From contig JAQULM010000001.1 in NCBI GenBank assembly GCA_028718605.1, positions 519,006 through 583,005 of the forward strand: a stretch of 64,000 nt of DNA, read 5' to 3'. Position 1 is the stretch's first letter, and every line of letters starts with the position of its first letter. Shown piece after piece: positions 1 through 64,000 of the stretch. The notes under the pieces were generated by a model. It had not been told where the DNA came from. It saw only the letters and a program-made list of their open reading frames with translations, and searched no databases. This stretch comes from Patescibacteria group bacterium. Lineage in GTDB: Bacteria > Patescibacteriota > Patescibacteriia > UBA10025 > JAHIVO01. The translations under genes were made by a program, and so were the position numbers.

Positions 1-2
1 GT

Positions 3-662
3 GACCTCGACGGCACCGTCATCGCGAGCATCGTCGGCAAAGACGAGCATGAGTTCGCCGAAATGGCGGAACGCCTGCTCCCCGGCGAATTTTCGGCTGT
101 CGAACTCGCACTGTCGTGCCCCCATACGCCGGGGTATGGCACGCTCGCTGGCCAGAATTCGCCCGAGAACACGGAAAGCATCACCCGCGCAGTGCGCGAA
201 AAAACCAAGCTCCCGCTGTTCGTGAAGCTCTCGCCGAATTCCAGCGCGATCGCAGACGTCGCGCGTGCCGCAGAAGCGGGCGGCGCTGACGGCATCACGG
301 CAACGAACACCATGGGACCTGGAATGGTCATCGACATACAGACAGGGCAGCCGATCCTGGATTTTAAAATGGGCGGTGTATCTGGTCCGGCACTACGGCC
401 AATCGCTGTACGGTGCATCTATGATATTTATAAAGCAGTGCGGATTCCGATCATCGGGTGCGGCGGCATCACGTACGGCCGCGACGCAATCGAAATGATG
501 ATGGTTGGCGCATCTGCCGTTGAAATCGGCACGGGCGTTTATTACCGCGGCATCGATGTTTTCAAGAAAGTATGCCGGGAAATTGAGTCCTTCATGGAAA
601 TAAACCGCTATGCATCGCCGAAAGATTTTATCGGACGGACGCATAAACTGGAAGAAGTATAA
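3..662 (+). CDS. pyrD: dihydroorotate dehydrogenase catalytic subunit (class 1B), 5'-truncated at window edge
   Basis: Frame-3 translation from the window start matches PyrD (…GGADGITATNT…SGPALRPIAV…GCGGI…). Followed by its pyrK partner. Stop TAA at 660-662. Confidence 0.8.
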   Translation, partial: DLDGTVIASIVGKDEHEFAEMAERLLPGEFSAVELALSCPHTPGYGTLAGQNSPENTESITRAVREKTKLPLFVKLSPNSSAIADVARAAEAGGADGITATNTMGPGMVIDIQTGQPILDFKMGGVSGPALRPIAVRCIYDIYKAVRIPIIGCGGITYGRDAIEMMMVGASAVEIGTGVYYRGIDVFKKVCREIESFMEINRYASPKDFIGRTHKLEEV

Positions 663-666
663 TACT

Positions 667-1491
667 ATGGAACGGCCTCTTGGTACCATCGAACAGCCTC
701 GCTCCCTGCCGATCAAGAAAATCGTGCAGGAAAACGCGAACGTACGGACGTTTTACTTTGCCACCGAAATGAAGGCAAAACCAGGCCAGTTTGTCATCAT
801 GTGGATCCCCCGCGTGGACGAGAAACCGTTCAGCGTCTCGGTAAATGAAAAGGGAACGCTGGGCTTGAGCATCGCGGATGTCGGCCGATTTACCCACAAG
901 CTATTCACGCTGAAGGTTGGGGATTATGTCGGTATCCGCGGACCGTACGGATCCTGGTTCAAGCTTGAACCGCGCGCAAAGCGCATACTCCTTGTTGGCG
1001 GCGGGTATGGCGTTGCGCCACTCGCATACCTCGCGGAACAGGCAAAACACGCTGGTATCGCAGTAGATTTCTGCATCGGCGCCCGGACGAAAGACCTCCT
1101 GATGTTTGAAAAACGCTTGCGGGACCTCAAGGCGACGCTCCACGTTGCAACCGACGACGGTTCCGCGGGCCAGCGCGGGTTCGTCACTGAAGCCGCGAAT
1201 GCGTGTATGGAAAAAAATACGTACGACTCCGTATACGTCTGTGGCCCTGAAATGATGGAGAAAAAACTCGTTGAACTCTGCGCCGGGCGCACAATCCCGT
1301 GCCAGGTGAGCATCGAGCGGTACATGAAGTGCGGCTTCGGCATCTGCGGCCAGTGCTGCGTTGACGGCTCCGGCGCGCGGATGTGCACTGAGGGGCCGGT
1401 CGTGACCGGCGAGTACGCGAGCAAGCAAACGGAATTCGGCTCGTACCACCGTACCGGCAGCGGAATGAAACAATACTACCATGGACACTAA
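667..1491 (+). CDS. pyrK: dihydroorotate dehydrogenase electron-transfer subunit (FAD/2Fe-2S)
   Basis: ORF 610..1491; start chosen at ATG 667 (MERPLGT…), just after the pyrD stop. FAD/NAD-binding-like fold with C-terminal Cys cluster CGFGICGQCC. Confidence 0.8.
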   Translation: MERPLGTIEQPRSLPIKKIVQENANVRTFYFATEMKAKPGQFVIMWIPRVDEKPFSVSVNEKGTLGLSIADVGRFTHKLFTLKVGDYVGIRGPYGSWFKLEPRAKRILLVGGGYGVAPLAYLAEQAKHAGIAVDFCIGARTKDLLMFEKRLRDLKATLHVATDDGSAGQRGFVTEAANACMEKNTYDSVYVCGPEMMEKKLVELCAGRTIPCQVSIERYMKCGFGICGQCCVDGSGARMCTEGPVVTGEYASKQTEFGSYHRTGSGMKQYYHGH

Positions 1492-2776
1492 CCTGCGTAA
1501 CTGCACACTCACGGACGACCGCCGGGTCGATATTGCCATCCGCGAAGGAAAAATCTCGGCGATCGGCGCAATTGAAGGCAAAGCGCGTGAGATCAACGCC
1601 GGCGGCAATCTCGTACTTCCTGGCATCATTGATGCGCACGTGCATTTCCGTGAACCAGGCGCAGAGCATAAAGAGGATTGGCTCACGGGTTCCCGCGCTG
1701 CAGTCGCGGGCGGCGTGACGACTGTCATTGACATGCCAAACAACGAACCGCCGGCTGTCGACGAACACTCGTTGAATATCAAACGCGGCCGTGCACAAAA
1801 AAGCCTGGTGAATTACGGATTTTTCCTCGGCGCAACGAAAGATAATCTTGCGGACATCCAGGACGCGCGTACCATCGCGGGCGTAAAACTATTTATGGGA
1901 GCATCAACAGGCACGCTGCTCGTCTCTGAGGACGAGGATATAAAAAACCTCCTGTCTATTCCTGGAATCCGCTGGGTCGTGCATGCCGAGGACGAACGTC
2001 TAATCCAAGAAAATTTGGTACGATATGCAGCTAATGATAACCCTTCAGTGCACTCGCGCATCAGGAGCCGGGAAACCGCGATCCGCGCAGTCCAGCGCAT
2101 TATCACACTCGCAGAAAAAACCGGAGCACGCGTGCACATCTGCCATTTAAGCACCGCGGAAGAAATCGAACTCGTAGCGCGCGCCAAGCGCAGCCACCTG
2201 CCAATAACCTGCGAAGTGTCCCCCCATCACCTCTTTCTCAATTCCACGGCATACGTGAAGTTCGGCAATTTTGTAAAAGTCAATCCGCCGCTCCGCACGC
2301 CTGACGACAGTGCGGCGCTCTGGGAAGCACTGCGGAATGGTACGATCGATATCGTCGCGACAGACCATGCCCCCCATACCATTGACGAAAAATGGAAGGA
2401 ATACCAACAAGCTCCCGCTGGCATCCCAGAAATCCAAACATCGCTACCACTCATGCTCAACGCTGTTTATCAGGGAAAATTCTCGCTCCAACTGCTCGAA
2501 CGCCTCATGGCTGCACAACCAGCCGCATTGTACGGCATCAAGGGCAAGGGTGCGCTTGCCGAGGGCTTCGATGCGGACATCACGGTTGTCGATTTACGCC
2601 AAACGAAAACGTTCAAAAAGTCCGACGTCAAGTCAAAATGCGGGTGGTCCCCATACGACGGGTGGGAACTTGCCGGGTGGCCGATCATGACGTTTGTTAA
2701 TGGCAATCTCGTGTATAATAACGGTGCGATACATAATGAATTCCAAGGAAAGGAAATCTCTTATGAAAAAGTATAA
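1481..2776 (+). CDS. pyrC: dihydroorotase (amidohydrolase family)
   Basis: 431 aa; DAHVHFREPG metal-binding motif; position within the pyr cluster. Confidence 0.8.
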   Translation: MDTNLRNCTLTDDRRVDIAIREGKISAIGAIEGKAREINAGGNLVLPGIIDAHVHFREPGAEHKEDWLTGSRAAVAGGVTTVIDMPNNEPPAVDEHSLNIKRGRAQKSLVNYGFFLGATKDNLADIQDARTIAGVKLFMGASTGTLLVSEDEDIKNLLSIPGIRWVVHAEDERLIQENLVRYAANDNPSVHSRIRSRETAIRAVQRIITLAEKTGARVHICHLSTAEEIELVARAKRSHLPITCEVSPHHLFLNSTAYVKFGNFVKVNPPLRTPDDSAALWEALRNGTIDIVATDHAPHTIDEKWKEYQQAPAGIPEIQTSLPLMLNAVYQGKFSLQLLERLMAAQPAALYGIKGKGALAEGFDADITVVDLRQTKTFKKSDVKSKCGWSPYDGWELAGWPIMTFVNGNLVYNNGAIHNEFQGKEISYEKV

Positions 2777-3434
2777 AAAAGACTTCATTGAATTCCTCGC
2801 AACGACCGGTGCGCTCAAGTTCGGCGAATTTACCCTGAAGAGCGGCAGGAAATCACCCTACTTCTTCACAACGGGCAATTTCAATGCCGGCGAGACAATC
2901 TATCGCCTTGGCTACTTCTACGCCGCCGCCGTCAAGGGCGACGAGAAAAAATTCGATATCATTTTCGGGCCAGCATATAAAGGGATTCCGCTCGCTGTGT
3001 CAACGTCTATCGCTCTTGCGAAAAAATTCAAAATCGACAAAGGATATCTTTTTGACCGGAAAGAAACGAAAGAGTACGGCGACAAGAGCGCGTTCGTCGG
3101 CTGCGAGCCGCGGGGGAATGAAAAAATCCTCCTGATCGATGACGTCATGACGACCGGCAAAACCAAGGAGGACGCGGTTGAAAAACTGCGAGCGAGCTTC
3201 CCCCATATCACGATTACAGGCCTCGTCATCGCCCTGAACCGTGAGGAAACTGACGCGGACGGCAATGACGCACTGAAAGAATTTGAAAAAAAATACAGCA
3301 TCCCCGTCACTTCAATCATCACGATCCATGACGTACTTAAGCACCTGCATAATAAAACAATAGACGGAAAAATCTACCTTGATGACGTCATGAAGGAAAA
3401 TATCGAGCGTTATCTAAAAGATTACGGAGTCTAA
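2763..3434 (+). CDS. pyrE: orotate phosphoribosyltransferase
   Basis: FGEFTLKSGRKSPYFF and LIDDVMTTGKT (PRPP-binding) motifs. Start chosen at ATG 2763, which has an AAGGAAA RBS 7 nt upstream and overlaps the pyrC stop. Confidence 0.75.
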   Translation: MKKYKKDFIEFLATTGALKFGEFTLKSGRKSPYFFTTGNFNAGETIYRLGYFYAAAVKGDEKKFDIIFGPAYKGIPLAVSTSIALAKKFKIDKGYLFDRKETKEYGDKSAFVGCEPRGNEKILLIDDVMTTGKTKEDAVEKLRASFPHITITGLVIALNREETDADGNDALKEFEKKYSIPVTSIITIHDVLKHLHNKTIDGKIYLDDVMKENIERYLKDYGV

Positions 3435-3444
3435 CGCACCACCT

Positions 3445-4266
3445 ATGGACGCTAGGACGACCCAATCGTATACAGAACGCGCCAAGCAAGCAACCAACCC
3501 GGTTGCGAAGCAGCTTTTCGAACTGATGGAACAGAAAAAAACGAACCTCTGCCTCGCGAACGACGAATCTGATGTTGAAAAATTCCTCGGCCATATCGAA
3601 CAGCTGGGCGAATACCTCGCGGTTTTAAAAATGCACGTGGACATCCTGGAAAACTTCACCCCGGGCGTGATTGTAAAAATCCGCTCGCTCGCGAAAAAAC
3701 ACAACTTCCTTATTTTCGAGGACCGGAAATTCGCCGACATCGGCAATACCGTATCAATGCAGTACGAAAAAGGTGTATATAAAATTGCCGAGTGGGCGCA
3801 CCTCACCAATTGCCATGTAATCCCCGGCCCTGGCATTATTGAGGGCTTAAAAACTGTTGCGGACAAGCAAACAGAACCGCGCGGCCTGATACTCCTTGCC
3901 CAGATGAGTTCAAAAGGCAATCTCGCCACTGACGAATACACCGCACAAGCCGTAACAATGGCTGAACACTACCCTGGTTTTATTGTCGGATTTATTGGTA
4001 ACGGCGGTAAAGTGAAGGAGCTAAAAAAACTGTCCGCTATCGCCTCACCTCAATTTATTATTCTAACGCCGGGCGTGAACCTGACATCAACGGGAGATAA
4101 GCTCGGCCAGCAATACACGACACCTGCGGATGTCATCGCCGCCGGCGCTGACGTGATAATCGTCGGCCGCGGCATCTACAGCGCATCCGACCCTATCAAA
4201 GCAGCGGAACAGTACCGTGCCGCCGGCTGGGAAGCATACTTAAAAAGAATAACCAATGCCCAATAA
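3445..4266 (+). CDS. pyrF: orotidine 5'-phosphate decarboxylase (long form)
   Basis: 273 aa, OMPDC-like (…LCLANDESD…FEDRKFADIGNTV…). Confidence 0.8.
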   Translation: MDARTTQSYTERAKQATNPVAKQLFELMEQKKTNLCLANDESDVEKFLGHIEQLGEYLAVLKMHVDILENFTPGVIVKIRSLAKKHNFLIFEDRKFADIGNTVSMQYEKGVYKIAEWAHLTNCHVIPGPGIIEGLKTVADKQTEPRGLILLAQMSSKGNLATDEYTAQAVTMAEHYPGFIVGFIGNGGKVKELKKLSAIASPQFIILTPGVNLTSTGDKLGQQYTTPADVIAAGADVIIVGRGIYSASDPIKAAEQYRAAGWEAYLKRITNAQ

Positions 4267-4374
4267 CCAATATCCAATTACTGGTCATGGGACATTATAA
4301 TAATTGGTCATTCATTGGAAATTGGATATTGGGGAATTGAATAATTTAAAAAACTTCAATTAATTACGCTACCT
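4267..4374. promoter_or_regulatory. AT-rich intergenic region with a 13-bp perfect inverted repeat (CCAATATCCAATT … AATTGGATATTGG) and nested TGGTCAT repeats
   Basis: Palindromic arms about 45 bp apart, read directly in sequence, between pyrF and the carbamoyltransferase gene. Candidate operator or terminator region. Confidence 0.3.
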
Positions 4375-5310
4375 ATGAAACACTGCCTCCACCTCAAAGA
4401 CTGGCAAGCCGACGAAATACGCGCTGTTATCGAGCGCGCGATGGAGATTAAAAAAAACCCTGCTGAGCACGGCGACGTACTGAAAAACAAGACGCTCATC
4501 ATGCTGTTCCAAAAGGGATCAACGCGCACCCGGCTCTCGTTTGAAGCGGGAATGACGCAGCTCGGCGGGCATGGTATCTTCATTGACCAAAAAACAACGC
4601 AGTTCTCGTTGACTGATTTCCGGGACGAGATACGGGCAGTGATGCGGTTCGGCGATGTCCTGATGTTCCGCGCTTTAAAAGCCGCGGACGTGCTCACCGC
4701 AGCCTCGTTCAACCAGATACCGGTCATCGACGCGTGCTCAGAAAAGTACCACCCCTGCCAGGCATTGGGCGACCTCCTGACAATGGCTGAGCATTCAGGC
4801 GGATTAGATAAAATTAAAAAAGTCGTCTGGCTCGGCATTGAAAATAACGTTTCAAACACGCTGAAACTCGCATGCGCTAAGCTCGGGATTGACGTATGGA
4901 TCGCCGCGCCAAAAGCGCACCAACCGAGCATTGATCCAGAATTGAACAAGATGGCTGATGCCACGGGTAAAGTTCATACAACGCTCGACCTCAAAGAGGC
5001 AATGGAGGGTGCGGACTACGTGCATACCGACACCTGGGTCGATATGGAATTCTTCGACAATGGCAAGGTAAAGCCGAGCTTCCAGGAAGAGTTTGACGCG
5101 CGGGTCGCGATGTTCAAGCCGTACCAGCTCAACGCCGCCCTGCTCGAAAAGCACAATCCCAACGCGAAAATCATGCACTGCATGCCCTGCCATATCGGCT
5201 ATGAAATAACGTCCGATGCTATCAACCACCCGAATTCAGTCATCTTCGACCAGGCAGAGAACCGGATGCACATCCAAAAAGCGATCATCTTGCATCTGCT
5301 CGGGAAATAA
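4375..5310 (+). CDS. carbamoyltransferase of the ATCase/OTCase family with ornithine-carbamoyltransferase-like motifs
   Basis: STRTR carbamoyl-phosphate motif, HPCQALGDL, DTWVDM, HCMPCH (OTC-like HCLP), and an OTCase-type C-terminal tail FDQAENRMHIQKAI. It sits where pyrB would be expected. Confidence 0.7.
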   Translation: MKHCLHLKDWQADEIRAVIERAMEIKKNPAEHGDVLKNKTLIMLFQKGSTRTRLSFEAGMTQLGGHGIFIDQKTTQFSLTDFRDEIRAVMRFGDVLMFRALKAADVLTAASFNQIPVIDACSEKYHPCQALGDLLTMAEHSGGLDKIKKVVWLGIENNVSNTLKLACAKLGIDVWIAAPKAHQPSIDPELNKMADATGKVHTTLDLKEAMEGADYVHTDTWVDMEFFDNGKVKPSFQEEFDARVAMFKPYQLNAALLEKHNPNAKIMHCMPCHIGYEITSDAINHPNSVIFDQAENRMHIQKAIILHLLGK

Positions 5311-5668
5311 TATCCACGCTCCCTATCCTGCAAAATACTCGAAAATGATTAAGCACCAAAAAGGTTTTTAGAATCGCGGGGTCCAGGGGCTTCTTAATCA
5401 AAATTCCTTCTTCCCCGCCCATATAAAAAATATTGCTGAAATTGAGCGAGGAGGAATGGTCCGCCCTTTGGGCGAGACCGCGGTGTCCTGTTCGAGCGTA
5501 CGAGCGTGCCCATGGGCACGCGAGAAGCGAGTTACACCGCGGAATGACGACGAGCCAATTTCAGACAATTTTTTATCCTGGGCGGAATCTCTTTTCTGTC
5601 ACTTTTCTTGATTCGAAGAAAAGTGACAAAGCTACTCTTGGCGCCAAGAAAAGTGGCAATATAATCAC

Positions 5669-5735
5669 TTTTGACCAGGCTGAAAACCGGATGCACATCC
5701 AGAAGTCAATTATCCTGCAGCTGCTCGGGAAATAG
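5669..5735 (+). repeat. direct repeat copy 2 of the last ~66 nt of the carbamoyltransferase gene (native copy 5243-5310)
   Basis: TTTGACCAGGCTGAAAACCGGATGCACATCCAGAAGTCAATTATCCTGCAGCTGCTCGGGAAATAG compared with the native TTCGACCAGGCAGAGAACCGGATGCACATCCAAAAAGCGATCATCTTGCATCTGCTCGGGAAATAA. Ends in a stop codon and encodes …FDQAENRMHIQKSIILQLLGK. Confidence 0.8.
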
Positions 5736-5884
5736 CACGAACGAAACCTCGTCAAAATCAATCTGATAAACTCGGTTGTTTTGGCTTACCCTTGACAAAT
5801 AAAATAATCTCTGCTAATATTTCTTGTCATTACGCAAACAATGGCTCTTTGATTCTCTTCACACTACCCCTCGGGGAGGTATAT

Positions 5885-6394
5885 ATGTCCAGATCTCGCA
5901 TCACCTTAGTTATGGGAATGTTTATGCTGCTCACGGCCTCCATCCTCAACTACGGATGCAGTGAACAGCCGCAAGCACGGATCGAAGAAGAGGGGCTGCT
6001 CTGCCCGATCGACACAAACCTCAAAGCTACAATCAACAGGTATTTCACTCAAAACCCCATCCCGGCCGCCACTCGAAACGACACCACCTGGATCAGGGCA
6101 ATCGTCCTTAAAAAGGATCGTATTTTCACCACGTCCATGGACTTAGCTCTCGTCCTCTACTGTGAGAATGGGGAGCTAAGGAACTTGACTCCGAGCGGTT
6201 TTGCGCTCCCGGTGATAATCGACATGAACACACCGGTTGGCAGTGAAGTCTGGTTCTTCGATAAGAGGAAGATACGTGATGAGTATATTCACGATTCGGA
6301 AATCAGACTAATTAAGGAAGATGCTGTCTGTATCCCTGATCGCGTATTCACTGGGCCACCCCCAGCGTCACCAACAGCCGATTCGACCCTCTAG
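5885..6394 (+). CDS. hypothetical secreted protein / lipoprotein-like, carried on the island between repeat copies 2 and 3
   Basis: GGGGAGG RBS then ATG at 5885; N-terminal signal peptide MSRSRITLVMGMFMLLTASILNYGC; no recognisable domain. Confidence 0.45.
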   Translation: MSRSRITLVMGMFMLLTASILNYGCSEQPQARIEEEGLLCPIDTNLKATINRYFTQNPIPAATRNDTTWIRAIVLKKDRIFTTSMDLALVLYCENGELRNLTPSGFALPVIIDMNTPVGSEVWFFDKRKIRDEYIHDSEIRLIKEDAVCIPDRVFTGPPPASPTADSTL

Positions 6395-6420
6395 TATCGC
6401 TCCTATCAGAAATCTCCCTG

Positions 6421-6451
6421 CCTCCCGGCTTACTACAAGTCGGGAGGTTTT
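6421..6451 (+). terminator. rho-independent terminator
   Basis: CCTCCCG-gcttactacaagt-CGGGAGG hairpin followed by TTTTCGTTT, directly after the 5885..6394 CDS. Confidence 0.5.
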
Positions 6452-6454
6452 CGT

Positions 6455-6520
6455 TTCGACCAGGCAGAGAACCGGATGCATATTCAAAAAGCGATCATCC
6501 TCCATCTACTCGGAACGTAG
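6455..6520 (+). repeat. direct repeat copy 3 of the carbamoyltransferase 3' end
   Basis: TTCGACCAGGCAGAGAACCGGATGCATATTCAAAAAGCGATCATCCTCCATCTACTCGGAACGTAG, ending in a stop codon. Confidence 0.8.
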
Positions 6521-6698
6521 GGGGTGCATACAAGGACCACGCAATGCCAGACAGCTACCCTTGGCTGCCTTCGGGCCTGGTTTTTGATTTGAAAAAAATA
6601 CCTAATATGGTAAAATATCCCCATATAGAGGGCCTGAACCCTCTCTCCATTTTTAAATCCCGTATTGTTCCGCTGCATCCCTTTAATCCGCACCAATC

Positions 6699-9365
6699 AT
6701 GTATCTCCAAAAACTAGTAATCCAGGGCTTCAAATCATTCGCAAACAAAAGCGAGTTGGAATTTACCCCCGGCGTTACCGCAATCGTCGGCCCGAACGGT
6801 TCCGGAAAATCGAATATCGCCGATTCAGTCCGGTGGGTCTTGGGCGAGCAGAGCCTCAAGACGCTCCGCGGCAAGAAATCCGAGGACGTGATTTTCGCAG
6901 GCTCTGACAAGAAAACCAGGCTCGGGTACTGCCAGGTTGATTTGCATTTGAATAATGAGGACCGTACGGCACCCGTCGACTACCAGGAAATCGTGATCTC
7001 GCGTAAAGTGTACCGTGACGGCGAGGGGGAATATTTCATTAATAAAAACCGCGTCCGGCTCCAAGATATACTGATGCTGCTCGCAAAATCAAACTTTGGC
7101 CAGCGTTCCTACAGCATCATCAGCCAGGGAACGGTCGACCTGTTCCTCGCGGCCACGCCGCTCCAGCGCAAGGAATACTTTGATGAAGCGGCTGGCGTGC
7201 GGCAATTCCAGATCAAAAAAGAGCAGGCAGAGCATAAACTAGCCCTAACGAAGGACAATTTGTACCAGGCAGACCTCCTTACACAGGAAATCGAGCCACG
7301 TTTGCGTTCGCTGACGCGGCAGGTGCGCAGGCTCGAGCGCCGCGAAGAGGTAACGAAAGAACTGAAAGAACTCCAGCATACGTACTACGGGGGTTTGTGG
7401 CACGATTTAAAAAATAAACGTGAGCATGAACAGCAGCAATACAACCTCGCGGAACTGAAACAGCATGAAGCGGAAACCGCCCTGCAGGAAATCCAAAACA
7501 ACATGCAGCAGCTTGCGCTCGGCTCGACGCGCCAGGAAGAATTCCAGCAGCTGCAGCGCGAGTATGATACGGTGATCACCCGAAAAAACGCTCTCCTGAA
7601 AGACCAGGCAGTGCTCAAGGGCAGGACGGAGGCTGACCGAGAACAACGCGGCGAATTCGACCTGGTATGGCTCGAACGAAAACAGGAACAGCTTGCACAC
7701 GAAACCAACGCACTTGCAACAAGTATCAAAGAATTTAAAACAGAAGAAGAACGGCACACCGACCAACTGAAGGTGAAGGAACGTGAGCTGAAAGAGCAAG
7801 ATATGCAGCATGTCGCCCTCTCCAATAAACTCCGGATGGCGAAAGAAAAGCTGCAGCAGAAAAAATCTATCGCGCTCCCTGACCTCGCGCGTGAAATCGA
7901 GGATATTTATAACCGATTTAACGGCCTCCTGGAAAAAATTAACGCCGCTGCCACCATCGAGGAGGTTAAAGTCCTCCGCGCTGACCTTAAAACACTCGTG
8001 ACCGAACTCGCCCAGCTGAATCACCGCCTCGGGGGCTCGAATGCAGGTGACCCCCGTGATGTGATCGAATTGCAGGATGCAATTGCCGAACTCCTAAGTG
8101 CGAAAGACGCACTTCTCACTACGATCAACGATTTTCGCGTAAAAATCCAAGTATCCCAGGAACGCGTCTCCCTCAACCAACGCCAACTTCAATCCGTCGA
8201 ACAAGAGCGCGAAAAGGTAAAAAATGAGCTTCAGCGTCTTACCACACGGATCTCGGCATCGGAGCGCGCGGCTAACATTTTAAAGGAAGAACAACAATTA
8301 AACCAACAAATCAAGCAAATCGACTCCTCACTCGCCGATATCAACCGCAAACTCGAGAAATTCAACCATGAAGAACAGAAGAAAAAAGAGGAAGTATTTG
8401 CGCTCCAGACAACCTTCTCAAAAAAGCAGGAAGAACTCAATCGCATCACAGCGGGATTAAACGATATCCGAGTAGAAATCGCCAAGGTCGAAACAAAACA
8501 GGAAGATATCGAACGGGAAATGGTCGATGAGCTGGCTGACGATGAACGCAACAGCATTTTCCAGCTTAAAAACCCTCCGGCACCGCAACCGCCCCTGTTC
8601 CAGGATATACAGAAGCTGAAACACCACCTCGAGCTGATCGGCGGCATTGATCCCCAGGTCAGCAAAGAGTACGAGGAAACCCAGAAGCGTTTCGACTTCC
8701 TGACGCACCAGAGCACTGACCTGCGAAAAGCCATCGAGGACCTGGAAGAGGCGATTGAAAGCTTAGACGAAACGATTAAAAAACAATTCAGTAAAGCATT
8801 CGAACAAATCAATAAGCAATTTACCGAATACTTTAAAGTGCTGTTCAATGGAGGCAACGCAACGCTCACGCTCGTAAAAGAAGAGCCGCGCTCGCCTGAA
8901 ACAGACGAAGCCGACGGGGAAGACGGCGAGGACGTTGACGAGGCGGAATCCAAGCCTGCGGCCGTGCCAGAACCGAAACCAATTTTGCATAAAGAAAAAA
9001 TTATTACTGGCATTGACGTGCATGCGACGCCGCCGGGGAAACGGCTGCGAGGCATCAGCATGCTCTCAGGCGGGGAGCGGGCGCTGACGTCCATCGCTCT
9101 TATCTGTGCAATCATCCACAATAACCCGTCGCCATTCGTTATCCTGGACGAGGTCGACGCAGCGCTCGATGAATCGAATTCAATCCGGTTCGCTTCGATC
9201 GTCGAACGGCTCTCGAAGCGTTCGCAGTTTATCGTCATCACCCACAACAGGGCGACGATGAACAAAGCCCGGATTCTCTACGGGGTTACCATGGGCGATG
9301 ACGGCGTATCCAAACTCCTGTCTATCAACATCCAGGAAGCGGAAAAAGTCATCGCGGAAGCCTAA
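6699..9365 (+). CDS. smc: chromosome segregation protein SMC (short, 888 aa, no obvious hinge domain)
   Basis: N-terminal Walker A (GPNGSGKSN). C-terminal LSGGERALTSIAL…ILDEVDAALDE…FIVITHN signature/Walker B/D-loop. Long coiled-coil middle. Confidence 0.85.
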   Translation: MYLQKLVIQGFKSFANKSELEFTPGVTAIVGPNGSGKSNIADSVRWVLGEQSLKTLRGKKSEDVIFAGSDKKTRLGYCQVDLHLNNEDRTAPVDYQEIVISRKVYRDGEGEYFINKNRVRLQDILMLLAKSNFGQRSYSIISQGTVDLFLAATPLQRKEYFDEAAGVRQFQIKKEQAEHKLALTKDNLYQADLLTQEIEPRLRSLTRQVRRLERREEVTKELKELQHTYYGGLWHDLKNKREHEQQQYNLAELKQHEAETALQEIQNNMQQLALGSTRQEEFQQLQREYDTVITRKNALLKDQAVLKGRTEADREQRGEFDLVWLERKQEQLAHETNALATSIKEFKTEEERHTDQLKVKERELKEQDMQHVALSNKLRMAKEKLQQKKSIALPDLAREIEDIYNRFNGLLEKINAAATIEEVKVLRADLKTLVTELAQLNHRLGGSNAGDPRDVIELQDAIAELLSAKDALLTTINDFRVKIQVSQERVSLNQRQLQSVEQEREKVKNELQRLTTRISASERAANILKEEQQLNQQIKQIDSSLADINRKLEKFNHEEQKKKEEVFALQTTFSKKQEELNRITAGLNDIRVEIAKVETKQEDIEREMVDELADDERNSIFQLKNPPAPQPPLFQDIQKLKHHLELIGGIDPQVSKEYEETQKRFDFLTHQSTDLRKAIEDLEEAIESLDETIKKQFSKAFEQINKQFTEYFKVLFNGGNATLTLVKEEPRSPETDEADGEDGEDVDEAESKPAAVPEPKPILHKEKIITGIDVHATPPGKRLRGISMLSGGERALTSIALICAIIHNNPSPFVILDEVDAALDESNSIRFASIVERLSKRSQFIVITHNRATMNKARILYGVTMGDDGVSKLLSINIQEAEKVIAEA

Positions 9366-9414
9366 GCCCTTGACAGCTTATCCAGCATTACCTATTATTA
9401 TTGTACAAAACACT

Positions 9415-9771
9415 ATGCTAGCAATCAGACTCTCACGAGTAGGAAAGAAAAAGTACGCGACATTCAAGGTTATCGTTTCTGAAAAGACGAAAGACACGGT
9501 CGGAGACTACCTCGAACTGCTCGGTAACTACAACCCCCATACGAATGAGGCGAGCCTCAAAGCTGACCGCATTCGGTATTGGATTTCAAAAGGCGCACAG
9601 CCGTCGGGGTCAATCCACAACCTGCTGATCCAGCATAAAGTTATTGAGGGTAAAAAAATCAAAGTCGCAAATATCAAGAAAAAGGAACAGGAAGGTGCCG
9701 CAGCAGGTTCAGCAGAGGCACCCGCCAAACCAGCGGCAACAGAAGCCCCGGCAAGCGCAGGAAAAAAATAA
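9415..9771 (+). CDS. rpsP: 30S ribosomal protein S16 with a Lys/Ala-rich C-terminal extension
   Basis: MLAIRLSRVGKKKYATFKVIV…; the real start lies inside ORF 9298..9771. Confidence 0.85.
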   Translation: MLAIRLSRVGKKKYATFKVIVSEKTKDTVGDYLELLGNYNPHTNEASLKADRIRYWISKGAQPSGSIHNLLIQHKVIEGKKIKVANIKKKEQEGAAAGSAEAPAKPAATEAPASAGKK

Positions 9772-9895
9772 TTGACAGCAGGATTAGCCAATTGGTACGA
9801 TAGAGATACACTATTTCGAACGCCAGTCTGTATCCTAGGTCGACAGCACTGGTTCTTTCAAAAAAGATAACGAGAAGAAAACTGAATACACGACT

Positions 9896-10237
9896 ATGGC
9901 AAAAGAAGAAATGATGGATCAGGAGTTTGTCGAGTATGTGGTACGAGCCCTCGTCGACCGGCCTGAGGACGTCAAGTCCGACCGGACTGTCGATGAAATG
10001 GGCGTGCTCATCACCCTGAAGGTAAACCCCGCAGACCTCGGGCAGGTTATCGGCCGCCAAGGCCAGACCGCCAAGGCCATCCGGACACTCCTCCGGGTCG
10101 TTGGAGCGAAAAACCACGCTCGCGTCAACCTGAAGATCCATGAACCAGACGGTTTCCACAAAGGAAACAGGGGTGGTTCACGGGAAGAACGGCACGAAGA
10201 AGCTGATACGTCAGCTGTCGATGACCTGAAAATATAA
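9896..10237 (+). CDS. KH-domain RNA-binding protein (KhpA/YlqC-like)
   Basis: GxxG KH motif (VIGRQGQTAKAIRTLL). Conserved rpsP-KH-trmD gene order. Confidence 0.7.
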   Translation: MAKEEMMDQEFVEYVVRALVDRPEDVKSDRTVDEMGVLITLKVNPADLGQVIGRQGQTAKAIRTLLRVVGAKNHARVNLKIHEPDGFHKGNRGGSREERHEEADTSAVDDLKI

Positions 10238-10316
10238 CACAACATCGAAACTATAAGCAAAGATCGTACGGTGTGATATACTAACCGTACGATTTTTGCT
10301 TCAAGCAAACCGTTAT

Positions 10317-10958
10317 ATGCAATATGACATCCTCACAATTTTCCCTAATGCCTTCGTTTCTTACTGCAATGAGAGCATCCTGAAGCGTGCCCAAGACGGA
10401 AAGCATGTTTCGATTCGCATCCATGATATTCGCCGGTTTACGACGGACAAGCATAGAACGGTCGATGACCGCCCGTATGGCGGCGGACCCGGCATGGTAA
10501 TGAAGCCTGAGCCGATCTATCGGTGCCTCAATGCAATCAAGCGAAAAAAGAAATCACGGACGATTCTCTTGAGCGCTCGCGGAAAAACATACACCCAGCG
10601 CATTGCGAAGCGGCTCGCAAAGTATGACCAGCTCCTGTTTATTTGCGGGCACTATGAAGGCGTTGACGAACGCATATCGAAATACGCAGACGAGCAAATC
10701 TCCATCGGCAACTATGTACTGACTGGCGGGGAGCTTCCCGCACTCGTCATCATCGACAGTGTCACCCGATTACTGCCAGGCGTGCTCGGAGATCCCCGAT
10801 CAACGCATGATGAATCTTTTTCGCCCTGCGACACATACCGCGAATATCCCCAGTACACACGGCCTGAAGTGTTCAACGGGATGCGGGTTCCGCGTATTCT
10901 CCTCTCGGGCAACCATTCGAAAATTGCCTCCTGGAAGCGTACGAAATCCCGCACTTGA
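10317..10958 (+). CDS. trmD: tRNA (guanine37-N1)-methyltransferase
   Basis: MQYDILTIFP…GGGPGMVMKP…YVLTGGELPALV SPOUT-knot motifs. Confidence 0.85.
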   Translation: MQYDILTIFPNAFVSYCNESILKRAQDGKHVSIRIHDIRRFTTDKHRTVDDRPYGGGPGMVMKPEPIYRCLNAIKRKKKSRTILLSARGKTYTQRIAKRLAKYDQLLFICGHYEGVDERISKYADEQISIGNYVLTGGELPALVIIDSVTRLLPGVLGDPRSTHDESFSPCDTYREYPQYTRPEVFNGMRVPRILLSGNHSKIASWKRTKSRT

Positions 10959-11202
10959 CACTCCTTGGGATATGCCCTACAATGAATGGGCAATAATACA
11001 TAGTCGAAATCTTTGCTAAGTTAACAGTAAAGACGAAAGGAACGCCTAGCGGTACACACTACTTTGCTTCCACAATCAGCTGAAAATGTAGTTTTGTGTC
11101 CCGTTATAGCATCGGGATTTTTTGTTCCCTCCTTGATCGACTGCGTGAGGAATGAACCTTAACAACCGGAATCGTGATAAGAAGAAACGTCAATTTATTT
11201 TT

Positions 11203-12692
<1,490 letters not shown>

Positions 12693-12898
12693 CAAGGAGA
12701 TATGGTCGGCGTAGCCGACCTAGGTCGACTATGGTGCCTTCGGGCACCGTAGCTGTACATTGGAAACGACAATCTCAAATGACGTCTTCTTCTTATCACA
12801 ATCCTGGTTTGTTAAGGATTTGACATGGAGGCAGCCATACATGACGTTGGTTGTTGCTTTTTCGGTACGTTTATACTATTCTTGGTGATGAAGCGTAT

Positions 12899-12975
12899 GG
12901 GCGCGTAGCTCAGTTGGCTAGAGCGCGTCACTGATAATGACGAGGTCCCTGGTTCGATTCCAGGCGCGCCCACCA
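12899..12975 (+). tRNA. tRNA-Ile (anticodon GAT)
   Basis: GGGCGCGTAGCTCAGTTGGCTAGAGCGCGTCACTGATAATGACG…GGTTCGATTCCAGGCGCGCCCACCA; full cloverleaf; CCA encoded. Confidence 0.9.
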
Positions 12976-12979
12976 AGCA

Positions 12980-13700
12980 GGTTTTAAAAATTCTGCAAAT
13001 GCCGTAGGCATTTTGCCGAGGTAGCTCCCCGTCATTCGACGGGGCAGGCAGTGGTAGAGTCCCGTATTTATGCCGAGGAATAATATGCCGAGGTAGCTCA
13101 GTGGTAGAGCGAAGGACTGAAAATCCTTGCGTCGCCAGTCCGATTCTGGCCCTCGGCATAAATACGGGATAAACTCCGGACTGAAAATGCCGATTTTCTC
13201 TGCGAGCCATGCGAGCAGACAGAAAATCGAGCATCCCGAGTGCAACGAGGGATCTTCTCCTTGCGTCGCCAGTCCGATTCTGGCCCTCGGCATCTGCGGA
13301 GATTTTTTTAAAGTCGAGGTAGCGAAGTGGGCCGAGACCACGAGTGAAGCAAACTGCTTCGCTTCACGAGGAGTCGAGGCGGGCGAGACGATGCGGGAAC
13401 CACCGTCGAGCCCCGGAAGAGCGAAGGACTGAAAATGCCGATTTTCTCTGCGAGCCATGCGAGCAGACAGAAAATCGAGCATCCCGAGTGCAACGAGGGA
13501 TCTCGTCGCCAGGGAGCTTGCCCTGAGCGAAGCCGAAGGGATTCTTGAAATCAATAGTTCAACCAAATGGTGAAATCCGCCGCAGCTTCGCGAAGGCGGA
13601 TGGCCCTCGGCATCTTCGTGGGATAAACTCCGGACTAAAAAAATAACAAGCGTGAAACATTGGTGAATGCGACGCACGCTTGAAAAAACACCCCAAAAAT
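12980..13700 (+). repeat. mosaic of tRNA-Phe fragments and duplicated inserts surrounding one intact tRNA-Phe
   Basis: A 5' fragment GCCGAGGTAGCTC…AGTGGTAGAG split by a 22-nt hairpin insert (13015-13076). A 3' half copy TCCTTGCGTCGCCAGTCCGATTCTGGCCCTCGGCA (13258-13292). TGGCCCTCGGCA again at ~13611. An identical 78-nt repeat GGACTGAAAATGCCGATTTTCTCTGCGAGCCATGCGAGCAGACAGAAAATCGAGCATCCCGAGTGCAACGAGGGATCT at 13178-13255 and 13426-13503. GGGATAAACTCCGGACT repeated after the tRNA copies. Confidence 0.6.
13087..13158 (+). tRNA. tRNA-Phe (anticodon GAA); unusual C at position 55 of the T-loop (TCCGATT); no encoded CCA
   Basis: GCCGAGGTAGCTCAGTGGTAGAGCGAAGGACTGAAAATCCTTGCGTCGCCAGTCCGATTCTGGCCCTCGGCA. 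Acceptor, D, anticodon and T stems all pair. Confidence 0.7.
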
Positions 13701-13768
13701 GGTACGGTTACCCCTGTACCATCTCCTTTTAAAATTAAATTTGAGCTTAAAAATCTCAACGGGGATTA

Positions 13769-13836
13769 GCGCAGCTGGCTAGCGCGCGCGCTTTGGGAGC
13801 GCGAGGTCGCCGGTTCGAGTCCGGCATCCCCGACCA
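13769..13836 (+). tRNA. tRNA-Pro (anticodon TGG), CCA encoded
   Basis: CGGGGATTAGCGCAGCTGGCTAGCGCGCGCGCTTTGGGAGCGCGAGGTCGCCGGTTCGAGTCCGGCATCCCCGACCA. Confidence 0.75.
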
Positions 13837-13860
13837 AATAGCAACCGATAGCTCCTCTCT

Positions 13861-14811
13861 ATGATATTCGAATTCCTTATTGTCATCATAGGCTTAAGCC
13901 TATTCGAAATTATCAGCAGCGTTGATAACGCAATCGTCAACGCATCCGTGCTGAAAACACTTCCGGAGAAATATCGAAAAATATTCTTGTTTTGGGGTTT
14001 GCTGTTTGCAGTGTTCATCGTACGTGGCATCCTGCCATTCGTCATCGTATGGATCGCAAATCCGCAATTGGGAATTGGTGAAGTTTTTACCGCAGCGTTT
14101 TCCCAGAACGAGCAAATCGGTGACTATCTGGACAAATCAAAACCGCTTCTCCTGCTCGGCGGCGGCGTCTACCTCCTCATGGTAGCCTTGTCCTGGCTTT
14201 TTCTGGAAGAAAAAAAGTACGCATTCCTCGTGGAGCATTTTATCCATCGGCAAGGAGTTTGGTTCTATGCTATCGCATCAATCGTGTTTACCACTATTAT
14301 CTATTTTTCCCTGCGAGAGAGCCCAATACTCGCCCTCTCGGCTTCTATCGGCCTGACAGCATTCTTTATCACGGACGGATTCAAAAAAAATGCCGAGGAA
14401 AAAGAAAAACAGTTATTAACCGGAACCCTCAGCGCATGGAGTAAAATACTGTATCTTGAGGTGCTCGATGCGTCATTCTCAATTGATGGAGTTGTTGGCG
14501 CATTCGCATTCACAATTTCTATTCCATTAATTATTCTCGGGAACGGCCTTGGTGCATTTGTCGTCCGGGAATTTACAATCCGCGGCATCAACTACATCTC
14601 AAAGTTCGCATACTTGAAAAACGGCGCAATGTATTCCATCGGCATGCTCGGTGGCTTGATGATTCTCGAATCATTTGGAAAAGAATACCCATTCTGGCTT
14701 GCGCCCCTCAACACCTCCGCCTTGATCGGGATTTTCTTCTACCTCTCGTACCGAGAACTGCGCGCTGCTAAAAACGCTGTGCCAACTGAGGAAACACCGG
14801 CTGCGAAATAA
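13861..14811 (+). CDS. TerC/DUF475-family integral membrane protein
   Basis: Multi-TM protein with SVDNAIV motif near the N-terminus, typical of TerC/DUF475 transporters. Confidence 0.55.
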   Translation: MIFEFLIVIIGLSLFEIISSVDNAIVNASVLKTLPEKYRKIFLFWGLLFAVFIVRGILPFVIVWIANPQLGIGEVFTAAFSQNEQIGDYLDKSKPLLLLGGGVYLLMVALSWLFLEEKKYAFLVEHFIHRQGVWFYAIASIVFTTIIYFSLRESPILALSASIGLTAFFITDGFKKNAEEKEKQLLTGTLSAWSKILYLEVLDASFSIDGVVGAFAFTISIPLIILGNGLGAFVVREFTIRGINYISKFAYLKNGAMYSIGMLGGLMILESFGKEYPFWLAPLNTSALIGIFFYLSYRELRAAKNAVPTEETPAAK

Positions 14812-14821
14812 TCAATACTGC

Positions 14822-15151
14822 ATGGCATACTCATACTTCCAGCGTGTCTATGGCCTGGTAAAACGCATTCCGCGCGGCAGAGTAGCGACCTACGGACAAA
14901 TCGCGGGCATATTGGGATCTCCGCGGGGAGCACGCATGGTAGGTTGGGCACTGCATGTGCTCCCAAAGAAGGAGTTGCGGACGGTGCCGTGGCATCGCGT
15001 GATCAATCGCGAAGGCAGGATTAGTACAACATGCCTCGAACACACGGCCCGCCAACAAGCGGAGCTGTTGAAAAAGGAACGGGTGGCAGTTACCGCAGTG
15101 CACGGTAGCTACCGCATCGACCTCACAAAATTTCTCTGGAAACCTTTTTAA
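14822..15151 (+). CDS. alkyltransferase-like (ATL) protein: MGMT DNA-binding domain with Trp in place of the active-site Cys
   Basis: IPRGRVATYGQIA…PRGARMVGWAL…VPWHRVIN. PWHRV where PCHRV would be expected, as in ATL/YbaZ proteins. Confidence 0.65.
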   Translation: MAYSYFQRVYGLVKRIPRGRVATYGQIAGILGSPRGARMVGWALHVLPKKELRTVPWHRVINREGRISTTCLEHTARQQAELLKKERVAVTAVHGSYRIDLTKFLWKPF

Positions 15152-15226
15152 CGAGCATTGCATACCGGCGCGCGGTACGGTACAATAATGGCACCCATAG
15201 AACGTGATGCCCGCTAACTTTCGTCA

Positions 15227-15472
15227 ATGAATACTCCTATGAACCTATTTTCCTCACTCAGCGTATCTGCCATTGTTGGAGTCATAATTGGTTTGAGTTT
15301 TCCGATGACGGCGCATGCTTATATTGATGCTGGCTCCGGAAGTTATATTATTCAAATCATTGTCGCGACATTTCTTGGCGGCCTGTTCGCCATAAAAATA
15401 TTCTGGAAAAAAATTATACTTTTTGCAAAAAATTTGTTTTCGAAGGGTGACAAGCATGACACAACCAAGTAG
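15227..15472 (+). CDS. small hypothetical membrane/secreted protein (81 aa)
   Basis: Two hydrophobic segments. Overlaps the start region of the next gene, so coding status is uncertain. Confidence 0.25.
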   Translation: MNTPMNLFSSLSVSAIVGVIIGLSFPMTAHAYIDAGSGSYIIQIIVATFLGGLFAIKIFWKKIILFAKNLFSKGDKHDTTK

Positions 15473-16847
15473 CACGACCGCCATGCCGGGTTCATTCCGC
15501 GATCCAAGCGGTTTTTTATTTTATCACGGCGACAAGCTCTATCGCCAAATTAACAATACGTACCGCCAGCATTACGATCTTCTTATGAATTCCGGGCTTT
15601 ACAGTGAACTTACCGAGAAGCGCCTTCTGATTCCCCACCATGAGGAACGCCCGGCAACTGCCTCCCGCGCGGCATCTGGTGCGTATAAAGTCATCGCACC
15701 AGAAAAAATTCCTTTCATCTCATATCCGTACGAGTGGTGCTTTAGCCAATTAAAAGACGCCGCGCTTGCAACACTCGAAATCCAAAAACGGGCCCTGGAC
15801 CACGGCATGTCATTAAAAGACAGTAGCGTGTACAATATCCAATTTCAGGGAAATAACCCAGTACTCATCGACACGCTTTCTTTCGAACAATACCGTGAAG
15901 GGCAACCCTGGATCGCGTACCGCCAATTCTGCCAGCATTTCCTCGCGCCGCTCGTTTTAATGAGCTATCGTGATATTCGCCTCAATCAGTTGTTTCGAAT
16001 TTACATTGACGGAATTCCGCTGGATCTGGCGAGTAAACTATTGCCGCCTCGCACGCGTTTAAAATTTTCACTGCTGTCCCATATCCACCTCCACGCAAAA
16101 AGCCAAAAACACTACGAAAACAGCGGAATAAACACGAGCCGTCGTACATTAAGCCGGGTTGCCCTCACCGCGCTCATCGCGAACCTTGAAGCATCAATAC
16201 GGAATCTTCAGTGGAAGCCGGCAGGCACTGAATGGGCGAATTACTACGAAGATACAAACTACACGCGCGAATCATTCGACCACAAAAAGAAAATTGTAGC
16301 CGATTTCATCCGCGCATGCAGCCCAAAAACCGTTTGGGACCTCGGGGCGAATACGGGAGAATTCGCGTTCATCGTGGGTGATAAAGGCATCCCGTGCGTT
16401 GCATTTGATATTGATCCTGCGGCTGTCGAAAAATGCTACCTCGACTGCCGCGCGTCCAATCGAACGAATATTTTACCGCTCATCAATGACCTGACAAATC
16501 CGAGCCCGGCACTCGGATGGGCGAACGAAGAACGGTGCTCACTGCGAGAACGCGGTCCCGTCGATGCTTGCCTGGCGCTTGCATTGGTGCACCATCTCGC
16601 GCTCACGAACAATGTGCCCCTGGACCGCATCGCAAAATTCTTTTCTTCCCTGTGCACCTGGCTGCTCGTCGAATTCGTTCCGAAGAGCGATTCACAGGTA
16701 CGGCGCCTCCTCGCGTCTCGTGAAGATATCTTCGACCACTACACCCAGGATGATTTCGAACGCGACTTCTCCAAACACTTCACGATCGAACGACGCCAAC
16801 CTATTGAGTCGTCTGAACGGATGCTCTATACGATGCGCCGGCAGTAG
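15456..16847 (+). CDS. SAM-dependent methyltransferase, FkbM-like (GANTGEF motif) with an N-terminal extension
   Basis: WDLGANTGEFAFIV resembles the FkbM GANIG motif; 464 aa. Start ambiguous between ATG 15456 and 15483. Confidence 0.45.
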   Translation: MTQPSSTTAMPGSFRDPSGFLFYHGDKLYRQINNTYRQHYDLLMNSGLYSELTEKRLLIPHHEERPATASRAASGAYKVIAPEKIPFISYPYEWCFSQLKDAALATLEIQKRALDHGMSLKDSSVYNIQFQGNNPVLIDTLSFEQYREGQPWIAYRQFCQHFLAPLVLMSYRDIRLNQLFRIYIDGIPLDLASKLLPPRTRLKFSLLSHIHLHAKSQKHYENSGINTSRRTLSRVALTALIANLEASIRNLQWKPAGTEWANYYEDTNYTRESFDHKKKIVADFIRACSPKTVWDLGANTGEFAFIVGDKGIPCVAFDIDPAAVEKCYLDCRASNRTNILPLINDLTNPSPALGWANEERCSLRERGPVDACLALALVHHLALTNNVPLDRIAKFFSSLCTWLLVEFVPKSDSQVRRLLASREDIFDHYTQDDFERDFSKHFTIERRQPIESSERMLYTMRRQ

Positions 16848-16883
16848 ATCGCGGGATCAATGTACGGTATACGAGGGAGGATT

Positions 16884-18503
16884 ATGCCGAATTTTCTTGC
16901 CACTATGACCAAACGGCTATCCGCATTATTCAAGACAACGCTGCACCCTTTTTTCCTCGCTGTCTACCCCATACTCGCCCTGTACCAATACAACAGCGAT
17001 GAGATAACATTGGAATCCACGCTCGTGCCGATTCTTGTCTCGTTGGCTGGTGCCACAGTCGCGTTCCTCATCGCATGGGCAGCGATGAGGAACAGCCGGA
17101 AAGCTGCTTTGGTTGTCGCCGTTTCCCAACTCGTCTTCTTCTCCTACGGGCACTTATTTGGAACTTTTGGCAATCATGCGGTCGCCTCGACGCATATTTC
17201 ACTCCATGCCTTCGCAGTGCCTACGATGGTAATCTTTATCGGGGGAGCCGCCGCGCTCATCCGTATCAGCAAGTATACATTTACGAAATTAACATTAATA
17301 CTGAACGCAGTGTCAGGCGCTTTGGTTGTGTCCCTCCTCGCCACGATTATTCTCAATGCTGTATCGGCAACACAAATCGACTACTCCATACGAGATGGTT
17401 TAGGGGCATTGAATCCTACGCAATCAGGTGCGGAAAAACCAGACATTTACTACATCATTCTGGATGGCTACCCGAATTCTGCGGTATTAAAAAAATTCTA
17501 CCGTTTTGACAATTCAGTATTTATCAAAAGCCTCCAGGATCATGGCTTTTACGTAGCAGACTACAGCACGAGCAATTACGCGACTACGTTCCTCTCGCTC
17601 GCATCTTCATTGAACGGAATTTATCTTGACGAAATCGATCCGCCGCTGTCTCCCTCGGAAACGAATCGCGCGATACCGTACAGCTTAACGCACAATAACG
17701 CCGTGGGGCGCTTGCTCCAGGAAAACGGATACTCTTTTATTAACGTCGCTTCGGGCACGGGCCTCCCGACGAACGACTTGAAACTTGCCGATCGGAAAAT
17801 CCGGTGCGGATCAATCGATGAGTTTTCTCTCGTTCTCATTCAGACGACTTTGCTGAATCCATTCGAACGATTACTTGTCAAAAACGACAGGCAGAACCTC
17901 GTCCAGTGTTCTTTCCGAGAAATTAAAAATATCCCTCTTCGTGAAGAACCAACTTTTACACTTGCTCACCTTTTGGTGCCCCACCCGCCATACCTCTTCA
18001 GGGCAGACGGCTCTCCGATTCAAAATCCAGTCATGAAACTAACCGGCGGTGTCTGGGCTGATACGGAATCATTTATCGAACAAATACAGTTTGTAAACGC
18101 CCAGACTGAAGCGCTCATCGATTCCCTCCTCGCGACATCCCCAACCCCACCGATTATCATCATTCAAGCTGACCATAGCACCGTATCGTCATTCGCACAG
18201 CCGTCGAACGGCCGCAACGCCGAAACGGCATATGAATCAAATTGGAATAACCCAACTGATGATATGATCCGCGAACGAATGGGCATCCTGAATGCTTTTT
18301 ATTTACCAAATAAGGAAACCGGCACACTCTATCAAACAATGACACCTGTTAATACGTTCCGCATTGTCATGAATATGTACTTTGGCGCCAAGAATGAAAT
18401 ACTCGAGGATCGGAACTTCTTCTCAAGTTACTCAACACCATACGCATTCAGGGATGTCACAACTATTGTCCAGACGTCGAGCGCTCAGCCCAATAGCCCT
18501 TGA
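16884..18503 (+). CDS. membrane-anchored sulfatase / LTA-synthase-like protein (alkaline phosphatase superfamily)
   Basis: N-terminal multi-TM region followed by YYIILDGYP… and QADHST motifs typical of phosphoglycerol/sulfatase-type transferases. GGGAGG RBS before ATG 16884. Confidence 0.5.
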   Translation: MPNFLATMTKRLSALFKTTLHPFFLAVYPILALYQYNSDEITLESTLVPILVSLAGATVAFLIAWAAMRNSRKAALVVAVSQLVFFSYGHLFGTFGNHAVASTHISLHAFAVPTMVIFIGGAAALIRISKYTFTKLTLILNAVSGALVVSLLATIILNAVSATQIDYSIRDGLGALNPTQSGAEKPDIYYIILDGYPNSAVLKKFYRFDNSVFIKSLQDHGFYVADYSTSNYATTFLSLASSLNGIYLDEIDPPLSPSETNRAIPYSLTHNNAVGRLLQENGYSFINVASGTGLPTNDLKLADRKIRCGSIDEFSLVLIQTTLLNPFERLLVKNDRQNLVQCSFREIKNIPLREEPTFTLAHLLVPHPPYLFRADGSPIQNPVMKLTGGVWADTESFIEQIQFVNAQTEALIDSLLATSPTPPIIIIQADHSTVSSFAQPSNGRNAETAYESNWNNPTDDMIRERMGILNAFYLPNKETGTLYQTMTPVNTFRIVMNMYFGAKNEILEDRNFFSSYSTPYAFRDVTTIVQTSSAQPNSP

Positions 18504-18541
18504 CCATTCTCTCATTTTTTCATACTCTCAATACTACCCCG

Positions 18542-18614
18542 GGCGGGTATCGTATAACGGTATTACCACAGCTTTCCAAGCTGTTGACAGGGGTTCGACT
18601 CCCCTTACCCGCTT
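18542..18614 (+). tRNA. tRNA-Gly (anticodon TCC)
   Basis: GGCGGGTATCGTATAACGGTATTACCACAGCTTTCCAAGCTGTTGACAGGGGTTCGACTCCCCTTACCCGCTT. 3-bp D-stem; canonical GGTTCGA T-arm. Confidence 0.75.
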
Positions 18615-18813
18615 GTAAGTAACACATTACATCATTTGGCAGACACTCCTGAGTAGGTAAGCCACCGCAACAGGAGTCGAACGGTCACGAGCGATACGAG
18701 GCGCAGCCGAAGGGGAGCGACAAACAATGCGACCAGAAGGAGCATTGTTTGGTGACCAGGACAACGAGGACGCCCGAGGGCGGACGAGGCGAAACTCCCC
18801 TTACCCGCTTGTA
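18615..18813 (+). repeat. tRNA-3'-end-tagged structured element, copy G1
   Basis: Contains CAACAGGAGTCGAACGGTCAC…CAAACAATGC-gaccagaagga-GCATTGTTTG…GTGACCAGGAC… and ends with ACTCCCCTTACCCGCTTGTA, a copy of the tRNA-Gly T-loop to 3' end plus 5 flank nt. Confidence 0.7.
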
Positions 18814-18969
18814 GACCAGTCGTTGGCAAAATTTCTCAATAATTAAATCAGTACAACAGGAGTCGAAGGGCAGCAGAGAGACAAGCGCTCGGCGCGAAGA
18901 CGAACGCCGATGGATGCGACTCAAAGGAGCATTCATCGCTGCCCAGGACGCGACTCCCCTTACCCGCTC
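18814..18969 (+). repeat. tRNA-3'-end-tagged structured element, copy G2 (tandem to G1)
   Basis: CAACAGGAGTCGAAGGGCAG…CGATGGATGC-gactcaaagga-GCATTCATCG-CTGCCCAGGACGCGACTCCCCTTACCCGCT. Confidence 0.7.
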
Positions 18970-18992
18970 CGGGCCGATTAACCTTCGATAAA

Positions 18993-19796
18993 ATGGAATA
19001 TATAAAATTTATCACCGGGCTACTGAAACAAGCCTCGGTTATTGCCGTCAAAAACTTCGGGCATGTCACCAGCTCCATCAAACCGACAGATCGCAACCAA
19101 GTGCTGACGGAAATAGATTTGGAAATCGGAAAATTTCTGGTAACCAAAATCCGGCAAGCATACCCCGCCTACAATATAATTGATGAAGAATCCAGCGTGG
19201 TAGACCGGAACTCGGAATATACCTGGGTACTCGACCCGATTGACGGAACCAGCAACTATGCGGCAGGATCGCCTCTGTACGGCATAATGATCGGGTTACT
19301 GAAAAAGGCGATTCCTATCGCTGGCGGAGTTTCCTTGCCGCATTTACAATCCACCTATGCCGCCGAGAAGGGGAAAGGTGCGTTTCGAAATGGCAACACA
19401 ATCCATGTTACGGCCGAATCGAGCCTTTCCAACGTTCTCATGGCATACGGCATTGATCCGCATCCGGACAATCCTTCGTTCACTAAAAAAGAAATGGACA
19501 TTATGCATCAGGTCGTCCTCCGGTCGCGGAATCTGCGTATCAGCAACAGCGTATGTGATGCGATGATGGTTGCTGACGGGACGTATGGCGGCTGGATGTG
19601 CCAATCCAGTAAAATTTGGGACTGTGTCGCCATGCAGGTGATCGTTGAAGAGGCGGGCGGCATTTTTACCGATGTTTCCGGCATGGTAACTGATTATTCA
19701 AACCCGCTCACGCGGACAAGCCAAAATTTCACCCAGTGCGCCGCGGCGCCGGCAATCCACCGGCAGTTATTGGAAATTTGCCACCCAATACCCTAA
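18993..19796 (+). CDS. inositol monophosphatase family protein (IMPase/SuhB/CysQ-like)
   Basis: WVLDPIDGTSNY metal-binding motif; 267 aa. Confidence 0.75.
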   Translation: MEYIKFITGLLKQASVIAVKNFGHVTSSIKPTDRNQVLTEIDLEIGKFLVTKIRQAYPAYNIIDEESSVVDRNSEYTWVLDPIDGTSNYAAGSPLYGIMIGLLKKAIPIAGGVSLPHLQSTYAAEKGKGAFRNGNTIHVTAESSLSNVLMAYGIDPHPDNPSFTKKEMDIMHQVVLRSRNLRISNSVCDAMMVADGTYGGWMCQSSKIWDCVAMQVIVEEAGGIFTDVSGMVTDYSNPLTRTSQNFTQCAAAPAIHRQLLEICHPIP

Positions 19797-19837
19797 GCCG
19801 GCCACTAGCTCCTTTCCATTGAGGGGTATTCTTGTGG

Positions 19838-19843
19838 TATACT
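19838..19843 (+). promoter_or_regulatory. candidate extended -10 element (TGgTATACT) upstream of the SPFH gene
   Basis: cttgTGgTATACTaaaa about 40 nt upstream of ATG 19881. Confidence 0.3.
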
Positions 19844-19880
19844 AAAACCGATAAATAATTAACATCGAAAGGGATATCCT

Positions 19881-20639
19881 ATGGAAATTATCTGGATACT
19901 CATCATCGTCGGCGTCATCCTCGTCCTCATGGGATTGCGGATTGTCAACCAATACGAGCGCGGCGTCGTACTCACCCTCGGCAAATACACGAGCACCCGC
20001 GAACCAGGCCTGACGTATATCCTGCCGATCTTCCAACGGATGATTAAAGTAGACTTGCGTATCGCCACGATTGATATCCCGCAGCAGGAAGTGATTACCA
20101 AGGATAATGTACCCGCCGGTATCAATGCGGTCGTCTACTTCCAGGTGGAGAAGGCCGAGTACGCGATTCTGCAGATACAGGACTACGCGCTCGCGGTATC
20201 ACAGTATGCCCAAGCGGCTCTCCGCGATGTGATCGGTAGCGTGGAACTCGACACATTGCTCGCGGAACGCGATAAAATTGCGGATGAAATTAAAAAAATT
20301 GTTGATGTCGCAACCAACAATTGGGGTGTTAATGTTACTGCAATCAAAATCCAGGACATTGAACTGCCAGCAGACATGAAGCGTGTTATGGCAAAACAGG
20401 CGGAGTCAGAGCGTGAACGGCGCGCTGTCATCATCAGGGCCCAGGGCGAACTGAAAGCATCGGAAGACCTGCGGGCTGCTGCCCAGAATCTGTCCCAGGC
20501 GCAAGGCGGCCTCTCGCTCCGGACATTAAAAACAATCGAAGCGATCAATCCTGATCCGTCCAAGACGGTCATCTTTGCGCTTCCGGTTGAAGTCATGGAA
20601 GGAATTAAATCACTCGGCAAGGTTGCAGGACCGAAGTAA
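19881..20639 (+). CDS. SPFH/Band-7 (stomatin/prohibitin-like) membrane protein
   Basis: N-terminal TM helix, then a Band-7 domain (…YERGVVLTLGKY…) and a coiled-coil tail. Confidence 0.8.
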   Translation: MEIIWILIIVGVILVLMGLRIVNQYERGVVLTLGKYTSTREPGLTYILPIFQRMIKVDLRIATIDIPQQEVITKDNVPAGINAVVYFQVEKAEYAILQIQDYALAVSQYAQAALRDVIGSVELDTLLAERDKIADEIKKIVDVATNNWGVNVTAIKIQDIELPADMKRVMAKQAESERERRAVIIRAQGELKASEDLRAAAQNLSQAQGGLSLRTLKTIEAINPDPSKTVIFALPVEVMEGIKSLGKVAGPK

Positions 20640-20724
20640 TCACCACAGTGCCTGATAATTAATACTTATTAAATAAGAGCCCGAGCGCGAGCTGGAGTTC
20701 TTGTTTTCTAGTTTATTGCGCAGA

Positions 20725-21663
20725 TCATTTAATTTCTTTAAGGAATTGCGCTGCGAGGGTAACTGTATCAACAGAGGAACTGTAGAAATCCTTCCACACA
20801 ACGACTATATTAGCGTCATTGAACACGGCCCGCTGCACCTCGCGTATCGTATCACCACCAGCAACGGCGACGGTGATATTATAACTCCCTCGGATCTGCT
20901 TGATCTGATAATACGGGATTTGTTTTTCTTTCGAGAACTCGGTCTCGTCGACGCCACGGTGCAAAACCACAACATCCGGAAGCGCCCTGAGCTGGCGAAG
21001 GAGCATATGCGGGCTTTCTACATTCATCATGTCGACCATTGAATCAAGCCCGTGCTGCTTGCATGCCGCGATAAACCGGTCGATTGTTTCTACGCGCGCG
21101 ACCCCAAGGCACGTAATCCCGTTCGCGCCTGCCGTTGCGGCCATTTCAACCTCCCGCTCTGCCAGATCAGCCGTTTTTGCATCGGCGACAACGTACGCAC
21201 CCGGCCAGGCCATCGCACGGACAGTGCGGATTGCCTCAGCTCCGTATATTTTTATCAGCGGTGTGCCCGCCTCGAGGATGATCCGGTCGGATGGCGGAAG
21301 ACGGCTTATAATCGAGCGCGCATCATCGAGCGTGCTATTGAGCGCAATTTGCAAATACTGCTTGCTTTTCTGTAGTTTTGCGGTGGGAACTGGCACAAGC
21401 GGCATTTGCGCTGTTTTCTGGGACAGCGAACTGAACGCCAGTGCAATCGGCGTCTTTAGGGGCGTTGCTGCCGGTTGTGTGCTTGTTGGTGCGCCTTTCG
21501 GGGCATGGCGTGCTTGCTGAGAAATTTTTTCGAGGAATTGCAGGAGGGGTGATCCGGCCGGTGCTCCTTTCTTTTTCCGGAATATCATCCGCACTATAAA
21601 AAAGAAGATTGCAAAGTTAAAAATCGTCGTAAATACCTCAAAAACTTTAATAGGAGAAGCCAT
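20725..21663 (-). CDS. 3-hexulose-6-phosphate synthase-like (OMPDC/KGPDC-family) protein with an N-terminal TM helix and ~90-aa linker (alternative start ~21405)
   Basis: C-terminal domain KQYLQIALN…ILEAGTPLI…VVADAKTADLA…GANGITCLGVA matches the HPS/KGPDC ribulose-phosphate-binding barrel. Confidence 0.55.
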   Translation of the reverse strand: MASPIKVFEVFTTIFNFAIFFFIVRMIFRKKKGAPAGSPLLQFLEKISQQARHAPKGAPTSTQPAATPLKTPIALAFSSLSQKTAQMPLVPVPTAKLQKSKQYLQIALNSTLDDARSIISRLPPSDRIILEAGTPLIKIYGAEAIRTVRAMAWPGAYVVADAKTADLAEREVEMAATAGANGITCLGVARVETIDRFIAACKQHGLDSMVDMMNVESPHMLLRQLRALPDVVVLHRGVDETEFSKEKQIPYYQIKQIRGSYNITVAVAGGDTIREVQRAVFNDANIVVVWKDFYSSSVDTVTLAAQFLKEIK

Positions 21664-21666
21664 GGC

Positions 21667-22473
21667 TTAGATGACAACCTTTAAAAAACTCTCTGCAAGC
21701 TCCGCCATCTTGTGGGGCTCCTCATAGAATGGGCGCCACACAATGGCGATGTCGGCATCATTGAACACCGTACTCGTTACCTCGCGGAATGTTTCGCATC
21801 CAGCCACTGAAATCGTGACTGGATACGTCCCCTTGATCCGGCGTATCATGTGCAGCGGGATGCTGCGCTCACGGTTCAGATCATGCTCATCAACTCCGCG
21901 GTGAAGCACGACAATATCCGGAAGCGGGCGAAGCTTCTGCAGCACCTCAAACGGAAATTCGACATTCATCATGTCAACCGTTGAATCGATGCCTGCTGCC
22001 GCGCAGTGCTTGATGAATTCACTAATGGTTTCGATGGGCGCCAAACCAAGGCAGGTCGCGGCTGAAGCACCTGCCGCTGCTGCCGCCGCGACTTCTGTAT
22101 ATCCCCGATCCATGCATTTCAGGTCTGCAACGACGTACCCGGGCCTGCCAAGCTTCGCGGACCAACACTGGTACACCATCCCAATTCCGCTGCTGCCGTA
22201 CACCTTTACGAAAGGTGTGCCGACTTCAATAATTATCCTATCCGATGGGGGCAGGGATGCTATCATCTGCCGTACCTCCGGAAGGGAGCGATTCAAGGCT
22301 ATCTGGAGATAACATTTTCGCTTTTCAAGTCGCATAAAGAAGTATTTTGACAACTGCCCATTAGCATACCTGTAGTATACCCAATTCGCCTCAGGGCGAA
22401 CAGGTAACCCGTAAACGCGCGTTTTTGTCCCGATTTCGTCCTTCGATAATACCCGAATCCTAAAGGTTGACAT
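21667..22473 (-). CDS. 3-hexulose-6-phosphate synthase-like protein, tandem paralog
   Basis: KCYLQIALN…IIEVGTPFV…VVADLKCMD…GASAATCLGLA. Same family as 20725..21663, with a ~50-aa N-terminal extension. Confidence 0.55.
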   Translation of the reverse strand: MSTFRIRVLSKDEIGTKTRVYGLPVRPEANWVYYRYANGQLSKYFFMRLEKRKCYLQIALNRSLPEVRQMIASLPPSDRIIIEVGTPFVKVYGSSGIGMVYQCWSAKLGRPGYVVADLKCMDRGYTEVAAAAAAGASAATCLGLAPIETISEFIKHCAAAGIDSTVDMMNVEFPFEVLQKLRPLPDIVVLHRGVDEHDLNRERSIPLHMIRRIKGTYPVTISVAGCETFREVTSTVFNDADIAIVWRPFYEEPHKMAELAESFLKVVI

Positions 22474-22628
22474 GATTTCAATGATTTGCTAAGATAGCCG
22501 ATCAAACAACACCCCTGTGATAGGGTGTTTTTTGATAGAAATTTTATGCCAATATTAGCTGATTATTTAATAGTAAACCTATTTTTTTAGCTAATATTAG
22601 CCGAGGGAAAGATAATTAAGCACGTTGT

Positions 22629-23138
22629 ATGATGAATTTTCTGAATCCAAAGAACAAAAAGGTGAAACCGCATATCGCAATCATGGCAACCATACTCTTT
22701 TGGCAGCTATGCTTCCCCCATAATGCATCCGCACACGCAAATCTGCCGCCAAATGAGGCAGAGCAGCTGATTGCCCAATTATCAGGAGCAGCTCCGGCAA
22801 ACGGCCGGCTGAGATTGCCAGAAGTGGGATTTAAGCCGGTGCCGCCGGCGAAACGTACGCTGTTTATACCAGTAACTGCGTACTCTTCAACGGTGGATCA
22901 ATGCGGGAGCGATCCTTTCACGACCGCTTCGGGAACGAAAGTTCATGATGGAGTTATCGCAGCAAATTTTCTCCCGATCGGAACCAAGGTACGCTTCCCC
23001 GAGCAATTCGGCAACAAAATATTCGTCGTCGAGGACCGAATGAGCGCCCGATACTGGCAACGCGCTGATATCTGGATGCCGGACCGGGAATCCGCCATCG
23101 CGTGGGGAATCCAACGCATAAAAATCGAAATTCTATAA
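22629..23138 (+). CDS. 3D-domain (MltA/RlpA-like double-psi barrel) secreted cell-wall protein
   Basis: Signal peptide, then TAYSSTVDQCGSDPFTTASGTKV…DIWMPD (3D-domain Asp motif). Confidence 0.55.
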   Translation: MMNFLNPKNKKVKPHIAIMATILFWQLCFPHNASAHANLPPNEAEQLIAQLSGAAPANGRLRLPEVGFKPVPPAKRTLFIPVTAYSSTVDQCGSDPFTTASGTKVHDGVIAANFLPIGTKVRFPEQFGNKIFVVEDRMSARYWQRADIWMPDRESAIAWGIQRIKIEIL

Positions 23139-23248
23139 CCATACCGAGAGAGGCCCCATCCGGGGCTTCTCTTGATTCAGGCCAATTTCCCTGTTATTAT
23201 AATCATACGCATATATTTCGCCTGTCTGGAGTGTTGCCGGAACGCTAC

Positions 23249-23323
23249 GGCCACGTAGCCAAGTGGTAAGGCGGGGGTCTGCAAAACCCCTATTCAGCGG
23301 TTCGATTCCGCTCGTGGCCTCCA
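23249..23323 (+). tRNA. tRNA-Cys (anticodon GCA), CCA encoded
   Basis: GGCCACGTAGCCAAGTGGTAAGGCGGGGGTCTGCAAAACCCCTATTCAGCGGTTCGATTCCGCTCGTGGCCTCCA. Confidence 0.85.
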
Positions 23324-23453
23324 CTTGTCTCAATCTAAAACTCTGAAACATCCGAGTCCGCGCATTGGCGGACGAGGAAAAGGAGAAATGGTACGGAGGG
23401 TGGAGCATGCGGCGCATAAGCCGCTGGCGAAATCCGAAGTACCATTTGGACGC

Positions 23454-23528
23454 GCGGGTGTCGTATAACGGTTATTATACTTCCTTGCCAAGGAAGAGAA
23501 GGCGGTTCAATTCCGCTCACCCGCTCCA
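23454..23528 (+). tRNA. tRNA-Gly (anticodon GCC), CCA encoded
   Basis: GCGGGTGTCGTATAACGGTTATTATACTTCCTTGCCAAGGAAGAGAAGGCGGTTCAATTCCGCTCACCCGCTCCA. Confidence 0.85.
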
Positions 23529-23546
23529 GAGCATATTCCAACCGCC

Positions 23547-24008
23547 ATGCAAAAGAAACATGATATTGTCCTGATCCTGCACAATGTCCGGAGCAGGTTT
23601 AATGTCGGCGCGATATTTCGTACCGCCGACGCAGCGGGTGTGAAAAAAATTTATCTTTGCGGCATTACACCGGCGCCGCCGCACCCGAAAATCGATAAAG
23701 TTGCCCTTGGCGCACAGCAGTTTATCCCGTTCGAGAAACACCGCCAAACAGTCCGGTTGATAAAGCAGCTGAAAGCTGAAGGACAACGCGTCGTTGCTAT
23801 CGAACAATCGCACAGCAGCATCCCATACTATCATCTGAAAAATAAAAAACCACTCGTGCTCATCGTCGGTGCCGAAGTACGGGGACTACCTGCAAAAATT
23901 CTGAAGCTGTGCGACAAAACGGTTGAAATCCCGATGTATGGGAAAAAGGAGTCGCTCAATGTGGCGGTCGCACTTGGAATCGTAATATTTGATATAATAC
24001 AGCAGTAA
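23547..24008 (+). CDS. SpoU/TrmH-family RNA 2'-O-methyltransferase
   Basis: 153 aa SPOUT fold (…LVLIVGAEVRGLP…ESLNVAVALGIVIF). Confidence 0.75.
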   Translation: MQKKHDIVLILHNVRSRFNVGAIFRTADAAGVKKIYLCGITPAPPHPKIDKVALGAQQFIPFEKHRQTVRLIKQLKAEGQRVVAIEQSHSSIPYYHLKNKKPLVLIVGAEVRGLPAKILKLCDKTVEIPMYGKKESLNVAVALGIVIFDIIQQ

Positions 24009-24092
24009 GCCGCGGTGGCGGAACTGGTATACGCGCAGGACTTAAAATCCTGTGTCCGCAAGGGCTTGTGGGTTCGACTCCCACCCGCGGCA
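24009..24092 (+). tRNA. tRNA-Leu (anticodon TAA), long variable arm
   Basis: GCCGCGGTGGCGGAACTGGTATACGCGCAGGACTTAAAATCCTGTGTCCGCAAGGGCTTGTGGGTTCGACTCCCACCCGCGGCA. Confidence 0.85.
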
Positions 24093-24122
24093 TGGTAGTT
24101 AACTTTTTGAATACGTACTTTC

Positions 24123-25082
24123 ATGGCGCCCGTGTCTCAGTTACAACGTTCCACGAACGGCAAGCCAAACCTCGTCGTCCTGCACCCGGGACGCTCAATT
24201 TCCGGTTACCCCTTCAATATCGCGAAGTACCGGGAATCGTACCACGATTTTTTTCGGCTCGCGCAAAAAAAGTCAGCGGTGTTTTATGTGCGAACGGGCG
24301 CATCGCGGTACCTGGGCAACGGCGTATTTTCCCATGGATACCAGTTCACGGGCGATAAACTTGTTCCGTACCGGCACCCGATCGCGGCAGCAGTCATGTA
24401 CAATAAAGCGCGGTTTCCGCATAACAGCGGCGCTATGTGGCAGATCGTCAATCCCTGGAAACTGTACGGAATCACGTACGATAAATTCGGCTGCTACCAG
24501 CTGCTCAAACAGTACATGAAACCAACGTACCGCGTGACCTCCCGGAAGACTTTCGTACGATCGCTTCAAAAAATCAAAACCGCGTGGGTTGTCTGGAAGC
24601 CCGTGTTCGGCTCCGAAGGGCGGGGGATTAAAATCGGCCCGAAAAGCCTTATTAGGCGCCGCATTAAACGCTACGATGGATTACTGCAGGAATTCATCGA
24701 CACGTCCGATGGTGTTCCTGGTGTTTGCAAAGGCTTGCACGATATGCGAATCTTGCTGATGAACGGCCGCATCGTCCAGTCGTACGTACGCCAGCCCCGC
24801 AAAGGTTCATATCTCGCCAATGTCGCCCAGGGCGGCCGAATGCTCGAAATCAGAAAAAATCAGATCCCGCGTCGGGCACGCGCTATCGCACAGCGCATTG
24901 ATGAACGCTTTTTTAATTATTTTGGGCCCCGAATTTATGCGATTGACTTCGGATTTGAACGTGGCAAACCGTACTTATTCGAAATCAACCCACAGCCAGG
25001 TCTGCCGTATCGGCAGTGGCCGCTCTACTACCGCGCCTGGCACCATGAACTTCTCAATACATTACTGTCGAGCATACGATAA
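24123..25082 (+). CDS. RimK-like ATP-grasp amidoligase
   Basis: VVWKPVFGSEGRGIKI…LLQEFID…HDMRILLMNGRIV…AIDFGFERGKPYLFEINPQPG ATP-grasp core. Confidence 0.7.
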   Translation: MAPVSQLQRSTNGKPNLVVLHPGRSISGYPFNIAKYRESYHDFFRLAQKKSAVFYVRTGASRYLGNGVFSHGYQFTGDKLVPYRHPIAAAVMYNKARFPHNSGAMWQIVNPWKLYGITYDKFGCYQLLKQYMKPTYRVTSRKTFVRSLQKIKTAWVVWKPVFGSEGRGIKIGPKSLIRRRIKRYDGLLQEFIDTSDGVPGVCKGLHDMRILLMNGRIVQSYVRQPRKGSYLANVAQGGRMLEIRKNQIPRRARAIAQRIDERFFNYFGPRIYAIDFGFERGKPYLFEINPQPGLPYRQWPLYYRAWHHELLNTLLSSIR

Positions 25083-25096
25083 CCCCCTCAAGTGCT

Positions 25097-26656
25097 ATGA
25101 AAACAATCCGCATATACGCGACACTCGCCATTATAATCGCCGGCATGCTGCCGATGTGCGCACGCGCGGACGAACTAGTCCCGATCCAACCGCAGGATAC
25201 CACGGCAGAACAGCCAGCGACACTGGGCGAACAGCCGGCTGAACTTGCGGCAAAAATTACTTCGGAAGATTACATCCTCTACGAAAAGAAGTCCCTGTTC
25301 GACGCCTCGGAGTCGACCCTGCTCCCGTCTGATTCACAGCCAACCTACCGCTGGGAATTTTCGGACGTGCCAACGCCGCAGTTCGGCAAGGAAGTCATTC
25401 GCGAATTCAAACAAACGGGAATCCACCGGGTAACTCTGACCATACAGCAAGGCGACGTATCCGACACTGCCAGTAAAGAAGTTTTCGTATACGACCAAAA
25501 AGTGCTCATGATCACGGATAAAAATCTCGCGAAGGAATTCAAGCTTATCGTGAACCAAGCGGCAAACGATGGAGTGCTTCTCAAGGTCGTCTCCGCCGTG
25601 GAAGAAGAGACGGGCTTTCTGACTGAAGAGAAATTGGTGCCCCTCATCGGTGAAGAGGCGGAATTTATCCGCGATACCGACGGGCTTATATTTTATACCA
25701 ACGCATCTCGCGGCCTCCAGGCGTTCACCCGTTATTGGCAGGGGCTGGGATCAGACAAAACAATCAATCTAGATTCTATTCAGCTTGTTGTGGTAACGGA
25801 ACAGAATATGTCAATCGCGGCCGACCTCGCGCAACAGTCATATGAAGTGATGAAGCCAAAAAATATCATTGTGACGCGCACCGAGGCGCTCAATCCGCTT
25901 TTTGAAACGAAAAACTACAACGAGTTTGTCACGAAGCTCGACGACCGCGCCATTGAGTACCGTATCGTTGACGCGCGCAGCGGCAAATCAGATGCTTTTT
26001 TCCTCTCACGCGCGATCACGACATTCATCGCAAAAGGCATACCAACCAATACGATTTACCTGCTGCTCGCATTTCCCTTTATCGCGTTCGTCGTGACGTT
26101 CTTCCGGCAAGTTATCGGGTTATCCGCCTTTGGCATTTATACGCCGACGGTTACGGCACTTTCGCTGCTCATCCTCGGGATTTATTTCGGCATTGGGACG
26201 TTGCTTATCGTCGTCGCAGTGAGCTACCTCCTGCGCATGGCGCTCAATAAGTTCAAACTCCTGTACATTCCGAAGACAAGCCTTATCCTCTCATCAATCG
26301 CATTATCCTTCCTCGGCCTTATCTGGTTTCTCGCGTACTACCGCGTTTCGCTGGCAATATCGCTCGCTATCTTCCCGATGCTCGTCATGTCAACGATTTC
26401 AGAAAAATTCCTGTCCGCGCAATCGGAGGAAGGCCTCGGGGAAGCGCTCTGGGGCGTCGTCAAAACAATACTCATCGCGGTGGTCGCATACTACCTCGTC
26501 GTATGGACCGCATTCACCAACCTCATCATGTCATGGCCTGAGTTGATCGTCGCTCCACTGCTCGGCATCATACTCCTGGGGAGGTTTACCGGCCTGCGGT
26601 TCACCGAATACATCCGCTTCCGCAGCCTCCTCAAGGAAAAACAAATCGAAGAATAA
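25097..26656 (+). CDS. signal-peptide protein with a ~290-aa extracytoplasmic domain and a C-terminal 7-TM module (7TM_transglut-like architecture)
   Basis: N-terminal signal peptide; 7 predicted TM helices from ~aa 300 to the end. Sits between the two ATP-grasp genes. Confidence 0.5.
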   Translation: MKTIRIYATLAIIIAGMLPMCARADELVPIQPQDTTAEQPATLGEQPAELAAKITSEDYILYEKKSLFDASESTLLPSDSQPTYRWEFSDVPTPQFGKEVIREFKQTGIHRVTLTIQQGDVSDTASKEVFVYDQKVLMITDKNLAKEFKLIVNQAANDGVLLKVVSAVEEETGFLTEEKLVPLIGEEAEFIRDTDGLIFYTNASRGLQAFTRYWQGLGSDKTINLDSIQLVVVTEQNMSIAADLAQQSYEVMKPKNIIVTRTEALNPLFETKNYNEFVTKLDDRAIEYRIVDARSGKSDAFFLSRAITTFIAKGIPTNTIYLLLAFPFIAFVVTFFRQVIGLSAFGIYTPTVTALSLLILGIYFGIGTLLIVVAVSYLLRMALNKFKLLYIPKTSLILSSIALSFLGLIWFLAYYRVSLAISLAIFPMLVMSTISEKFLSAQSEEGLGEALWGVVKTILIAVVAYYLVVWTAFTNLIMSWPELIVAPLLGIILLGRFTGLRFTEYIRFRSLLKEKQIEE

Positions 26657-26668
26657 TTCCCGCACGCT

Positions 26669-28999
26669 ATGTGGCCATTTTCAAAATCTGCGGACATCCT
26701 GGGGATTAATGCGCGGAATCTCCTCTACATCGCACGGTACAACACAAGAGCGAAGAAGCACCTCGCCGACGATAAAATCTACACCAAGCACTACCTGCAC
26801 GCTCGCGGCATCGGTACGGCGAAACTGTACTATTCGCTCCAGTCACTCGAGGAGCTCCGCCATTTTAATCCAGCTAGCCTCCCCAGGAGCTTCGTCATCA
26901 AGCCAAACCGCGGGTACGGCGGGGAAGGCATTATTGCAATTGCTGACCGGCGCGGCCAAACATTCATCGATGTCGACGGCCAGCGATATTCATGGTCGGA
27001 CCTGAACACGCATTGCGTCGGCATACTCGATGGAAAATACGCCATATCGGGCTTACACGACAAGGTGATTTTTGAGGAACGCCTGCTGCCGCACGAGTAT
27101 TTTAAAAAATTTATGGATGTCGGCCTCCCGGACATCCGCATTATCGTATTCCGGTACGTCCCCATTATCGCGATGCTCCGCCTGCCGACGCCTGAATCCA
27201 GGGGCAAAGCAAACCTTCACCTCGGCGCGATCGGGCTCGGGATCGACATCGGCACCGGCAAAACAACATTCGGGGTGCACCATAACCAACTTATCCGGAA
27301 ACTTCCAAACGGCGAATCAGTCCGGAGCATCAGTATCCCTGACTGGGACGCAATACTGCTCACTGCGTCAAAAACCCAGCATTACACGCAGATCGGTTAT
27401 CTGGCCGTCGACGTAGCGCCAACGAACAATGGCATAAAAATCCTGGAGCTCAACGCCCGCGCCGGCCTCGCGATACAAATATCAAACCAGGTGCTCCTGC
27501 GCAAGCGCCTTGAAAAAGTGGCTGACCTGAAAGTCGTGTCACCGGAAGAGGGGGTCAGGATTGGAAAAACGCTGTTTACCCGCATAGTGAAAAAAAGCCC
27601 AGACGACCAGCCAAAAAGCGCGAAACCAACCATCGGGCTCTTTGAGCATATCGCAATTATCAATACACCGTACGATTCAATGCTGGCGAAAGTCGACCCT
27701 CATAGCAGCACCAATTACTTTGACCAGAGCCTGACGCTCGGCGGGCTCGCGAAAGTTATTACGATAAAATTAAAGGGCAAAAAAATCAAGATACCGTTCG
27801 AGCAAGCCGATCTTTCCAACATTCCGTACCGTGCAATTCTCGGCGGCAAATATCTCGCTGATTTTCTCATCGACATTACCCAAAAAGTGCCCTTTGCGAA
27901 CACTGCCCCCTTCGAATCTCGCGAGGAAAAAATTCTTCTGAATATCGATAAAAAAGTATGCTCTATAAACGAGCAGATCAATCTCCTTGCCGGGCTGAAG
28001 CCGGTCAATCTGGCCGAGCAACAGCGCGAATTCCTGAAAAACCCGACGAAGTCCCCACAATTTGTGTATAGAAAATTAACCGTTGATTGCGAACAACTTC
28101 GGAATGAATTGAAAAAAATTCCGCAAAACCTCAACCATCCATTTATCGAACTGTATCGCCGGAAAATCCGCGAGATCGAAAATAAACTCTCTATCATCGA
28201 ACATGTCGGCGAACCGGATGCCCTTACCTACGCGCACGAATTGTACGGTTCAGTCACCTACGACCAGTATGAAGCTGCGGTGCGCATGCTCCGACAGGAG
28301 TCCATGGAGGCTGACACGAGCAAGAAACTCCGCATGGACGACGTCATCGACAGGATCGGACACTACCTTGCTGAAAAAAAACTGACGCGGTGGAAAATCA
28401 AAATCCTCGACTCAGCGACAGCAGACATGCAAGTCAATAAAAAGAATGCGATCATGGTGCGCAAAAAAGCGCAGATCACGGAAAACCGCCTCAGGGCGTT
28501 GATTGCCCACGAAATCGAAACGCACATTTTCCGGCTAGAAAACGGCCGCCTACAGCGGTACCGCCTGTTCGAACAGGGGACAGCGAGCTACCTCCCGACA
28601 GAGGAGGGACTCGCCATCTACAACCAGCGGCGGCTCAATATTCCGCTCGGCGCGAAACATTTTTCTCCAGCGCTGAATGTCATCGCGGCATACCACGGGC
28701 AATCAATGCCGTTCCACGAGCTCCACCGGCTTCTCACGGCCGAATACCAGCAAAACCCGGTCCGTGCATGGCAGCTGTGCGTACGGGTAAAGCGGGGGCT
28801 TGGGGACACCACAGCGCCCGGCGCGTTCATGAAGGACATCGTATACTTCCTCGGGTACCATATGATAACCAACCTCGTGCTGGAAAAAGGCACGAGCGAG
28901 CTCAGAAAATTGTATATCGGAAAAATCAGCGCCGCAGACCTCTCGATACTGGGTGACACGAGCTCCTGGCCGGTCCGGTTCGTCCCCGACTACCATTAA
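26669..28999 (+). CDS. fusion of an ATPgrasp_ST-type ATP-grasp ligase (N-terminal) and a DUF1704/MATCAP-like Zn-metallopeptidase (C-terminal; HEIETH, TEEGLA motifs)
   Basis: N-terminus INARNLLYIARYN…FVIKPNRGYGGEGI (ATP-grasp). C-terminus AHEIETHIFR (HExxH) and YLPTEEGLAIY (a QEGLA-like motif). 776 aa. Confidence 0.6.
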   Translation: MWPFSKSADILGINARNLLYIARYNTRAKKHLADDKIYTKHYLHARGIGTAKLYYSLQSLEELRHFNPASLPRSFVIKPNRGYGGEGIIAIADRRGQTFIDVDGQRYSWSDLNTHCVGILDGKYAISGLHDKVIFEERLLPHEYFKKFMDVGLPDIRIIVFRYVPIIAMLRLPTPESRGKANLHLGAIGLGIDIGTGKTTFGVHHNQLIRKLPNGESVRSISIPDWDAILLTASKTQHYTQIGYLAVDVAPTNNGIKILELNARAGLAIQISNQVLLRKRLEKVADLKVVSPEEGVRIGKTLFTRIVKKSPDDQPKSAKPTIGLFEHIAIINTPYDSMLAKVDPHSSTNYFDQSLTLGGLAKVITIKLKGKKIKIPFEQADLSNIPYRAILGGKYLADFLIDITQKVPFANTAPFESREEKILLNIDKKVCSINEQINLLAGLKPVNLAEQQREFLKNPTKSPQFVYRKLTVDCEQLRNELKKIPQNLNHPFIELYRRKIREIENKLSIIEHVGEPDALTYAHELYGSVTYDQYEAAVRMLRQESMEADTSKKLRMDDVIDRIGHYLAEKKLTRWKIKILDSATADMQVNKKNAIMVRKKAQITENRLRALIAHEIETHIFRLENGRLQRYRLFEQGTASYLPTEEGLAIYNQRRLNIPLGAKHFSPALNVIAAYHGQSMPFHELHRLLTAEYQQNPVRAWQLCVRVKRGLGDTTAPGAFMKDIVYFLGYHMITNLVLEKGTSELRKLYIGKISAADLSILGDTSSWPVRFVPDYH

Positions 29000-29021
29000 C
29001 ACGCATCCAGCCGGCAGCCGG

Positions 29022-29405
29022 TTATGCAATCCGGCGATGGCGAAAATAATCGCGTGCTGCCACGACGTCACGCTTGATTTGTTGCATCAGCCCCGCTGGA
29101 TCCGAAAAGCGGATAAGCGGGCGAATTTTCCGCCGTAGCGCGATGGTAATGACACGGCCGTACAGGTCCCCATGGAAACCCAGCAGGTGCGCCTCCACTT
29201 TCCTCACGCGTGGATTATGTTTGCCGTGCATTCCGATGACCACGAGCGCAGGGTGCACGGCATCCCCAACCGCCACCGATGCTATATACACGCCGGCATA
29301 GATCCGCTTGCCGGCGATCGCACGCCAGGGAATATTGGCAGTCGGATAGCCGTGTTTCCGCCCGTATCGATCACCAGGAATAACAATTCCCTTAATATAC
29401 CTCAT
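29022..29405 (-). CDS. riboflavin kinase (stand-alone RibF C-terminal domain)
   Basis: PGDRYGRKHGYPTANI…GVY…VVIGMHG… flavokinase motifs; 127 aa. Confidence 0.65.
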   Translation of the reverse strand: MRYIKGIVIPGDRYGRKHGYPTANIPWRAIAGKRIYAGVYIASVAVGDAVHPALVVIGMHGKHNPRVRKVEAHLLGFHGDLYGRVITIALRRKIRPLIRFSDPAGLMQQIKRDVVAARDYFRHRRIA

Positions 29406-30181
29406 GGATGCAAAACTTTTAGCAACTGGCGGCGGACGCGCCCATTGGTGGCAACCACGCCCTGGCTATGAATCGTCCATGGCTTTCCTGTGTAATCCGT
29501 CACCGTGCCACCAGCTTCATGGACCAAGAGGACGCCAGGAAGAATATCCCATGAAGTAATGCCAGGGGGCACAACGACGCCAGCGGCGACCCGGCCAGCA
29601 GCCACGAATGCAAGTGTCAACGATGTGGAGCCAAAATGTCGCATGTTGAGCGCACGCCCTTGCAGCTGTCGCTGCACGAGCATATATCGCTGGCGCGATG
29701 CATTCGCTCTGGAACGAGCGAGTGTTATGATTGAATTCCGCAGCAAAGCCGTTGGTGATACGCGAATCCGCTTGCCATTGAGGAATGCGCCGCCATTATC
29801 TTCCGCATAGTAGAGCTCATTGAGCGCGGGTGCGTATTCTACGCTCACCAATATCCTGCCCTGGCGCCGCAACGCTATCGCCGTGCAAAATAGCGGATTG
29901 CCGATAATATAATTGGTCGTGCCATCAATCGGATCAATGACCCATTCATAAATGTCCGGATGGTCCTCAAGCCCGGTTTCCTCACTCAGGATATCGTGCG
30001 TCGGGAAGTGCTTCTTGATCAGGCCAAGAATAATTTTATTTGCCTGGAAGTCAGCGCGCGTTACCCGGTCAAATTCACTCTTCCGGTGGATCTCCGTGTG
30101 GCGGAGGCGCTGGTAATACTTCATCAGGCACGCACCCGCGAGCCGCGCGGCGCGAATGGCGATGGTACTGTGGTGTGTCAT
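29402..30181 (-). CDS. inositol monophosphatase family protein (second paralog)
   Basis: WVIDPIDGTTNY motif. Confidence 0.75.
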   Translation of the reverse strand: MTHHSTIAIRAARLAGACLMKYYQRLRHTEIHRKSEFDRVTRADFQANKIILGLIKKHFPTHDILSEETGLEDHPDIYEWVIDPIDGTTNYIIGNPLFCTAIALRRQGRILVSVEYAPALNELYYAEDNGGAFLNGKRIRVSPTALLRNSIITLARSRANASRQRYMLVQRQLQGRALNMRHFGSTSLTLAFVAAGRVAAGVVVPPGITSWDILPGVLLVHEAGGTVTDYTGKPWTIHSQGVVATNGRVRRQLLKVLHP

Positions 30182-30690
30182 AGGGTATTAAGCATTTTCA
30201 GCGCGAGAGCGCCTGTTTCGGTATCGTACAGCGCGAAGGTCGGCTGGTAAAAAATATTCGCGAGGTTGCCGGGATTCACGAGCTTGGTGGAGCCGACCAT
30301 TTCTTCCCATGGCTTGTGGTTGTGGCCGTAAAAAACAATGTCATGGGCCGCCTCCGCCGCAAGCGCTTTGGCCATATAGGGATAATGGACAAAAGCAATT
30401 CGCATCTCGCCAATCTGGAGCTCCCCAATATCACCATGAATTTTGACATTTTTACATTCTTCGTATGCGAGCCGTGCCATATTATATTTATCCCCATCCA
30501 CATTGCCAAAGCACAGATGTATGGGCCCGGCGAAATGATCCGAAAAAAACTTGAGTGTTCCTGGTGCGCAGACGTCACCGCAATGAATCAGCGTTTCGAC
30601 ATGTTCATTCGTTATAAACGTGAGCGTCTTCTCAATATTCGGAAGGTTATCGTGTGAATCAGATACGATAGCAATTTTCATGAAAATCAA
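30178..30690 (-). CDS. YfcE/MJ0936-type metallophosphoesterase
   Basis: IVSDSHDN…GDV…GNVD…GHNH calcineurin-like motifs. Confidence 0.7.
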   Translation of the reverse strand: MIFMKIAIVSDSHDNLPNIEKTLTFITNEHVETLIHCGDVCAPGTLKFFSDHFAGPIHLCFGNVDGDKYNMARLAYEECKNVKIHGDIGELQIGEMRIAFVHYPYMAKALAAEAAHDIVFYGHNHKPWEEMVGSTKLVNPGNLANIFYQPTFALYDTETGALALKMLNTL

Positions 30691-31452
30691 TTAAATGGTA
30701 ATTTCCATAAGATCTTGGGCGATTATAATCTCGCCCTGGAACGTCTTCCGGGCCTCTCCGAGAATATCAATCCGCTCGACAGCGGGATAGAAATGGGTAA
30801 GTGCCAGCTTTTTTACTCGTGCTTTCGACGCAAGTTCCCCGGCCTGTGATGGCGTGCAATGCCCTGGCATCGGTTGCGCCGCAGCCGAATCAATAAGCAA
30901 GAGGTCTGCTTTTTTCGCGAGCTTGACGACAGCTTCACTGAACCCTACGTCCCCCGTATACACAAACGATAAGCCCTCATATTCAACGCGGTACCCAATC
31001 GAGTTTTTCACGAGCGTGCTCGTTTGCTCCTCCAGGGCGCGCGTTTTAACCATAACATTGCCTATTTCAATATGCGAATTCTTCATTTCGGTCATTGCAA
31101 CGGGATACCCCGCTTTCTCGTAGAACTGCGGCCAGTATGCCTGCAGCATTTTCTTGAAAAACTTTTTAAACCCTTTCGGACCGACCACCTGAAGCTCGCG
31201 CGTGCGCTTATTCTCCCCCCAATGCAAATACCACAAGAGCGCGGGAAGTTCTGCTACATGGTCAACGTGCGTATGCGTATACATGAGATAATCGAGCGTA
31301 AGCGGATCACGGCCAGCCTCTGCCATACGCCGTTTCGTTCCTTCGCCGCTATCAAGCAAAAACGCCTTATCCCCAGCTTCTAAAAGATATGCTGATGCTG
31401 ACCGTTTGGCCGAGGGAACCAGCGTTCCCGAACCAAGTATCGTAAGTTTCAT
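30691..31452 (-). CDS. MBL-fold metallo-hydrolase
   Basis: HTHVDHV motif; start set at MKLTILGSG (ATG 31450-31452) inside ORF 30691..31533. Confidence 0.65.
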   Translation of the reverse strand: MKLTILGSGTLVPSAKRSASAYLLEAGDKAFLLDSGEGTKRRMAEAGRDPLTLDYLMYTHTHVDHVAELPALLWYLHWGENKRTRELQVVGPKGFKKFFKKMLQAYWPQFYEKAGYPVAMTEMKNSHIEIGNVMVKTRALEEQTSTLVKNSIGYRVEYEGLSFVYTGDVGFSEAVVKLAKKADLLLIDSAAAQPMPGHCTPSQAGELASKARVKKLALTHFYPAVERIDILGEARKTFQGEIIIAQDLMEITI

Positions 31453-31462
31453 ACTGTTTTTG

Positions 31463-32110
31463 TTATGTTGATAAATACCCCCGTATCCAATAGTATACCG
31501 TCGCAAGGTACTCCCGCACAACAGCACGGGCATCGGTATAATTGCGAAAGAGGTTTTTTCCCGTCATGTCCCGGAACGCGGCAACGCAGGTGATAGCCAT
31601 GCCCACATGCTTAAATACCGCGCATGCCCGCTTCGTATGGTATGCGGACGTGACAACGAGCGCCGTATCGAAACCTTCGTGCTCCATGATTGCCTTGGTA
31701 TTCAATGCATTCTCATGCGTACTCGACGACGCCGGTTCCTCAATAATGCTCTCAGCTGGCTGGCCGAGGAACTCCGCATAATTCCTCATGATATCGCTTT
31801 CGCTATACGTATGCCCTTTAACTACGCCGCCGGCGAAAATTATATGCTCCGCGTACCCGCCACGGTACAGCTCGATGCCGCGCTGTACGCGTTCTTGCAC
31901 TGACCATGGCAGGGTCTGAGTATCAGTTACCACGCCGCCGCCGAGGACGATGATAACATCACGTGCCTCCGGTTGTTCATTGCGTACGAGCGGTTTGGAA
32001 ATGAAATCGGCAATATTAAACAGTGTCATTGCTAGCGCGAGCACGGCGACGCCAAATCCGCACCAGAGGACAATACCAGCCAACCTACTTTTTTGTTGTG
32101 CCACTATCAT
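31463..32110 (-). CDS. DUF218/YdcF/SanA-family membrane-anchored protein
   Basis: N-terminal TM helix then VIIVLGGG…SAYH… DUF218 motifs. Confidence 0.55.
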   Translation of the reverse strand: MIVAQQKSRLAGIVLWCGFGVAVLALAMTLFNIADFISKPLVRNEQPEARDVIIVLGGGVVTDTQTLPWSVQERVQRGIELYRGGYAEHIIFAGGVVKGHTYSESDIMRNYAEFLGQPAESIIEEPASSSTHENALNTKAIMEHEGFDTALVVTSAYHTKRACAVFKHVGMAITCVAAFRDMTGKNLFRNYTDARAVVREYLATVYYWIRGYLST

Positions 32111-32946
32111 AGTGATTGCCGTATCCCCTTAAGGGTCCTCATGTCATCAGCATCCGAGTCGTCTTTCGGAGTTTCAAGAATCCAATCAACGTCATGAATA
32201 CGTGCAGCGCCAATAAGGGCACGGAAGCCGTCAATGCCAATCATACCGTTGCCGATATGCTCATGCCGGTCTGACCGCGAGCCAAGCTCTGCTTTCGCGT
32301 CATTCGCATGCACGAGCTGAAGTTTTTCAAGGCCGATCGCTTTATCAAACGCTTTCAGGGTTTTTGCAACAGCTGCCTTTTCCCGCACGTCATACCCTGA
32401 AACAAACGCGTGGCACGTGTCAAAACAAACGCCGATGTGGATCCTCGGGTACGCCTTGATAATCGCCCCGATCTCGTCAAACGTATCCCCGATAATAGTG
32501 CCGCCAGCGCCTGCTGAGTTTTCGATGAGGAATTGGGCACTGCCAGTATAACCGTCCAGTATTTTACCGACGCCTTCGATAACTTTCTTCAGCGCCTGCG
32601 CTTTGCCCAAATCTTTCGACGAACCGAGGTGCGTCATGACAGCACGCGCGCCGAGCAGGGACGCGCGGTCGAGTTCATCGCGGATGACTTTTATGGACCC
32701 ATAGCGTATTTTTGGGCTCGATGACGCAAGGTTGATGTAGTACGGCGTGTGGATGTACGCGGCCGCTTGCCGGTGTTTCTTCATATTCGCCGTAAACTGC
32801 GCCACAATTTTATCATCCAACACTGGGGCAGGCCCGCCCTGCGGCGGCCGCGAAAACATCTGGAAGCACTCGCAGGCGGCGCGCTCCGCGTTCACCGGCG
32901 CGTTCGCGATACTGCCTGCGATAGAAACATGTGCCCCGATATTCAT
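32107..32946 (-). CDS. nfo: endonuclease IV (AP endonuclease family 2)
   Basis: MNIGAHVSIAG…HLGS…ENSAGAGG…GVCFDTCH metal-binding motifs. Confidence 0.8.
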   Translation of the reverse strand: MNIGAHVSIAGSIANAPVNAERAACECFQMFSRPPQGGPAPVLDDKIVAQFTANMKKHRQAAAYIHTPYYINLASSSPKIRYGSIKVIRDELDRASLLGARAVMTHLGSSKDLGKAQALKKVIEGVGKILDGYTGSAQFLIENSAGAGGTIIGDTFDEIGAIIKAYPRIHIGVCFDTCHAFVSGYDVREKAAVAKTLKAFDKAIGLEKLQLVHANDAKAELGSRSDRHEHIGNGMIGIDGFRALIGAARIHDVDWILETPKDDSDADDMRTLKGIRQSL

Positions 32947-32953
32947 ATGTTCT

Positions 32954-34243
32954 CTACTTTTTCCCGTCAGCAATTGAATGGAAAAACTCCATGACCTTGC
33001 GGCTGCGGATATTCGTCCTCAAGTAGCTCCGGTAATCATCAGACGTAATCTGCTTCAGGATGTCCGGCTGGTCGTGGTACTGTTCGCGTGCTTTGTCGAT
33101 TTCCCGGGTGATTTCCTCATCACGTGCTGTGATGTTCTCCCGTTCCGCGACGTGCCGAAGAATGAGTGCAGCTTTGATGCGCTCGACAGCGCGCGGGGCA
33201 AGCTCCTTTTCCAGGCTTTCCTTCGTCTTCTTGATACTCGTGAGGTAATCCTCGAACTTCATGCCCTGCGATGACACGTCATGCTCGAGCTCATGCATCA
33301 TCTTGTGCGCTTCCGCTTCGAGAAGCATGTCGGGAATAGGACCAAACGTGGACTTCTTGATAATCGCATCAAGGACGGCAAGTTCCCACCGCTCGCCTTC
33401 TTTTTCCTGTTTCTCCTGCAAAATATTACCCTCGATCTTCTTGCGTAAATCGTCGAGCTTCTCAAACTTGCCGACCTGCTGCGCAAATGCGTCATCGGCT
33501 GGCGGAAGCTCCCGCTCAAATACCGCATTGACAGTTACCTTGAATTCTACCGGCCGATTCGCCATATCCTTGCGGTGGTACTCCTTGGGAAACTTCACGG
33601 AGAACTCTTTGGTCTGCCCCTCGCTCAAGCCAATAAGCTGCTCCTCGAAACCGGGGACAAACCGTCCTTCTCCGAGCATAAGGGACTGGTTCTTGGTTGC
33701 CCCGCCGTCGAGCGGTACTGAATCAAGAAACGTAGCAAGATCGGCTTCAATTTTGTCTCCGTTCTGCACAGGGCGCTGCACGCGCTTTTCCTTCGCGAGC
33801 AGCTTCCGGAGATTCTGGATTGCGTCGTCAGTTTCCTTGGGTTCAACAACAGGCGTGCGTTTCTGCTCTTTGATGTTCTTATAATCGGCAATTTCAACCG
33901 TCGGCACGAGCGATGCGACCGCGCGGTATGAAAATGGGTTGCCTGGCGCGATTTTCTCCACGGCAATCTGCGGAGAGCCGACCGTTTGCAGTTTGTGGTC
34001 GATGACTGCCTGGCTGTACGTTTTCTCCACGGCACGTTCAGCCGCGTCCTGGTACACGCGCATTTCGCCGACGCGTTTTACGACGACATCATAGGGCGCC
34101 TTGCCGGGACGGAAGCCGGGGATATTCGAAGACGATGAAATTGACGTTGCGGCGCGTTCGAGATACGGGCGCATATCGTCAGGCGAGAGCTCCACGGAAA
34201 GCTCAACCTGGCCTTTCGGTAATTCTTTGACAGTAACATTCAT
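32954..34243 (-). CDS. tig: trigger factor
   Basis: MNVTVKELPKGQVELSVEL… ribosome-binding N-domain through PPIase-like domain to C-terminal arm; 429 aa. Confidence 0.85.
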   Translation of the reverse strand: MNVTVKELPKGQVELSVELSPDDMRPYLERAATSISSSSNIPGFRPGKAPYDVVVKRVGEMRVYQDAAERAVEKTYSQAVIDHKLQTVGSPQIAVEKIAPGNPFSYRAVASLVPTVEIADYKNIKEQKRTPVVEPKETDDAIQNLRKLLAKEKRVQRPVQNGDKIEADLATFLDSVPLDGGATKNQSLMLGEGRFVPGFEEQLIGLSEGQTKEFSVKFPKEYHRKDMANRPVEFKVTVNAVFERELPPADDAFAQQVGKFEKLDDLRKKIEGNILQEKQEKEGERWELAVLDAIIKKSTFGPIPDMLLEAEAHKMMHELEHDVSSQGMKFEDYLTSIKKTKESLEKELAPRAVERIKAALILRHVAERENITARDEEITREIDKAREQYHDQPDILKQITSDDYRSYLRTNIRSRKVMEFFHSIADGKK

Positions 34244-34257
34244 TGAACACTTCTATA

Positions 34258-34842
34258 TTAAAATTTATTTTTCTGCAAATGGAGCGCGTATCCGAGAAGG
34301 TTGAAAATAGTATGGACAAGGATGCCAAGCAGTATGGCCATAAACCCCGCCGCCCACCCCGGGAAATACACGATGCTCACGAGCGCGAATGCGCCGATGG
34401 AATAATCGACCTGGTCAAAGGGGAACCAGCTCACGCCCGGCTCGCGGTTGATGCGGCGTTTGAAAAAACTCTTGAGGGCGTCTCCCCACACAGCGCCTAA
34501 CCCCTGCAAGAGGCCGATGGCCCACGATGCCTGAGTATAATTGAACATACTGATATCCTGCAGCGCATTGTACCGGTACAGCCATCGCTGGATAAGGAAG
34601 GTTAAAACGCCAAACAGCGTGCCGAAAATAATGCCGCGCCACGTCTTGTGGTCCCCGAACACCCGCTTCCCCCGCCACGAACGGCCGAAATCAACGGGGA
34701 CACCGAGGATCGGAATAAACCGCGACAGGGACGCGGCGAGGTTCGCAATTCCCGTTGGGAGAAAAAACCAGACAGTTTTTAGGATCAGATCAACCATAGA
34801 CCAATGCAATGTATACGTGTGGTTATTGTACCAATAGAACAA
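34258..34842 (-). CDS. CDP-archaeol synthase-like (CarS/DUF46) CTP-transferase-family membrane protein
   Basis: 5-TM protein with GDHKTWRG and GDALKSFFKRRI motifs reminiscent of CarS/CdsA cytidylyltransferases. The family call is tentative. Confidence 0.4.
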   Translation of the reverse strand: MFYWYNNHTYTLHWSMVDLILKTVWFFLPTGIANLAASLSRFIPILGVPVDFGRSWRGKRVFGDHKTWRGIIFGTLFGVLTFLIQRWLYRYNALQDISMFNYTQASWAIGLLQGLGAVWGDALKSFFKRRINREPGVSWFPFDQVDYSIGAFALVSIVYFPGWAAGFMAILLGILVHTIFNLLGYALHLQKNKF

Positions 34843-34869
34843 CGGCTTTAAAAGGCATGCAACAGCAGG

Positions 34870-35763
34870 CTATCCAAGCTTTTCGAGCGCCCGTTTGCCC
34901 TGTTCGATGCCGTGCTGGTACAATTCCAGCAATTTTGCACGGTTAGTCGTCGAGTGTGAGTGGGGCAATTCGTTCTGGACAACGATCGCATTCGGATACT
35001 TGCTTAACCGGGACGCGTTAATAAAGCAGAAAAATGCCCGCAGCGGCTGGCACGCTATCCGAAAGCCAAACAGAATTGCCAGCAGAAACATCTGAAGTAT
35101 TTCGAACGGGAGCGCTTGCAGCGTATTGAGGATGGTCTTTCGATTATTGATAATATACACAACCTTTTTATCGGGATTGTCTGCGATCAAACGAAGATCC
35201 GCCTTGCTGCGTACATATCCGCCATCGAGATAGTCCCTGCCGGCTAACCTGACCGGCGATGCGTAGAATGGCGGCGATGACGCTGAGGCCTTCAGCGCAC
35301 GCAACGTGCCCGCGGTGCCATCACTATACCGCGCCTGCCGCTCTTGCATGTCGTATACGGCAACATTAAACGGTATCGGCTGCTCTTTGATCGCTGCCAC
35401 GTCCAACCGCTTCTGCGAAGATTCAACCTGCTCCAGATAATCAATATCAATGAGGTGATGAATCGGGTGCGACTTCCGAAACCGATGGATGGTTATATCG
35501 ACGAGGTACCGGAAAAAATTCTGCGGTTTGATGAAATTTCTTCCGATAAGATCCTCGTAGTAGATGCTCGCACCCAATCGTGCTTGGGGAGGATTCTTCC
35601 ATGCAGCTAAAAAGTAAGCGGCATTATGGGCGCCGGCGGATGTCCCGTAGATGCTGTGTATTCGCGGGTATAGATTGGCTTCATGGAACGCGGTTACGAC
35701 GCCAGCGCCAAACACGCCCAGCATTGCTCCGCCTTCGCTTATGACAATAACATCGCGCTCCAT
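34870..35763 (-). CDS. patatin-like phospholipase
   Basis: GGAMLGVFGAG, GTSAG (GxSxG) and DGG motifs. Confidence 0.7.
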   Translation of the reverse strand: MERDVIVISEGGAMLGVFGAGVVTAFHEANLYPRIHSIYGTSAGAHNAAYFLAAWKNPPQARLGASIYYEDLIGRNFIKPQNFFRYLVDITIHRFRKSHPIHHLIDIDYLEQVESSQKRLDVAAIKEQPIPFNVAVYDMQERQARYSDGTAGTLRALKASASSPPFYASPVRLAGRDYLDGGYVRSKADLRLIADNPDKKVVYIINNRKTILNTLQALPFEILQMFLLAILFGFRIACQPLRAFFCFINASRLSKYPNAIVVQNELPHSHSTTNRAKLLELYQHGIEQGKRALEKLG

Positions 35764-35777
35764 ATTTCAGGGGGTGC

Positions 35778-37229
35778 TCAATCTTTCGGGCGGTTGTCGA
35801 TGATGCGCTTTTCCTTCACCTCCGTCTCCATGCCGAGCATTTGCAGAATTTTTTCGAGCTTTTGCTCATGGATATCAACGTTGATAAAGAGCTCGCTATG
35901 GACAGCGCGTTGGATTCTGTGCTTCATTTCGCCCATAGAAACGCCTTCTTTCAGCGCAACATGGAGGAATATCTCATCGATGTCATACGGGTCATCATTG
36001 CGCTTCCGGATTTCCACCTGCCACTCTTCGATCTCTGGAATTGAAGACAGCACCGGATAAAAATTATTGAGGTTGATCAGCTCGCCCTTCACCTTCGTGA
36101 GGCGGAATTCTTTGATTTCCGATGTGCGCTGGATGTCCATGCGGATGCGGGGGACTGTTTTCCCGCAATGCGGGCATGGCTCGTAGTCGATCCCTTCTGT
36201 CATGTCGCCGGTGCGGTACCGCACCACGATCGTGCCGTGCCACCCGAGGCTCGTATACACCAGCTCACCGGGTTCGCCAGGCCCGACGCGCTTCCCGTTT
36301 TTGTCGATGACTTCGAAATATTCGATATCGGGATATAAATGGTACCCGGACAGCTCGTGGCACTGTATCCAGGCGATCTTCGCCTCGGTAAATGCGTACG
36401 TCGAGAGGAATTGGACATCCTTTGCGCCGACCTCGACAAGCAGTTTTTTTACCTTTTCCTTCATGCCGGCGCTCGCCCGTTCCCCGCCGCTGATGACGAA
36501 CTTCAGGTTCGAAAAATCCTTTTTCTGCTTGACTGCCTCGCGGATGAGGTGATACCCGTAGCCGGGGATAAACGCGATGATCCCGATTTTCAAGCGCTCG
36601 ATCGCATCGATGATTTTCTGTGTGCCCATGATCTTGCCGCCGCCTGTCTGAAGTGACGTCATCCCAAGCTTTAAAAATCCATTATACACCTGCCAAAAAG
36701 CCAAGTGCGGAGCGTAGGGAAACGCATTGAGCGCGAAAAGGTCTCGGGATACACCGGCAACATCAAGCATGCGTGCGCCTCCCTCCTGCAGCGTCGCGAC
36801 GTCAGTCGCCGTATACGCAAACGGGGTCGGCAATGCCGTGCGGCCGGTTGTAAAATGCAGATGCACTGGTTTGTATTCATATTCAAGCGCCCGCTTGACG
36901 TCCTGTTTGGTCAGCTTTCCCCAGAGGATCTGCGCCAGTTTTTGCTTGGACGCGTACTGCTTGATTAATTGCTCGTCCGGCTGAAGAATGAATTGCCGCG
37001 TCCTCGCCGGATCATCCGCTGTCGGCGCGATGTCCGCCTTAGTCGTGAAGGGGATTCGCTGCAAGTCATCGGTCGTCCGAATGTCCCCAAACCGAATGTT
37101 ATTTTCTTCAAACAACCGGCGGTAATACGGCGAATAGGGCAGCTCGTGCTGCATAAAGTACGCGAGCCGGCGGTTCTGGCGCTCGAGCAGCTCCGCAGCA
37201 GGTAATTGCGAAAGTTCGGTCCATTTCAT
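35778..37229 (-). CDS. phenylacetate-CoA ligase / coenzyme F390 synthetase-like adenylate-forming enzyme
   Basis: PaaK-family length and motifs (…HFTTGRTALP…, …YRTGD…); 483 aa. Confidence 0.55.
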   Translation of the reverse strand: MKWTELSQLPAAELLERQNRRLAYFMQHELPYSPYYRRLFEENNIRFGDIRTTDDLQRIPFTTKADIAPTADDPARTRQFILQPDEQLIKQYASKQKLAQILWGKLTKQDVKRALEYEYKPVHLHFTTGRTALPTPFAYTATDVATLQEGGARMLDVAGVSRDLFALNAFPYAPHLAFWQVYNGFLKLGMTSLQTGGGKIMGTQKIIDAIERLKIGIIAFIPGYGYHLIREAVKQKKDFSNLKFVISGGERASAGMKEKVKKLLVEVGAKDVQFLSTYAFTEAKIAWIQCHELSGYHLYPDIEYFEVIDKNGKRVGPGEPGELVYTSLGWHGTIVVRYRTGDMTEGIDYEPCPHCGKTVPRIRMDIQRTSEIKEFRLTKVKGELINLNNFYPVLSSIPEIEEWQVEIRKRNDDPYDIDEIFLHVALKEGVSMGEMKHRIQRAVHSELFINVDIHEQKLEKILQMLGMETEVKEKRIIDNRPKD

Positions 37230-37243
37230 AGATATATCATAAA

Positions 37244-37936
37244 TTATAAATGACGGGCATGAATACTTGTCAGATTATCGATCTGCGCCATGATATAATC
37301 AGTCGCTCCATACAGCAGTTCACGATCAACTTTCTTGCCGTAAAACTGGTTGAGCTCAAACGGCTTACCGATATGAATCTCCATCGAATGGGGATTGAGC
37401 AGCACATTTTTTATAACCTGCCGCCGCCGCAATAATCTCGGCAGGTCCGCACGGACCGAAATGTCGTGGACAAGCCCGACCGGCACGATCGGCACTCGGG
37501 ACCAGAGCGCGAGCCGCGCGACGCCGGTTTTTGCGTGATGTTTTGCCGCGCTAAATTCCTGAAGCAGCCCTTCCGGAAAAATGCCGACGACTTTCCCCTT
37601 GCGAAGGTAGTCCTGTGCGATATCAAGGCAAATTTTCGGGTTTTCACGGTAGAACGGGATTGACCCTGCCCACCGCTCCGCGACAATCTTTTCCCAAAAC
37701 CAGCCCCACTTGGCAACATTCGAAACGAAAAAAATTTTATCGTCGATCCGCGGTATGATCACCGCAGCGATAAAAACGCCATCCATGGGCCCCATGTGCT
37801 TGCACGCGATGATGTACGGGCCTTTCAGGGGCACATTTTCAAGCCCCACGGTTTTTCGGATGAAGAACCGTACAAATGGGAACAGCGTTCGTTTTGCTAT
37901 TGGGTACACCATGACACTCTGGCGTCGTTTATACAA
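37244..37936 (-). CDS. lysophospholipid (1-acyl-sn-glycerol-3-phosphate) acyltransferase, PlsC family
   Basis: HxxxxD motif (CKHMGPMDG) and FPEG motif. Confidence 0.65.
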   Translation of the reverse strand: MYKRRQSVMVYPIAKRTLFPFVRFFIRKTVGLENVPLKGPYIIACKHMGPMDGVFIAAVIIPRIDDKIFFVSNVAKWGWFWEKIVAERWAGSIPFYRENPKICLDIAQDYLRKGKVVGIFPEGLLQEFSAAKHHAKTGVARLALWSRVPIVPVGLVHDISVRADLPRLLRRRQVIKNVLLNPHSMEIHIGKPFELNQFYGKKVDRELLYGATDYIMAQIDNLTSIHARHL

Positions 37937-38575
37937 TTAATGACTGTACGACTTGCCACACAGCTGACCAACCGCGGACATTAGTTTTCTTGTTGCCGCA
38001 TCCAGCAGGGATTTGTCAATCGGCTTGCCGCGAAACTCTGCGAGATCAACCGAAGGACCGAACCGCACATCAATCCTCCTGCTGGGGCGGAAAAGGTTGG
38101 CAAGAACCGTGAGAAAGCTGTGCCCGGTTGGATTCACGAGCCCGGCCGGAATCAGCGGAGCGCCGGTTGCGAGCGCCAGCCGAATTGCTCCAGTTTTGCC
38201 CTTTAGCAGTGACGACGGGTCAATATTCCTGGTCGCTTCGGGGAACATCAAAACGATCCCACCTCGGCTGATGATGGCCGTCGCCTCGTCCAGTGTGTCC
38301 CGTTTTCGTTTTGGGTTAATAGGAATGGCGCCAAACCACGAACGGGATATCGCGCCACCGAGCACTACCCACAGAATGTAGCGGGATGGAACGCTGATTG
38401 CCTTGCGGAAACGCCTTATCAGAATATAGGAAAGCGCCGGCCCATCGAGGAAACCGACGTGGTTTGCAGCAACGATAAACGGTGCGGCAGACGGTAGATT
38501 TTCCGCTCCCGTCACCGTACCGAGCTTCAGGGCAATCAAGGGTCCGAGAATTTTCCGCAGCAAACGGTACATCAT
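37937..38575 (-). CDS. PlsC-family acyltransferase (second, tandem)
   Basis: ANHVGFLDG (HxxxxD) and FPEATR motifs. Confidence 0.65.
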   Translation of the reverse strand: MMYRLLRKILGPLIALKLGTVTGAENLPSAAPFIVAANHVGFLDGPALSYILIRRFRKAISVPSRYILWVVLGGAISRSWFGAIPINPKRKRDTLDEATAIISRGGIVLMFPEATRNIDPSSLLKGKTGAIRLALATGAPLIPAGLVNPTGHSFLTVLANLFRPSRRIDVRFGPSVDLAEFRGKPIDKSLLDAATRKLMSAVGQLCGKSYSH

Positions 38576-38596
38576 ATCAAATGGTGAAAAAGGGGG

Positions 38597-40594
38597 CTAT
38601 TTTATTACAAGGCCGATGATAAGTAACGCAACAATATTGAGAATCTTGATCATGGGATTAATCGCCGGGCCCGCGGTATCTTTGTACGGATCGCCGACCG
38701 TATCGCCGGTCACCGCTGCCTGGTGTGCAATTGATCCCTTGCCGCCGTATTCACCCGACTCGATATATTTCTTCGCATTATCCCACGCAGCGCCGCCGGT
38801 TGTCATGGAAATAGCTACGAAAATGCCGGTCACGATGCTGCCGACGAGCAACCCCGAGAGCGCTGCCGGGCCCATGAGCCACCCGACGAGAAACGGAACA
38901 ACGACCGGAATGAGCGCCGGCAGTATCATCTGCTTGATCGCGCCCTTGGTGACGATATCAACGGCGCGGGCATAGTCCGGCTTCGCGGTTCCTTCCATAA
39001 TGCCCTTGATCTCTTTGAACTGGCGCCGGACCTCATGCACGACGTTACCCGCCACCTTGCCGACGGCCTGCATCGCCTGTGCGCCGAAGAAATACGGCAG
39101 CAGCCCGCCGATAAAGAGCCCCACGAGAACTTTCGGATCATCGAGGACGAATGACGTGGCGATGCCGCGATCAGCCAATTCCTGCGTGTATGAAGCGAAT
39201 AAAACCAGCGCTGCGAGGCCTGCTGAACCGATCGCATACCCTTTCGTAACGGCCTTCGTCGTATTCCCGACGGCATCCAGCGGATCGGTTACCGTGCGGA
39301 CATCCTCGGGCATCCCCGCCATTTCTGCGATACCGCCCGCATTATCAGTTATCGGGCCATATGCATCAATAGTGACAATAATCCCGGCGAGCGAGAGCAT
39401 GCTCATAACCGCAATAGCAACCCCGTATATGTCAGCGAACGCATATGCCACTAAAATCCCGCCTGAAATCACAAGGATTGGAAGCGCGGTGGACTTCATG
39501 CTGACGGCAAGCCCTGTAATAATGTTCGTGCCATGCCCCGTAACTGAACTCTTGGCAACTGAGCGGACGGGATTATACTTCGTCGATGTATAGTATTCGG
39601 TGATAATAACAAGGAGTGCCGTGACGACGAGGCCAACGAGCGCTGCGAGGTAAATGCTCATCTCGTCATACTGGCCATTGCCGGCCATAAGCCATTTGGT
39701 GATCGGGTAAAACCCTACGGCTGACAAAACACCAGCAACGATCAAACCGCGGTACAGGGCACCCATGATATTTTGTTTCTTGCCGAGGCGGATAAAGAGC
39801 ACGCCGATAATCGAACTTACAATAGAGAGGCCGCCAATAACGAGCGGGAAAAAAAGCGCATTGCCAAACCCGACAAACGTCAGCGATCCGAGCAGCATCG
39901 TCGCGACTGCTGTGACTGCGTACGTCTCAAAAAGGTCGGCAGCCATACCGGCACAATCACCGACGTTATCACCGACGTTATCAGCGATAACGGCAGGGTT
40001 TCGCGGGTCGTCTTCCGGAATTCCCGCCTCAACCTTGCCGACAAGGTCTGCGCCGACATCAGCCGCCTTCGTATAGATACCGCCGCCTAATCGGGCGAAT
40101 ATTGATATCAAACTTCCGCCAAAGCCCAGGCCGATCAGTGCTTCGATGTCCTTCGTTATCGCATAAAAACCGGCAACTCCCAGCAAGCCGAGGCCGACAA
40201 CGAGGAGGCCGGTAATCGCACCGCCCTTTGCCGACACGTCGAGGGCTTTCGCAAGCCCGCTCCGCGCCGCCTCAGCGGTGCGCACATTTGCCCGCACTGA
40301 AACATTCATGCCGATATACCCGGCCAAGGCCGAGAGTACCGCACCGACGAGAAAACCGAGTGCGGTGGTCATGCCGAGAAAAACCCAGAGTGCCACGCCA
40401 ATAACGATTGCGATAACGCCGACAGTTTTGTACTGGCGGTTCAGGTACGCACGGGCGCCTTCCTGGATCGCTCGTGCGATAGACTGCATTTTTTCGTTGC
40501 CTGTGGGAAGCTTCACGATCCACCGGATGAGGAGCGCGCCGTAAATAATCGCAAGCACAGCTGCCCCAAGTGCGATAATGAGGGGTGTTTCCAT
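38597..40594 (-). CDS. hppA: membrane-bound H+/Na+-translocating pyrophosphatase
   Basis: 665 aa, 16-TM V-PPase with GGG…DNVGDNVGD motifs. Confidence 0.9.
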
Positions 40595-40665
40595 ACGATT
40601 CGTCCTTTGATATTCGTAGATTAAAATTTAAAAGCTCAACGCGGGAATACCGCGTATATGCAAAA

Positions 40666-42060
40666 TTATTGCGTGGGGGTCTCGGTCTTTTCGTCTGCTG
40701 GCGCAGCGGGCGTTTCAGGCTCAGGTTGCGGAATAACCGGCTGCGCTGCCTCCGTGCTTGGAGTACCGGCAACGGTTGCTTCTGCCTGAGCTTGTGCCTG
40801 AGGCGCAGGAGCAGCTTCTCCAGCTTCCGTCTGCGGTACGGCGCCTGCTGCATCTTTCTTGGGCATGGTATCTGATACAATATCAATTTTCCACCCCGAT
40901 AACTTCGCGGAGAGCCGAACGTTCTGGCCGGCCTTGCCGATCGCGAGGGACAGCTGATCTTCCTTCACCTCAACAATCGCTGTTTTCTCGTCCTGGTTCA
41001 ACTTCACCCCCAAAACTTTTGCTGGCGACAGGGAATTGGTGATGAACCGGACTGGATCGTCATCCCATTCAATAATATCGATTTTTTCTCCCCCAACTTC
41101 CGATATGATCGTCTGGACCCGCGAACCGCGCTGGCCGACGCATGAGCCGACCGGATCAATGTTTCGCTGTGTTGTCGCAACGGCAATCTTAGTGCGTGAT
41201 CCCGCCTCGCGGGCGATTGCTTTAATAACGACCGAACCATTGCCGATTTCGGGCACTTCGACGCTGAACAGCTTCGCAACCATCTCCGGATGCGACCGGG
41301 ATAAAATAATTTCCGGCCCTTTCGATGTTTGCGAAACGCCGACTACATAGTACTTGAGCCGCTGCCCCGGCGTGTATCGCTCGTGCGGTATCTGTTCCGG
41401 CGGCGGCAGAAGTGCCGTTGTCTGCCCAAGGTCAATCAAGACCATGCGGCCCTCAACGCGCTGGACAGTCCCATTGATAATTTCATGTTCGCGCTCCTTG
41501 AACTCCTTAAATATTTTCTCGCGCTCCGCTTCACGCAACCGCTGGATGATTACCTGCTTCGCAGTCTGCGCTGCCATCCGGCCATATGCTGCAGGCGGAA
41601 AGAGCTCGGTTTTGATGACATCGCCTTCCGCGGCGCCTTTCTTGACGGCCTGCGCTTCTGTCACGGTAATTTCCGTCTTTGGGTTAAAACGCTCGATCTT
41701 CTCGTCATCGCTCTCCGCGATGTTCTCTGCTTTCTGCCCAGTCGCTTCGGGAGCAGTTTGCGGCGCATCTGCTGTGCCCGTCGTTGCCGCATCCGCTTCT
41801 TCCTGAAGGCGTTTCTCCTCGCGTAATTTCTCGGTGAGAGCGGCCTTTTCGTCTGATACCACTGTTTTAACATCAAAAACACGGGAACCACCGGTAACCA
41901 TATCGAATTCAACCTTGATGTTCTGGTTCTTCTCCCCGAAATCCTTGCGGTACGCGACGGCGAGCGCCGCCTCAATCGTCTCGATGACGGATTCGAGGGT
42001 GATATTTTTCTCCTCACAAATCTGCTTCGCTGCTTGTAAAATCTCATTCTCTCGTGCCAT
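40666..42060 (-). CDS. nusA: transcription termination/antitermination factor NusA (with an acidic/Ala-rich insertion and C-terminal Ala/Pro-rich tail)
   Basis: N-terminal domain, S1 and 2x KH (…GPEIILSRSHP…VGSCVGQRGSRVQ…). Start chosen at MAREN. Confidence 0.85.
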   Translation of the reverse strand: MARENEILQAAKQICEEKNITLESVIETIEAALAVAYRKDFGEKNQNIKVEFDMVTGGSRVFDVKTVVSDEKAALTEKLREEKRLQEEADAATTGTADAPQTAPEATGQKAENIAESDDEKIERFNPKTEITVTEAQAVKKGAAEGDVIKTELFPPAAYGRMAAQTAKQVIIQRLREAEREKIFKEFKEREHEIINGTVQRVEGRMVLIDLGQTTALLPPPEQIPHERYTPGQRLKYYVVGVSQTSKGPEIILSRSHPEMVAKLFSVEVPEIGNGSVVIKAIAREAGSRTKIAVATTQRNIDPVGSCVGQRGSRVQTIISEVGGEKIDIIEWDDDPVRFITNSLSPAKVLGVKLNQDEKTAIVEVKEDQLSLAIGKAGQNVRLSAKLSGWKIDIVSDTMPKKDAAGAVPQTEAGEAAPAPQAQAQAEATVAGTPSTEAAQPVIPQPEPETPAAPADEKTETPTQ

Positions 42061-42160
42061 ATGCGTGGTCACTATTCATTATCAACTGATTAAAAAAAGC
42101 CAGTATACAAATACACTAGCTTACCTGCAGTATAGAATACCCGATTAAAAATGGCAAGGC

Positions 42161-42544
42161 CTACTCGAGGCTCACATTCTTCAGGTGCCGTACTGCGTCC
42201 CCATCAGCACGACGCTCAATGGCGATGACATCGACTCGAACAGCCCCTTGATACCGATGCTGCCGCAGATACGCAGCGATGACGCGCTCGAGCGCCCGCT
42301 TCTTGCGCTCTCCGATAGATTCTTCGGGTGTCCCGAATTTTTTCGACACCCTTACTTTAACTTCCACAAATACAACACATGGCTCATCAGTATCAAACGC
42401 GATAATGTCTGCTTCACCGGCGCGGGCAGACCAGTTTCGTGCGATAACCCAGTACCCCCGGTCCTGAAGGTAGCCAACAGCATACTCCTCGCCCCATTTT
42501 CCGATTCGTTTCCGATGCACGTGCATAAGCGGACGAATGATCAA
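42161..42544 (-). CDS. YraN/UPF0102-family endonuclease
   Basis: GEEYAVGYLQDRGYWVIARNW…GEADIIAF…VFVEVKVR motif. Confidence 0.7.
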   Translation of the reverse strand: MIIRPLMHVHRKRIGKWGEEYAVGYLQDRGYWVIARNWSARAGEADIIAFDTDEPCVVFVEVKVRVSKKFGTPEESIGERKKRALERVIAAYLRQHRYQGAVRVDVIAIERRADGDAVRHLKNVSLE

Positions 42545-42603
42545 TAAAAATTCCCAACAACGGCTCTACGCCGGGGGAAGGTTGCGCGTTGACTGCGTAA
42601 CGG

Positions 42604-43170
42604 CTATGCACGCTCAAATACCAGCGCGTAGTGGTAGGGACTTGCTTCGGATTCGTGCACGAGCTGCAGCCCTGCAGCCCGTGCGGTTTGGACGACGGTT
42701 GCTGACGGGACACAGTGTTCCTGCTTATGGCTAAACTTCCCGCCGCCGGGCTTCCAGTCAACAACGGCGATGCGGCCGTGTCTATCCAGAATGCGCAGTG
42801 CTTCGCGAAACACGTCTCCGTGCTTTGTTGTTTGTGAAAGAAGCTGAACGAGCAAAACAACGTCGACGGATCCTGCAGGAATACGGCGAATCGCGCGGTA
42901 CACTTCGACGTTCGCCCATACCGTCTTGATGTTACTCATCCCATACATCCGCGCTTTGCTCTCAAGTGCAGAGAGCGCGTGTTTTAACACGTCAACCCCA
43001 TAGACAACCCCATCATCACCGACGATCCGCGCTGCGTCGAGGACGAAATACCCCGCGCCGCACCCAAAATCAGCAACGGCCATGCCGTATGAAACGCCAA
43101 CTCGCTTCAGGATATCCCAGGGATTCAAGAATTCATGCCCCGCATGTTGTGTCTTTTTGGGAGTCTTCAT
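42604..43170 (-). CDS. class I SAM-dependent methyltransferase
   Basis: VADFGCGAGY motif I; 188 aa. Confidence 0.6.
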   Translation of the reverse strand: MKTPKKTQHAGHEFLNPWDILKRVGVSYGMAVADFGCGAGYFVLDAARIVGDDGVVYGVDVLKHALSALESKARMYGMSNIKTVWANVEVYRAIRRIPAGSVDVVLLVQLLSQTTKHGDVFREALRILDRHGRIAVVDWKPGGGKFSHKQEHCVPSATVVQTARAAGLQLVHESEASPYHYALVFERA

Positions 43171-43250
43171 ACGTACTCAGTATAGCACAACAAAACCCCT
43201 ATCGCATCTTATGCGGGGCGTGCTTTGACACGGAACGGAAACCCAATTAT

Positions 43251-43892
43251 CTACCGACAAACCGCACGGCGACTCTCAATACACAACCTGATCGGTGCAT
43301 ACGAAGTGCGGTGCTCACGGCATACGCCGTGCCTCTCAATGCTCCGCCGATGCTGCGCGGTGCCATACCCTTTATTCCGGTCAAATTGGTACTGGGGATA
43401 TCGCGTGTGTAACGCATCCATGAGGCGGTCACGGGAAACTTTCGCAATGATTGACGCCGCAGCAATACAAAGCTCCTTCGCGTCTCCCCGAATAATAGCG
43501 TGTGTCGGCGTGCTACCGCATTGGATGCGGAATGCGTCGACGAGCGCCGCGTCGGGCCTCACGGTAAGTTTCAAAATGCTCCCGCGGAGCGCAGCCATGT
43601 TCGCATACTGAATGCCCCGCCGATCAATAACGATTCGGCTGATGACAACAACAGAATATGAAACTGCCACGGAGACGATCTCCTCGTATAATTCTGTACG
43701 CCTCCGGGGCGTCAGCATTTTTGAATCTCGGATTCCCCGGACCATACACCGTCGGGGCAGGATGACGGCAGCGGCTACGATTGGGCCTGCCCATGCGCCG
43801 CGTCCTGCCTCGTCCGTCCCGGCAACCCATCGGCTACCTCGGGCACGGAGCTGCAGTTCTGCTTTCCGCTGTGGCCGTACGTTCTTATTCAT
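43251..43892 (-). CDS. rnhB: ribonuclease HII
   Basis: GTDEAGRGAWAGPIVAAAV catalytic motif. Confidence 0.85.
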   Translation of the reverse strand: MNKNVRPQRKAELQLRARGSRWVAGTDEAGRGAWAGPIVAAAVILPRRCMVRGIRDSKMLTPRRRTELYEEIVSVAVSYSVVVISRIVIDRRGIQYANMAALRGSILKLTVRPDAALVDAFRIQCGSTPTHAIIRGDAKELCIAAASIIAKVSRDRLMDALHTRYPQYQFDRNKGYGTAQHRRSIERHGVCREHRTSYAPIRLCIESRRAVCR

Positions 43893-43924
43893 ACATTGCT
43901 TTCAGTATATACGAAATGCCCAAA

Positions 43925-43955
43925 TAACTAAAAAGGGGCGGTATGACCGCCCCCT
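43925..43955 (-). terminator. rho-independent terminator (minus strand) ending the candidate ncRNA, 33 nt upstream of the rnhB start
   Basis: Minus-strand reading: GGGGGCGGT-cata-CCGCCCC followed by TTTTT. A TATATACT -10-like box for rnhB lies between this hairpin and the rnhB ATG. Confidence 0.5.
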
Positions 43956-44292
43956 TAGTATAATTACTTTTTGAGCGTCAACCGCCCCGCGGCTATTTTC
44001 CTACAGAGCGTCCGCCCTTGCGGGCAGGCACTATGATCTAATGGAGCATAGCCGTTTGGCTTTTTGCGTTGGCTCTCAAAAAGCAATTTTCCTTCACCAC
44101 CTCGTGGTTAAACTCTCGTTCTCATTGCTGAGCGCAAAAGGATAACCTTTTTGTTTTTTTTTGGAAAAACTTTTCCGAACCTGCCAACAACAGGTTCTCT
44201 GGCAGTGAAGAAAGGTTGCTTCCGATATTTCTAGTATTCGAAACAACCTTCCGGCACCGCCACACTGTGCATAACTTGTTAAAATTCATTCT
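43925..44292 (-). ncRNA. candidate ~365-nt non-coding RNA of unknown class, with consensus promoter and intrinsic terminator
   Basis: Minus-strand TTGACA (+44323-44328), 17-nt spacer, TATACT (+44300-44305). No ORF longer than 13 aa. Intrinsic terminator at 43925-43955. No match found to RNase P P4, tmRNA or SRP domain IV motifs. Confidence 0.35.
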
Positions 44293-44415
44293 GAAAACAG
44301 TATAGCATGGTTTTTCATAAATGTCAATAGTCTTTTTCGGCTAATGTTCAACAAAATTCAAAAATTCAAAAAGATACCTGTTTTAACACACCAATGGGTT
44401 TTCCACAGCCAATAG

Positions 44416-44991
44416 TTAGACTTTTTCTATCCGCTTTTTTACGAATTCATACACTTGCTGGAATTCCTCCTCCGGACTCATGCGGGTTGCGTTCAAATAG
44501 AGATCGTAGTGTTGCGGATCGAAAATATCGATGTGGTAATACTTCTGGTACCGAATTTTATCGCTTATAAGGCGTGCCTTCACGCTTCGAAGTACGTCCT
44601 CATAGCTTTTAAGGTTCTGGGCTTCATTGCGTTCGTGAGCTACGCCATCGTGAGTCTGGAGCGCACTCCAGATGCGGCGGGCTCCTTCTTCGTCACTCAC
44701 GTCAAGAAAAATTTTCAATGAATGCCGGATAAAATGAAACGCCGTGCGCCCTTCAATAACAAAATTATCTTCTGCCCTGCCGAGCTCTTCAACCTTTGTA
44801 TCGAATTCACGGTCACACTGACCATGATTCTCGCCCCAACGGAGGAATTCAATTAACGTCATTCCCCGTTGGCGTGCTGCATCTCGAAACATACCGCCGA
44901 CATAGTACCGCTTATACCCCAACACGGCCGCGAGTCTTTTCGCGACCGTGCTTTTTCCAGAACCAGGTTTTCCGCTCAAGCTAACGATCAT
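44416..44991 (-). CDS. cmk: cytidylate kinase
   Basis: MIVSLSGKPGSGKSTVAKRLA P-loop; start set at this Met inside ORF 44416..45072, overlapping the pnp stop by 11 nt. Confidence 0.7.
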   Translation of the reverse strand: MIVSLSGKPGSGKSTVAKRLAAVLGYKRYYVGGMFRDAARQRGMTLIEFLRWGENHGQCDREFDTKVEELGRAEDNFVIEGRTAFHFIRHSLKIFLDVSDEEGARRIWSALQTHDGVAHERNEAQNLKSYEDVLRSVKARLISDKIRYQKYYHIDIFDPQHYDLYLNATRMSPEEEFQQVYEFVKKRIEKV

Positions 44992-47242
44992 GGTGGAAAC
45001 GCCGTGGTGGGCGATTAAATCCGCCGCGTGATGAGCGCGAACCAGACCGCACCGGCCGCTCAACCCGTTCAACGCCTGCCGGTGGTTCTTTCAGAATTTT
45101 GTGTGAGAGTTCAATCCTGCCGCGCTCCTTGTCCACCCCGACAACTTTCACTTTCAGCTTATCGCCCGGTTTTACAAAATCTGATACACGGTCAATGCGC
45201 TCGTAGGAAAACTGGGAAATATGGACCATGCCATCCTGGCCAGGGACGAGCTCGACGATTGCGCCAATCTCACTGCCGGTATTCCGGTCTGTCTGTATCT
45301 TCAGAACGGTTCCCTCGTACTCCTCGCCTTCTTTAATTTCATGGGTTAGGTTCTCGATCCACTTTTTCGCCTTGTCACCCATTTCAGCATTATGCGACGT
45401 GATCATTACGAGGCCGTCCTGCTCAATGTCAATCTTGGTGACATCGGCACCGCCGCACTCATCGATGATCTTGTTGATGGTTTCGCCGCCGCGGCCGATA
45501 ACATCGCGAATTTTTTCAGGATCGATCCTGAGCATGGAAATCCGTGGGGCATACGGCGACAATTCAGCACGCGGGGCGGGGATTGTCTTCTCGATAACGT
45601 CGAGGATTTGCATACGCGCCTTTTGGGCAGCGCTGAATGCTTCTTTGGTTATCTCCAGTGTGATGCCGTGGAGTTTCGTGTCCATCTGGATGGCGGTAAT
45701 GCCTGTCCGCGTACCGGCAACCTTGAAATCCATGTCGCCATTGTGGTCTTCGACCCCTTGGATATCAGTGAGAATCTTAAATGTCCCGAGATCGTTCTCG
45801 GCGGTAATCAGGCCGATGGCAATGCCCGCAACTGGTGCCTTGATCGGCACGCCGGCATCCATGAGCGCGAGCGTTGACCCGCAGCATGATGCCTGGGACG
45901 ATGACCCATTGGACGAGAGTACTTCTGAAACAACGCGTACGGTGTAGGGGAATTCCTCGCGTGACGGCATAACAGCCTCAATCGCTTTTTCGACGAGAGC
46001 GCCGTGCCCGATTTCCCGCCGCCCTGGCGACCGTATCGGCTTTGCTTCGCCAGTCGAAAAGCCGGGGAAATTGTAGTGGTGCATGAACCGCTTCTTTCCT
46101 GTCTCCTCCATGGTATCGAGCAACTGCTCGTCGCCCGGCGAACCGAGCGTCACGACCGACAGAACCTGCGTCTCGCCGCGATTGAACAACCCAGAACCAT
46201 GCGTCCGCGGTAATACGGCAACTTCACTCGCGAGCGGACGGATTTCATCGAGCGCGCGGCCGTCAACACGTTTTTCCGCTTCGAGCACCAGCCGCCGCGC
46301 TTCATCCTCATACAACCCGCTGACCAGCGAAACGCCGTGTGCACGGAGCTCTTTCGACACTTCATTATCGGCTTTCAGCACTTCCTCGAGCTCATCAGTA
46401 AGCTTCAGGAGCGCCTGCTTCTGCTCCTTTTTTACCATTATGCTGAAGAGTTGCTGTATCCTACTCGCGCAGAAGTCCTTCACTTTTTTCTCAACGCTTG
46501 CGCGCTTTGCTTTCTCGTCATCATCAAGCTCGCCGATCTCAATCATTTCTTTCGCTTTCCCGACCTTCTCCTGTATTTCCCGTATCGTGCGGACTAACGG
46601 CTTGATGTGCTTGTGGCCGAATTCGATCGCGTCGAGCACGACCTGCTCGGAAACCTGCTGGCCACCCGCCTCAATCATTAAAATTTTCTCTTCGTCAGCT
46701 GCAACAACCAGATCGAGCACGCTTTTCTCGCGCGCAGTATACGTCGGGTTCAGCACCCACTCACCGTTGATTTGCCCTACCCGAACGCCCGCGATCGGCC
46801 CGTGCCAAGGGATGCTCGAAATCGAGAGGGCGCAGGACGCCGCGATCAGGGACAGTACGTCAGGATCATTCTCCTGGTCAACCGAGAGTACTGTGATAAC
46901 GACCTGAATATCATTGCGGAGCGAATCGTCAAACAGCGGCCGGATCGACCGGTCGACCAGCCGGGATGTCAGAATCGCATCATCAGACGGCCGTCCTTCC
47001 CGTTTAATGAACCGGGACCCTTTGATTTTACCGGCGGCGTACAACCGCTCCTCATAATCAACCATGAGGGGGAAAAAATCGATTCCCTCCCGAATTGTCT
47101 CACTCTTCACTGCAGTGGCAAGCACCATCGTGCCGCCGTACTTCACCGTACAGGCGCCATCTGCCTGGCCAGCGAGCCGACCGAGCTCGAATTCCAGCTT
47201 GCCGCCGTTGAGCTCTGTCTCAAAACGCTCTACCGATGCCAT
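44981..47242 (-). CDS. pnp: polyribonucleotide nucleotidyltransferase (PNPase)
   Basis: 753 aa; two RNase PH domains, KH and S1; C-terminal RGG-like tail. Confidence 0.9.
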   Translation of the reverse strand: MASVERFETELNGGKLEFELGRLAGQADGACTVKYGGTMVLATAVKSETIREGIDFFPLMVDYEERLYAAGKIKGSRFIKREGRPSDDAILTSRLVDRSIRPLFDDSLRNDIQVVITVLSVDQENDPDVLSLIAASCALSISSIPWHGPIAGVRVGQINGEWVLNPTYTAREKSVLDLVVAADEEKILMIEAGGQQVSEQVVLDAIEFGHKHIKPLVRTIREIQEKVGKAKEMIEIGELDDDEKAKRASVEKKVKDFCASRIQQLFSIMVKKEQKQALLKLTDELEEVLKADNEVSKELRAHGVSLVSGLYEDEARRLVLEAEKRVDGRALDEIRPLASEVAVLPRTHGSGLFNRGETQVLSVVTLGSPGDEQLLDTMEETGKKRFMHHYNFPGFSTGEAKPIRSPGRREIGHGALVEKAIEAVMPSREEFPYTVRVVSEVLSSNGSSSQASCCGSTLALMDAGVPIKAPVAGIAIGLITAENDLGTFKILTDIQGVEDHNGDMDFKVAGTRTGITAIQMDTKLHGITLEITKEAFSAAQKARMQILDVIEKTIPAPRAELSPYAPRISMLRIDPEKIRDVIGRGGETINKIIDECGGADVTKIDIEQDGLVMITSHNAEMGDKAKKWIENLTHEIKEGEEYEGTVLKIQTDRNTGSEIGAIVELVPGQDGMVHISQFSYERIDRVSDFVKPGDKLKVKVVGVDKERGRIELSHKILKEPPAGVERVERPVRSGSRSSRGGFNRPPRRFHHDR

Positions 47243-47514
47243 ATGTTGTGCTTCCTTGTCTGTTCCTTCGGAAAGTGCGCGCAGTGAGACGCGAACCGAT
47301 ATCGGGAGGATGCCACTTCATAAACTTATATCCTGAGCGGAGCGAAGGATCTCAGAGCCCACCGAAGGATCCCGAAAAAACGCGATCCATTCAGGGTAAA
47401 AGTCTACGAACCTGACAACCTATCCCAGTCGCGGCATTCCATGCGGCGCCCATCGATGGGGAACATTACGTATTAATTGTATAAACTGCCAAAGAACAGT
47501 ATCTGCAAATGGAG

Positions 47515-48048
47515 CTAACGCGCTGACTGCCGCGTACGATCCGTAAATCTTCTCGCGATAAGGTATTTCCGCCGGTTGCCGCTCAGGTCGATAAACCGGT
47601 CAGCCTGGTGCACAAGCTGCGATGACGCAGACTCGGCAAAAGCGACGATCTCGACAAATTGGCCATGGTTCTTCAAGTACTCCACGAGCGGGATAAAATC
47701 GCCATCACCGGTAACGAGAACGATGGAATCAACTTTCGGGGACAGGCGAATCGCATCCATCGCGATGCCGATATCCCAGTCGCCTTTTTTATTGCCGCCA
47801 AAAAATACCTGCAGATCCTTGGTCTTTACCTCGAACCCCTGCTTGTCGAGCGCTTCGAAAAACTTCTGCTCGTCGGGGTTCTGGGCCTTGATCACATACG
47901 CCATCGCACGGATGAGCTGCCGGTTGTCGAGTGCTGCTTTTAAAACTTCCCCAAAATTCACCTTTGCTCCGTACAGGTTCTTCGCGGAGTAGTAAAGGTT
48001 TTGGACGTCGACGAATATGCCGACGCGCTGGTTCTTCAAACTGTCCAT
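47515..48048 (-). CDS. NYN/LabA-like (PIN-related) domain protein
   Basis: VGIFVDVQN…GDWDIGIAMD…VLVTGDGDF motifs. Its start codon overlaps the rpsO stop (TAATG). Confidence 0.7.
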   Translation of the reverse strand: MDSLKNQRVGIFVDVQNLYYSAKNLYGAKVNFGEVLKAALDNRQLIRAMAYVIKAQNPDEQKFFEALDKQGFEVKTKDLQVFFGGNKKGDWDIGIAMDAIRLSPKVDSIVLVTGDGDFIPLVEYLKNHGQFVEIVAFAESASSQLVHQADRFIDLSGNRRKYLIARRFTDRTRQSAR

Positions 48049-48314
48049 TATTTCTTGAGTTTAAGCTGCTTGGCGATCGCCTCGTAGCTTTTCGGATTGT
48101 CCTTCTCCAGATAGCGTAAAAGGCGCCGGCGCAAACCAACCTTGCGGAGCAACCCGCGCCGCGAGGAAAAATCCTTCTTGTGGTCCTTCAGGTGGTCAGT
48201 GAGGCGCTTAATCTCTGAAGACAAAATCGCGATCTGAACCTCCGGCGAGCCGGTATCCGACTCGTGGGTTTTGTACTTCTCGATAATCTTGTCCTTCTCT
48301 TTCTTCGTTAGCAT
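48048..48314 (-). CDS. rpsO: 30S ribosomal protein S15
   Basis: MLTKKEKDKIIEKYKTHESDTGSPEVQIAILS…; start set at this Met inside ORF 48048..48389. Confidence 0.85.
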   Translation of the reverse strand: MLTKKEKDKIIEKYKTHESDTGSPEVQIAILSSEIKRLTDHLKDHKKDFSSRRGLLRKVGLRRRLLRYLEKDNPKSYEAIAKQLKLKK

Positions 48315-48515
48315 ACTGTTGTGTCCTTCCGCCGCGAGGCTCCGAGTCTCAGGGGTGCTAACAAATCCCCAGAAACCAAGAGTTCGCATTATTCAATAAG
48401 TACCCTTATTATAGGCATAATCGTGGCTCTGTCAAGGCGGCGCGATGCAGAGTAGAAAAAACCCCGGGAGCCTCCGCTTCCCGGGGTGTGAAAAAATCCA
48501 TCGAATGTTCTGTCG

Positions 48516-49742
48516 CTACAACAGCGCCGCTGCCTGCTTCAGCGCCTGTTTCGCCTGCTTGAGCGCTCGGCTCCCGGATTGCCCCAGAAACGCCATGGCG
48601 GTTTCTATATGCTGTGAAGCGTCCCGAACGACAGGGTGCTGGAACCCAGTTTCGTCAACATTACTGATCCATGCTTTCGCGCCGGCAACCGTCGCCGCAA
48701 TCGTGTCGCGCTGCGCAGGATCGATGCGTTCCTGCTCAAGCAAACCATTAACTTCAACAATGGCACACTCGAGGCTGATCCGTACCTGCCGGAGCGTGAG
48801 TGAATTTGCGCTCATCCGGAGGATCGTGGCAGCTGCCTCATGCTTATGCTGCCGCAACTGCCTGGCAGCGCTCGCAAACTCATCGAGGAGATGCCGCGCG
48901 GTGTTGCGGAACGGTACGATATCGTACCGCTTCAGCTCAGCCGTAAACAACTCGAGTGCGCAACTGACCATCTCGGCATGGGCGCAATCAGTAATTGGAG
49001 GCGCGGCCAATCCATCAACCGGCGCAAATGCCGCGAGAAAATCATGCATACCCGCGAATGACAGCTCCATCGTATGGACCAAGAGGTCAGCAACGCGCTG
49101 GCGCGAAGTAAGCACTTCCTCAATATGGTTGATATCGACCAACCGCCCATGGGCTTGGTTACCGCCACCAACGGCAACAGCTGCTTTCGCGCTCGGATTA
49201 ACGCGCTTCAAACTGTCAACAACCGTCCCTAACTGCGCTGCGGCATTCGCAATCCGCTGGTTACGGTAGACATCAGGCCGTGCGCCAATACGCACAATGA
49301 TTTCTCCGGACAATTGCTCGAACTGCTTGGCAAGGTCAGCCGCATTTGTCGTGCGCAGCCCGAGTGCGAGACGATTCAGCTCAGCAAACAGCTCCTGGAT
49401 ACGGAGTAAATCAGCGCGTTTGCCCTCTTCAAACGTGAGGCCGTATTGAGCTGCGACGTGCATGGTGTACCGACGCACTGCATAGAGATTGTCGTACATC
49501 ACGTATACGAGCCACGCCGGATCAAATGTTGACAGCAAGCTCTGTGCTTTCAATGTTTCGATGAGCACCCAATCCCACCGCGGGACAATAGGCTTGCCAC
49601 GATGGTGGCCGCTGACGATGACGCCGATATCGCTCTCTTCAAGGCCGATGCGCGCTTTGAGATACCGCACTTTTCCTTTGATGAGAACCGGCACGGTCTG
49701 TATTGAACCGCCGCCAATTCCACCGACAATTACCGTTGACAT
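48516..49742 (-). CDS. hypothetical protein (408 aa) with N-terminal Gly-rich motif VIVGGIGGGS
   Basis: No confident family. The Gly-rich N-terminus is reminiscent of ASKHA-type (GIDGGGT) or FtsZ-like (GGGGGN) nucleotide-binding loops, but neither signature is complete. Confidence 0.35.
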   Translation of the reverse strand: MSTVIVGGIGGGSIQTVPVLIKGKVRYLKARIGLEESDIGVIVSGHHRGKPIVPRWDWVLIETLKAQSLLSTFDPAWLVYVMYDNLYAVRRYTMHVAAQYGLTFEEGKRADLLRIQELFAELNRLALGLRTTNAADLAKQFEQLSGEIIVRIGARPDVYRNQRIANAAAQLGTVVDSLKRVNPSAKAAVAVGGGNQAHGRLVDINHIEEVLTSRQRVADLLVHTMELSFAGMHDFLAAFAPVDGLAAPPITDCAHAEMVSCALELFTAELKRYDIVPFRNTARHLLDEFASAARQLRQHKHEAAATILRMSANSLTLRQVRISLECAIVEVNGLLEQERIDPAQRDTIAATVAGAKAWISNVDETGFQHPVVRDASQHIETAMAFLGQSGSRALKQAKQALKQAAALL

Positions 49743-49923
49743 CCTTTCTCTCCTCTCACTCTGTATTGTGAAACTAACTCTTTTTCATTTTTATCTAAAA
49801 AACCAAGCGGCTCTATCTTACGCTCGAGAGCTACCAGTGTCAAATAAAAAAACGGTTCCATCGCATGTACTACGCGACGGAACCGCAAACTCCGAGAAGT
49901 GACGCTGGATGCCCCCTGTCCTG

Positions 49924-50235
49924 CTACTTCTTTTCCGGCAGTAACGCCACGATGAGCGTGGCAACCGTCACGATACAGAAAAACTTGAATGCGAACGGCG
50001 TCCAATACGTCGAACCCCAGGCAGCGAGCGCACCAATGACCAGGATGATCAACCCGCGGTACAGCCGCGATTCAACGATGGCATTCAGCAAACCGGCGAG
50101 GGCGCCAAAAACGGTGCACCACAGGACCGGCCAAAACGGGATATCAGCGGCGCTGAACAGATCGAGCGCCCCTGCGCCGAGAAAGAACACTAGGCAGCAT
50201 ATCCCCACAAAATACACCTTGCCGACATCAGACAT
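49924..50235 (-). CDS. small hypothetical membrane protein (103 aa, ~3 TM)
   Basis: Hydrophobic throughout; no motif. Confidence 0.3.
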   Translation of the reverse strand: MSDVGKVYFVGICCLVFFLGAGALDLFSAADIPFWPVLWCTVFGALAGLLNAIVESRLYRGLIILVIGALAAWGSTYWTPFAFKFFCIVTVATLIVALLPEKK

Positions 50236-50349
50236 GGCAATGCCTCCTATCTATACGTTTGCGTGATTTTCAACTCTCTCAACTATGTGTGTGTAAGAAT
50301 TGTTGAAGCGTACCAACAACACAGTTCATTGTCAACATACTATCAGGCT

Positions 50350-50379
50350 TTGACCAAAGCATAGTACGCGACGTACAAT
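50350..50379 (+). promoter_or_regulatory. candidate sigma70-like promoter (TTGACC, 18-nt spacer, TACAAT) for the recombinase gene
   Basis: cttTGACCaaagcatagtacgcgacgTACAATac, ~10 nt before ATG 50386. Confidence 0.3.
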
Positions 50380-50385
50380 ACACCT

Positions 50386-51294
50386 ATGGCTGCACCACTA
50401 CAACAATCACTCGACGGCTTCCTTGGGCGCCTGTCGCAAGAAAACAGCGTCGGAAATGCGACCATCCGCAACTACCGTTTCTACCTGTCACGATTTTTAA
50501 CTTGGCGGGCGTTTCCTGAACCGTCAGCGATCACTGGCGAAGCAATCGATGAATTCCGGCACTACCTTGCGGGGATCCGGAACCAACGCGGTGAACTGAT
50601 GAAACAGACAACGCAGAATTACCACCTGATCGCGCTCCGTGCATTCCTCGACTACCTCAATGCCCAGGGCATGGCAGTGCCCCGAGGCCATGACGTCAAG
50701 CTGAACCGCATTGAACAGCGGCACCAAGTAACGATTACCGACACAGATCTCGAACGCTTGCTGGAAGCGCCGCTGAATATGAAAAACCCCGGCATCGTCC
50801 AAAAGCGGGACAAAGCCCTCCTCGAACTGCTCTTCAGCACAGGATTGAAAGTATCAGAACTCTCGAACCTGCGCCGCGACCACGCACGATTGGAAGAAGA
50901 CGAGATGCCGATCCGCGGCACCGGAAGCAGAATGCGGTCAGTGCCGTTCACCCACCATGCGAAATTCTGGATCAAGGAATACCTCGATGTGCGTACCGAT
51001 GCGCTCCCGGCGCTTTTTATCCGCCATGATCGCGCGAAACGCCAGCAGCTCACGAGCGTACAGCCGGATGAATACAAACTGACGCCCCGGACGATCCAGC
51101 GCATTGTAAAAAAATACGCGGCATCATCCGGCCTCCCGCGCTCTACAACCCCTGAATCGCTCCGGCAAGCGTTCGCGTCATTCCTCCTGCGGCGCGGCGA
51201 CGATATCGAAACGGTGCAAAAAACACTCGGCCACGTTTCGCTGACGACGACGAAACTGTACGCAAAATCCCACGCCTCGCCCCCCGTGGATTGA
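50386..51294 (+). CDS. tyrosine site-specific recombinase (XerC/XerD / phage-integrase family)
   Basis: N-terminal SAM-like core-binding domain. C-terminal catalytic residues R…HxxR…Y (…RHDRAKR…LGHVSLTTTKLYAKS). Immediately upstream of tRNA-Arg. Confidence 0.75.
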   Translation: MAAPLQQSLDGFLGRLSQENSVGNATIRNYRFYLSRFLTWRAFPEPSAITGEAIDEFRHYLAGIRNQRGELMKQTTQNYHLIALRAFLDYLNAQGMAVPRGHDVKLNRIEQRHQVTITDTDLERLLEAPLNMKNPGIVQKRDKALLELLFSTGLKVSELSNLRRDHARLEEDEMPIRGTGSRMRSVPFTHHAKFWIKEYLDVRTDALPALFIRHDRAKRQQLTSVQPDEYKLTPRTIQRIVKKYAASSGLPRSTTPESLRQAFASFLLRRGDDIETVQKTLGHVSLTTTKLYAKSHASPPVD

Positions 51295-51336
51295 CCGTAA
51301 CGGAAAAAATTGGTAGGGTTGAGTGCGCGACTCCAT

Positions 51337-51411
51337 GCCCTCATAGCTCAACGGATAGAGCATCAGCCTTCTAAGCTGAGGATGTAGGTTCGACTCCTAC
51401 TGAGGGTACCA
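51337..51411 (+). tRNA. tRNA-Arg (anticodon TCT), CCA encoded, G1-U72 wobble
   Basis: GCCCTCATAGCTCAACGGATAGAGCATCAGCCTTCTAAGCTGAGGATGTAGGTTCGACTCCTACTGAGGGTACCA. Confidence 0.8.
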
Positions 51412-51457
51412 GACTCAAACGATACTAATAAAAACTTATCGGAGAAAACATAATCAT

Positions 51458-51793
51458 ATGGCATGCTTCATCGCACCAACTGCTGCGGCAATCATCTCGA
51501 CAAGCGTTCGAAAAAAAATACCGCGACGCTACCATATCGGATGGCTCAACACCATGCTCTGGGGCGGAGTGATCATGCTTATCGTTGACCACATTGCGAA
51601 TGGGGAGATCGTTGCGTACCCGCCATTCCTTACTGCCATGGAAAACCCAAGCGCCATTCCCGTCATGGTTGAGGAAATCGTTACGCTCGGCGGCGCGATG
51701 ACCGCGGCGATTGTCGCGTGCTGGGCGATCATGGTAATTGTTGCGGATACCATAACAACAAAGAGGGAAACCAGTCAGGCGCAGTTGATGTAA
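51458..51793 (+). CDS. small hypothetical membrane protein (111 aa)
   Basis: Three hydrophobic segments; no motif. Confidence 0.3.
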   Translation: MACFIAPTAAAIISTSVRKKIPRRYHIGWLNTMLWGGVIMLIVDHIANGEIVAYPPFLTAMENPSAIPVMVEEIVTLGGAMTAAIVACWAIMVIVADTITTKRETSQAQLM

Positions 51794-51866
51794 GCGTTTT
51801 TTGCGAAGAACAACGCCACCCACGATACGTGTTACTGCGCGCAGTTTTTCTATTGATCCAATGCCC

Positions 51867-51895
51867 TTGACATTGAAGCTGTTGAGTGCTATACT
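51867..51895 (+). promoter_or_regulatory. consensus sigma70-like promoter TTGACA-N17-TATACT
   Basis: cccTTGACAttgaagctgttgagtgcTATACTctc, ~90 nt upstream of ATG 51985. Confidence 0.45.
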
Positions 51896-51984
51896 CTCGT
51901 GAAACAAAACTGCCAAACAGTACGTCAGATCCAAATCGCGTTGGATTGTTGTACAAAAAGGCACATTCACAAAGGAGGAAGTAA

Positions 51985-52623
51985 TTGGATAAAACTCTTC
52001 TAGAGGACACTCTCAAAAAAGAGGTCCCTGAAAATGAAGAGGAAACGATAATAGGGATGTACAAGCGGTACTTGCCGCTTGAAATCTTCGCACTGCTGTG
52101 CTCATGCTTGTTTGCGTTCCACTACCTTGATGCAGGGCAAGGCTTTTTCATGGTAGCTGTCGCCGGTACAGTTGGCGATATGGTTGGCTTTTATAGCTCG
52201 GGCTTTATCCGCCAAATCTGGGTGCATTGCCGGGACTACCATGATACGCACGGCTGGAGACGCGTCCGAGACATCCTTGGGCTTGCTTTCTGGGACATGG
52301 TTAAGGAACATGGGATCGCAGGCTTCTTCGACGATATCTTCATCCGGCCCTTTCTTCTATGGAAAATGCCTCAGTGGCTCGCGCTCATAGCTCAAATGTT
52401 TATGGCTGGGCAAATCAACCTAGGGCCTGGTCCCGCTCCCTCAATGGTCATGGGCTTGCTGCTGCTTCAGCTGCCTCTTGAGAAGATTGGCCTTGTGATC
52501 GGAAAGCTGTGCGCAGACTACATCTTCTATCGTGTTTCCTATGAATGCCGCAAGCGATTCGGACATTTAACTCCCGCTCGTGTATTTAAATGCCTGAAAA
52601 CCTTGCTGCTTCGTACCACCTGA
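51985..52623 (+). CDS. hypothetical polytopic membrane protein (212 aa)
   Basis: Several TM helices; no recognised motif. Confidence 0.4.
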   Translation: MDKTLLEDTLKKEVPENEEETIIGMYKRYLPLEIFALLCSCLFAFHYLDAGQGFFMVAVAGTVGDMVGFYSSGFIRQIWVHCRDYHDTHGWRRVRDILGLAFWDMVKEHGIAGFFDDIFIRPFLLWKMPQWLALIAQMFMAGQINLGPGPAPSMVMGLLLLQLPLEKIGLVIGKLCADYIFYRVSYECRKRFGHLTPARVFKCLKTLLLRTT

Positions 52624-52736
52624 TATACCCGCATGAGTGCACGTTGGCTCGCGCGGGTATTTATTTTCTCTTTACAGTTGACTGTTTTATTCGGTAGTAT
52701 AATAATACGTACACGACAATCTTAGTGGACTAACAT

Positions 52737-52812
52737 GCGCGCATAGCTCAGCTGGTAGAGCAGTTGCCTCTTAAGCAAACGGTCGGGGGTTCGAATCCCT
52801 CTGCGCGCACCA
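52737..52812 (+). tRNA. tRNA-Lys (anticodon CTT), CCA encoded
   Basis: GCGCGCATAGCTCAGCTGGTAGAGCAGTTGCCTCTTAAGCAAACGGTCGGGGGTTCGAATCCCTCTGCGCGCACCA. Confidence 0.85.
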
Positions 52813-52984
52813 CAAAGGCCTCCTCACACAGAGGAGGTTTTTGCGTAGCAGCCATGCCGCTCAACACGCACGGATTCGAAGGGCAGGAGTGAATCAAGCG
52901 TGGAACGCGCAGATGAACGACAACGGATGCGACCCTTCGGGAGCATTCGTTGCTGCCCAGGACCCGAATCCCTCTGCGCGCACC
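52813..52984 (+). repeat. tRNA-3'-end-tagged structured element, copy K1 (same family as G1/G2)
   Basis: …GGATTCGAAGGGCAGG…CAACGGATGC-gacccttcggga-GCATTCGTTG-CTGCCCAGGACCCGAATCCCTCTGCGCGCACCA. The last 21 nt copy the tRNA-Lys 3' end. The terminator hairpin is also duplicated (52816-52843 and 52987-53012). Confidence 0.7.
52816..52843 (+). terminator. rho-independent terminator after tRNA-Lys
   Basis: GGCCTCCTC-acaca-GAGGAGG + TTTTT. Confidence 0.5.
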
Positions 52985-53083
52985 ACAAAGGCCTCCTCAC
53001 ACAGAGGAAGTTTTTGCAGTGTTCTATAGGAACAATCTGAGGAATGGAGTGTTTTTGTTGTAGAAAAACGCTATACTATCTAT

Positions 53084-53884
53084 ATGAACATTTTCCACAG
53101 AAAAAAGCATAAGGTAGACATGATCGTTATGTGGGCATGGCTGCTCCTGGCACCGACGCTTTCTTGGCTTGTCCAGGCAAATTTTTTCGTATCAATAATA
53201 ATCTTCTTCATCATCCCATCGGTGTTCCTTTCGTGGCGGTTTCCCGCTTCAATAAAAAAATCGGCGCTTTTTGCCGCGTGCGTTGGCGTCCCGCTCGTTA
53301 CGGTCCTGGATTATATGATGGAAGCGTCCGGCAGCATGCTGATTGACCAATCCATATTCGGCGATATCCGCATACTCGGTCTCGTGACAATCGACAGCTA
53401 CGTTTGGGGACTCTTCTTCCTGTATCTCATCGTTATGTATTACGAAGCGTTCCTCAACCATCACTTCTGGCACCGGCTGCGGTTCCCGGCGATGAAATAC
53501 CTCCTCATACTCATGCTCGTCCTGCTGTCGACTTTTTTCCTTGTATATTTCGTGAATCCGTCGTATCTTCGAATAACATTCTATTTCTATCTGCTCTGGG
53601 GTATCGCGCTTGTCTTTATCCCACTGCTGCTGCTGCTGACAAAATACCCAAAGCTTATAGCGAAATTTTTCAAAGCAGGGGCGTATTTTTTTCTCCTGCT
53701 CCTCGGATATGAGATCACCGCCATCAACCTCGGCAACTGGCTGTTTCCGGGCGAAAACCAGTTTATCGGCATGGTGGAATTATTCGGTGCACGATTCCCA
53801 TTCGAAGAACTATTTTATTTTGTAATGCTTGGCGCATTCGCCGGGATGACGTGGTACGAGTTTTTTGACGACGATAGAAAATAG
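53084..53884 (+). CDS. hypothetical polytopic membrane protein (266 aa, ~8 TM)
   Basis: Hydrophobic throughout, aromatic-rich; no confident family. Confidence 0.4.
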   Translation: MNIFHRKKHKVDMIVMWAWLLLAPTLSWLVQANFFVSIIIFFIIPSVFLSWRFPASIKKSALFAACVGVPLVTVLDYMMEASGSMLIDQSIFGDIRILGLVTIDSYVWGLFFLYLIVMYYEAFLNHHFWHRLRFPAMKYLLILMLVLLSTFFLVYFVNPSYLRITFYFYLLWGIALVFIPLLLLLTKYPKLIAKFFKAGAYFFLLLLGYEITAINLGNWLFPGENQFIGMVELFGARFPFEELFYFVMLGAFAGMTWYEFFDDDRK

Positions 53885-54208
53885 GCATTCACCAGCACAG
53901 CATTAACCACAATGCGCGTTTTTTATTTGCCCGGGCAATGATTTATACTGCTGTTGCAACACGAGCAAACATTCTACGGAGGTTTTGATTGAGATCCAAA
54001 CTCAAAAAAACATGGCTCTTCCGAACGTTCTATTGGCCGTCTGCCGTCGCAATCCTGGGTATTTCATGCGCGGTCGTCCTCATCATTATCAGCCGCGTGT
54101 TCCTCTCATCGTTGCCCTGTGTACGGTGACAATGGCAATCTCGAAAGTCGAGCGTGAGTTCCGTGCCGGACTCGCGCTCGTATTATTTTCAAACGCACCC
54201 ACAATACT

Positions 54209-55717
54209 TTATTCCTGCTCCCAGGTCAGCACGCGATACTGGTCCGTCACTGGGAAAAACGGCGGTGGCGCAAAATAAAAATTCTCATCATAGTACAGGT
54301 TGCGGATGCAGTACCCGCTCGCTGTCGTGCCGCACGGCGCGCACGCCGGGTTCCCGGCACCGCCGCATACATAGGCGAACCCGTAGCGCTGGTTTGTCCC
54401 GATCGCCCCGTAGTTCGTGTACGTCGAGCGGACGTAATTTTGGTTGCAGCTCGCAGGATCAAACGTTCCGGAATCCGCAGCATAGTAGAGCCGGCCAACC
54501 TTGCCTTTCTGCGCTATCTGTGCGGCGTCGACTCGCAAATCATCTTCGCTATAGAAACCGGCGAGGATGCTGTCCTGCGCGATAAGGCCGATCGCGTCAG
54601 TGCCGTCGTAGTTTGTATAGGTAAGGTCATTATTGATAATTATCGAAGCGTTGCCGGAACTATACGGGGCTTTGGCGGCGATGATCGATACGCGGCTTCC
54701 ATTTACCTGGCCGTCAACCCATACATCATCCTCGATGAAGATAAGCCCGTTCGCCGGCATGCTGAGGCTCCCGGAATCGACACCGTGGTAATCAAATGTT
54801 GACTCAGTCTCGATTGACCATAGGTTCGTACTCGTGTAGTTAGTCCACCAACACCACAGCCAAAAGCAGGTGTACTTCCGGCACGTTTTTTGGGCTGTAA
54901 CCCGATAAATTCCGACTTTCTCGCCCGGCAGGAACTTCACGTGATACCCTTCGGTGCCGGAATCAGTCAGGTAAATGCCCCCCGATTCAGCTTCCTCCTG
55001 CAGATCATCAAATTCACCGCTGATTCCCGTAAAGCTGACGCTGCCAGCGTCAATAACCCTGCCTGCCGCGAATACGTCGGGACGGCTTGCGAGCTCTGTC
55101 GGCGGCGCCGCATCAACGGGCGTCAGGTGCGTATGGACAGCCCATTCGTCAGCTCCCGAGTGGTCCGGGTCGTTGTAGGTAATCTCAGAGCTGCTCACCA
55201 CGTTATGCGCAAACCCGTCAAATCGGATCCCGTAGTTCGAATGAATCGGCCCAAACACTTCCGTGCCTTCCCCAAACCGCATGTTATCATTCGCAACAAC
55301 CGCAAAATTAGTGAATGACGGCCGGCCGAGCTTTGCGGTGATTGCCCGCTCGACCAGTGTGCTCGCCGTGGTGCTTCCGAGTGAGCGGATTTCCGCGACC
55401 GTTGATCCGGCGGGCGGAGCGGTGATATCCAGCGTAAACTGCCCGAATGCATTACCGTCGGCATCCGTATAGGAATGAAGGTAGGGACCCGATGCGCCGG
55501 TTCCATCCTGGTAGTCTTCCTGCGCATGCGCGAGGTGCCACCGATAATATTCGATGCCCGCTTCAGCAACCTGGAATGCTGCCTCGGCGTGTGCGGAGTG
55601 GCCGGCGACTCGCATACGGCTGAGCACGTACGTTGTCGATATGGAAGCCAGGCTGACGAACAATGTCGTGATAATTAGCACGGGAATATAGATGCTGCCT
55701 CCTGTCCTATTCTTCAT
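54209..55717 (-). CDS. type IV pilus minor-pilin / PilX-like protein with N-terminal TM segment
   Basis: N-terminal hydrophobic helix (IYIPVLIITTLFVSLASIS), then a ~470-aa Ser/Thr/Gly/Asp-rich extracellular region with a C-terminal Cys cluster. Last gene of the pilin cluster. Confidence 0.45.
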   Translation of the reverse strand: MKNRTGGSIYIPVLIITTLFVSLASISTTYVLSRMRVAGHSAHAEAAFQVAEAGIEYYRWHLAHAQEDYQDGTGASGPYLHSYTDADGNAFGQFTLDITAPPAGSTVAEIRSLGSTTASTLVERAITAKLGRPSFTNFAVVANDNMRFGEGTEVFGPIHSNYGIRFDGFAHNVVSSSEITYNDPDHSGADEWAVHTHLTPVDAAPPTELASRPDVFAAGRVIDAGSVSFTGISGEFDDLQEEAESGGIYLTDSGTEGYHVKFLPGEKVGIYRVTAQKTCRKYTCFWLWCWWTNYTSTNLWSIETESTFDYHGVDSGSLSMPANGLIFIEDDVWVDGQVNGSRVSIIAAKAPYSSGNASIIINNDLTYTNYDGTDAIGLIAQDSILAGFYSEDDLRVDAAQIAQKGKVGRLYYAADSGTFDPASCNQNYVRSTYTNYGAIGTNQRYGFAYVCGGAGNPACAPCGTTASGYCIRNLYYDENFYFAPPPFFPVTDQYRVLTWEQE

Positions 55718-56330
55718 ATGTATACTTGAGATTTCTCAATGAAATATTCGTCCCGATTTCCAGCTGTTGTGATTGCTGGCCATACCCTGTCTCAACCAGG
55801 AATTTGATCTGCACCAAACTGACCTCGCGAAGGCTTACCGGTTCTGCGAGAGGCGCTGAGCTGCCATCATACGTTTTGTCGTAATACCGAAAAATATAAT
55901 CCTCATTCATGATATTTTCCGCGGCGATATGCCCATCATCTTCCGTGAATGCAGGATACTGGGGAGGTTCCGCCGTATCAGCGTTCACAACCCACCGGTA
56001 CAGGGTTGTCCCCTCAAGGGCATACCGAATCTTTTCCCTGCGGGCGTCACCCTGGACATTTGCATAAAAAACTATCTCAAACGGCTCGGCTATTTCCAAT
56101 GGATACGATCCGTTATCCGACAGTATCATCTCACGCACGTCACCAGTGACATCGTGCATAGCTGAACGGGCGTCTTCCTGGGCGTCAACCTGACTTCGCG
56201 TAATATTCCAGCGCCGCATACCCTCATACCCGTATGTTCCAACCCCAATGGCAATGGCTGAAACGATCCCGATGACAACGATCATCTCAACGACTGTAAA
56301 TCCATACATTGTATTCTTCAAGGCTTTCAT
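55707..56330 (-). CDS. type IV pilin-like protein (prepilin-type N-terminal cleavage/methylation domain)
   Basis: MKALKNTMYG|FTVVEMIVVIGIVSAIAIG: class III signal with the G-F-T-x-x-E prepilin motif. Confidence 0.65.
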   Translation of the reverse strand: MKALKNTMYGFTVVEMIVVIGIVSAIAIGVGTYGYEGMRRWNITRSQVDAQEDARSAMHDVTGDVREMILSDNGSYPLEIAEPFEIVFYANVQGDARREKIRYALEGTTLYRWVVNADTAEPPQYPAFTEDDGHIAAENIMNEDYIFRYYDKTYDGSSAPLAEPVSLREVSLVQIKFLVETGYGQQSQQLEIGTNISLRNLKYTYEE

Positions 56331-58642
56331 GGCAGTGGAGTTAAAAGCACCTCGACGGTCGTATATCCGCTCACCTTAATCGTCTGATTAACATCCTGGT
56401 ACCCGGGATGGTGGAGCTCGAGTACGTAGTCCCCCGCGGGCATATCGCTGAAATACGCCTGACCAGGGGGCAAACATTCCAGCGTATAACCGATACGGAT
56501 ATCGGTTACCGTCGGCGTGTAGTATATATCCTCAGTTGACAAGAACATCTTATACCGGAGATACCGGTTCCCGTCATGGCTGCTGTGCACATCACCGGCG
56601 GCCCCCTCGAAGTACGTCGCGCTCGTCCCATCGGGGCCGACATACGTCCACGTACTATTGTCACTGTTCGTCGCGATCTGGAATCGGACGCTCGTTTCTC
56701 CGGTTTCTGCGGGTTGGGCAACCAGGTCCCACGCAAGAGTAGTAAAATCGCTATGCCCCTCGGCCGCCGAACCGAGATCGATTGTCGAGGACTCAAGCTC
56801 ACCGGACGCCGCGTAGGTATCGAGTTCGTATTGCACCTCAAAATCCGAAACGACCGGTGTCACGTCTTCATCAGTCGTTTCCATTTCTATCCGAACATGC
56901 AACTCATCACCAGCGGCAGCAAAGACGTGCAAAGTTCCCAGTGTTACCTGTTCAAATGTCGTTCCACCATCAGCAGACAAATAGTAACGGATTGTCTGCC
57001 CATTGAGCGCCTCAGTTGCAGTAAGTGTTGCTGAAGAAATCTTGCCGTACTGCCCATTTAAGGGCTTTGTCTGCATATACTGGACCGTTCCTACGGGATA
57101 CACGCCGCCCTCGATGTCCATGCGGAGCTCCTGGTCTGGCACGTTCCAATCAGCCGTTGTGCTTCCGCCATCCTTATAATTTCCTGTCGAGAAGTCTTCC
57201 TCAAAACTATACGGCATGCTTACTTTCTGCAACGTCACCTGGCCGGTCGTGCTGGCTGTATCAACGTTTGTCCCGCTGAAATACCTGGTTTCGTCCGTAT
57301 ACAATTCCTGCCCAAATCCGCCCGACCAGTCAGTCTGCTGAATAAATCCCTGGCCGGTAATTTTGCTTTGGTCAAATGTTTCACCGGTATTGACGCCCCG
57401 TACGGTGACGTCCGACACATTGACGCGCGTGCCCGAATCTTTCGCGGTGACGAGCAATGAATTTTCGGTATGGGGGGCGAGCAGCACATTGATTGTTGTG
57501 CTCGTATTCGGCAGGATGTCCAGCGCAAGATCATGGTTGATGCCCGCAATATCGTATCCCGGCGTATCAACAACGAGGTCGTACCGGTCCCACTCAAGTT
57601 CCGCGGTTGACCAGTGCGGATTCAATAACGCATTGGTAGTGAACGAAATGACGTTTTTGAATATTTCGGGGTCGTTGCTGATTTTCTTATCCATGCCGCG
57701 CAACGTGAAATCGATGCCGTCCAAGGCCTCGCAGAACTCATTGTAACTGTTCACCGCGAGCGTGCTGAACTTATCAATAATAAATGTCACTTCATCGAGC
57801 TCCCCCTCGTGCACCGAAACGTCCCGCAGGACGGGATCGGGAACTCCCTCGGCATCCGTGCAAGCAGTGCCGCCGGTTTGCATACTGCACGTCCTGCTGG
57901 TCGTATAACCGTCCTTGGCCACCCGGATAACGTAACTGAACTGGGACGGCTCAAGATCAAGCAACAGAAGCTGGCCGAGGACATTGGTAGCCATTGAAAG
58001 GTTGACTGCAGGCGATACAGTAGTATTCGTAATGCTCACCGTTGCCCCAGAAACAGGCGCTCCGTTTGCATCAATTACTTTAATCAATAGAAAGCCTTTG
58101 TCGGTGTCTCCTTCAAGGTCTTGAGGCGCAATAATTGTCGAGAGCTTAATAGACTGATCACCGCTGAGAGTTGACCAGGAGACAACCACGTCACATTTTT
58201 TATAATCCGCAGGATTATTCTGGTTCGCGGGGATGTCGCGCGGTTTCTCGACAACCGAACCGTCCGCGCACTGGGACCACTGCTCTGGCGGCAGTCCAAC
58301 AGCGAGGCCGGCGCATCCATCAAACGGATCATCGAAATACTTGATCGTTGTCGCGATTGTGTATGTCACGCCAGACTGTTTCTGCTCGCGAGTCGGCTGG
58401 ATGCTGCCCTGGGGGGAACCGGTTGTGGTGCCGAGGAGATAGTAATCGATGTTACGGAGCACTTCCATTTGGGAATTCGCGATTTCCACCGCGAGTAATT
58501 TCGCTTTCGACCGCTGCAGTCCCTTGAATGAATTGTCAAACGCGTTCAGCATCAGGATAAACAGGGCCGAAAAAATCAGAAGCACAACGAGTACCTCTAC
58601 CAGCGTGAAACCGCTCTCTGTTCGGATCGCTCTCTGGCGCAT
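56327..58642 (-). CDS. very large type IV pilin / pseudopilin (~770 aa) with prepilin N-terminus
   Basis: Start chosen at MRQRAIRTESG|FTLVEVLVVLLIFSALFILMLNAF (ATG 58640-58642) inside ORF 56327..59068. Long Thr/Ser/Gly/Asp-rich beta-rich extracellular region. Confidence 0.6.
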   Translation of the reverse strand: MRQRAIRTESGFTLVEVLVVLLIFSALFILMLNAFDNSFKGLQRSKAKLLAVEIANSQMEVLRNIDYYLLGTTTGSPQGSIQPTREQKQSGVTYTIATTIKYFDDPFDGCAGLAVGLPPEQWSQCADGSVVEKPRDIPANQNNPADYKKCDVVVSWSTLSGDQSIKLSTIIAPQDLEGDTDKGFLLIKVIDANGAPVSGATVSITNTTVSPAVNLSMATNVLGQLLLLDLEPSQFSYVIRVAKDGYTTSRTCSMQTGGTACTDAEGVPDPVLRDVSVHEGELDEVTFIIDKFSTLAVNSYNEFCEALDGIDFTLRGMDKKISNDPEIFKNVISFTTNALLNPHWSTAELEWDRYDLVVDTPGYDIAGINHDLALDILPNTSTTINVLLAPHTENSLLVTAKDSGTRVNVSDVTVRGVNTGETFDQSKITGQGFIQQTDWSGGFGQELYTDETRYFSGTNVDTASTTGQVTLQKVSMPYSFEEDFSTGNYKDGGSTTADWNVPDQELRMDIEGGVYPVGTVQYMQTKPLNGQYGKISSATLTATEALNGQTIRYYLSADGGTTFEQVTLGTLHVFAAAGDELHVRIEMETTDEDVTPVVSDFEVQYELDTYAASGELESSTIDLGSAAEGHSDFTTLAWDLVAQPAETGETSVRFQIATNSDNSTWTYVGPDGTSATYFEGAAGDVHSSHDGNRYLRYKMFLSTEDIYYTPTVTDIRIGYTLECLPPGQAYFSDMPAGDYVLELHHPGYQDVNQTIKVSGYTTVEVLLTPLP

Positions 58643-58813
58643 ATTGTTCTGAAAATATGGACTTATTATACCTAAATTAACGCCCCCTGCCAACCAACGT
58701 TGGGGGATTGGGCGATGCGATGAAGCCGCTGCCCCTCTGTGGAATGTTAATGTATAAATAAGCGAGGATTTTTGGTATACTGCAGGATGCATAAACAATA
58801 ATACGCAATAATT

Positions 58814-59185
58814 ATGGACCAGCCAACGAACACCCCAAACCAACCGATCAACAAAAAAACTGGCCCCGTGCCGATTTTTATCCTCGTCCTCTTCGTGCTC
58901 TTGGTCGTCGGCGGCTTGTCGTACATCCTCCTCTCGGGGAAATGGGTGGCGTCCAACGAAAACACAACCAATGGCAATACAAACGCCGCTCTGAATACGA
59001 ACGCGGCAACCACCAACAGCGCGGCGGCCACTACCAACCAGCTCCTCGGCGGCGATCGTGACGAACACGGATGCATCGGTTCGGCAGGATATTCATGGTG
59101 CGAAGCAAAACAGAAGTGCCTGCGCACGTGGGAAGAACCGTGTACGCTAGAGAATTCGAACAGCGCTTCCAATACGAACGAATAG
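58814..59185 (+). CDS. small secreted/membrane-anchored protein with Asn/Thr/Ala low-complexity region and C-terminal 4-Cys module
   Basis: TM helix (PIFILVLFVLLVVGGLSYILL), then N/T-rich linker, then HGCIGSAGYSWCEAKQKCLRTWEEPC. Upstream extended -10 tttTGgTATACT. Confidence 0.35.
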   Translation: MDQPTNTPNQPINKKTGPVPIFILVLFVLLVVGGLSYILLSGKWVASNENTTNGNTNAALNTNAATTNSAAATTNQLLGGDRDEHGCIGSAGYSWCEAKQKCLRTWEEPCTLENSNSASNTNE

Positions 59186-59279
59186 CCTGGCAATAACCTA
59201 GAAAGCTCCTGTACAAAAAGGAGTTTTTTAGTGCGGCAGCGCCCTGTCATATTCCGGCTTTTTTTGCTATGGTAAGGGT

Positions 59280-60734
59280 ATGAAACAGCTTGACGCACTG
59301 CTCCAGAAAAAACATTTTTCATTCATCGGCACTCTCCGGAAGCAATTTCCAAATGCTGAAGTTTTTCTTGTTGGCGGCATTGTCCGGGATGCAATCCTCA
59401 AACGTGAATCAAAGGACTACGACTTTGTCGTGCGCAACGTGCCGATGAAACACCTGCAGGCCGCGCTTTCACAATTAGGGAGCGTTGACTTGGTCGGGAA
59501 AACATTCGGCGTATTAAAATTCGTGCCGCAGGGCGCGCACGGCATCGAACCCATCGACATTGCCTTGCCGCGAACTGAACATGCGTTCATGACGGGCGGG
59601 TACCGCGACGTCGACGTGCAATCGAATCCGAAACTCCCGATCGCGGAAGACCTACAGCGAAGGGACTTCACAATCAACGCGCTCGCGTACGATATCGCGA
59701 ATAAAAAACTCATCGACTTGTTTGGTGGCGTTCGCGACATCCGCAAAAAGCGCATCCTGACCGTCGGCACACCCGCCGAGCGGTTTCGGGAAGATTACTC
59801 ACGTATGCTCCGGGCACTGCGCTTCGCATGCCAACTCGGCTTCACCATCGAGGCGAAAACGTGGGCAGAACTAAAAAAACGGATGGAGGCAATCAATGCG
59901 CCCCATGGTGAAGGATTTGTCGTGCCGCGCGAGGTCATTGCCAAAGAACTGGCGCGGGCGTTCGTTGCCGACCCGGTGCGGGCGCTCGACCTGCATGACA
60001 CATCAACGGCGATGGATCAGCTCATGCCTGAGCTCCTTGCCATGAAGGGATGCCCCCAACCGCGTAACTTCCATACCGAAGGCGACGTGTGGAAACACAC
60101 ACGCCTGGCGCTCAAAAACCTTTCATCAAAACGCTACCGCACAAAATTCGGGAGCGCTGCGCCGTCAGCGGAACTGGTCTTCGGACTCCTGTTCCATGAC
60201 CTCGGCAAGCCAGCAACGAAGGAGCGGCGAGACCGCCTGCGGTTCAACAACCACGACACCGTAGGTTCCGAACAAGCGCGCGTAATCATGGAACGGCTGA
60301 AGCTGTCGAGCGCTGGCGTTGATGTTGAAAAAACGGTCTGGCTCTGCCGGAAGCATATGATCGTGACGCATACGAAAAAATCTCCGATGCGTTCAACCAC
60401 GCTCGAGAAATATTTTTTCAACCCGCGGGTTCCCGGCGACGATCTCATGAAACTCATGTTCGCGGACGTACAGGCAACCGTGCCGGCGACGGGCAAGCCG
60501 GATTTTACCGAATACCGGATGCTCGAGCAGCAGGTCGGGAAGCTCGCGGCTATAGCAAAAAAGCGGAAAATCCTCCCGCCCGATCTCCTCAATGGCAATG
60601 AGATAATGAAACTGCGGAAGTTGGGGCCCGGACCGCAGATCGGCAAGCTAAAATCGCTCCTCCGCGAACAGCAGCTGCGTGGCACCGTTACGACAAAACA
60701 GGAAGCAACCGATTATCTTTCAACCCATGCTTAA
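59280..60734 (+). CDS. cca: CCA-adding tRNA nucleotidyltransferase with HD domain
   Basis: GGIVRDAIL, RDFTINALA polymerase-beta head motifs; C-terminal HD (HDLGK). Confidence 0.8.
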   Translation: MKQLDALLQKKHFSFIGTLRKQFPNAEVFLVGGIVRDAILKRESKDYDFVVRNVPMKHLQAALSQLGSVDLVGKTFGVLKFVPQGAHGIEPIDIALPRTEHAFMTGGYRDVDVQSNPKLPIAEDLQRRDFTINALAYDIANKKLIDLFGGVRDIRKKRILTVGTPAERFREDYSRMLRALRFACQLGFTIEAKTWAELKKRMEAINAPHGEGFVVPREVIAKELARAFVADPVRALDLHDTSTAMDQLMPELLAMKGCPQPRNFHTEGDVWKHTRLALKNLSSKRYRTKFGSAAPSAELVFGLLFHDLGKPATKERRDRLRFNNHDTVGSEQARVIMERLKLSSAGVDVEKTVWLCRKHMIVTHTKKSPMRSTTLEKYFFNPRVPGDDLMKLMFADVQATVPATGKPDFTEYRMLEQQVGKLAAIAKKRKILPPDLLNGNEIMKLRKLGPGPQIGKLKSLLREQQLRGTVTTKQEATDYLSTHA

Positions 60735-61674
60735 GATTACCGTCACCATTGATGAAGCGGGCCAGCGGCTTGATAAATTTCTCGCCTCCCATCTGCAAGA
60801 ACAAAGCCGGTCACAGCTGCAAAAACACATCAAGGCTGGCGATATTACCGTGAATGAAAAAAACGTTGCTGTCCACTATGTCATAAAATCGGGCGACATC
60901 GTCACCATCAGAGATATCGCTGCGCATAACCTGCCGTACCCAACCCCGGCTACCACGCTTCAAAAAGCTGCCATGCCACTCGACATCATCGCTGATACGG
61001 ACAACTACCTCGTGGTGAACAAGCCTGCCGGCATGATCGTGCACCAGGCGCCCGGTGAACACGGCCCCATCATGATTGACGTACTATTGAAAAAATATCC
61101 TGCAATCGCGAAAATCGGCGAGGACCCATCGCGGCCAGGCATCGTGCACCGCCTCGACAAGGAAGTATCCGGCGTGATCGCCGTGCCAAAAACGCAGGGA
61201 ATGTTCGACCACTTAAAGAGCCAGTTCAAGGCGCGGACTGTACGGAAAGAATACTTCGCGCTGGTATACGGGACGCCACAGCAGCCGGAAGGTGAAATTT
61301 CATTTAACATTGACCGCAGTGAAACTGCCGGGTATAAAATGGCTGCCGTGCCAGCGACCGGCAGCGGCGACCGCGGCAAGCGTGCGGTCACGGAATTCGA
61401 AGTCATCGAACGGCTCGGCAACTATACGCTCCTCAATGTGAAGCCCCGAACGGGCAGGACGCACCAGATCCGCGTGCATCTCAATGCATATGGGCTCCCG
61501 ATCGTCGGCGATCTGGTATACAAGCCAAAAAAACTAAAGCAGAGTATCCAGTTACATCGGATATTCCTCCATGCCCATCGCCTCGGTTTCAATGACCTCG
61601 CGGGTTCATGGCATGACTATGAGGCCCCCTTGTCGCCTGAACTCAATGCAGTCCTGCAGGCCTTGCGGAGTTGA
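60727..61674 (+). CDS. rluD: RluA-family pseudouridine synthase (RluD-like) with N-terminal S4 domain
   Basis: S4 region …LDKFLASHL…; catalytic HRLDKEVSGVI motif. Start set at MLKITV (ATG 60727). Confidence 0.8.
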   Translation: MLKITVTIDEAGQRLDKFLASHLQEQSRSQLQKHIKAGDITVNEKNVAVHYVIKSGDIVTIRDIAAHNLPYPTPATTLQKAAMPLDIIADTDNYLVVNKPAGMIVHQAPGEHGPIMIDVLLKKYPAIAKIGEDPSRPGIVHRLDKEVSGVIAVPKTQGMFDHLKSQFKARTVRKEYFALVYGTPQQPEGEISFNIDRSETAGYKMAAVPATGSGDRGKRAVTEFEVIERLGNYTLLNVKPRTGRTHQIRVHLNAYGLPIVGDLVYKPKKLKQSIQLHRIFLHAHRLGFNDLAGSWHDYEAPLSPELNAVLQALRS

Positions 61675-61737
61675 CAAATACAGGCGAGATAGCTATGCTG
61701 ATAAAGCTAACTTGAAATAATTCAACTATCAACAGCC

Positions 61738-62079
61738 ATGGTAACCGCACACGAACTCAACAAATCGAAGCTCAAGAAAGACCTGCCCGATATTCAACCG
61801 GGCATGACGGTCATTGTTCATCAAAAAATCAAGGAAGGCGAAAAAGAACGCACGCAGAAATATGAAGGCATGGTGCTCGGCCGCCACGGCGGCACGAACC
61901 TCTCTGCCACCATTACAGTGCGGAAAATATCAGAGGGGGTTGGCGTGGAAAAGATATTCCCGCTGCACTCACCGACAATCGTGAAAATCGAGGTGGTCAA
62001 GCGTGCGAAGGTCCGCCGCGCAAAGCTGTTCTACCTGAAAGGCTATAAAAAACGCCTCAAAGAAACCGCAGTTAAATAA
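61738..62079 (+). CDS. rplS: 50S ribosomal protein L19
   Basis: …[34 protein letters not shown]… typical bL19. Confidence 0.9.
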
Positions 62080-62180
62080 TTTCTAATTCCTTCGAAAAGG
62101 ACGGGCTGGCACAGCAACCCTGTCCTTGAGCAGCTCCACAACTCTGTGCGGGTTCATTTACATATACATTAAGACTTCGC

Positions 62181-62263
62181 GCCCAGGTGGTGGAATTGGT
62201 ATACACACTAGGTTGAGGGCCTAGGCTCATTTGAGCGTGCGGGTTCAACTCCCGCCCTGGGCA
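62181..62263 (+). tRNA. tRNA-Leu (anticodon GAG), long variable arm, no encoded CCA
   Basis: GCCCAGGTGGTGGAATTGGTATACACACTAGGTTGAGGGCCTAGGCTCATTTGAGCGTGCGGGTTCAACTCCCGCCCTGGGCA. Confidence 0.8.
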
Positions 62264-62446
62264 TTACACGATGACGCTTCTTTCAAAACTTACAGCCTGA
62301 TTTATTTCCCAAGGATTGGTAAATCGTTGCGGGAGTTGAAGCTGACCCGAACGCGCCGACAGGCGATGAAGTGAGGGCAGCGGGCTGCGGAGGAGAGCAA
62401 GGAGCGCTGCGACGGGCTCGGGGGAGCAGAACTCCCGCCCTGGGCA
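62264..62446 (+). repeat. tRNA-3'-end-tagged structured element, copy L1 (family 2)
   Basis: …GCGGGAGTTGAAGCTGACCCGAACGCGCCGACAGGCGATGAAGTGAGGGCAGCGGGCTGCGGAGGAG…GCAGAACTCCCGCCCTGGGCA. The 5' arm GCGGGAGTTGAA is the exact antisense of the tRNA-Leu TTCAACTCCCGC. The last 17 nt copy the tRNA 3' end. Confidence 0.7.
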
Positions 62447-62567
62447 AATTGAAAATACTAAGACAATCCGAAATCATTCTGATGATTGAGGAAAGCGGAG
62501 GCTTTGTGCGATAGGTGAAGCAGCTTCACGAATGTGGAGATGCGAAACCTGTAGCACAAAATGACGC

Positions 62568-62643
62568 GGTGGCCATAGCACAATGGTTAGTGCACAGGTC
62601 TGTGGCACCTGTGATATGGGTTCAATTCCCATTGGCCACCCCA
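62568..62643 (+). tRNA. tRNA-His (anticodon GTG) with G-1, CCA encoded
   Basis: G-GTGGCCATAGCACAATGGTTAGTGCACAGGTCTGTGGCACCTGTGATATGGGTTCAATTCCCATTGGCCACCCCA. Confidence 0.85.
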
Positions 62644-62813
62644 GAACAGGCTAGCTAGTACATAGGTAGTCTGTTTTGGGACGAAAGCGTCTACAATCCA
62701 AGAGAATTGAAGCCGACCCGAACGCGCCGACAGGCGATGAAGTGAGGGCGGCCGGCTCCGGAGGAGCGAAGTGAAAACGACGCGGGGGAGGAGAATTCCC
62801 ATTGGCCACCCCA
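62644..62813 (+). repeat. tRNA-3'-end-tagged structured element, copy H1 (family 2)
   Basis: …GAGAATTGAAGCCGACCCGAACGCGCCGACAGGCGATGAAGTGAGGGCGGCCGGCTCCGGAGGAGCG…GAGAATTCCCATTGGCCACCCCA. The 5' arm GAATTGAA is antisense to the tRNA-His TTCAATTC. The last 20 nt copy the tRNA 3' end including CCA. Confidence 0.7.
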
Positions 62814-63008
62814 GAAAAAGTTGCGGCACCCGTTTAGGGTGGCGGAACTTTTTCTGATAGGGATAAAAAAATGCGGATGTCATCTGCTCTTCAAAGGGTA
62901 CGCGCACCAGTGAGGAATACTGGCTGCATACGGCCCTTGAGGAAACAGACTTCATCCGCAGTTGCTGTTCGGTTCAATACAGGTTAGGTTCCCAGACTAA
63001 TAAACTGC

Positions 63009-63554
63009 CTATCCAACCATAGGCTCAAGATCGAGATCCTCGAGGGTGCCGACAACGACGATGTCGGCCGACTCGCCCTTCCATTCACCGCCCAATTCGC
63101 CTTGCCGGATCTTTTTATAGCAGTCCGTCACGGACTGCCAATTGGTCCCACGGACCCGGATCCGTACCACCGCGCGGTATGCTTTCGCGAAATTCATAAT
63201 TTCAGACGAAGCCGAAGGCGTATTAAATTCTGCTGCGCCGTACTCGACTTCCCAGGAGGACTCTCCCAGTTTGCCGGCACCCTGTCTGATGTGCCGGTTC
63301 TGCTCCATCGGAACCTTGGCATAGAGCGAGAATGCGACTGGCTGCAGTCCACGGACAAAGGGCGGCATGGGTTCGGTCAGCGAATCCAGGGTACAGTAAA
63401 CCAGGTTTCGGTTACTTGTGTCCGCCTTAAACAGGCCCCAGGAATATTTCCAGGGCGTTTCGGGTCCGACATCCTGCTTGATCCCAGCCGCTTTAAGCCG
63501 GGCTTCTACTGATCTCTTGCGGAAGTATACACGGATATTCATCTTTTTCCTCAC
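63009..63554 (-). CDS. hypothetical protein (181 aa), no recognised domain
   Basis: ORF with reasonable length and composition directly downstream of the tRNA-His element; family unknown. Confidence 0.3.
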   Translation of the reverse strand: MRKKMNIRVYFRKRSVEARLKAAGIKQDVGPETPWKYSWGLFKADTSNRNLVYCTLDSLTEPMPPFVRGLQPVAFSLYAKVPMEQNRHIRQGAGKLGESSWEVEYGAAEFNTPSASSEIMNFAKAYRAVVRIRVRGTNWQSVTDCYKKIRQGELGGEWKGESADIVVVGTLEDLDLEPMVG

Positions 63555-63760
63555 TTTCTACTCGTTTGTTTGTTGGATGTATTGCGTTTGACTTATTGCC
63601 TCTTTGGACGAGGCTATTGTGGGGAACCACTCCCAAATGTAAACGAACAGCAAACGCGTAAAACTATCACAAAAAGGAAATCCTGTCAAGCCCGAAGCTC
63701 ATTGATCCGAATGTTTGTTGCCCTTGTTTTTTATACCCTGGACACTATACTGACAGCACA

Positions 63761-64000
63761 ATGCATCGCATCCGTATCATTCTCGAAATCATCCTGGTAT
63801 TCGTCGTCCCGATCCTCTGGTTTGTGCTTGGGCTCGGGGAGCATGAACACCGGCTCATTGTTTTCGAGCTGCTTGTCGGCCTGACCGTCGCCCTAGCGCT
63901 GATGCACCGCATGGGCTTCCGGGCATTGGGCTTCCGCACGGACAACTTCCTGGCCGCGGCGAAACTGCTGCTGCCCGGGTCTGTCCTCGCGCTGGCGGCG
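63761..64000 (+). CDS. hypothetical membrane protein, 3'-truncated at window end
   Basis: ATG 63761; MHRIRIILEIILVFVVPILWFVLGLGEHEHRLIVFELLVGLTVALAL… (≥2 TM). Open to the end of the window. Confidence 0.3.
   Translation, partial: MHRIRIILEIILVFVVPILWFVLGLGEHEHRLIVFELLVGLTVALALMHRMGFRALGFRTDNFLAAAKLLLPGSVLALAA

Follow-up and report, generated by a model that had tools for sequence, protein, structure and literature searches.

The operon described here is a Patescibacterial version of the Rlo-type module, which consists of a 7TM protein, an ATPgrasp_ST ligase and a glutamate-removing peptidase, and the C-terminal glutamate run of its 7TM protein (g2) suggests itself as a concrete candidate substrate of the neighboring enzyme (g3). 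Under the reading that we favor, to which we assign a probability of roughly 40%, g3 adds glutamates to and trims them from g2's own tail, or primes from that tail, with the balance between its ligase and MATCAP-type domains set by the state of g2. Reversible glutamylation of the tail is suggested by intact, conserved domains and active sites, by the side-by-side position of g2 and g3, by the conserved Glu run and by the cytoplasmic location of the tail. This candidate strengthens the idea of reversible C-terminal amino-acid tailing raised in a first-pass annotation of the locus, and a ligase and peptidase on one chain beside a Glu-tailed membrane protein provide a simple testable substrate hypothesis for Rlo-type systems.

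The features of the operon are listed in Table 1. The three genes had been described as co-directional and tightly spaced after a tRNA-Leu, and this was confirmed: all ORFs lie on the plus strand with gaps of 14 nt (g1-g2) and 12 nt (g2-g3), and the operon begins 30 nt past tRNA-Leu(taa). The domain calls made for g1, g2 and g3 were likewise all recovered above the cut-offs in a Pfam HMM search. A promoter/terminator scan gave no signal above chance. The source of the operon is an uncultured Patescibacteria MAG.

Table 1. Features of the operon in the window (the whole 64-kb stretch of DNA that was analysed)
Feature	Position (nt)	Strand	Basis or remarks
tRNA-Leu(taa)	24009..24092	+	ARAGORN; directly 5' of operon
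g1, putative RimK/GshB/cyanophycin-synthetase-class ATP-grasp ligase, 319 aa, cytoplasmic, accessory	24123..25082	+	Pfam RimK
g2, membrane protein, 519 aa	25097..26656	+	signal peptide, PKD, flavodoxin-like alpha/beta ectodomain, 7TM_transglut bundle, cytoplasmic C-terminal helix ending Glu-Glu
g2 signal peptide, MKTIRIYATLAIIIAGMLPMCARA followed by DE	25097..25168	+	hydrophobic N-terminal helix aa 2-21 in model; cleavage site inferred from AxA motif
g2 PKD beta-sandwich domain, extracytoplasmic, aa 59-140	25271..25516	+	PKD_4
g2 alpha/beta flavodoxin-like ectodomain, aa 141-300	25517..25996	+	same position as RloB's inactive transglutaminase domain
g2 seven-helix transmembrane bundle, aa 317-497	26045..26587	+	Pfam 7TM_transglut; hydropathy and AF2 helices concur
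g2 cytoplasmic C-terminal helix and tail, FTEYIRFRSLLKEKQIEE	26600..26653	+	terminal Glu-Glu codons 26648-26653, read from sequence
g3, 776 aa, cytoplasmic three-domain enzyme	26669..28999	+	ligase, probable retropepsin remnant, MATCAP-type carboxypeptidase
g3 ATPgrasp_ST / RloC-like (TIGR02291-like) ligase domain, aa 16-290	26714..27538	+	Pfam, NCBIfam, invariant columns, Foldseek
g3 middle domain, aa 320-405	27626..27883	+	probable retropepsin remnant; DPH for catalytic DTG (KVDPHS, nt 27689-27706)
g3 MATCAP / DUF1704 gluzincin carboxypeptidase domain, aa 427-762	27947..28954	+	Pfam MATCAP, TIGR02421, phmmer, Foldseek
g3 HEIETH motif, aa 614-619	28508-28525	+	HExxxH
g3 TEEGLA motif, aa 644-649	28598-28615	+	
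g3 KRG motif	28790-28798	+	

Homologs of g2 and g3 are adjacent and co-directional in 75 of 80 species-level loci, mostly with gaps of no more than ~40 nt; in one exception, they lie ~95 kb apart on the same contig, and the 7TM protein keeps its Glu tail. The conserved core is thus the 7TM gene plus the fusion. The trio had been put forward as a conserved neighborhood, but tblastn placed g1 co-directionally adjacent in just 9 of the 80 loci, all of them closest relatives, and on the opposite strand in 7 more, with g1 missing from the others, and this scarcity rules out the trio as a conserved unit. Overall, most of the 80 loci have no g1 near the g2-g3 pair; tblastn detects it there in 16 and ORF clustering in 14. 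Many reduced genomes of Patescibacteria share the g2-g3 system as a conserved module linked to the envelope.

The product of g1 matches Pfam RimK (PF08443) at 1.4e-8 (35 bits vs a cut-off of 21) and has its ATP-grasp core at aa 107-294; Lys-159, Asp-275, Glu-287 and Asn-289 are invariant in the family alignment, and the RimK-type ATP/Mg2+ residues are intact. It scores below the TIGR00768 subfamily threshold (39.7 bits vs 143.4), and a single-sequence PDB search returned no match. The g1 family profile aligned with cyanophycin synthetase at 9e-25 and with RimK-type chains at values from 1e-18 (P. syringae alpha-L-glutamate ligase) to 2e-16 (E. coli RimK). Judged from these comparisons, the most fitting description of g1 is a distant RimK/GshB/CphA-class ligase, and it may serve, in some lineages only, as an optional extra ligase acting as an initiator, as an elongator or with another amino-acid specificity.

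The arrangement proposed for g2 (signal peptide, ectodomain and seven transmembrane helices) was borne out by Pfam, hydropathy and AF2 helices. The bundle matches 7TM_transglut (PF14402) with 95.2 bits (5.6e-27, cut-off 25, aa 320-511), PKD_4 matches aa 63-127, and the NCBIfam RloB model matches only the C-terminal half of g2. The expected transglutaminase-type ectodomain did not materialize, as neither Transglut_i_TM nor a transglutaminase core was found in g2; an inactive transglutaminase is ruled out as its ectodomain, the place being taken by the PKD and flavodoxin-like domains. Because g2 has a signal peptide and seven TM helices, its tail is predicted to be cytoplasmic, on the same side as g3, and the modeled topology places the PKD and alpha/beta ectodomain outside the cell and the short Glu-Glu-ending helix inside.

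Pfam, phmmer and Foldseek agree that g3 is, as first proposed, an ATPgrasp_ST ligase fused to a peptidase homologous to MATCAP. The ligase domain matches ATPgrasp_ST with 181.5 bits (2.5e-53, cut-off 31.4, aa 16-284) and TIGR02291 across the model with 243.7 bits (2.2e-72), which, being below the equivalog cut-off of 314.2, is a family-level match only. Its catalytic-type residues Lys-78, Glu-136/Glu-137, Asp-248, Glu-260, Asn-262 and Arg-264 are invariant in 23 diverse homologs, and Foldseek retrieved RimK (5ZCT) at 3e-8 as well as ArgX/LysX. The peptidase domain matches MATCAP (PF08014) with 144.7 bits (4.7e-42, cut-off 27, aa 455-762) and TIGR02421 at 2.4e-44 (152.1 bits, below the equivalog cut-off of 338.65, with TEEGLA rather than QEGLA as its motif). 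Further, phmmer aligned HEIETH and TEEGLA with HEIGTH and PTEEGLA of human MATCAP (7Z5G) at 2.5e-10, and Foldseek matched the same structure at E 2e-12 with a TM-score of 0.62-0.65 on the target. Both motifs had been noted before and are kept in 23 of 23 diverse homologs, with His-614, Glu-615, His-619, Glu-645 and Glu-646 invariant; the HExxH label given to the first needs correcting, HEIETH being an HExxxH motif of the MATCAP/TMCP type (PMC10499314). The downstream Glu metal ligand lies in TEEGLA, with the exact ligating Glu assigned presumptively. We conclude that the RimK/RloC-like ligase domain and the MATCAP-type HExxxH metallocarboxypeptidase domain are both intact.

Between them lies a conserved middle domain that was overlooked in the first-pass annotation. 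Pfam does not detect it, and profile-profile comparison alone reveals its homology to retropepsin domains (hhalign probability 89%, E 2.2e-6, 88 columns). The domain is all-beta in the AF2 model (pLDDT 74-89), in which the inter-domain geometry of g3 is poorly resolved (pTM 0.52). DPH replaces DTG, and ~55 aa are deleted relative to retropepsin, so that the domain is probably a shortened, inactive RimB/RloA-like retropepsin remnant; the g1-g2-g3 operon contains no separate retropepsin gene. In five related Patescibacterial loci (L084, L085, L086, L087 and L089), the ligase is fused to an active retropepsin, with active DTG versions in L084 and L085 at the same position as the middle domain of g3, and a metagenome scan with low-complexity patterns for further retropepsin-fused variants yielded two loci. 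These five loci bridge the rloABC and g3 architectures. Retropepsin and MATCAP peptidase modules have been swapped on one ligase scaffold, with a retropepsin relic left behind.

The genetics of Pseudomonas rloABC, together with RloA biochemistry, was published in 2025 (mBio, PMC12239564). In Pseudomonas aeruginosa, RloA is a secreted retropepsin, RloB an inactive-transglutaminase 7TM protein and RloC an ATP-grasp protein; deletion of rloB or of rloC acts as a suppressor when the RloA peptidases are lost, and poly-Glu is a substrate of RloA (PMC12239564). This suppression and cleavage together indicate a single Glu-rich product on which the ligase, the 7TM protein and the peptidase all act. As in rloABC, where a glutamate-run peptidase is encoded alongside, g2 has the 7TM_transglut module and g3 an ATPgrasp_ST/TIGR02291-type ligase. 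Unlike in rloABC, however, g3 joins its ligase to a cytoplasmic MATCAP-type metallocarboxypeptidase in place of a secreted aspartic endopeptidase, the only retropepsin is the fused cytoplasmic DPH remnant as opposed to a secreted active enzyme with signal peptide and DTG/DSG, the g2 ectodomain has PKD and flavodoxin-like domains in place of RloB's periplasmic inactive transglutaminase domain, and the RimK-like ligase g1 is additional. The Glu run at the end of g2 is also absent from proteobacterial RloB (Legionella, Aeromonas), and because this RloB works with RloC without such a tail, the tail is not a universal substrate of the Rlo-type module. The system had been called uncharacterised; this holds for the MATCAP-fused Patescibacterial architecture, of which we found no description in the literature searched, but not for the related rloABC and RloA (PMC12239564).

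A terminal run of 1-5 Glu on the cytoplasmic side was present in 71 of 71 genome-locus 7TM homologs and in 115 of 118 from the database, against a background in which 5.1% of C-termini end in E and 0.23% in EE. The run is 2-4 residues long among g2's closest relatives, the linker before it varies, and it is the sole invariant cytoplasmic feature of the 7TM protein outside the bundle. Conversely, the tail is missing at 6 of 6 distinct loci (L089 and L090 counted as one) in which the 7TM protein is accompanied by a stand-alone ligase, by a separate retropepsin or by a fusion of ligase and retropepsin; relatives with retropepsin-type or stand-alone ligase partners mostly have basic C-terminal residues. 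One further Glu-tailed member, P0234, is partnered by a MATCAP fusion. A strict one-to-one link between tail and MATCAP is weakened by two loci. First, L087 is a retropepsin-type locus, yet its 7TM protein ends in a single E. Second, P0362 (L092) belongs to a Glu-tailed lineage, but the nearest full-length relatives of its adjoining ligase are without a fused peptidase, so that tail and MATCAP are not strictly coupled. The contigs of the divergent Glu-tailed loci L088, L091, L092, L093 and L094 end at or just past the 7TM gene or within the adjoining ligase gene. Further, a quick NJ tree puts most of the Glu-tail class into one clade (a minimum of 9 state changes, many being single-E ends), so few independent contrasts stand behind the correlation of tail and MATCAP.

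In the mechanism that we propose, the ligase domain of g3 would activate the alpha-carboxylate of the C-terminal Glu of g2 and append further amino acids, most likely Glu (a specificity suggested by its relatives only), as RimK does on S6, and the MATCAP domain would trim the residues back singly, in the way that MATCAP/TMCP shorten tubulin tails. One polypeptide at the membrane would thereby hold both writer and eraser, tail length would express their balance, which would depend on how envelope or osmotic status is reflected in the ectodomain and 7TM bundle, and the retropepsin remnant may be a docking site for oligo-Glu. Extension or use of a C-terminal carboxylate is common to the closest structural relatives of both ligases, namely RimK, which extends ribosomal protein S6 (ending in EE), LysX/ArgX, which act on LysW at its C-terminal Glu, cyanophycin synthetase and GshB. 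RimK is among the closest structural matches for g1 and g3 alike. In the RimK-RimB-RpsF system, as proposed here, an ATP-grasp ligase extends a Glu-Glu-ending C-terminus and a dedicated peptidase removes the added Glu; here, however, the candidate substrate is a membrane protein tail and not S6, and the eraser is a MATCAP-type exopeptidase, not a retropepsin, and is fused to the writer.

In the tubulin tail cycle (TTL/TTLL vs MATCAP/TMCP, VASH and CCP), an ATP-grasp enzyme adds to and a metallocarboxypeptidase removes from an acidic C-terminal tail, as is predicted here. The C-terminal domain of g3 is a true homolog of MATCAP/TMCP (KIAA0895L/KIAA0895), with the HExxxH, PTEEGLA and KRG...PG...KD...Y block, and enzymes of the MATCAP family act as carboxypeptidases on acidic tails and double as deglutamylases (PMC10499314). 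In contrast, the g3 ligase is of the RimK/RloC class rather than TTL (neither g1 nor g3 matches the TTL domain, PF03133, at E up to 0.1), tubulin and microtubule-binding elements are lacking, both activities are on one chain and the target is only a candidate. By domain assignment, the likeness is functional for the ligase, and homology is confined to the peptidase. In a less likely extension of our reading, the cytoplasmic C-terminal tail of a 7TM envelope sensor would be polyglutamylated reversibly by one writer-eraser enzyme, with tail length as signaling output, in a prokaryotic "tail code". If so, the MATCAP domain would represent the bacterial ancestry of a tubulin-code eraser, already acting on oligo-Glu protein tails, and a long-sought kind of substrate for Rlo-type systems would be named.

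Instead of being a substrate, the terminal EE of g2 could serve for docking or as a pseudo-substrate. It would have such a role, or that of a primer, controlling both active sites, if the system turned over free poly-alpha-glutamate or short Glu-rich peptides, polymerised by the ligase and depolymerised by the carboxypeptidase to buffer the osmotically active glutamate pool of the cytoplasm or feed an envelope process, with the 7TM protein as sensor, regulator or exporter. RimK makes free poly-alpha-Glu, RloA cuts runs of at least 8 Glu, and the Rlo authors favor poly-E peptides or polyglutamylated proteins as substrate (PMC12239564). Rlo mutants are sensitive to hypo-osmotic stress, low salt in Photobacterium raises expression of rimK, of a QEGLA/MATCAP-family gene and of the ATP-grasp gene next to it 27-52-fold, and tail-less 7TM relatives are still paired with the same ligase family. 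We nevertheless regard this alternative as less likely than our reading: alone, it leaves the invariant terminal Glu run (186 homologs, variable linker) unexplained, MATCAP-type enzymes are known for protein tails and would be an odd choice for processive polymer degradation, and a fused synthase and hydrolase risk a futile cycle unless tightly regulated.

It is quite improbable that the enzymes target another protein, such as S6 or another acidic C-terminus, with the 7TM protein recruiting or regulating them and the EE tail mimicking the true substrate. S6 is RimK's canonical target, g1 is RimK-like and a pilin-like ORF in the window (55707-56330) likewise ends in EE, but no candidate substrate gene is conserved nearby, g2 and g3 alone recurring across the 80 loci, and a ribosomal target leaves the tight coupling of g2 and g3 with a membrane protein unexplained. 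Least probable is envelope polymer modification, with the ligase attaching amino acids to a lipid-linked or wall-associated precursor for which the 7TM protein would be the flippase or scaffold and the peptidase the editor. The Pfam name ATPgrasp_ST ("sugar-transfer associated"), the altered cell shape, beta-lactam sensitivity and envelope integrity of Rlo mutants, the Mur-ligase-like genes following the retropepsin-type variant in L089 and the frequent binding of surface polymers by PKD ectodomains speak for it. Against it, the 80 loci show no consistent linkage to genes for glycosyltransferases or wall synthesis, the known targets of MATCAP-type carboxypeptidases and RimK-class ligases are peptide alpha-carboxylates and not sugars, and the Glu tail is left unexplained.

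Two further systems bear comparison with the g2-g3 pair. ArgX/LysX of the LysW/ArgX systems are structurally similar to the g3 ligase; neither a carrier protein nor Lys/Arg biosynthetic genes lie near the operon. The QEGLA (TIGR02421) proteins of Sinorhizobium pSym and Photobacterium differ in being encoded by separate genes, with another ATP-grasp subfamily, no 7TM partner and an adjoining N-formylglutamate amidohydrolase, but there, too, a MATCAP-family peptidase is paired genetically with an ATP-grasp (GshB-like) ligase. Bacterial homologs of the tubulin detyrosinase and deglutamylase MATCAP are widespread and are wired to ATP-grasp ligases.

The first-pass annotation had placed three co-directional genes after tRNA-Leu in the window, and the ORFs and the tRNA are located as claimed: g1, encoding a RimK-like ATP-grasp protein, g2, encoding a seven-transmembrane (7TM) protein, and g3, encoding a ligase-MATCAP fusion. 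The intergenic gaps measure 14 nt (g1-g2) and 12 nt (g2-g3), a convergent riboflavin-kinase gene bounds the three-gene unit, and the genes flanking it in this Patescibacteria MAG are housekeeping genes without relation to g1-g3. A promoter and terminator scan gave no signal exceeding chance.

Coordinates of g1-g3, surrounding features and features of compared loci (L0xx)
Feature	Sequence	Position	Size	Remarks
OMP decarboxylase/HUMPS family paralogs	window	20725-21663 and 21667-22473 (- strand)		in tandem; first has a hydrophobic N-terminal segment, then a long poorly structured extension
tRNA cluster Cys-GCA, Gly-GCC, Leu-TAA	window	23249-24092		broken by SpoU-family gene
SpoU-family methyltransferase gene	window	23547-24008		abuts tRNA-Leu; SpoU recurs upstream in 7 related loci
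tRNA-Leu(taa)	window	24009-24092		g1 begins 30 nt downstream
g1	window	24123-25082	319 aa	co-directional with g2, g3
g2	window	25097-26656	519 aa	co-directional with g1, g3
g3	window	26669-28999	776 aa	co-directional with g1, g2
Prepilin-like ORF	window	55707-56330 (- strand)		N-terminus MKALKNTMYGFTVVEMIVV..., C-terminus ...YTYEE
Acidic, coiled-coil-like ORF	L040, L045, L055	6807-7160, 7556-7891, 2448-2780 (- strand)	~110 aa	divergent, upstream of fusion gene
QEGLA/MATCAP-family cluster	L083 (Sinorhizobium meliloti pSym)	4403-8204	628 aa (QEGLA protein)	
Three tandem RimK/cyanophycin-synthetase-like ATP-grasp genes	L084	6263-9178		after retropepsin-type variant
One RimK-like and two Mur-ligase-family genes	L089	7509-10793		after retropepsin-type variant
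NUDIX hydrolase gene	L092	1863-2312		between 7TM gene and ATPgrasp_ST ligase; Glu-tailed lineage

Relatives were sought in one genome per GTDB species, and 311 relatives of g3 were found. Every one of the best 80 is a full-length fusion, and all of these come from Patescibacteria lineages (Kerfeld-, Magasanik-, Uhr-, Peregrini-, Gracilibacteria and others). The trio had been described as a conserved neighbourhood; however, among these best 80 of 311, tblastn placed g1 co-directionally in just 9 loci, all from the closest relatives, with one or two g1-type paralogs on the opposite strand in 7 more loci and none in the remainder, whereas g2 lies directly upstream of g3, and co-directional with it, in 75 of 80. 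The five loci without an adjacent g2 form a single Peribacteria-type subgroup, and one such genome carries a g2 homolog on the same contig, ~95 kb from the fusion gene. Because no gene family besides the g1, g2 and g3 types recurs past clade-level synteny in the best 80 loci, we conclude that the conserved unit is the g2-g3 pair. We also note that the small acidic ORF is found in three of the five loci without an adjacent 7TM gene, and that many 'binchicken' MAGs labelled 'uncultured Gammaproteobacteria bacterium' (L001, L002, L013, L018 and others) have a Patescibacteria-type locus with 48-63% identity to the window; these labels look like placeholders or mislabels.

RimK-like ligases are recurrent accessories of the pair, with three such genes in L084 and one in L087. 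The g1 product matches RimK in Pfam (35 bits), retains the ATP-grasp core (Lys-159, Asp-275, Glu-287, and Asn-289) and groups by family profile with cyanophycin synthetase, GshAB, and RimK, ligases that each lengthen a peptide at its C-terminal carboxylate. The further amide-bond ligases in L084 and L089 hint that a more complex peptide product is built in some lineages.

All the domains named in the first-pass annotation (RimK, 7TM_transglut, ATPgrasp_ST, and MATCAP/PF08014) were recovered by Pfam, including the proposed fusion in g3 of an ATPgrasp_ST ligase (181.5 bits) to a DUF1704/MATCAP peptidase (144.7 bits). The g3 protein, whose identical database entry is named 'DUF1704 domain-containing protein', also matches the NCBIfam models TIGR02291 (alpha-L-glutamate ligase-like, 2e-72) and TIGR02421 (QEGLA, 2e-44). 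Residues Lys-78, Glu-136/Glu-137, Asp-248, Glu-260, Asn-262, and Arg-264 of the ligase domain are invariant in 23 g3 homologs (45-64% identity). Human MATCAP (PDB 7Z5G) aligns directly with the C-terminal domain (E 2.5e-10), with HEIETH of g3 opposite HEIGTH, PTEEGLA identical in both, and a KRG...PG...KD..VY block in common; the motif is HExxxH, the metal motif of MATCAP/TMCP (PMC10499314), and not HExxH as first labelled. MATCAP was also the best Foldseek match of the g3 AF2 model (2e-12; mean pLDDT 86.7), followed, for the N-terminal domain, by RimK, ArgX/LysX, and cyanophycin synthetase.

Between these domains lies a conserved all-beta segment (amino acids ~320-405; AF2 pLDDT 74-89) that is invisible to Pfam alone. 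In L084 and L085, relatives from a sister lineage, a 467-aa ATPgrasp_ST protein is joined to a RimB-like retropepsin whose DTG motif is intact, and the g3 segment aligns full-length to these retropepsins and to RloA of Legionella and Aeromonas (hhalign against retropepsins, probability 89%, E 2e-6), with DPH replacing DTG and ~55 residues deleted. We read this segment as a probable retropepsin relic. An ancestral ligase-retropepsin fusion may have gained the MATCAP domain, after which its retropepsin degenerated and perhaps became a binding module.

The g2 protein matches 7TM_transglut (95 bits) and a PKD domain in Pfam, and the NCBIfam RloB model matches its C-terminal half. The AF2 model (mean pLDDT 85.7) contains the signal peptide and seven C-terminal transmembrane helices previously noted, followed by a C-terminal helix; this topology predicts that the tail is cytoplasmic, on the same side as g3. 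A transglutaminase ectodomain had been expected, but g2 has no such core and Transglut_i_TM is absent from all 118 homologs, indicating that g2 and RloB share the 7TM module only. The g2 C-terminus reads ...RFRSLLKEKQIEE, and a terminal Glu is present in all 71 complete g2-family ORFs from the genome loci (Glu-Glu in 58), against 5.1% and 0.23%, respectively, of 860 other ORFs of the same loci. In an independent database set, 115 of 118 homologs end in 1-5 Glu. The run differs in length even among close relatives (IEE, IEEE, IEEEE), and the 4-5 residues preceding it vary. Of the 76 ORFs in the window, the prepilin-like ORF is the only one besides g2 with a terminal Glu-Glu.

An exhaustive search of the wider 7TM family yielded 1,528 representatives, whose C-termini fall into a Glu-run and a basic-tail class. 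MATCAP is absent from all six distinct non-Glu-tail loci with retrievable context (L089 and L090 being one), where the partner is a ligase-retropepsin fusion (L084, L085, L086, and L089/L090), a ligase with a separate RimB-like gene (L096) or a stand-alone ligase (L098). Proteobacterial RloB (Legionella, Aeromonas) lacks the Glu tail, and the partner of the divergent Glu-tailed protein P0234 is a MATCAP fusion. The raw Fisher p of 3e-8 for the association of tail class with partner overstates independence, since a quick NJ tree puts most of the Glu-tail class in a single clade (9 minimum state changes). L087 is an exception, with a retropepsin fusion beside a 7TM protein ending in a single Glu; further, the nearest full-length relatives of the ligase beside Glu-tailed P0362 (L092) have no fused peptidase.

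Overall, two proteins make up the conserved core: an envelope 7TM protein whose C-terminal oligo-Glu run is invariant, and a cytoplasmic enzyme in which an intact RimK/RloC-class ligase and an intact MATCAP-class carboxypeptidase are joined through the putative relic. Such modules were reportedly predicted earlier by comparative genomics, and the class was partly characterised in Pseudomonas in 2025. Pseudomonas aeruginosa RloA cuts Glu runs of at least 8 in vitro, deletion of rloB or rloC suppresses a triple-protease mutant, and the authors, who did not find a genome-encoded substrate, proposed poly-E peptides or polyglutamylated proteins (PMC12239564). We give a probability of about 0.4 to the reading that the tail is a substrate or primer: the ligase domain would lengthen it with Glu, the carboxypeptidase domain would trim it, and the state of the ectodomain and 7TM module would govern the balance. 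The C-terminal Glu-Glu of S6 is lengthened by RimK and this is reversed by RimB (PMC12239564), and MATCAP/TMCP takes C-terminal residues off acidic tubulin tails and shortens polyglutamate chains (PMC10499314). The main rival, somewhat less probable in our judgement, is turnover of free poly-Glu, with the g2 tail serving for docking or as a pseudo-substrate. A different protein as substrate, or modification of an envelope polymer, we regard as lesser rivals. Much firmer than the tail-as-substrate reading is the general assignment, probably correct, to an Rlo-like ligase/peptidase module working on Glu-rich C-termini.

In the literature searched, we found no report of a MATCAP fusion of this kind, of its ectodomain lacking a transglutaminase, of the putative retropepsin relic or of the invariant Glu tail on the 7TM partner. 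In Photobacterium, low salt strongly induces a QEGLA-family gene, the ATP-grasp gene next to it and rimK, with 27-38-fold induction for the pair A0J47_RS17020/17025 (PMC10308900). Sinorhizobium also pairs a QEGLA gene with an ATP-grasp gene; these represent a separate conserved cluster with a longer QEGLA/MATCAP-family protein, whose partners are an ATP-grasp gene annotated 'glutathione synthase' and an N-formylglutamate amidohydrolase.

Follow-up and report, generated by a model that had tools for sequence, protein, structure and literature searches.

A structured RNA, probably with a gene of its own, between cmk and rnhB in one group of Patescibacteria

Eight lineages of one Patescibacteria group share a structured non-coding RNA, about 345-390 nt long and not described before, that is probably the product of an independent gene located between cmk and rnhB. 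Patescibacteria have very small genomes, and their biology is largely uncharted. The window, that is, the whole 64,000-nt stretch of DNA analysed here, comes from a Patescibacteria group bacterium (assembly GCA_028718605.1, contig JAQULM010000001.1 of 651 kb, positions 519,006-583,005 of the forward strand), and the RNA gene sits on its minus strand with a predicted transcript of about 366 nt (44292 to 43927, predicted ends), which agrees with the element of about 365 nt in the initial annotation. The RNA family is new, matching no known RNA family in Rfam 15. As expected of a non-coding RNA gene, its structure is conserved through compensatory changes with no conserved open reading frame, and, as expected of a stand-alone gene, it has its own promoter and its own intrinsic terminator, both conserved. 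Judging from the sequence, the RNA probably acts in trans.

Genomic locus and homologues

The genes proposed to flank the element were confirmed as cmk and rnhB by the Cytidylate_kin2 and RNase_HII domains of their products. Homologues of the RNA are present in seven further uncultured Patescibacteria lineages, with the order cmk, RNA, rnhB in every one; the syntenic block across members is pnp-cmk-RNA-rnhB-nusA, and the RNA lies directly 5' of rnhB on the same strand in 8/8 members. The flanking proteins are only 53-79% identical among the lineages, and the RNA is 67-77% identical at the DNA level, where the coding DNA of rnhB and cmk reaches 62-66%; its conservation thus equals or exceeds that of the adjacent coding DNA. 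It is this conservation and the covariation in eight lineages, not any single sequence, that place the feature beyond chance. Moreover, a non-coding block of about 520 bp kept in a small genome, together with a consensus promoter and an RNA conserved like or above coding DNA, implies an important function.

More distant CPR relatives with the same rnhB-nusA block are without such an RNA at the equivalent site. In a sister lineage that is GC-rich, rnhB is likewise preceded by a large, structured stretch of non-coding DNA. Homology of the RNA to the GC-rich structured region 5' of rnhB in Kerfeldbacteria-like contigs was considered and rejected, with nhmmer and both covariance models returning nothing, and an Rfam scan of that Kerfeldbacteria-like region gave no match. 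A search for RnhB in the genome contigs returned a distant Chromatiales match only, and about 65/75 pattern matches in metagenomes, as well as the single viral match, proved to be unrelated sequences.

Promoter, transcription start and terminator

44322..44327, minus strand: -35 hexamer TTGACA, invariant in 7/7 members with upstream sequence recovered
44299..44307, minus strand: extended -10 TGcTATACT, with TATACT (44304-44299) invariant in 8/8 members
44292, minus strand: predicted transcription start, an A located 7 nt past the -10 according to the spacing rule

The minus-strand promoter TTGACA-N17-TATACT recognized in the initial annotation holds, with its coordinates off by 1. The spacer between the -35 and the -10 is 17 nt, a TG is found upstream of the -10, 11/12 consensus positions match, and the site is the best promoter-like one in 4 kb. 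At the other end, the GC-rich hairpin and U-tract reported just before rnhB were likewise found, as a terminator hairpin at 43956-43932 with 11 pairs (7 of them G-C) followed by a T-run, and the terminator ends about 35 nt before the rnhB ATG (43892). The terminator module is present in 8/8 members. A region that was only the 3' UTR of cmk had been named as a finding that would overturn the RNA gene; the invariant promoter and the separate terminator of cmk in L003, which is located upstream of the RNA promoter, argue against it.

Architecture and covariation of the RNA

44266..44292, minus strand: 5' leader, sequence-conserved and without supported pairing, holding GAATGAATTTTAACAA (44291-44276) and the predicted DnaA box TTATGCACA (44274-44266)
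44213..44265, minus strand: 5' hairpin S0/P2, variable in sequence, a hairpin in all members
44201..44212, minus strand: P1 5' strand UUCUUCACUGCC, pairing with 44090-44101 over 12 bp
44177..44197, minus strand: hairpin Pa, with covariation at 5/6 stem pairs and a loop GUUGGC (44188-44183) that kisses the Pc loop
44163-44176, minus strand: small variable hairpin Px, missing from L004 and with a longer hairpin in its place in L012 and L031
44148-44162, minus strand: invariant A-rich linker AAAAYAAAAAGG, 3' of Px
44106..44147, minus strand: hairpin Pb, its stem kept, its length and sequence varying
44090..44101, minus strand: P1 3' strand GGUGGUGAAGGA, partner of 44201-44212
44059..44084, minus strand: hairpin Pc, GCUUUUUG/CAAAAAGC, with loop GCCAAC (44073-44068)
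43990..44054, minus strand: long hairpin Pd; its apical helix, CUGCC/GGCGG, is invariant and has a U-G pair and a bulged A
43927..43988, minus strand: terminator module of four segments, with the U-tract after region 4
43988-43981, minus strand: terminator region 1, GGGGCGGU
43977-43973, minus strand: terminator region 2, CGCUC
43952-43948, minus strand: terminator region 3, GGGCG
43942-43935, minus strand: terminator region 4, ACCGCCCC

The predicted single-sequence fold has an energy of -144 kcal/mol (z = -7.5 versus shuffled sequence). Conservation and covariation in related genomes, which had been suggested as a check, were strongly positive in the eight lineages. In the MAFFT alignment, 92.9% of cells are paired against 39-48% when the partners are slid, 19 pairs are changed on both sides against 3-7 in the slid controls, and the observed value was reached in 0/500 shuffles, a statistic that overstates independence since it comes from only eight sequences, of which L003, L073 and L074 are closely related. 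Two model-fitted alignments gave 96.3% and 96.9% paired cells, with 11/21 and 16/33 compensated pairs, respectively, and pairing overall amounts to about 96% of cells versus about 45% in the slid controls. Covariation backs a long-range helix of 12 bp, a kissing contact of 6 bp between loops (GUUGGC/GCCAAC), several hairpins and the nested terminator module, and the invariant G-U pairs make the structure strand-specific.

The 5' domain is closed by the 12-bp P1, which encloses Pa, Pb and the invariant A-rich linker, while the 3' domain consists of hairpin Pc, the long hairpin Pd and the nested terminator module; the two are joined where the loops of Pa and Pc kiss over 6 bp. In P1, 97.9% of cells are paired, with compensatory changes at 5 pairs; the kissing helix (114-119/271-276) is paired in 93.8% and shows exchanges of G-C to A-U and of C-G to U-A or A-U. 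The outer pairs of Pd are compensated in 7/7 cases, and the whole 3' domain in 16/33 pairs. The A-rich tract pointed out in the initial annotation corresponds to the linker at 44148-44162. Its internal hairpins, CCACGAGGTGG and GGCAG...CTGCC, differ from the conserved pairings, in which GGUGG and CUGCC are the two strands of the long-range helix and GGCAG is part of hairpin Pa.

The terminator module can adopt two folds, a local hairpin (3:4) and a long one in which 2:3 is nested within 1:4. All 40 cells of the 2:3 helix are paired, and 2 of its pairs covary; the small Pe hairpin (1:2) was not retained, its support being weaker than that for the nested 2:3 helix. A point against the conserved fold is that, by nearest-neighbour energies, the P1 5' strand would in all eight members rather pair with a purine-rich segment upstream of it, the advantage being 1.5-12 kcal/mol. 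This S0:S1 pairing is energy-favoured, but its covariation is no better than controls; it was therefore rejected as the conserved pairing and stands only as a possible alternative conformer.

Relation to rnhB

43904..43909, minus strand: -10-like TATACT of rnhB, a boundary marker outside the RNA, 11 nt before the rnhB ATG

The position of the RNA raises the alternative that it is a cis-acting leader of the rnhB-methyltransferase-yraN(-nusA) operon, riboswitch-like or a protein- or RNA-sensing attenuator, whose structured domain would sense a signal and set transcription past the terminator into rnhB. We regard this as unlikely, though several observations speak for it: the RNA is immediately 5' of rnhB in every member, the terminator is near the rnhB start in most of them, S0:S1 competes with P1 and 1:2+3:4 with 1:4+2:3, and the sister GC-rich lineage also has its large structured region 5' of rnhB. 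The adjacency is, however, little informative, since the block from pnp to nusA is wholly syntenic. A strong stem abuts the U-tract in both 3' conformations; both folds (3:4; 1:4+2:3) keep the GC-rich stem there, so that no anti-terminated state is apparent, and a terminator/antiterminator switch was rejected, both folds being predicted to terminate. Moreover, TATACT or TATAAT is conserved 7-12 nt before the rnhB start in 8/8 members regardless of the distance from the RNA terminator to rnhB (about 20 nt at the shortest, about 500 nt at the longest); a clear -35 to go with it was not recognized. The consensus promoter of the RNA is also far stronger than a low-abundance repair nuclease should need.

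Since rnhB has its own -10-like box in 8/8 members, even about 500 nt from the terminator, the RNA is read as an independent gene. From this gene, the RNA would be released as a stable transcript acting in trans, and it would most likely serve as an RNA scaffold for a protein complex, or as a partner in one, and not as an rnhB leader, as suggested by the -10-like box of rnhB and by the two 3'-end folds that are both predicted to terminate.

Search for known RNA families

The Infernal scan against Rfam that had been proposed as a check (run with Rfam 15 at gathering thresholds on the window and 5 loci) gave no match in the region. At E<=10, this locus and 3 relatives yielded terminator-driven noise only, with nothing consistent across members, and the best sub-threshold match was sraA with 26.5 bits versus a gathering score of 56. 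The earlier statement that the RNA does not match RNase P, tmRNA or SRP RNA was borne out by Rfam, ARAGORN and motif checks. ARAGORN, with permuted tmRNA forms included, was negative for the window and 10 loci, the tmRNA T-arm motif is absent, and no candidate tag frame is conserved. The RNase P element CR-I GAGGAAAGUCC finds its best matches with 3-4 mismatches and CR-V ACAGAANNCGGCUUA with at least 4, in 8/8 members. An all-against-all helix scan and RNAalifold detected no helix between the 5' and 3' ends, and such unpaired termini rule out the RNase P P1, the 6S closing stem and the tmRNA acceptor stem. Neither a consistent motif of SRP domain IV (symmetric loop and GGAA tetraloop) among members nor an Rfam match to it was found, and instead of the 6S rod with closing stem and central bubble, the consensus is multi-domain with a free 5' leader. 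The T-box sequence AGGGUGGNACCGCG has at least 3 mismatches in every member, and the GGUGGU segment is the 3' strand of P1.

Aberrant RNase P RNAs are known in candidate-phyla-radiation bacteria. Lui et al. 2021 (PMC8172020) lowered the RF00010 thresholds to detect RNase P RNA in 10/35 circularised CPR genomes, and this need speaks for a diverged housekeeping RNA (RNase P, 6S, tmRNA or SRP RNA) missed by the Rfam models, as do the length of 345-390 nt, which suits RNase P RNA and tmRNA, and the consensus promoter and strong terminator usual for abundant stable RNAs. Such an identity is nevertheless very unlikely, given that 4 members lack any match to those families at E<=10, that ARAGORN is negative at all loci, that the RNase P CR-I/CR-V, tmRNA T-arm and SRP domain IV motifs find best matches with 2-4 or more mismatches in nearly all members and none that is consistent, that the 5' and 3' ends are unpaired, and that the distant relatives sharing the rnhB-nusA block have no RNA at the site.

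Coding potential

The initial annotation wrongly gave no open reading frame longer than 13 codons, as the sense strand contains ORFs of 55, 50 and 40 aa; the 55-aa ORF starts at ATG 44289 and the 40-aa ORF at TTG 44086 after a GGAG-like sequence. That the transcript is an mRNA or dual-function RNA for small protein(s) of 55 or 40 aa is scarcely credible and was rejected, for although the 40-aa ORF and its L073 counterpart have equal length and 24/40 identical residues, none of the sense-strand ORFs is kept in relatives. The 5' ORF varies from 8 to 55 aa, lacks its ATG in three members (L074, L004 and L031) and shows substitutions without bias to synonymous positions; the internal ORF changes frame between L003 and L073, which are closely related, as well as in L012, and is cut by a stop in L074. 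Compensatory base-pair changes account for the conservation instead.

Predicted DnaA boxes at the promoter

44399..44407, plus strand: upstream DnaA-box-like 9-mer TTTTCCACA, opposite to the RNA and about 115 bp before the predicted start

In each of the 6 relatives with upstream DNA recovered, a perfect TTATCCACA stands at the corresponding place, between -102 and -116. The site at +18 of the RNA agrees strictly with the DnaA-box consensus TTATNCACA in 6/8 members and has one mismatch in L003 and L031. Relative to the RNA promoter, the only strict DnaA boxes of the relatives' loci lie at roughly -110 and +18, and none was found in 8 RNA-less rnhB loci (about 47 kb). The two 9-mers were also considered as arms of an RNA or DNA stem; this was rejected, since the fifth base varies with no compensating change in the other box, contrary to what an RNA helix would show.

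These boxes suggest DnaA-gated transcription of the RNA. DnaA bound to both predicted boxes would most plausibly act as a repressor of the RNA promoter, through occlusion or looping, and the RNA output would then track the replication-initiation state. A replication origin (oriC) at the locus was rejected, with no GC-skew switch, no gene-strand switch and two boxes only: the cumulative GC skew falls almost continuously over the 64 kb with no switch near the locus, and every gene between 29 and 49 kb is read from the minus strand. No dnaA was found within the 64-kb window.

Motif shared with the 16S leader

A 16-nt motif GAATGAANNTTAACAA occupies +2 to +17 of the RNA and has a single other copy in the window, which lies in the 16S leader, 35 nt before the mature 16S (chance expectation 0.04). 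This second copy forms the 5' side of the leader-trailer processing stem. Compared with the gammaproteobacterial BoxA consensus GYTCTTTAANA (PMC5725501), which may not be that of CPR bacteria, the motif matches at 7-8 of the specified positions. The window has GAATTTTAACA, with a T at BoxA position 4, where C4 is mutated in the E. coli loss-of-function allele C4T/T6C; the relatives have ACTCTTGACAA or ATTCTTGACAA at the BoxA-like position, and a better BoxA candidate is found closer to the 16S promoter. Pairing in trans between the 5' leader of the RNA and the 16S 3' trailer was rejected, the duplex energy being -18.3 versus -18.4 +/- 2.8 kcal/mol for shuffled sequences.

Possible roles

In the broadest reading, which we consider improbable, the RNA would be large and tertiary-structured, confined to one Patescibacteria group and gated by DnaA through the two boxes around its promoter, and, being catalytic or protein-scaffolding, it would couple the replication-initiation state to nucleic-acid metabolism. 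Examples of what might be coupled are the neighbouring RNase HII, YraN or NusA functions, or rRNA maturation, the latter in view of the motif shared with the 16S leader. If true, this would establish a new class of structured RNAs linked to the cell cycle in bacteria with minimal genomes. The predicted DnaA boxes offer a concrete candidate link between an RNA and the replication cycle. In addition, the two covariance models built here can chart the family across metagenomes. CcnA of Caulobacter crescentus is a cell-cycle non-coding RNA that base-pairs with the ctrA and gcrA mRNAs (PMC8959179); the likeness is one of analogy only, without homology, in that synthesis of a non-coding RNA is apparently tied to the replication or cell-cycle machinery, and the DnaA link of the cmk-rnhB RNA is a putative one, read from the boxes.

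Comparison with known systems

Like T-box and riboswitch leaders, the cmk-rnhB RNA lies 5' of a same-strand gene, ends in an intrinsic terminator and contains competing helices, whereas it has no T-box sequence, no Rfam match and no antiterminator state, and is followed by an rnhB with its own putative promoter at variable spacing. It resembles RNase P RNA (type A, RF00010, and the CPR forms) in length, in having a long-range helix and a pseudoknot-like tertiary helix, and in its helices of variable length, yet it is without CR-I, CR-V and a P4 equivalent, its termini are unpaired and it does not match RF00010 at E<=10. With 6S RNA and Ms1 it has in common that a strong promoter and a terminator frame a stand-alone gene, as one would expect of an abundant regulatory RNA; unlike 6S RNA, it has no central-bubble rod and no closing stem, is about twice as long and finds no match in Rfam.

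Large bacterial RNAs with intricate covariation-backed folds are few in number, and for most orphan classes the function is unsettled. Compared with such RNAs, namely the raiA motif RNA, OLE, ROOL and GOLLD, the cmk-rnhB RNA gives no match to their Rfam 15 models, is found in Patescibacteria only, has a promoter flanked by predicted DnaA boxes and, at 345-390 nt, is smaller than OLE, ROOL and GOLLD. Like all four, it is a long RNA of many helices that make long-range and pseudoknot-type contacts; it covaries strongly, varies in its peripheral stems and has a narrow phylogenetic range, and like raiA in particular, it appears to be a separate transcription unit adjoining a conserved gene.

A conserved, probable transcription unit between cmk and rnhB

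The spacer between the genes for cytidylate kinase (cmk) and RNase HII (rnhB), both assigned by Pfam matches listed for an identical public contig, is, judging by comparative sequence evidence, a real feature that represents a new family of stand-alone structured ncRNA, as the initial annotation had proposed; it combines a conserved fold with its own promoter and terminator and belongs to no Rfam family. The TTGACA-N17-TATACT promoter claimed there is present on the minus strand, where it matches 11 of 12 consensus positions, carries the extended -10 TG and is the top site over the 4 kb scanned. The claimed hairpin and U-tract before rnhB are also found, with the T-run ending about 35 nt from the rnhB ATG (43892) and about 366 nt of RNA region between promoter and terminator.

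Signals of the RNA in the window (minus strand)
44327-44322: -35 TTGACA (promoter scan)
44307-44299: extended -10 TGcTATACT, after a 17-nt spacer (promoter scan)
43956-43932: terminator hairpin and T-run, 11 pairs, 7 of them G-C

Related loci were gathered by fetching contigs that carry the nearest RnhB relatives and by scanning JGI metagenomes with a pattern of the most conserved hairpin, and nhmmer filtering of the collected sequences gave eight distinct members, window included. PNPase, NusA and RnhB of the window are identical to those of a 'Patescibacteria group bacterium' MAG at NCBI with a 651-kb contig, and the next nearest RnhB proteins are only about 56% identical.

Members of the nhmmer-filtered set
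Window 43927-44292, minus strand
L003 4627-4971
L004 4478-4858
L012 1066-1455
L073 1347-1693
L074 1189-1570, minus strand
L058 5452-5800, minus strand
L031 4362-4751, minus strand

All eight members have an invariant extended -10, and the -35 is unchanged in the seven for which upstream DNA was recovered. The RNA always precedes rnhB and shares its strand, and it follows cmk in every locus that extends far enough upstream; the syntenic block runs rpsO, NYN, pnp, cmk, RNA, rnhB, methyltransferase, yraN, nusA, and its flanking proteins share 53-79% identity with the window counterparts. DNA identity is 67-77% for the RNA versus 62-66% for rnhB and cmk coding sequence and 70-72% for nusA, and the constraint on the spacer is therefore at least equal to that on its neighbours. 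In more distant relatives with the rnhB-methyltransferase-yraN-nusA block (L091, L093 and L094), the model detects no RNA upstream of rnhB, which is preceded by an 84-nt gap (L093, L094) or by unrelated sequence (L091).

In a Kerfeldbacteria-like GC-rich lineage, rnhB is preceded by another conserved stretch of non-coding DNA, about 450 nt long and showing compensatory changes (L009 2338-4190, where the gap is 1.85 kb; L010 3148-5000; L011 1-288; L013 1-605; L014 1059-1489; L015 2066-2507). It has no Rfam match and no detectable similarity to the cmk-rnhB RNA, and may be a second RNA or a homologue diverged past recognition.

Known RNA families and coding potential

At the gathering thresholds of Rfam 15, the window gives 16S and tRNA genes only and five related loci give nothing. 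Relaxing the cutoff to E<=10 for the window region and three relatives adds nothing beyond sub-threshold, terminator-driven matches that vary by locus; the check proposed initially thus returns no known family. CPR bacteria have been reported with diverged RNase P RNAs detectable at lowered thresholds (PMC8172020), and signature sequences were therefore searched directly. Those of RNase P (CR-I, CR-IV, CR-V), tmRNA, SRP RNA and T-box are consistent in no member, ARAGORN detects neither tRNA nor tmRNA in this region or in ten loci, and neither the helix scan nor the consensus fold has a helix pairing the 5' end with the 3' end.

The window RNA contains sense-strand ORFs of 55, 50 and 40 aa, so that the limit of 13 codons given initially is wrong. 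By-eye reading of the ORF list and the eight sequences argues against two of them as genes. The 5' ORF (MNFNKL...) lacks its ATG in L074, L004 and L031, is anywhere between 8 and 55 aa long depending on the member, and shows no enrichment of between-member substitutions at synonymous positions. For the internal TTG ORF, a frameshift separates L003 from its close relative L073; the ORF is likewise frameshifted in L012, and in L074 it meets a stop codon within an insertion.

A common fold supported by covariation

The window RNA has a predicted fold of -144 kcal/mol versus -99.6 +/- 6.0 in dinucleotide shuffles (z = -7.5). An all-against-all column scan of the eight-sequence MAFFT alignment ranked a 12-bp long-range helix, P1, at the top, and folding each sub-region separately in every member yielded one architecture common to all. 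The two hairpins named initially differ from the conserved ones.

Architecture of the RNA, 5' to 3'
Leader: 27 nt, sequence conserved, at the 5' end
5' hairpin: variable, between leader and P1 5' strand
P1: UUCUCUACUGYY with GRUGGURGAGRA, window 44201-44212 with 44090-44101, minus strand
Pa: hairpin after the P1 5' strand
Variable hairpin or insertion: after Pa
A-rich linker: AAAAYAAAAAGG, invariant, before Pb
Pb: hairpin after the linker
ACGAG and P1 3' strand: after Pb
Pc: hairpin with strands GCUUUUUG/CAAAAAGC, after the P1 3' strand
Pd: long hairpin whose invariant apex CUGCC/GGCGG includes a U-G pair plus a bulged A
Terminator module: 3' end, after Pd

The Pa loop GUUGGC is complementary to the Pc loop GCCAAC in all members, with pairs exchanging G-C to A-U and C-G to U-A or A-U, and the two loops therefore form a kissing contact that joins both halves of the RNA. 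The conservation and covariation proposed as a check are borne out by the eight members. Several pairs are invariant G-U, and the structure is therefore restricted to the minus-strand transcript.

Pairing among eight sequences, three closely related (pair counts include the pseudoknot; the shuffle control ignores phylogeny)
Whole RNA, MAFFT alignment A5: 92.9% of cells paired, 39-48% with partners slid; changed on both sides 19/57 versus 3-7 slid; 0/500 shuffles reach observed
5' domain, fitted to a covariance model and hence biased towards structure: 96.3%, 39-54% slid; 11/21 versus 1-2 slid; 0/500 shuffles
3' domain, fitted to a second model and likewise biased: 96.9%, 38-47% slid; 16/33 versus 1-4 slid; 0/500 shuffles

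Alternative pairings also exist. The P1 5' strand can pair with the purine-rich segment right after the leader, and this 5' hairpin is favoured over P1 by predicted energy in all eight members (1.5-12 kcal/mol), though it shows no more covariation than controls do; P1 is taken as the evolutionarily supported fold, and the 5' hairpin is possibly a co-transcriptional or alternative conformer. Within the terminator module, region 1 (GGGGCGGU) is a near-repeat of region 3, so that region 4 can pair with either, giving a local 3:4 fold or a 1:4 fold with region 2 (CGCUC) on region 3. For the 2:3 helix, 40/40 cells are paired and two pairs are compensated, and the strong terminator stem of L003, L073 and L004 arises only in the nested fold. 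Both 3' folds set a GC-rich stem against the U-tract, and no anti-terminated state was found.

The window RNA has three copies of the heptamer CAAAAAG on the minus strand: one belongs to the A-rich linker (44148-44154), one to the 3' strand of Pc (44060-44066), and one immediately precedes the apical loop of the terminator (43966-43972). Each copy is complementary to the only CUUUUUG in Pc (44077-44083), which hints at exchangeable pairings or A-minor/triplex contacts.

A leader motif shared with 16S rRNA

The sequence GAATGAANNTTAACAA occurs exactly twice in the window (0.04 expected by chance), at 44276-44291 (minus), positions +2 to +17 of the RNA, and at 11150-11165 (plus), 35 nt ahead of where mature 16S rRNA begins. 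It is BoxA-like without cleanly matching the gammaproteobacterial consensus GYTCTTTAANA (PMC5725501); the window has T at BoxA position 4, whose C is mutated in the E. coli loss-of-function allele C4T/T6C. In the leader-trailer processing stem, the 16S copy supplies the 5' strand and pairs with about 12806-12830. The RNA leader pairs with the 16S trailer no better than shuffled sequence does. The motif may be a common signal for factor binding or for processing.

A second BoxA-like sequence, AAATCTTTGCTAAG, lies at about 11010-11024, some 25 nt past the 16S promoter (TTGACA-N17-TACAAT, about 10957-10981). The 16S gene is followed by tRNA-Ile and tRNA-Phe (11200-13160), and the remaining 51 kb of the window holds no 23S rRNA; the rRNA genes are therefore unlinked, as has been reported for many CPR genomes.

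DnaA boxes at the promoter

Strict matches to the classical DnaA-box consensus TTATNCACA are confined to two places in each relative's locus (1.8-10.6 kb), -102 to -116 from the predicted start, opposite in orientation to the RNA, and +18 in the same orientation. The upstream box is a perfect TTATCCACA in six of seven members.

DnaA boxes of the window RNA
44399-44407, plus strand: upstream box TTTTCCACA, about -110
44266-44274, minus strand: downstream box TTATGCACA, +18

The sole other strict match in the 64-kb window lies inside the 16S gene, and eight RNA-less rnhB loci (about 47 kb) contain none. The two 9-mers are mutually reverse-complementary, and the degenerate fifth base of the downstream box varies (G, A, C) with no compensating change upstream, which fits a protein site and speaks against helix arms. 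A replication origin is dismissed, as there is no GC-skew or gene-orientation switch and no dnaA nearby. We infer that DnaA regulates the RNA promoter, and the box at +18 suggests repression.

Separate gene or rnhB leader

The constant position upstream of rnhB could alternatively reflect a cis-acting leader of the rnhB operon, which we consider unlikely. TATACT or TATAAT lies 7-12 nt before the rnhB ATG in all eight members (window 43904-43909, minus), a -10 form identical to that of the RNA and nusA promoters, and the gap between terminator and rnhB differs widely, from about 20 nt at the shortest up to about 140 nt in L004 and about 500 nt in L074. Together with the invariant promoter, the RNA-less relatives and a cmk terminator between the cmk stop and the RNA promoter in L003, these features favour a separate transcription unit as the predicted arrangement; if so, adjacency to rnhB would be a by-product of overall synteny.

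The extra DNA between terminator and rnhB in L074 (690-1189, minus) and L004 (4860-5000) is non-coding, with no convincing ORF. Given the position of its box, the rnhB mRNA of the RNA-bearing group should be leaderless or nearly so. Further along, nusA has its own conserved promoter, CTTGCC-N17-TATACTG, then a conserved covarying hairpin and U-tract just upstream of its start (window 42097-42157, minus; L003 6640-6732; L004 6610-6698; L012 3128-3227; L058 3707-3811), which resembles a 5'-proximal attenuator and may serve NusA autoregulation.

Proposed mode of action

The sequences show a promoter and a terminator, a conserved fold that includes a long-range helix and kissing loops, the placement of the DnaA boxes and the lack of any conserved ORF. 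The RNA itself would be released as a stable trans-acting transcript, probably within a ribonucleoprotein, with its synthesis gated by DnaA. The peripheral stems (Px, Pb apex and Pd apex) would tolerate insertions around a fixed core of P1, junction purines, A-rich linker, kissing loops and Pd apex. Though a member of none of these families, the RNA would come closest in its working to the orphan large structured RNAs raiA, OLE, ROOL and GOLLD.
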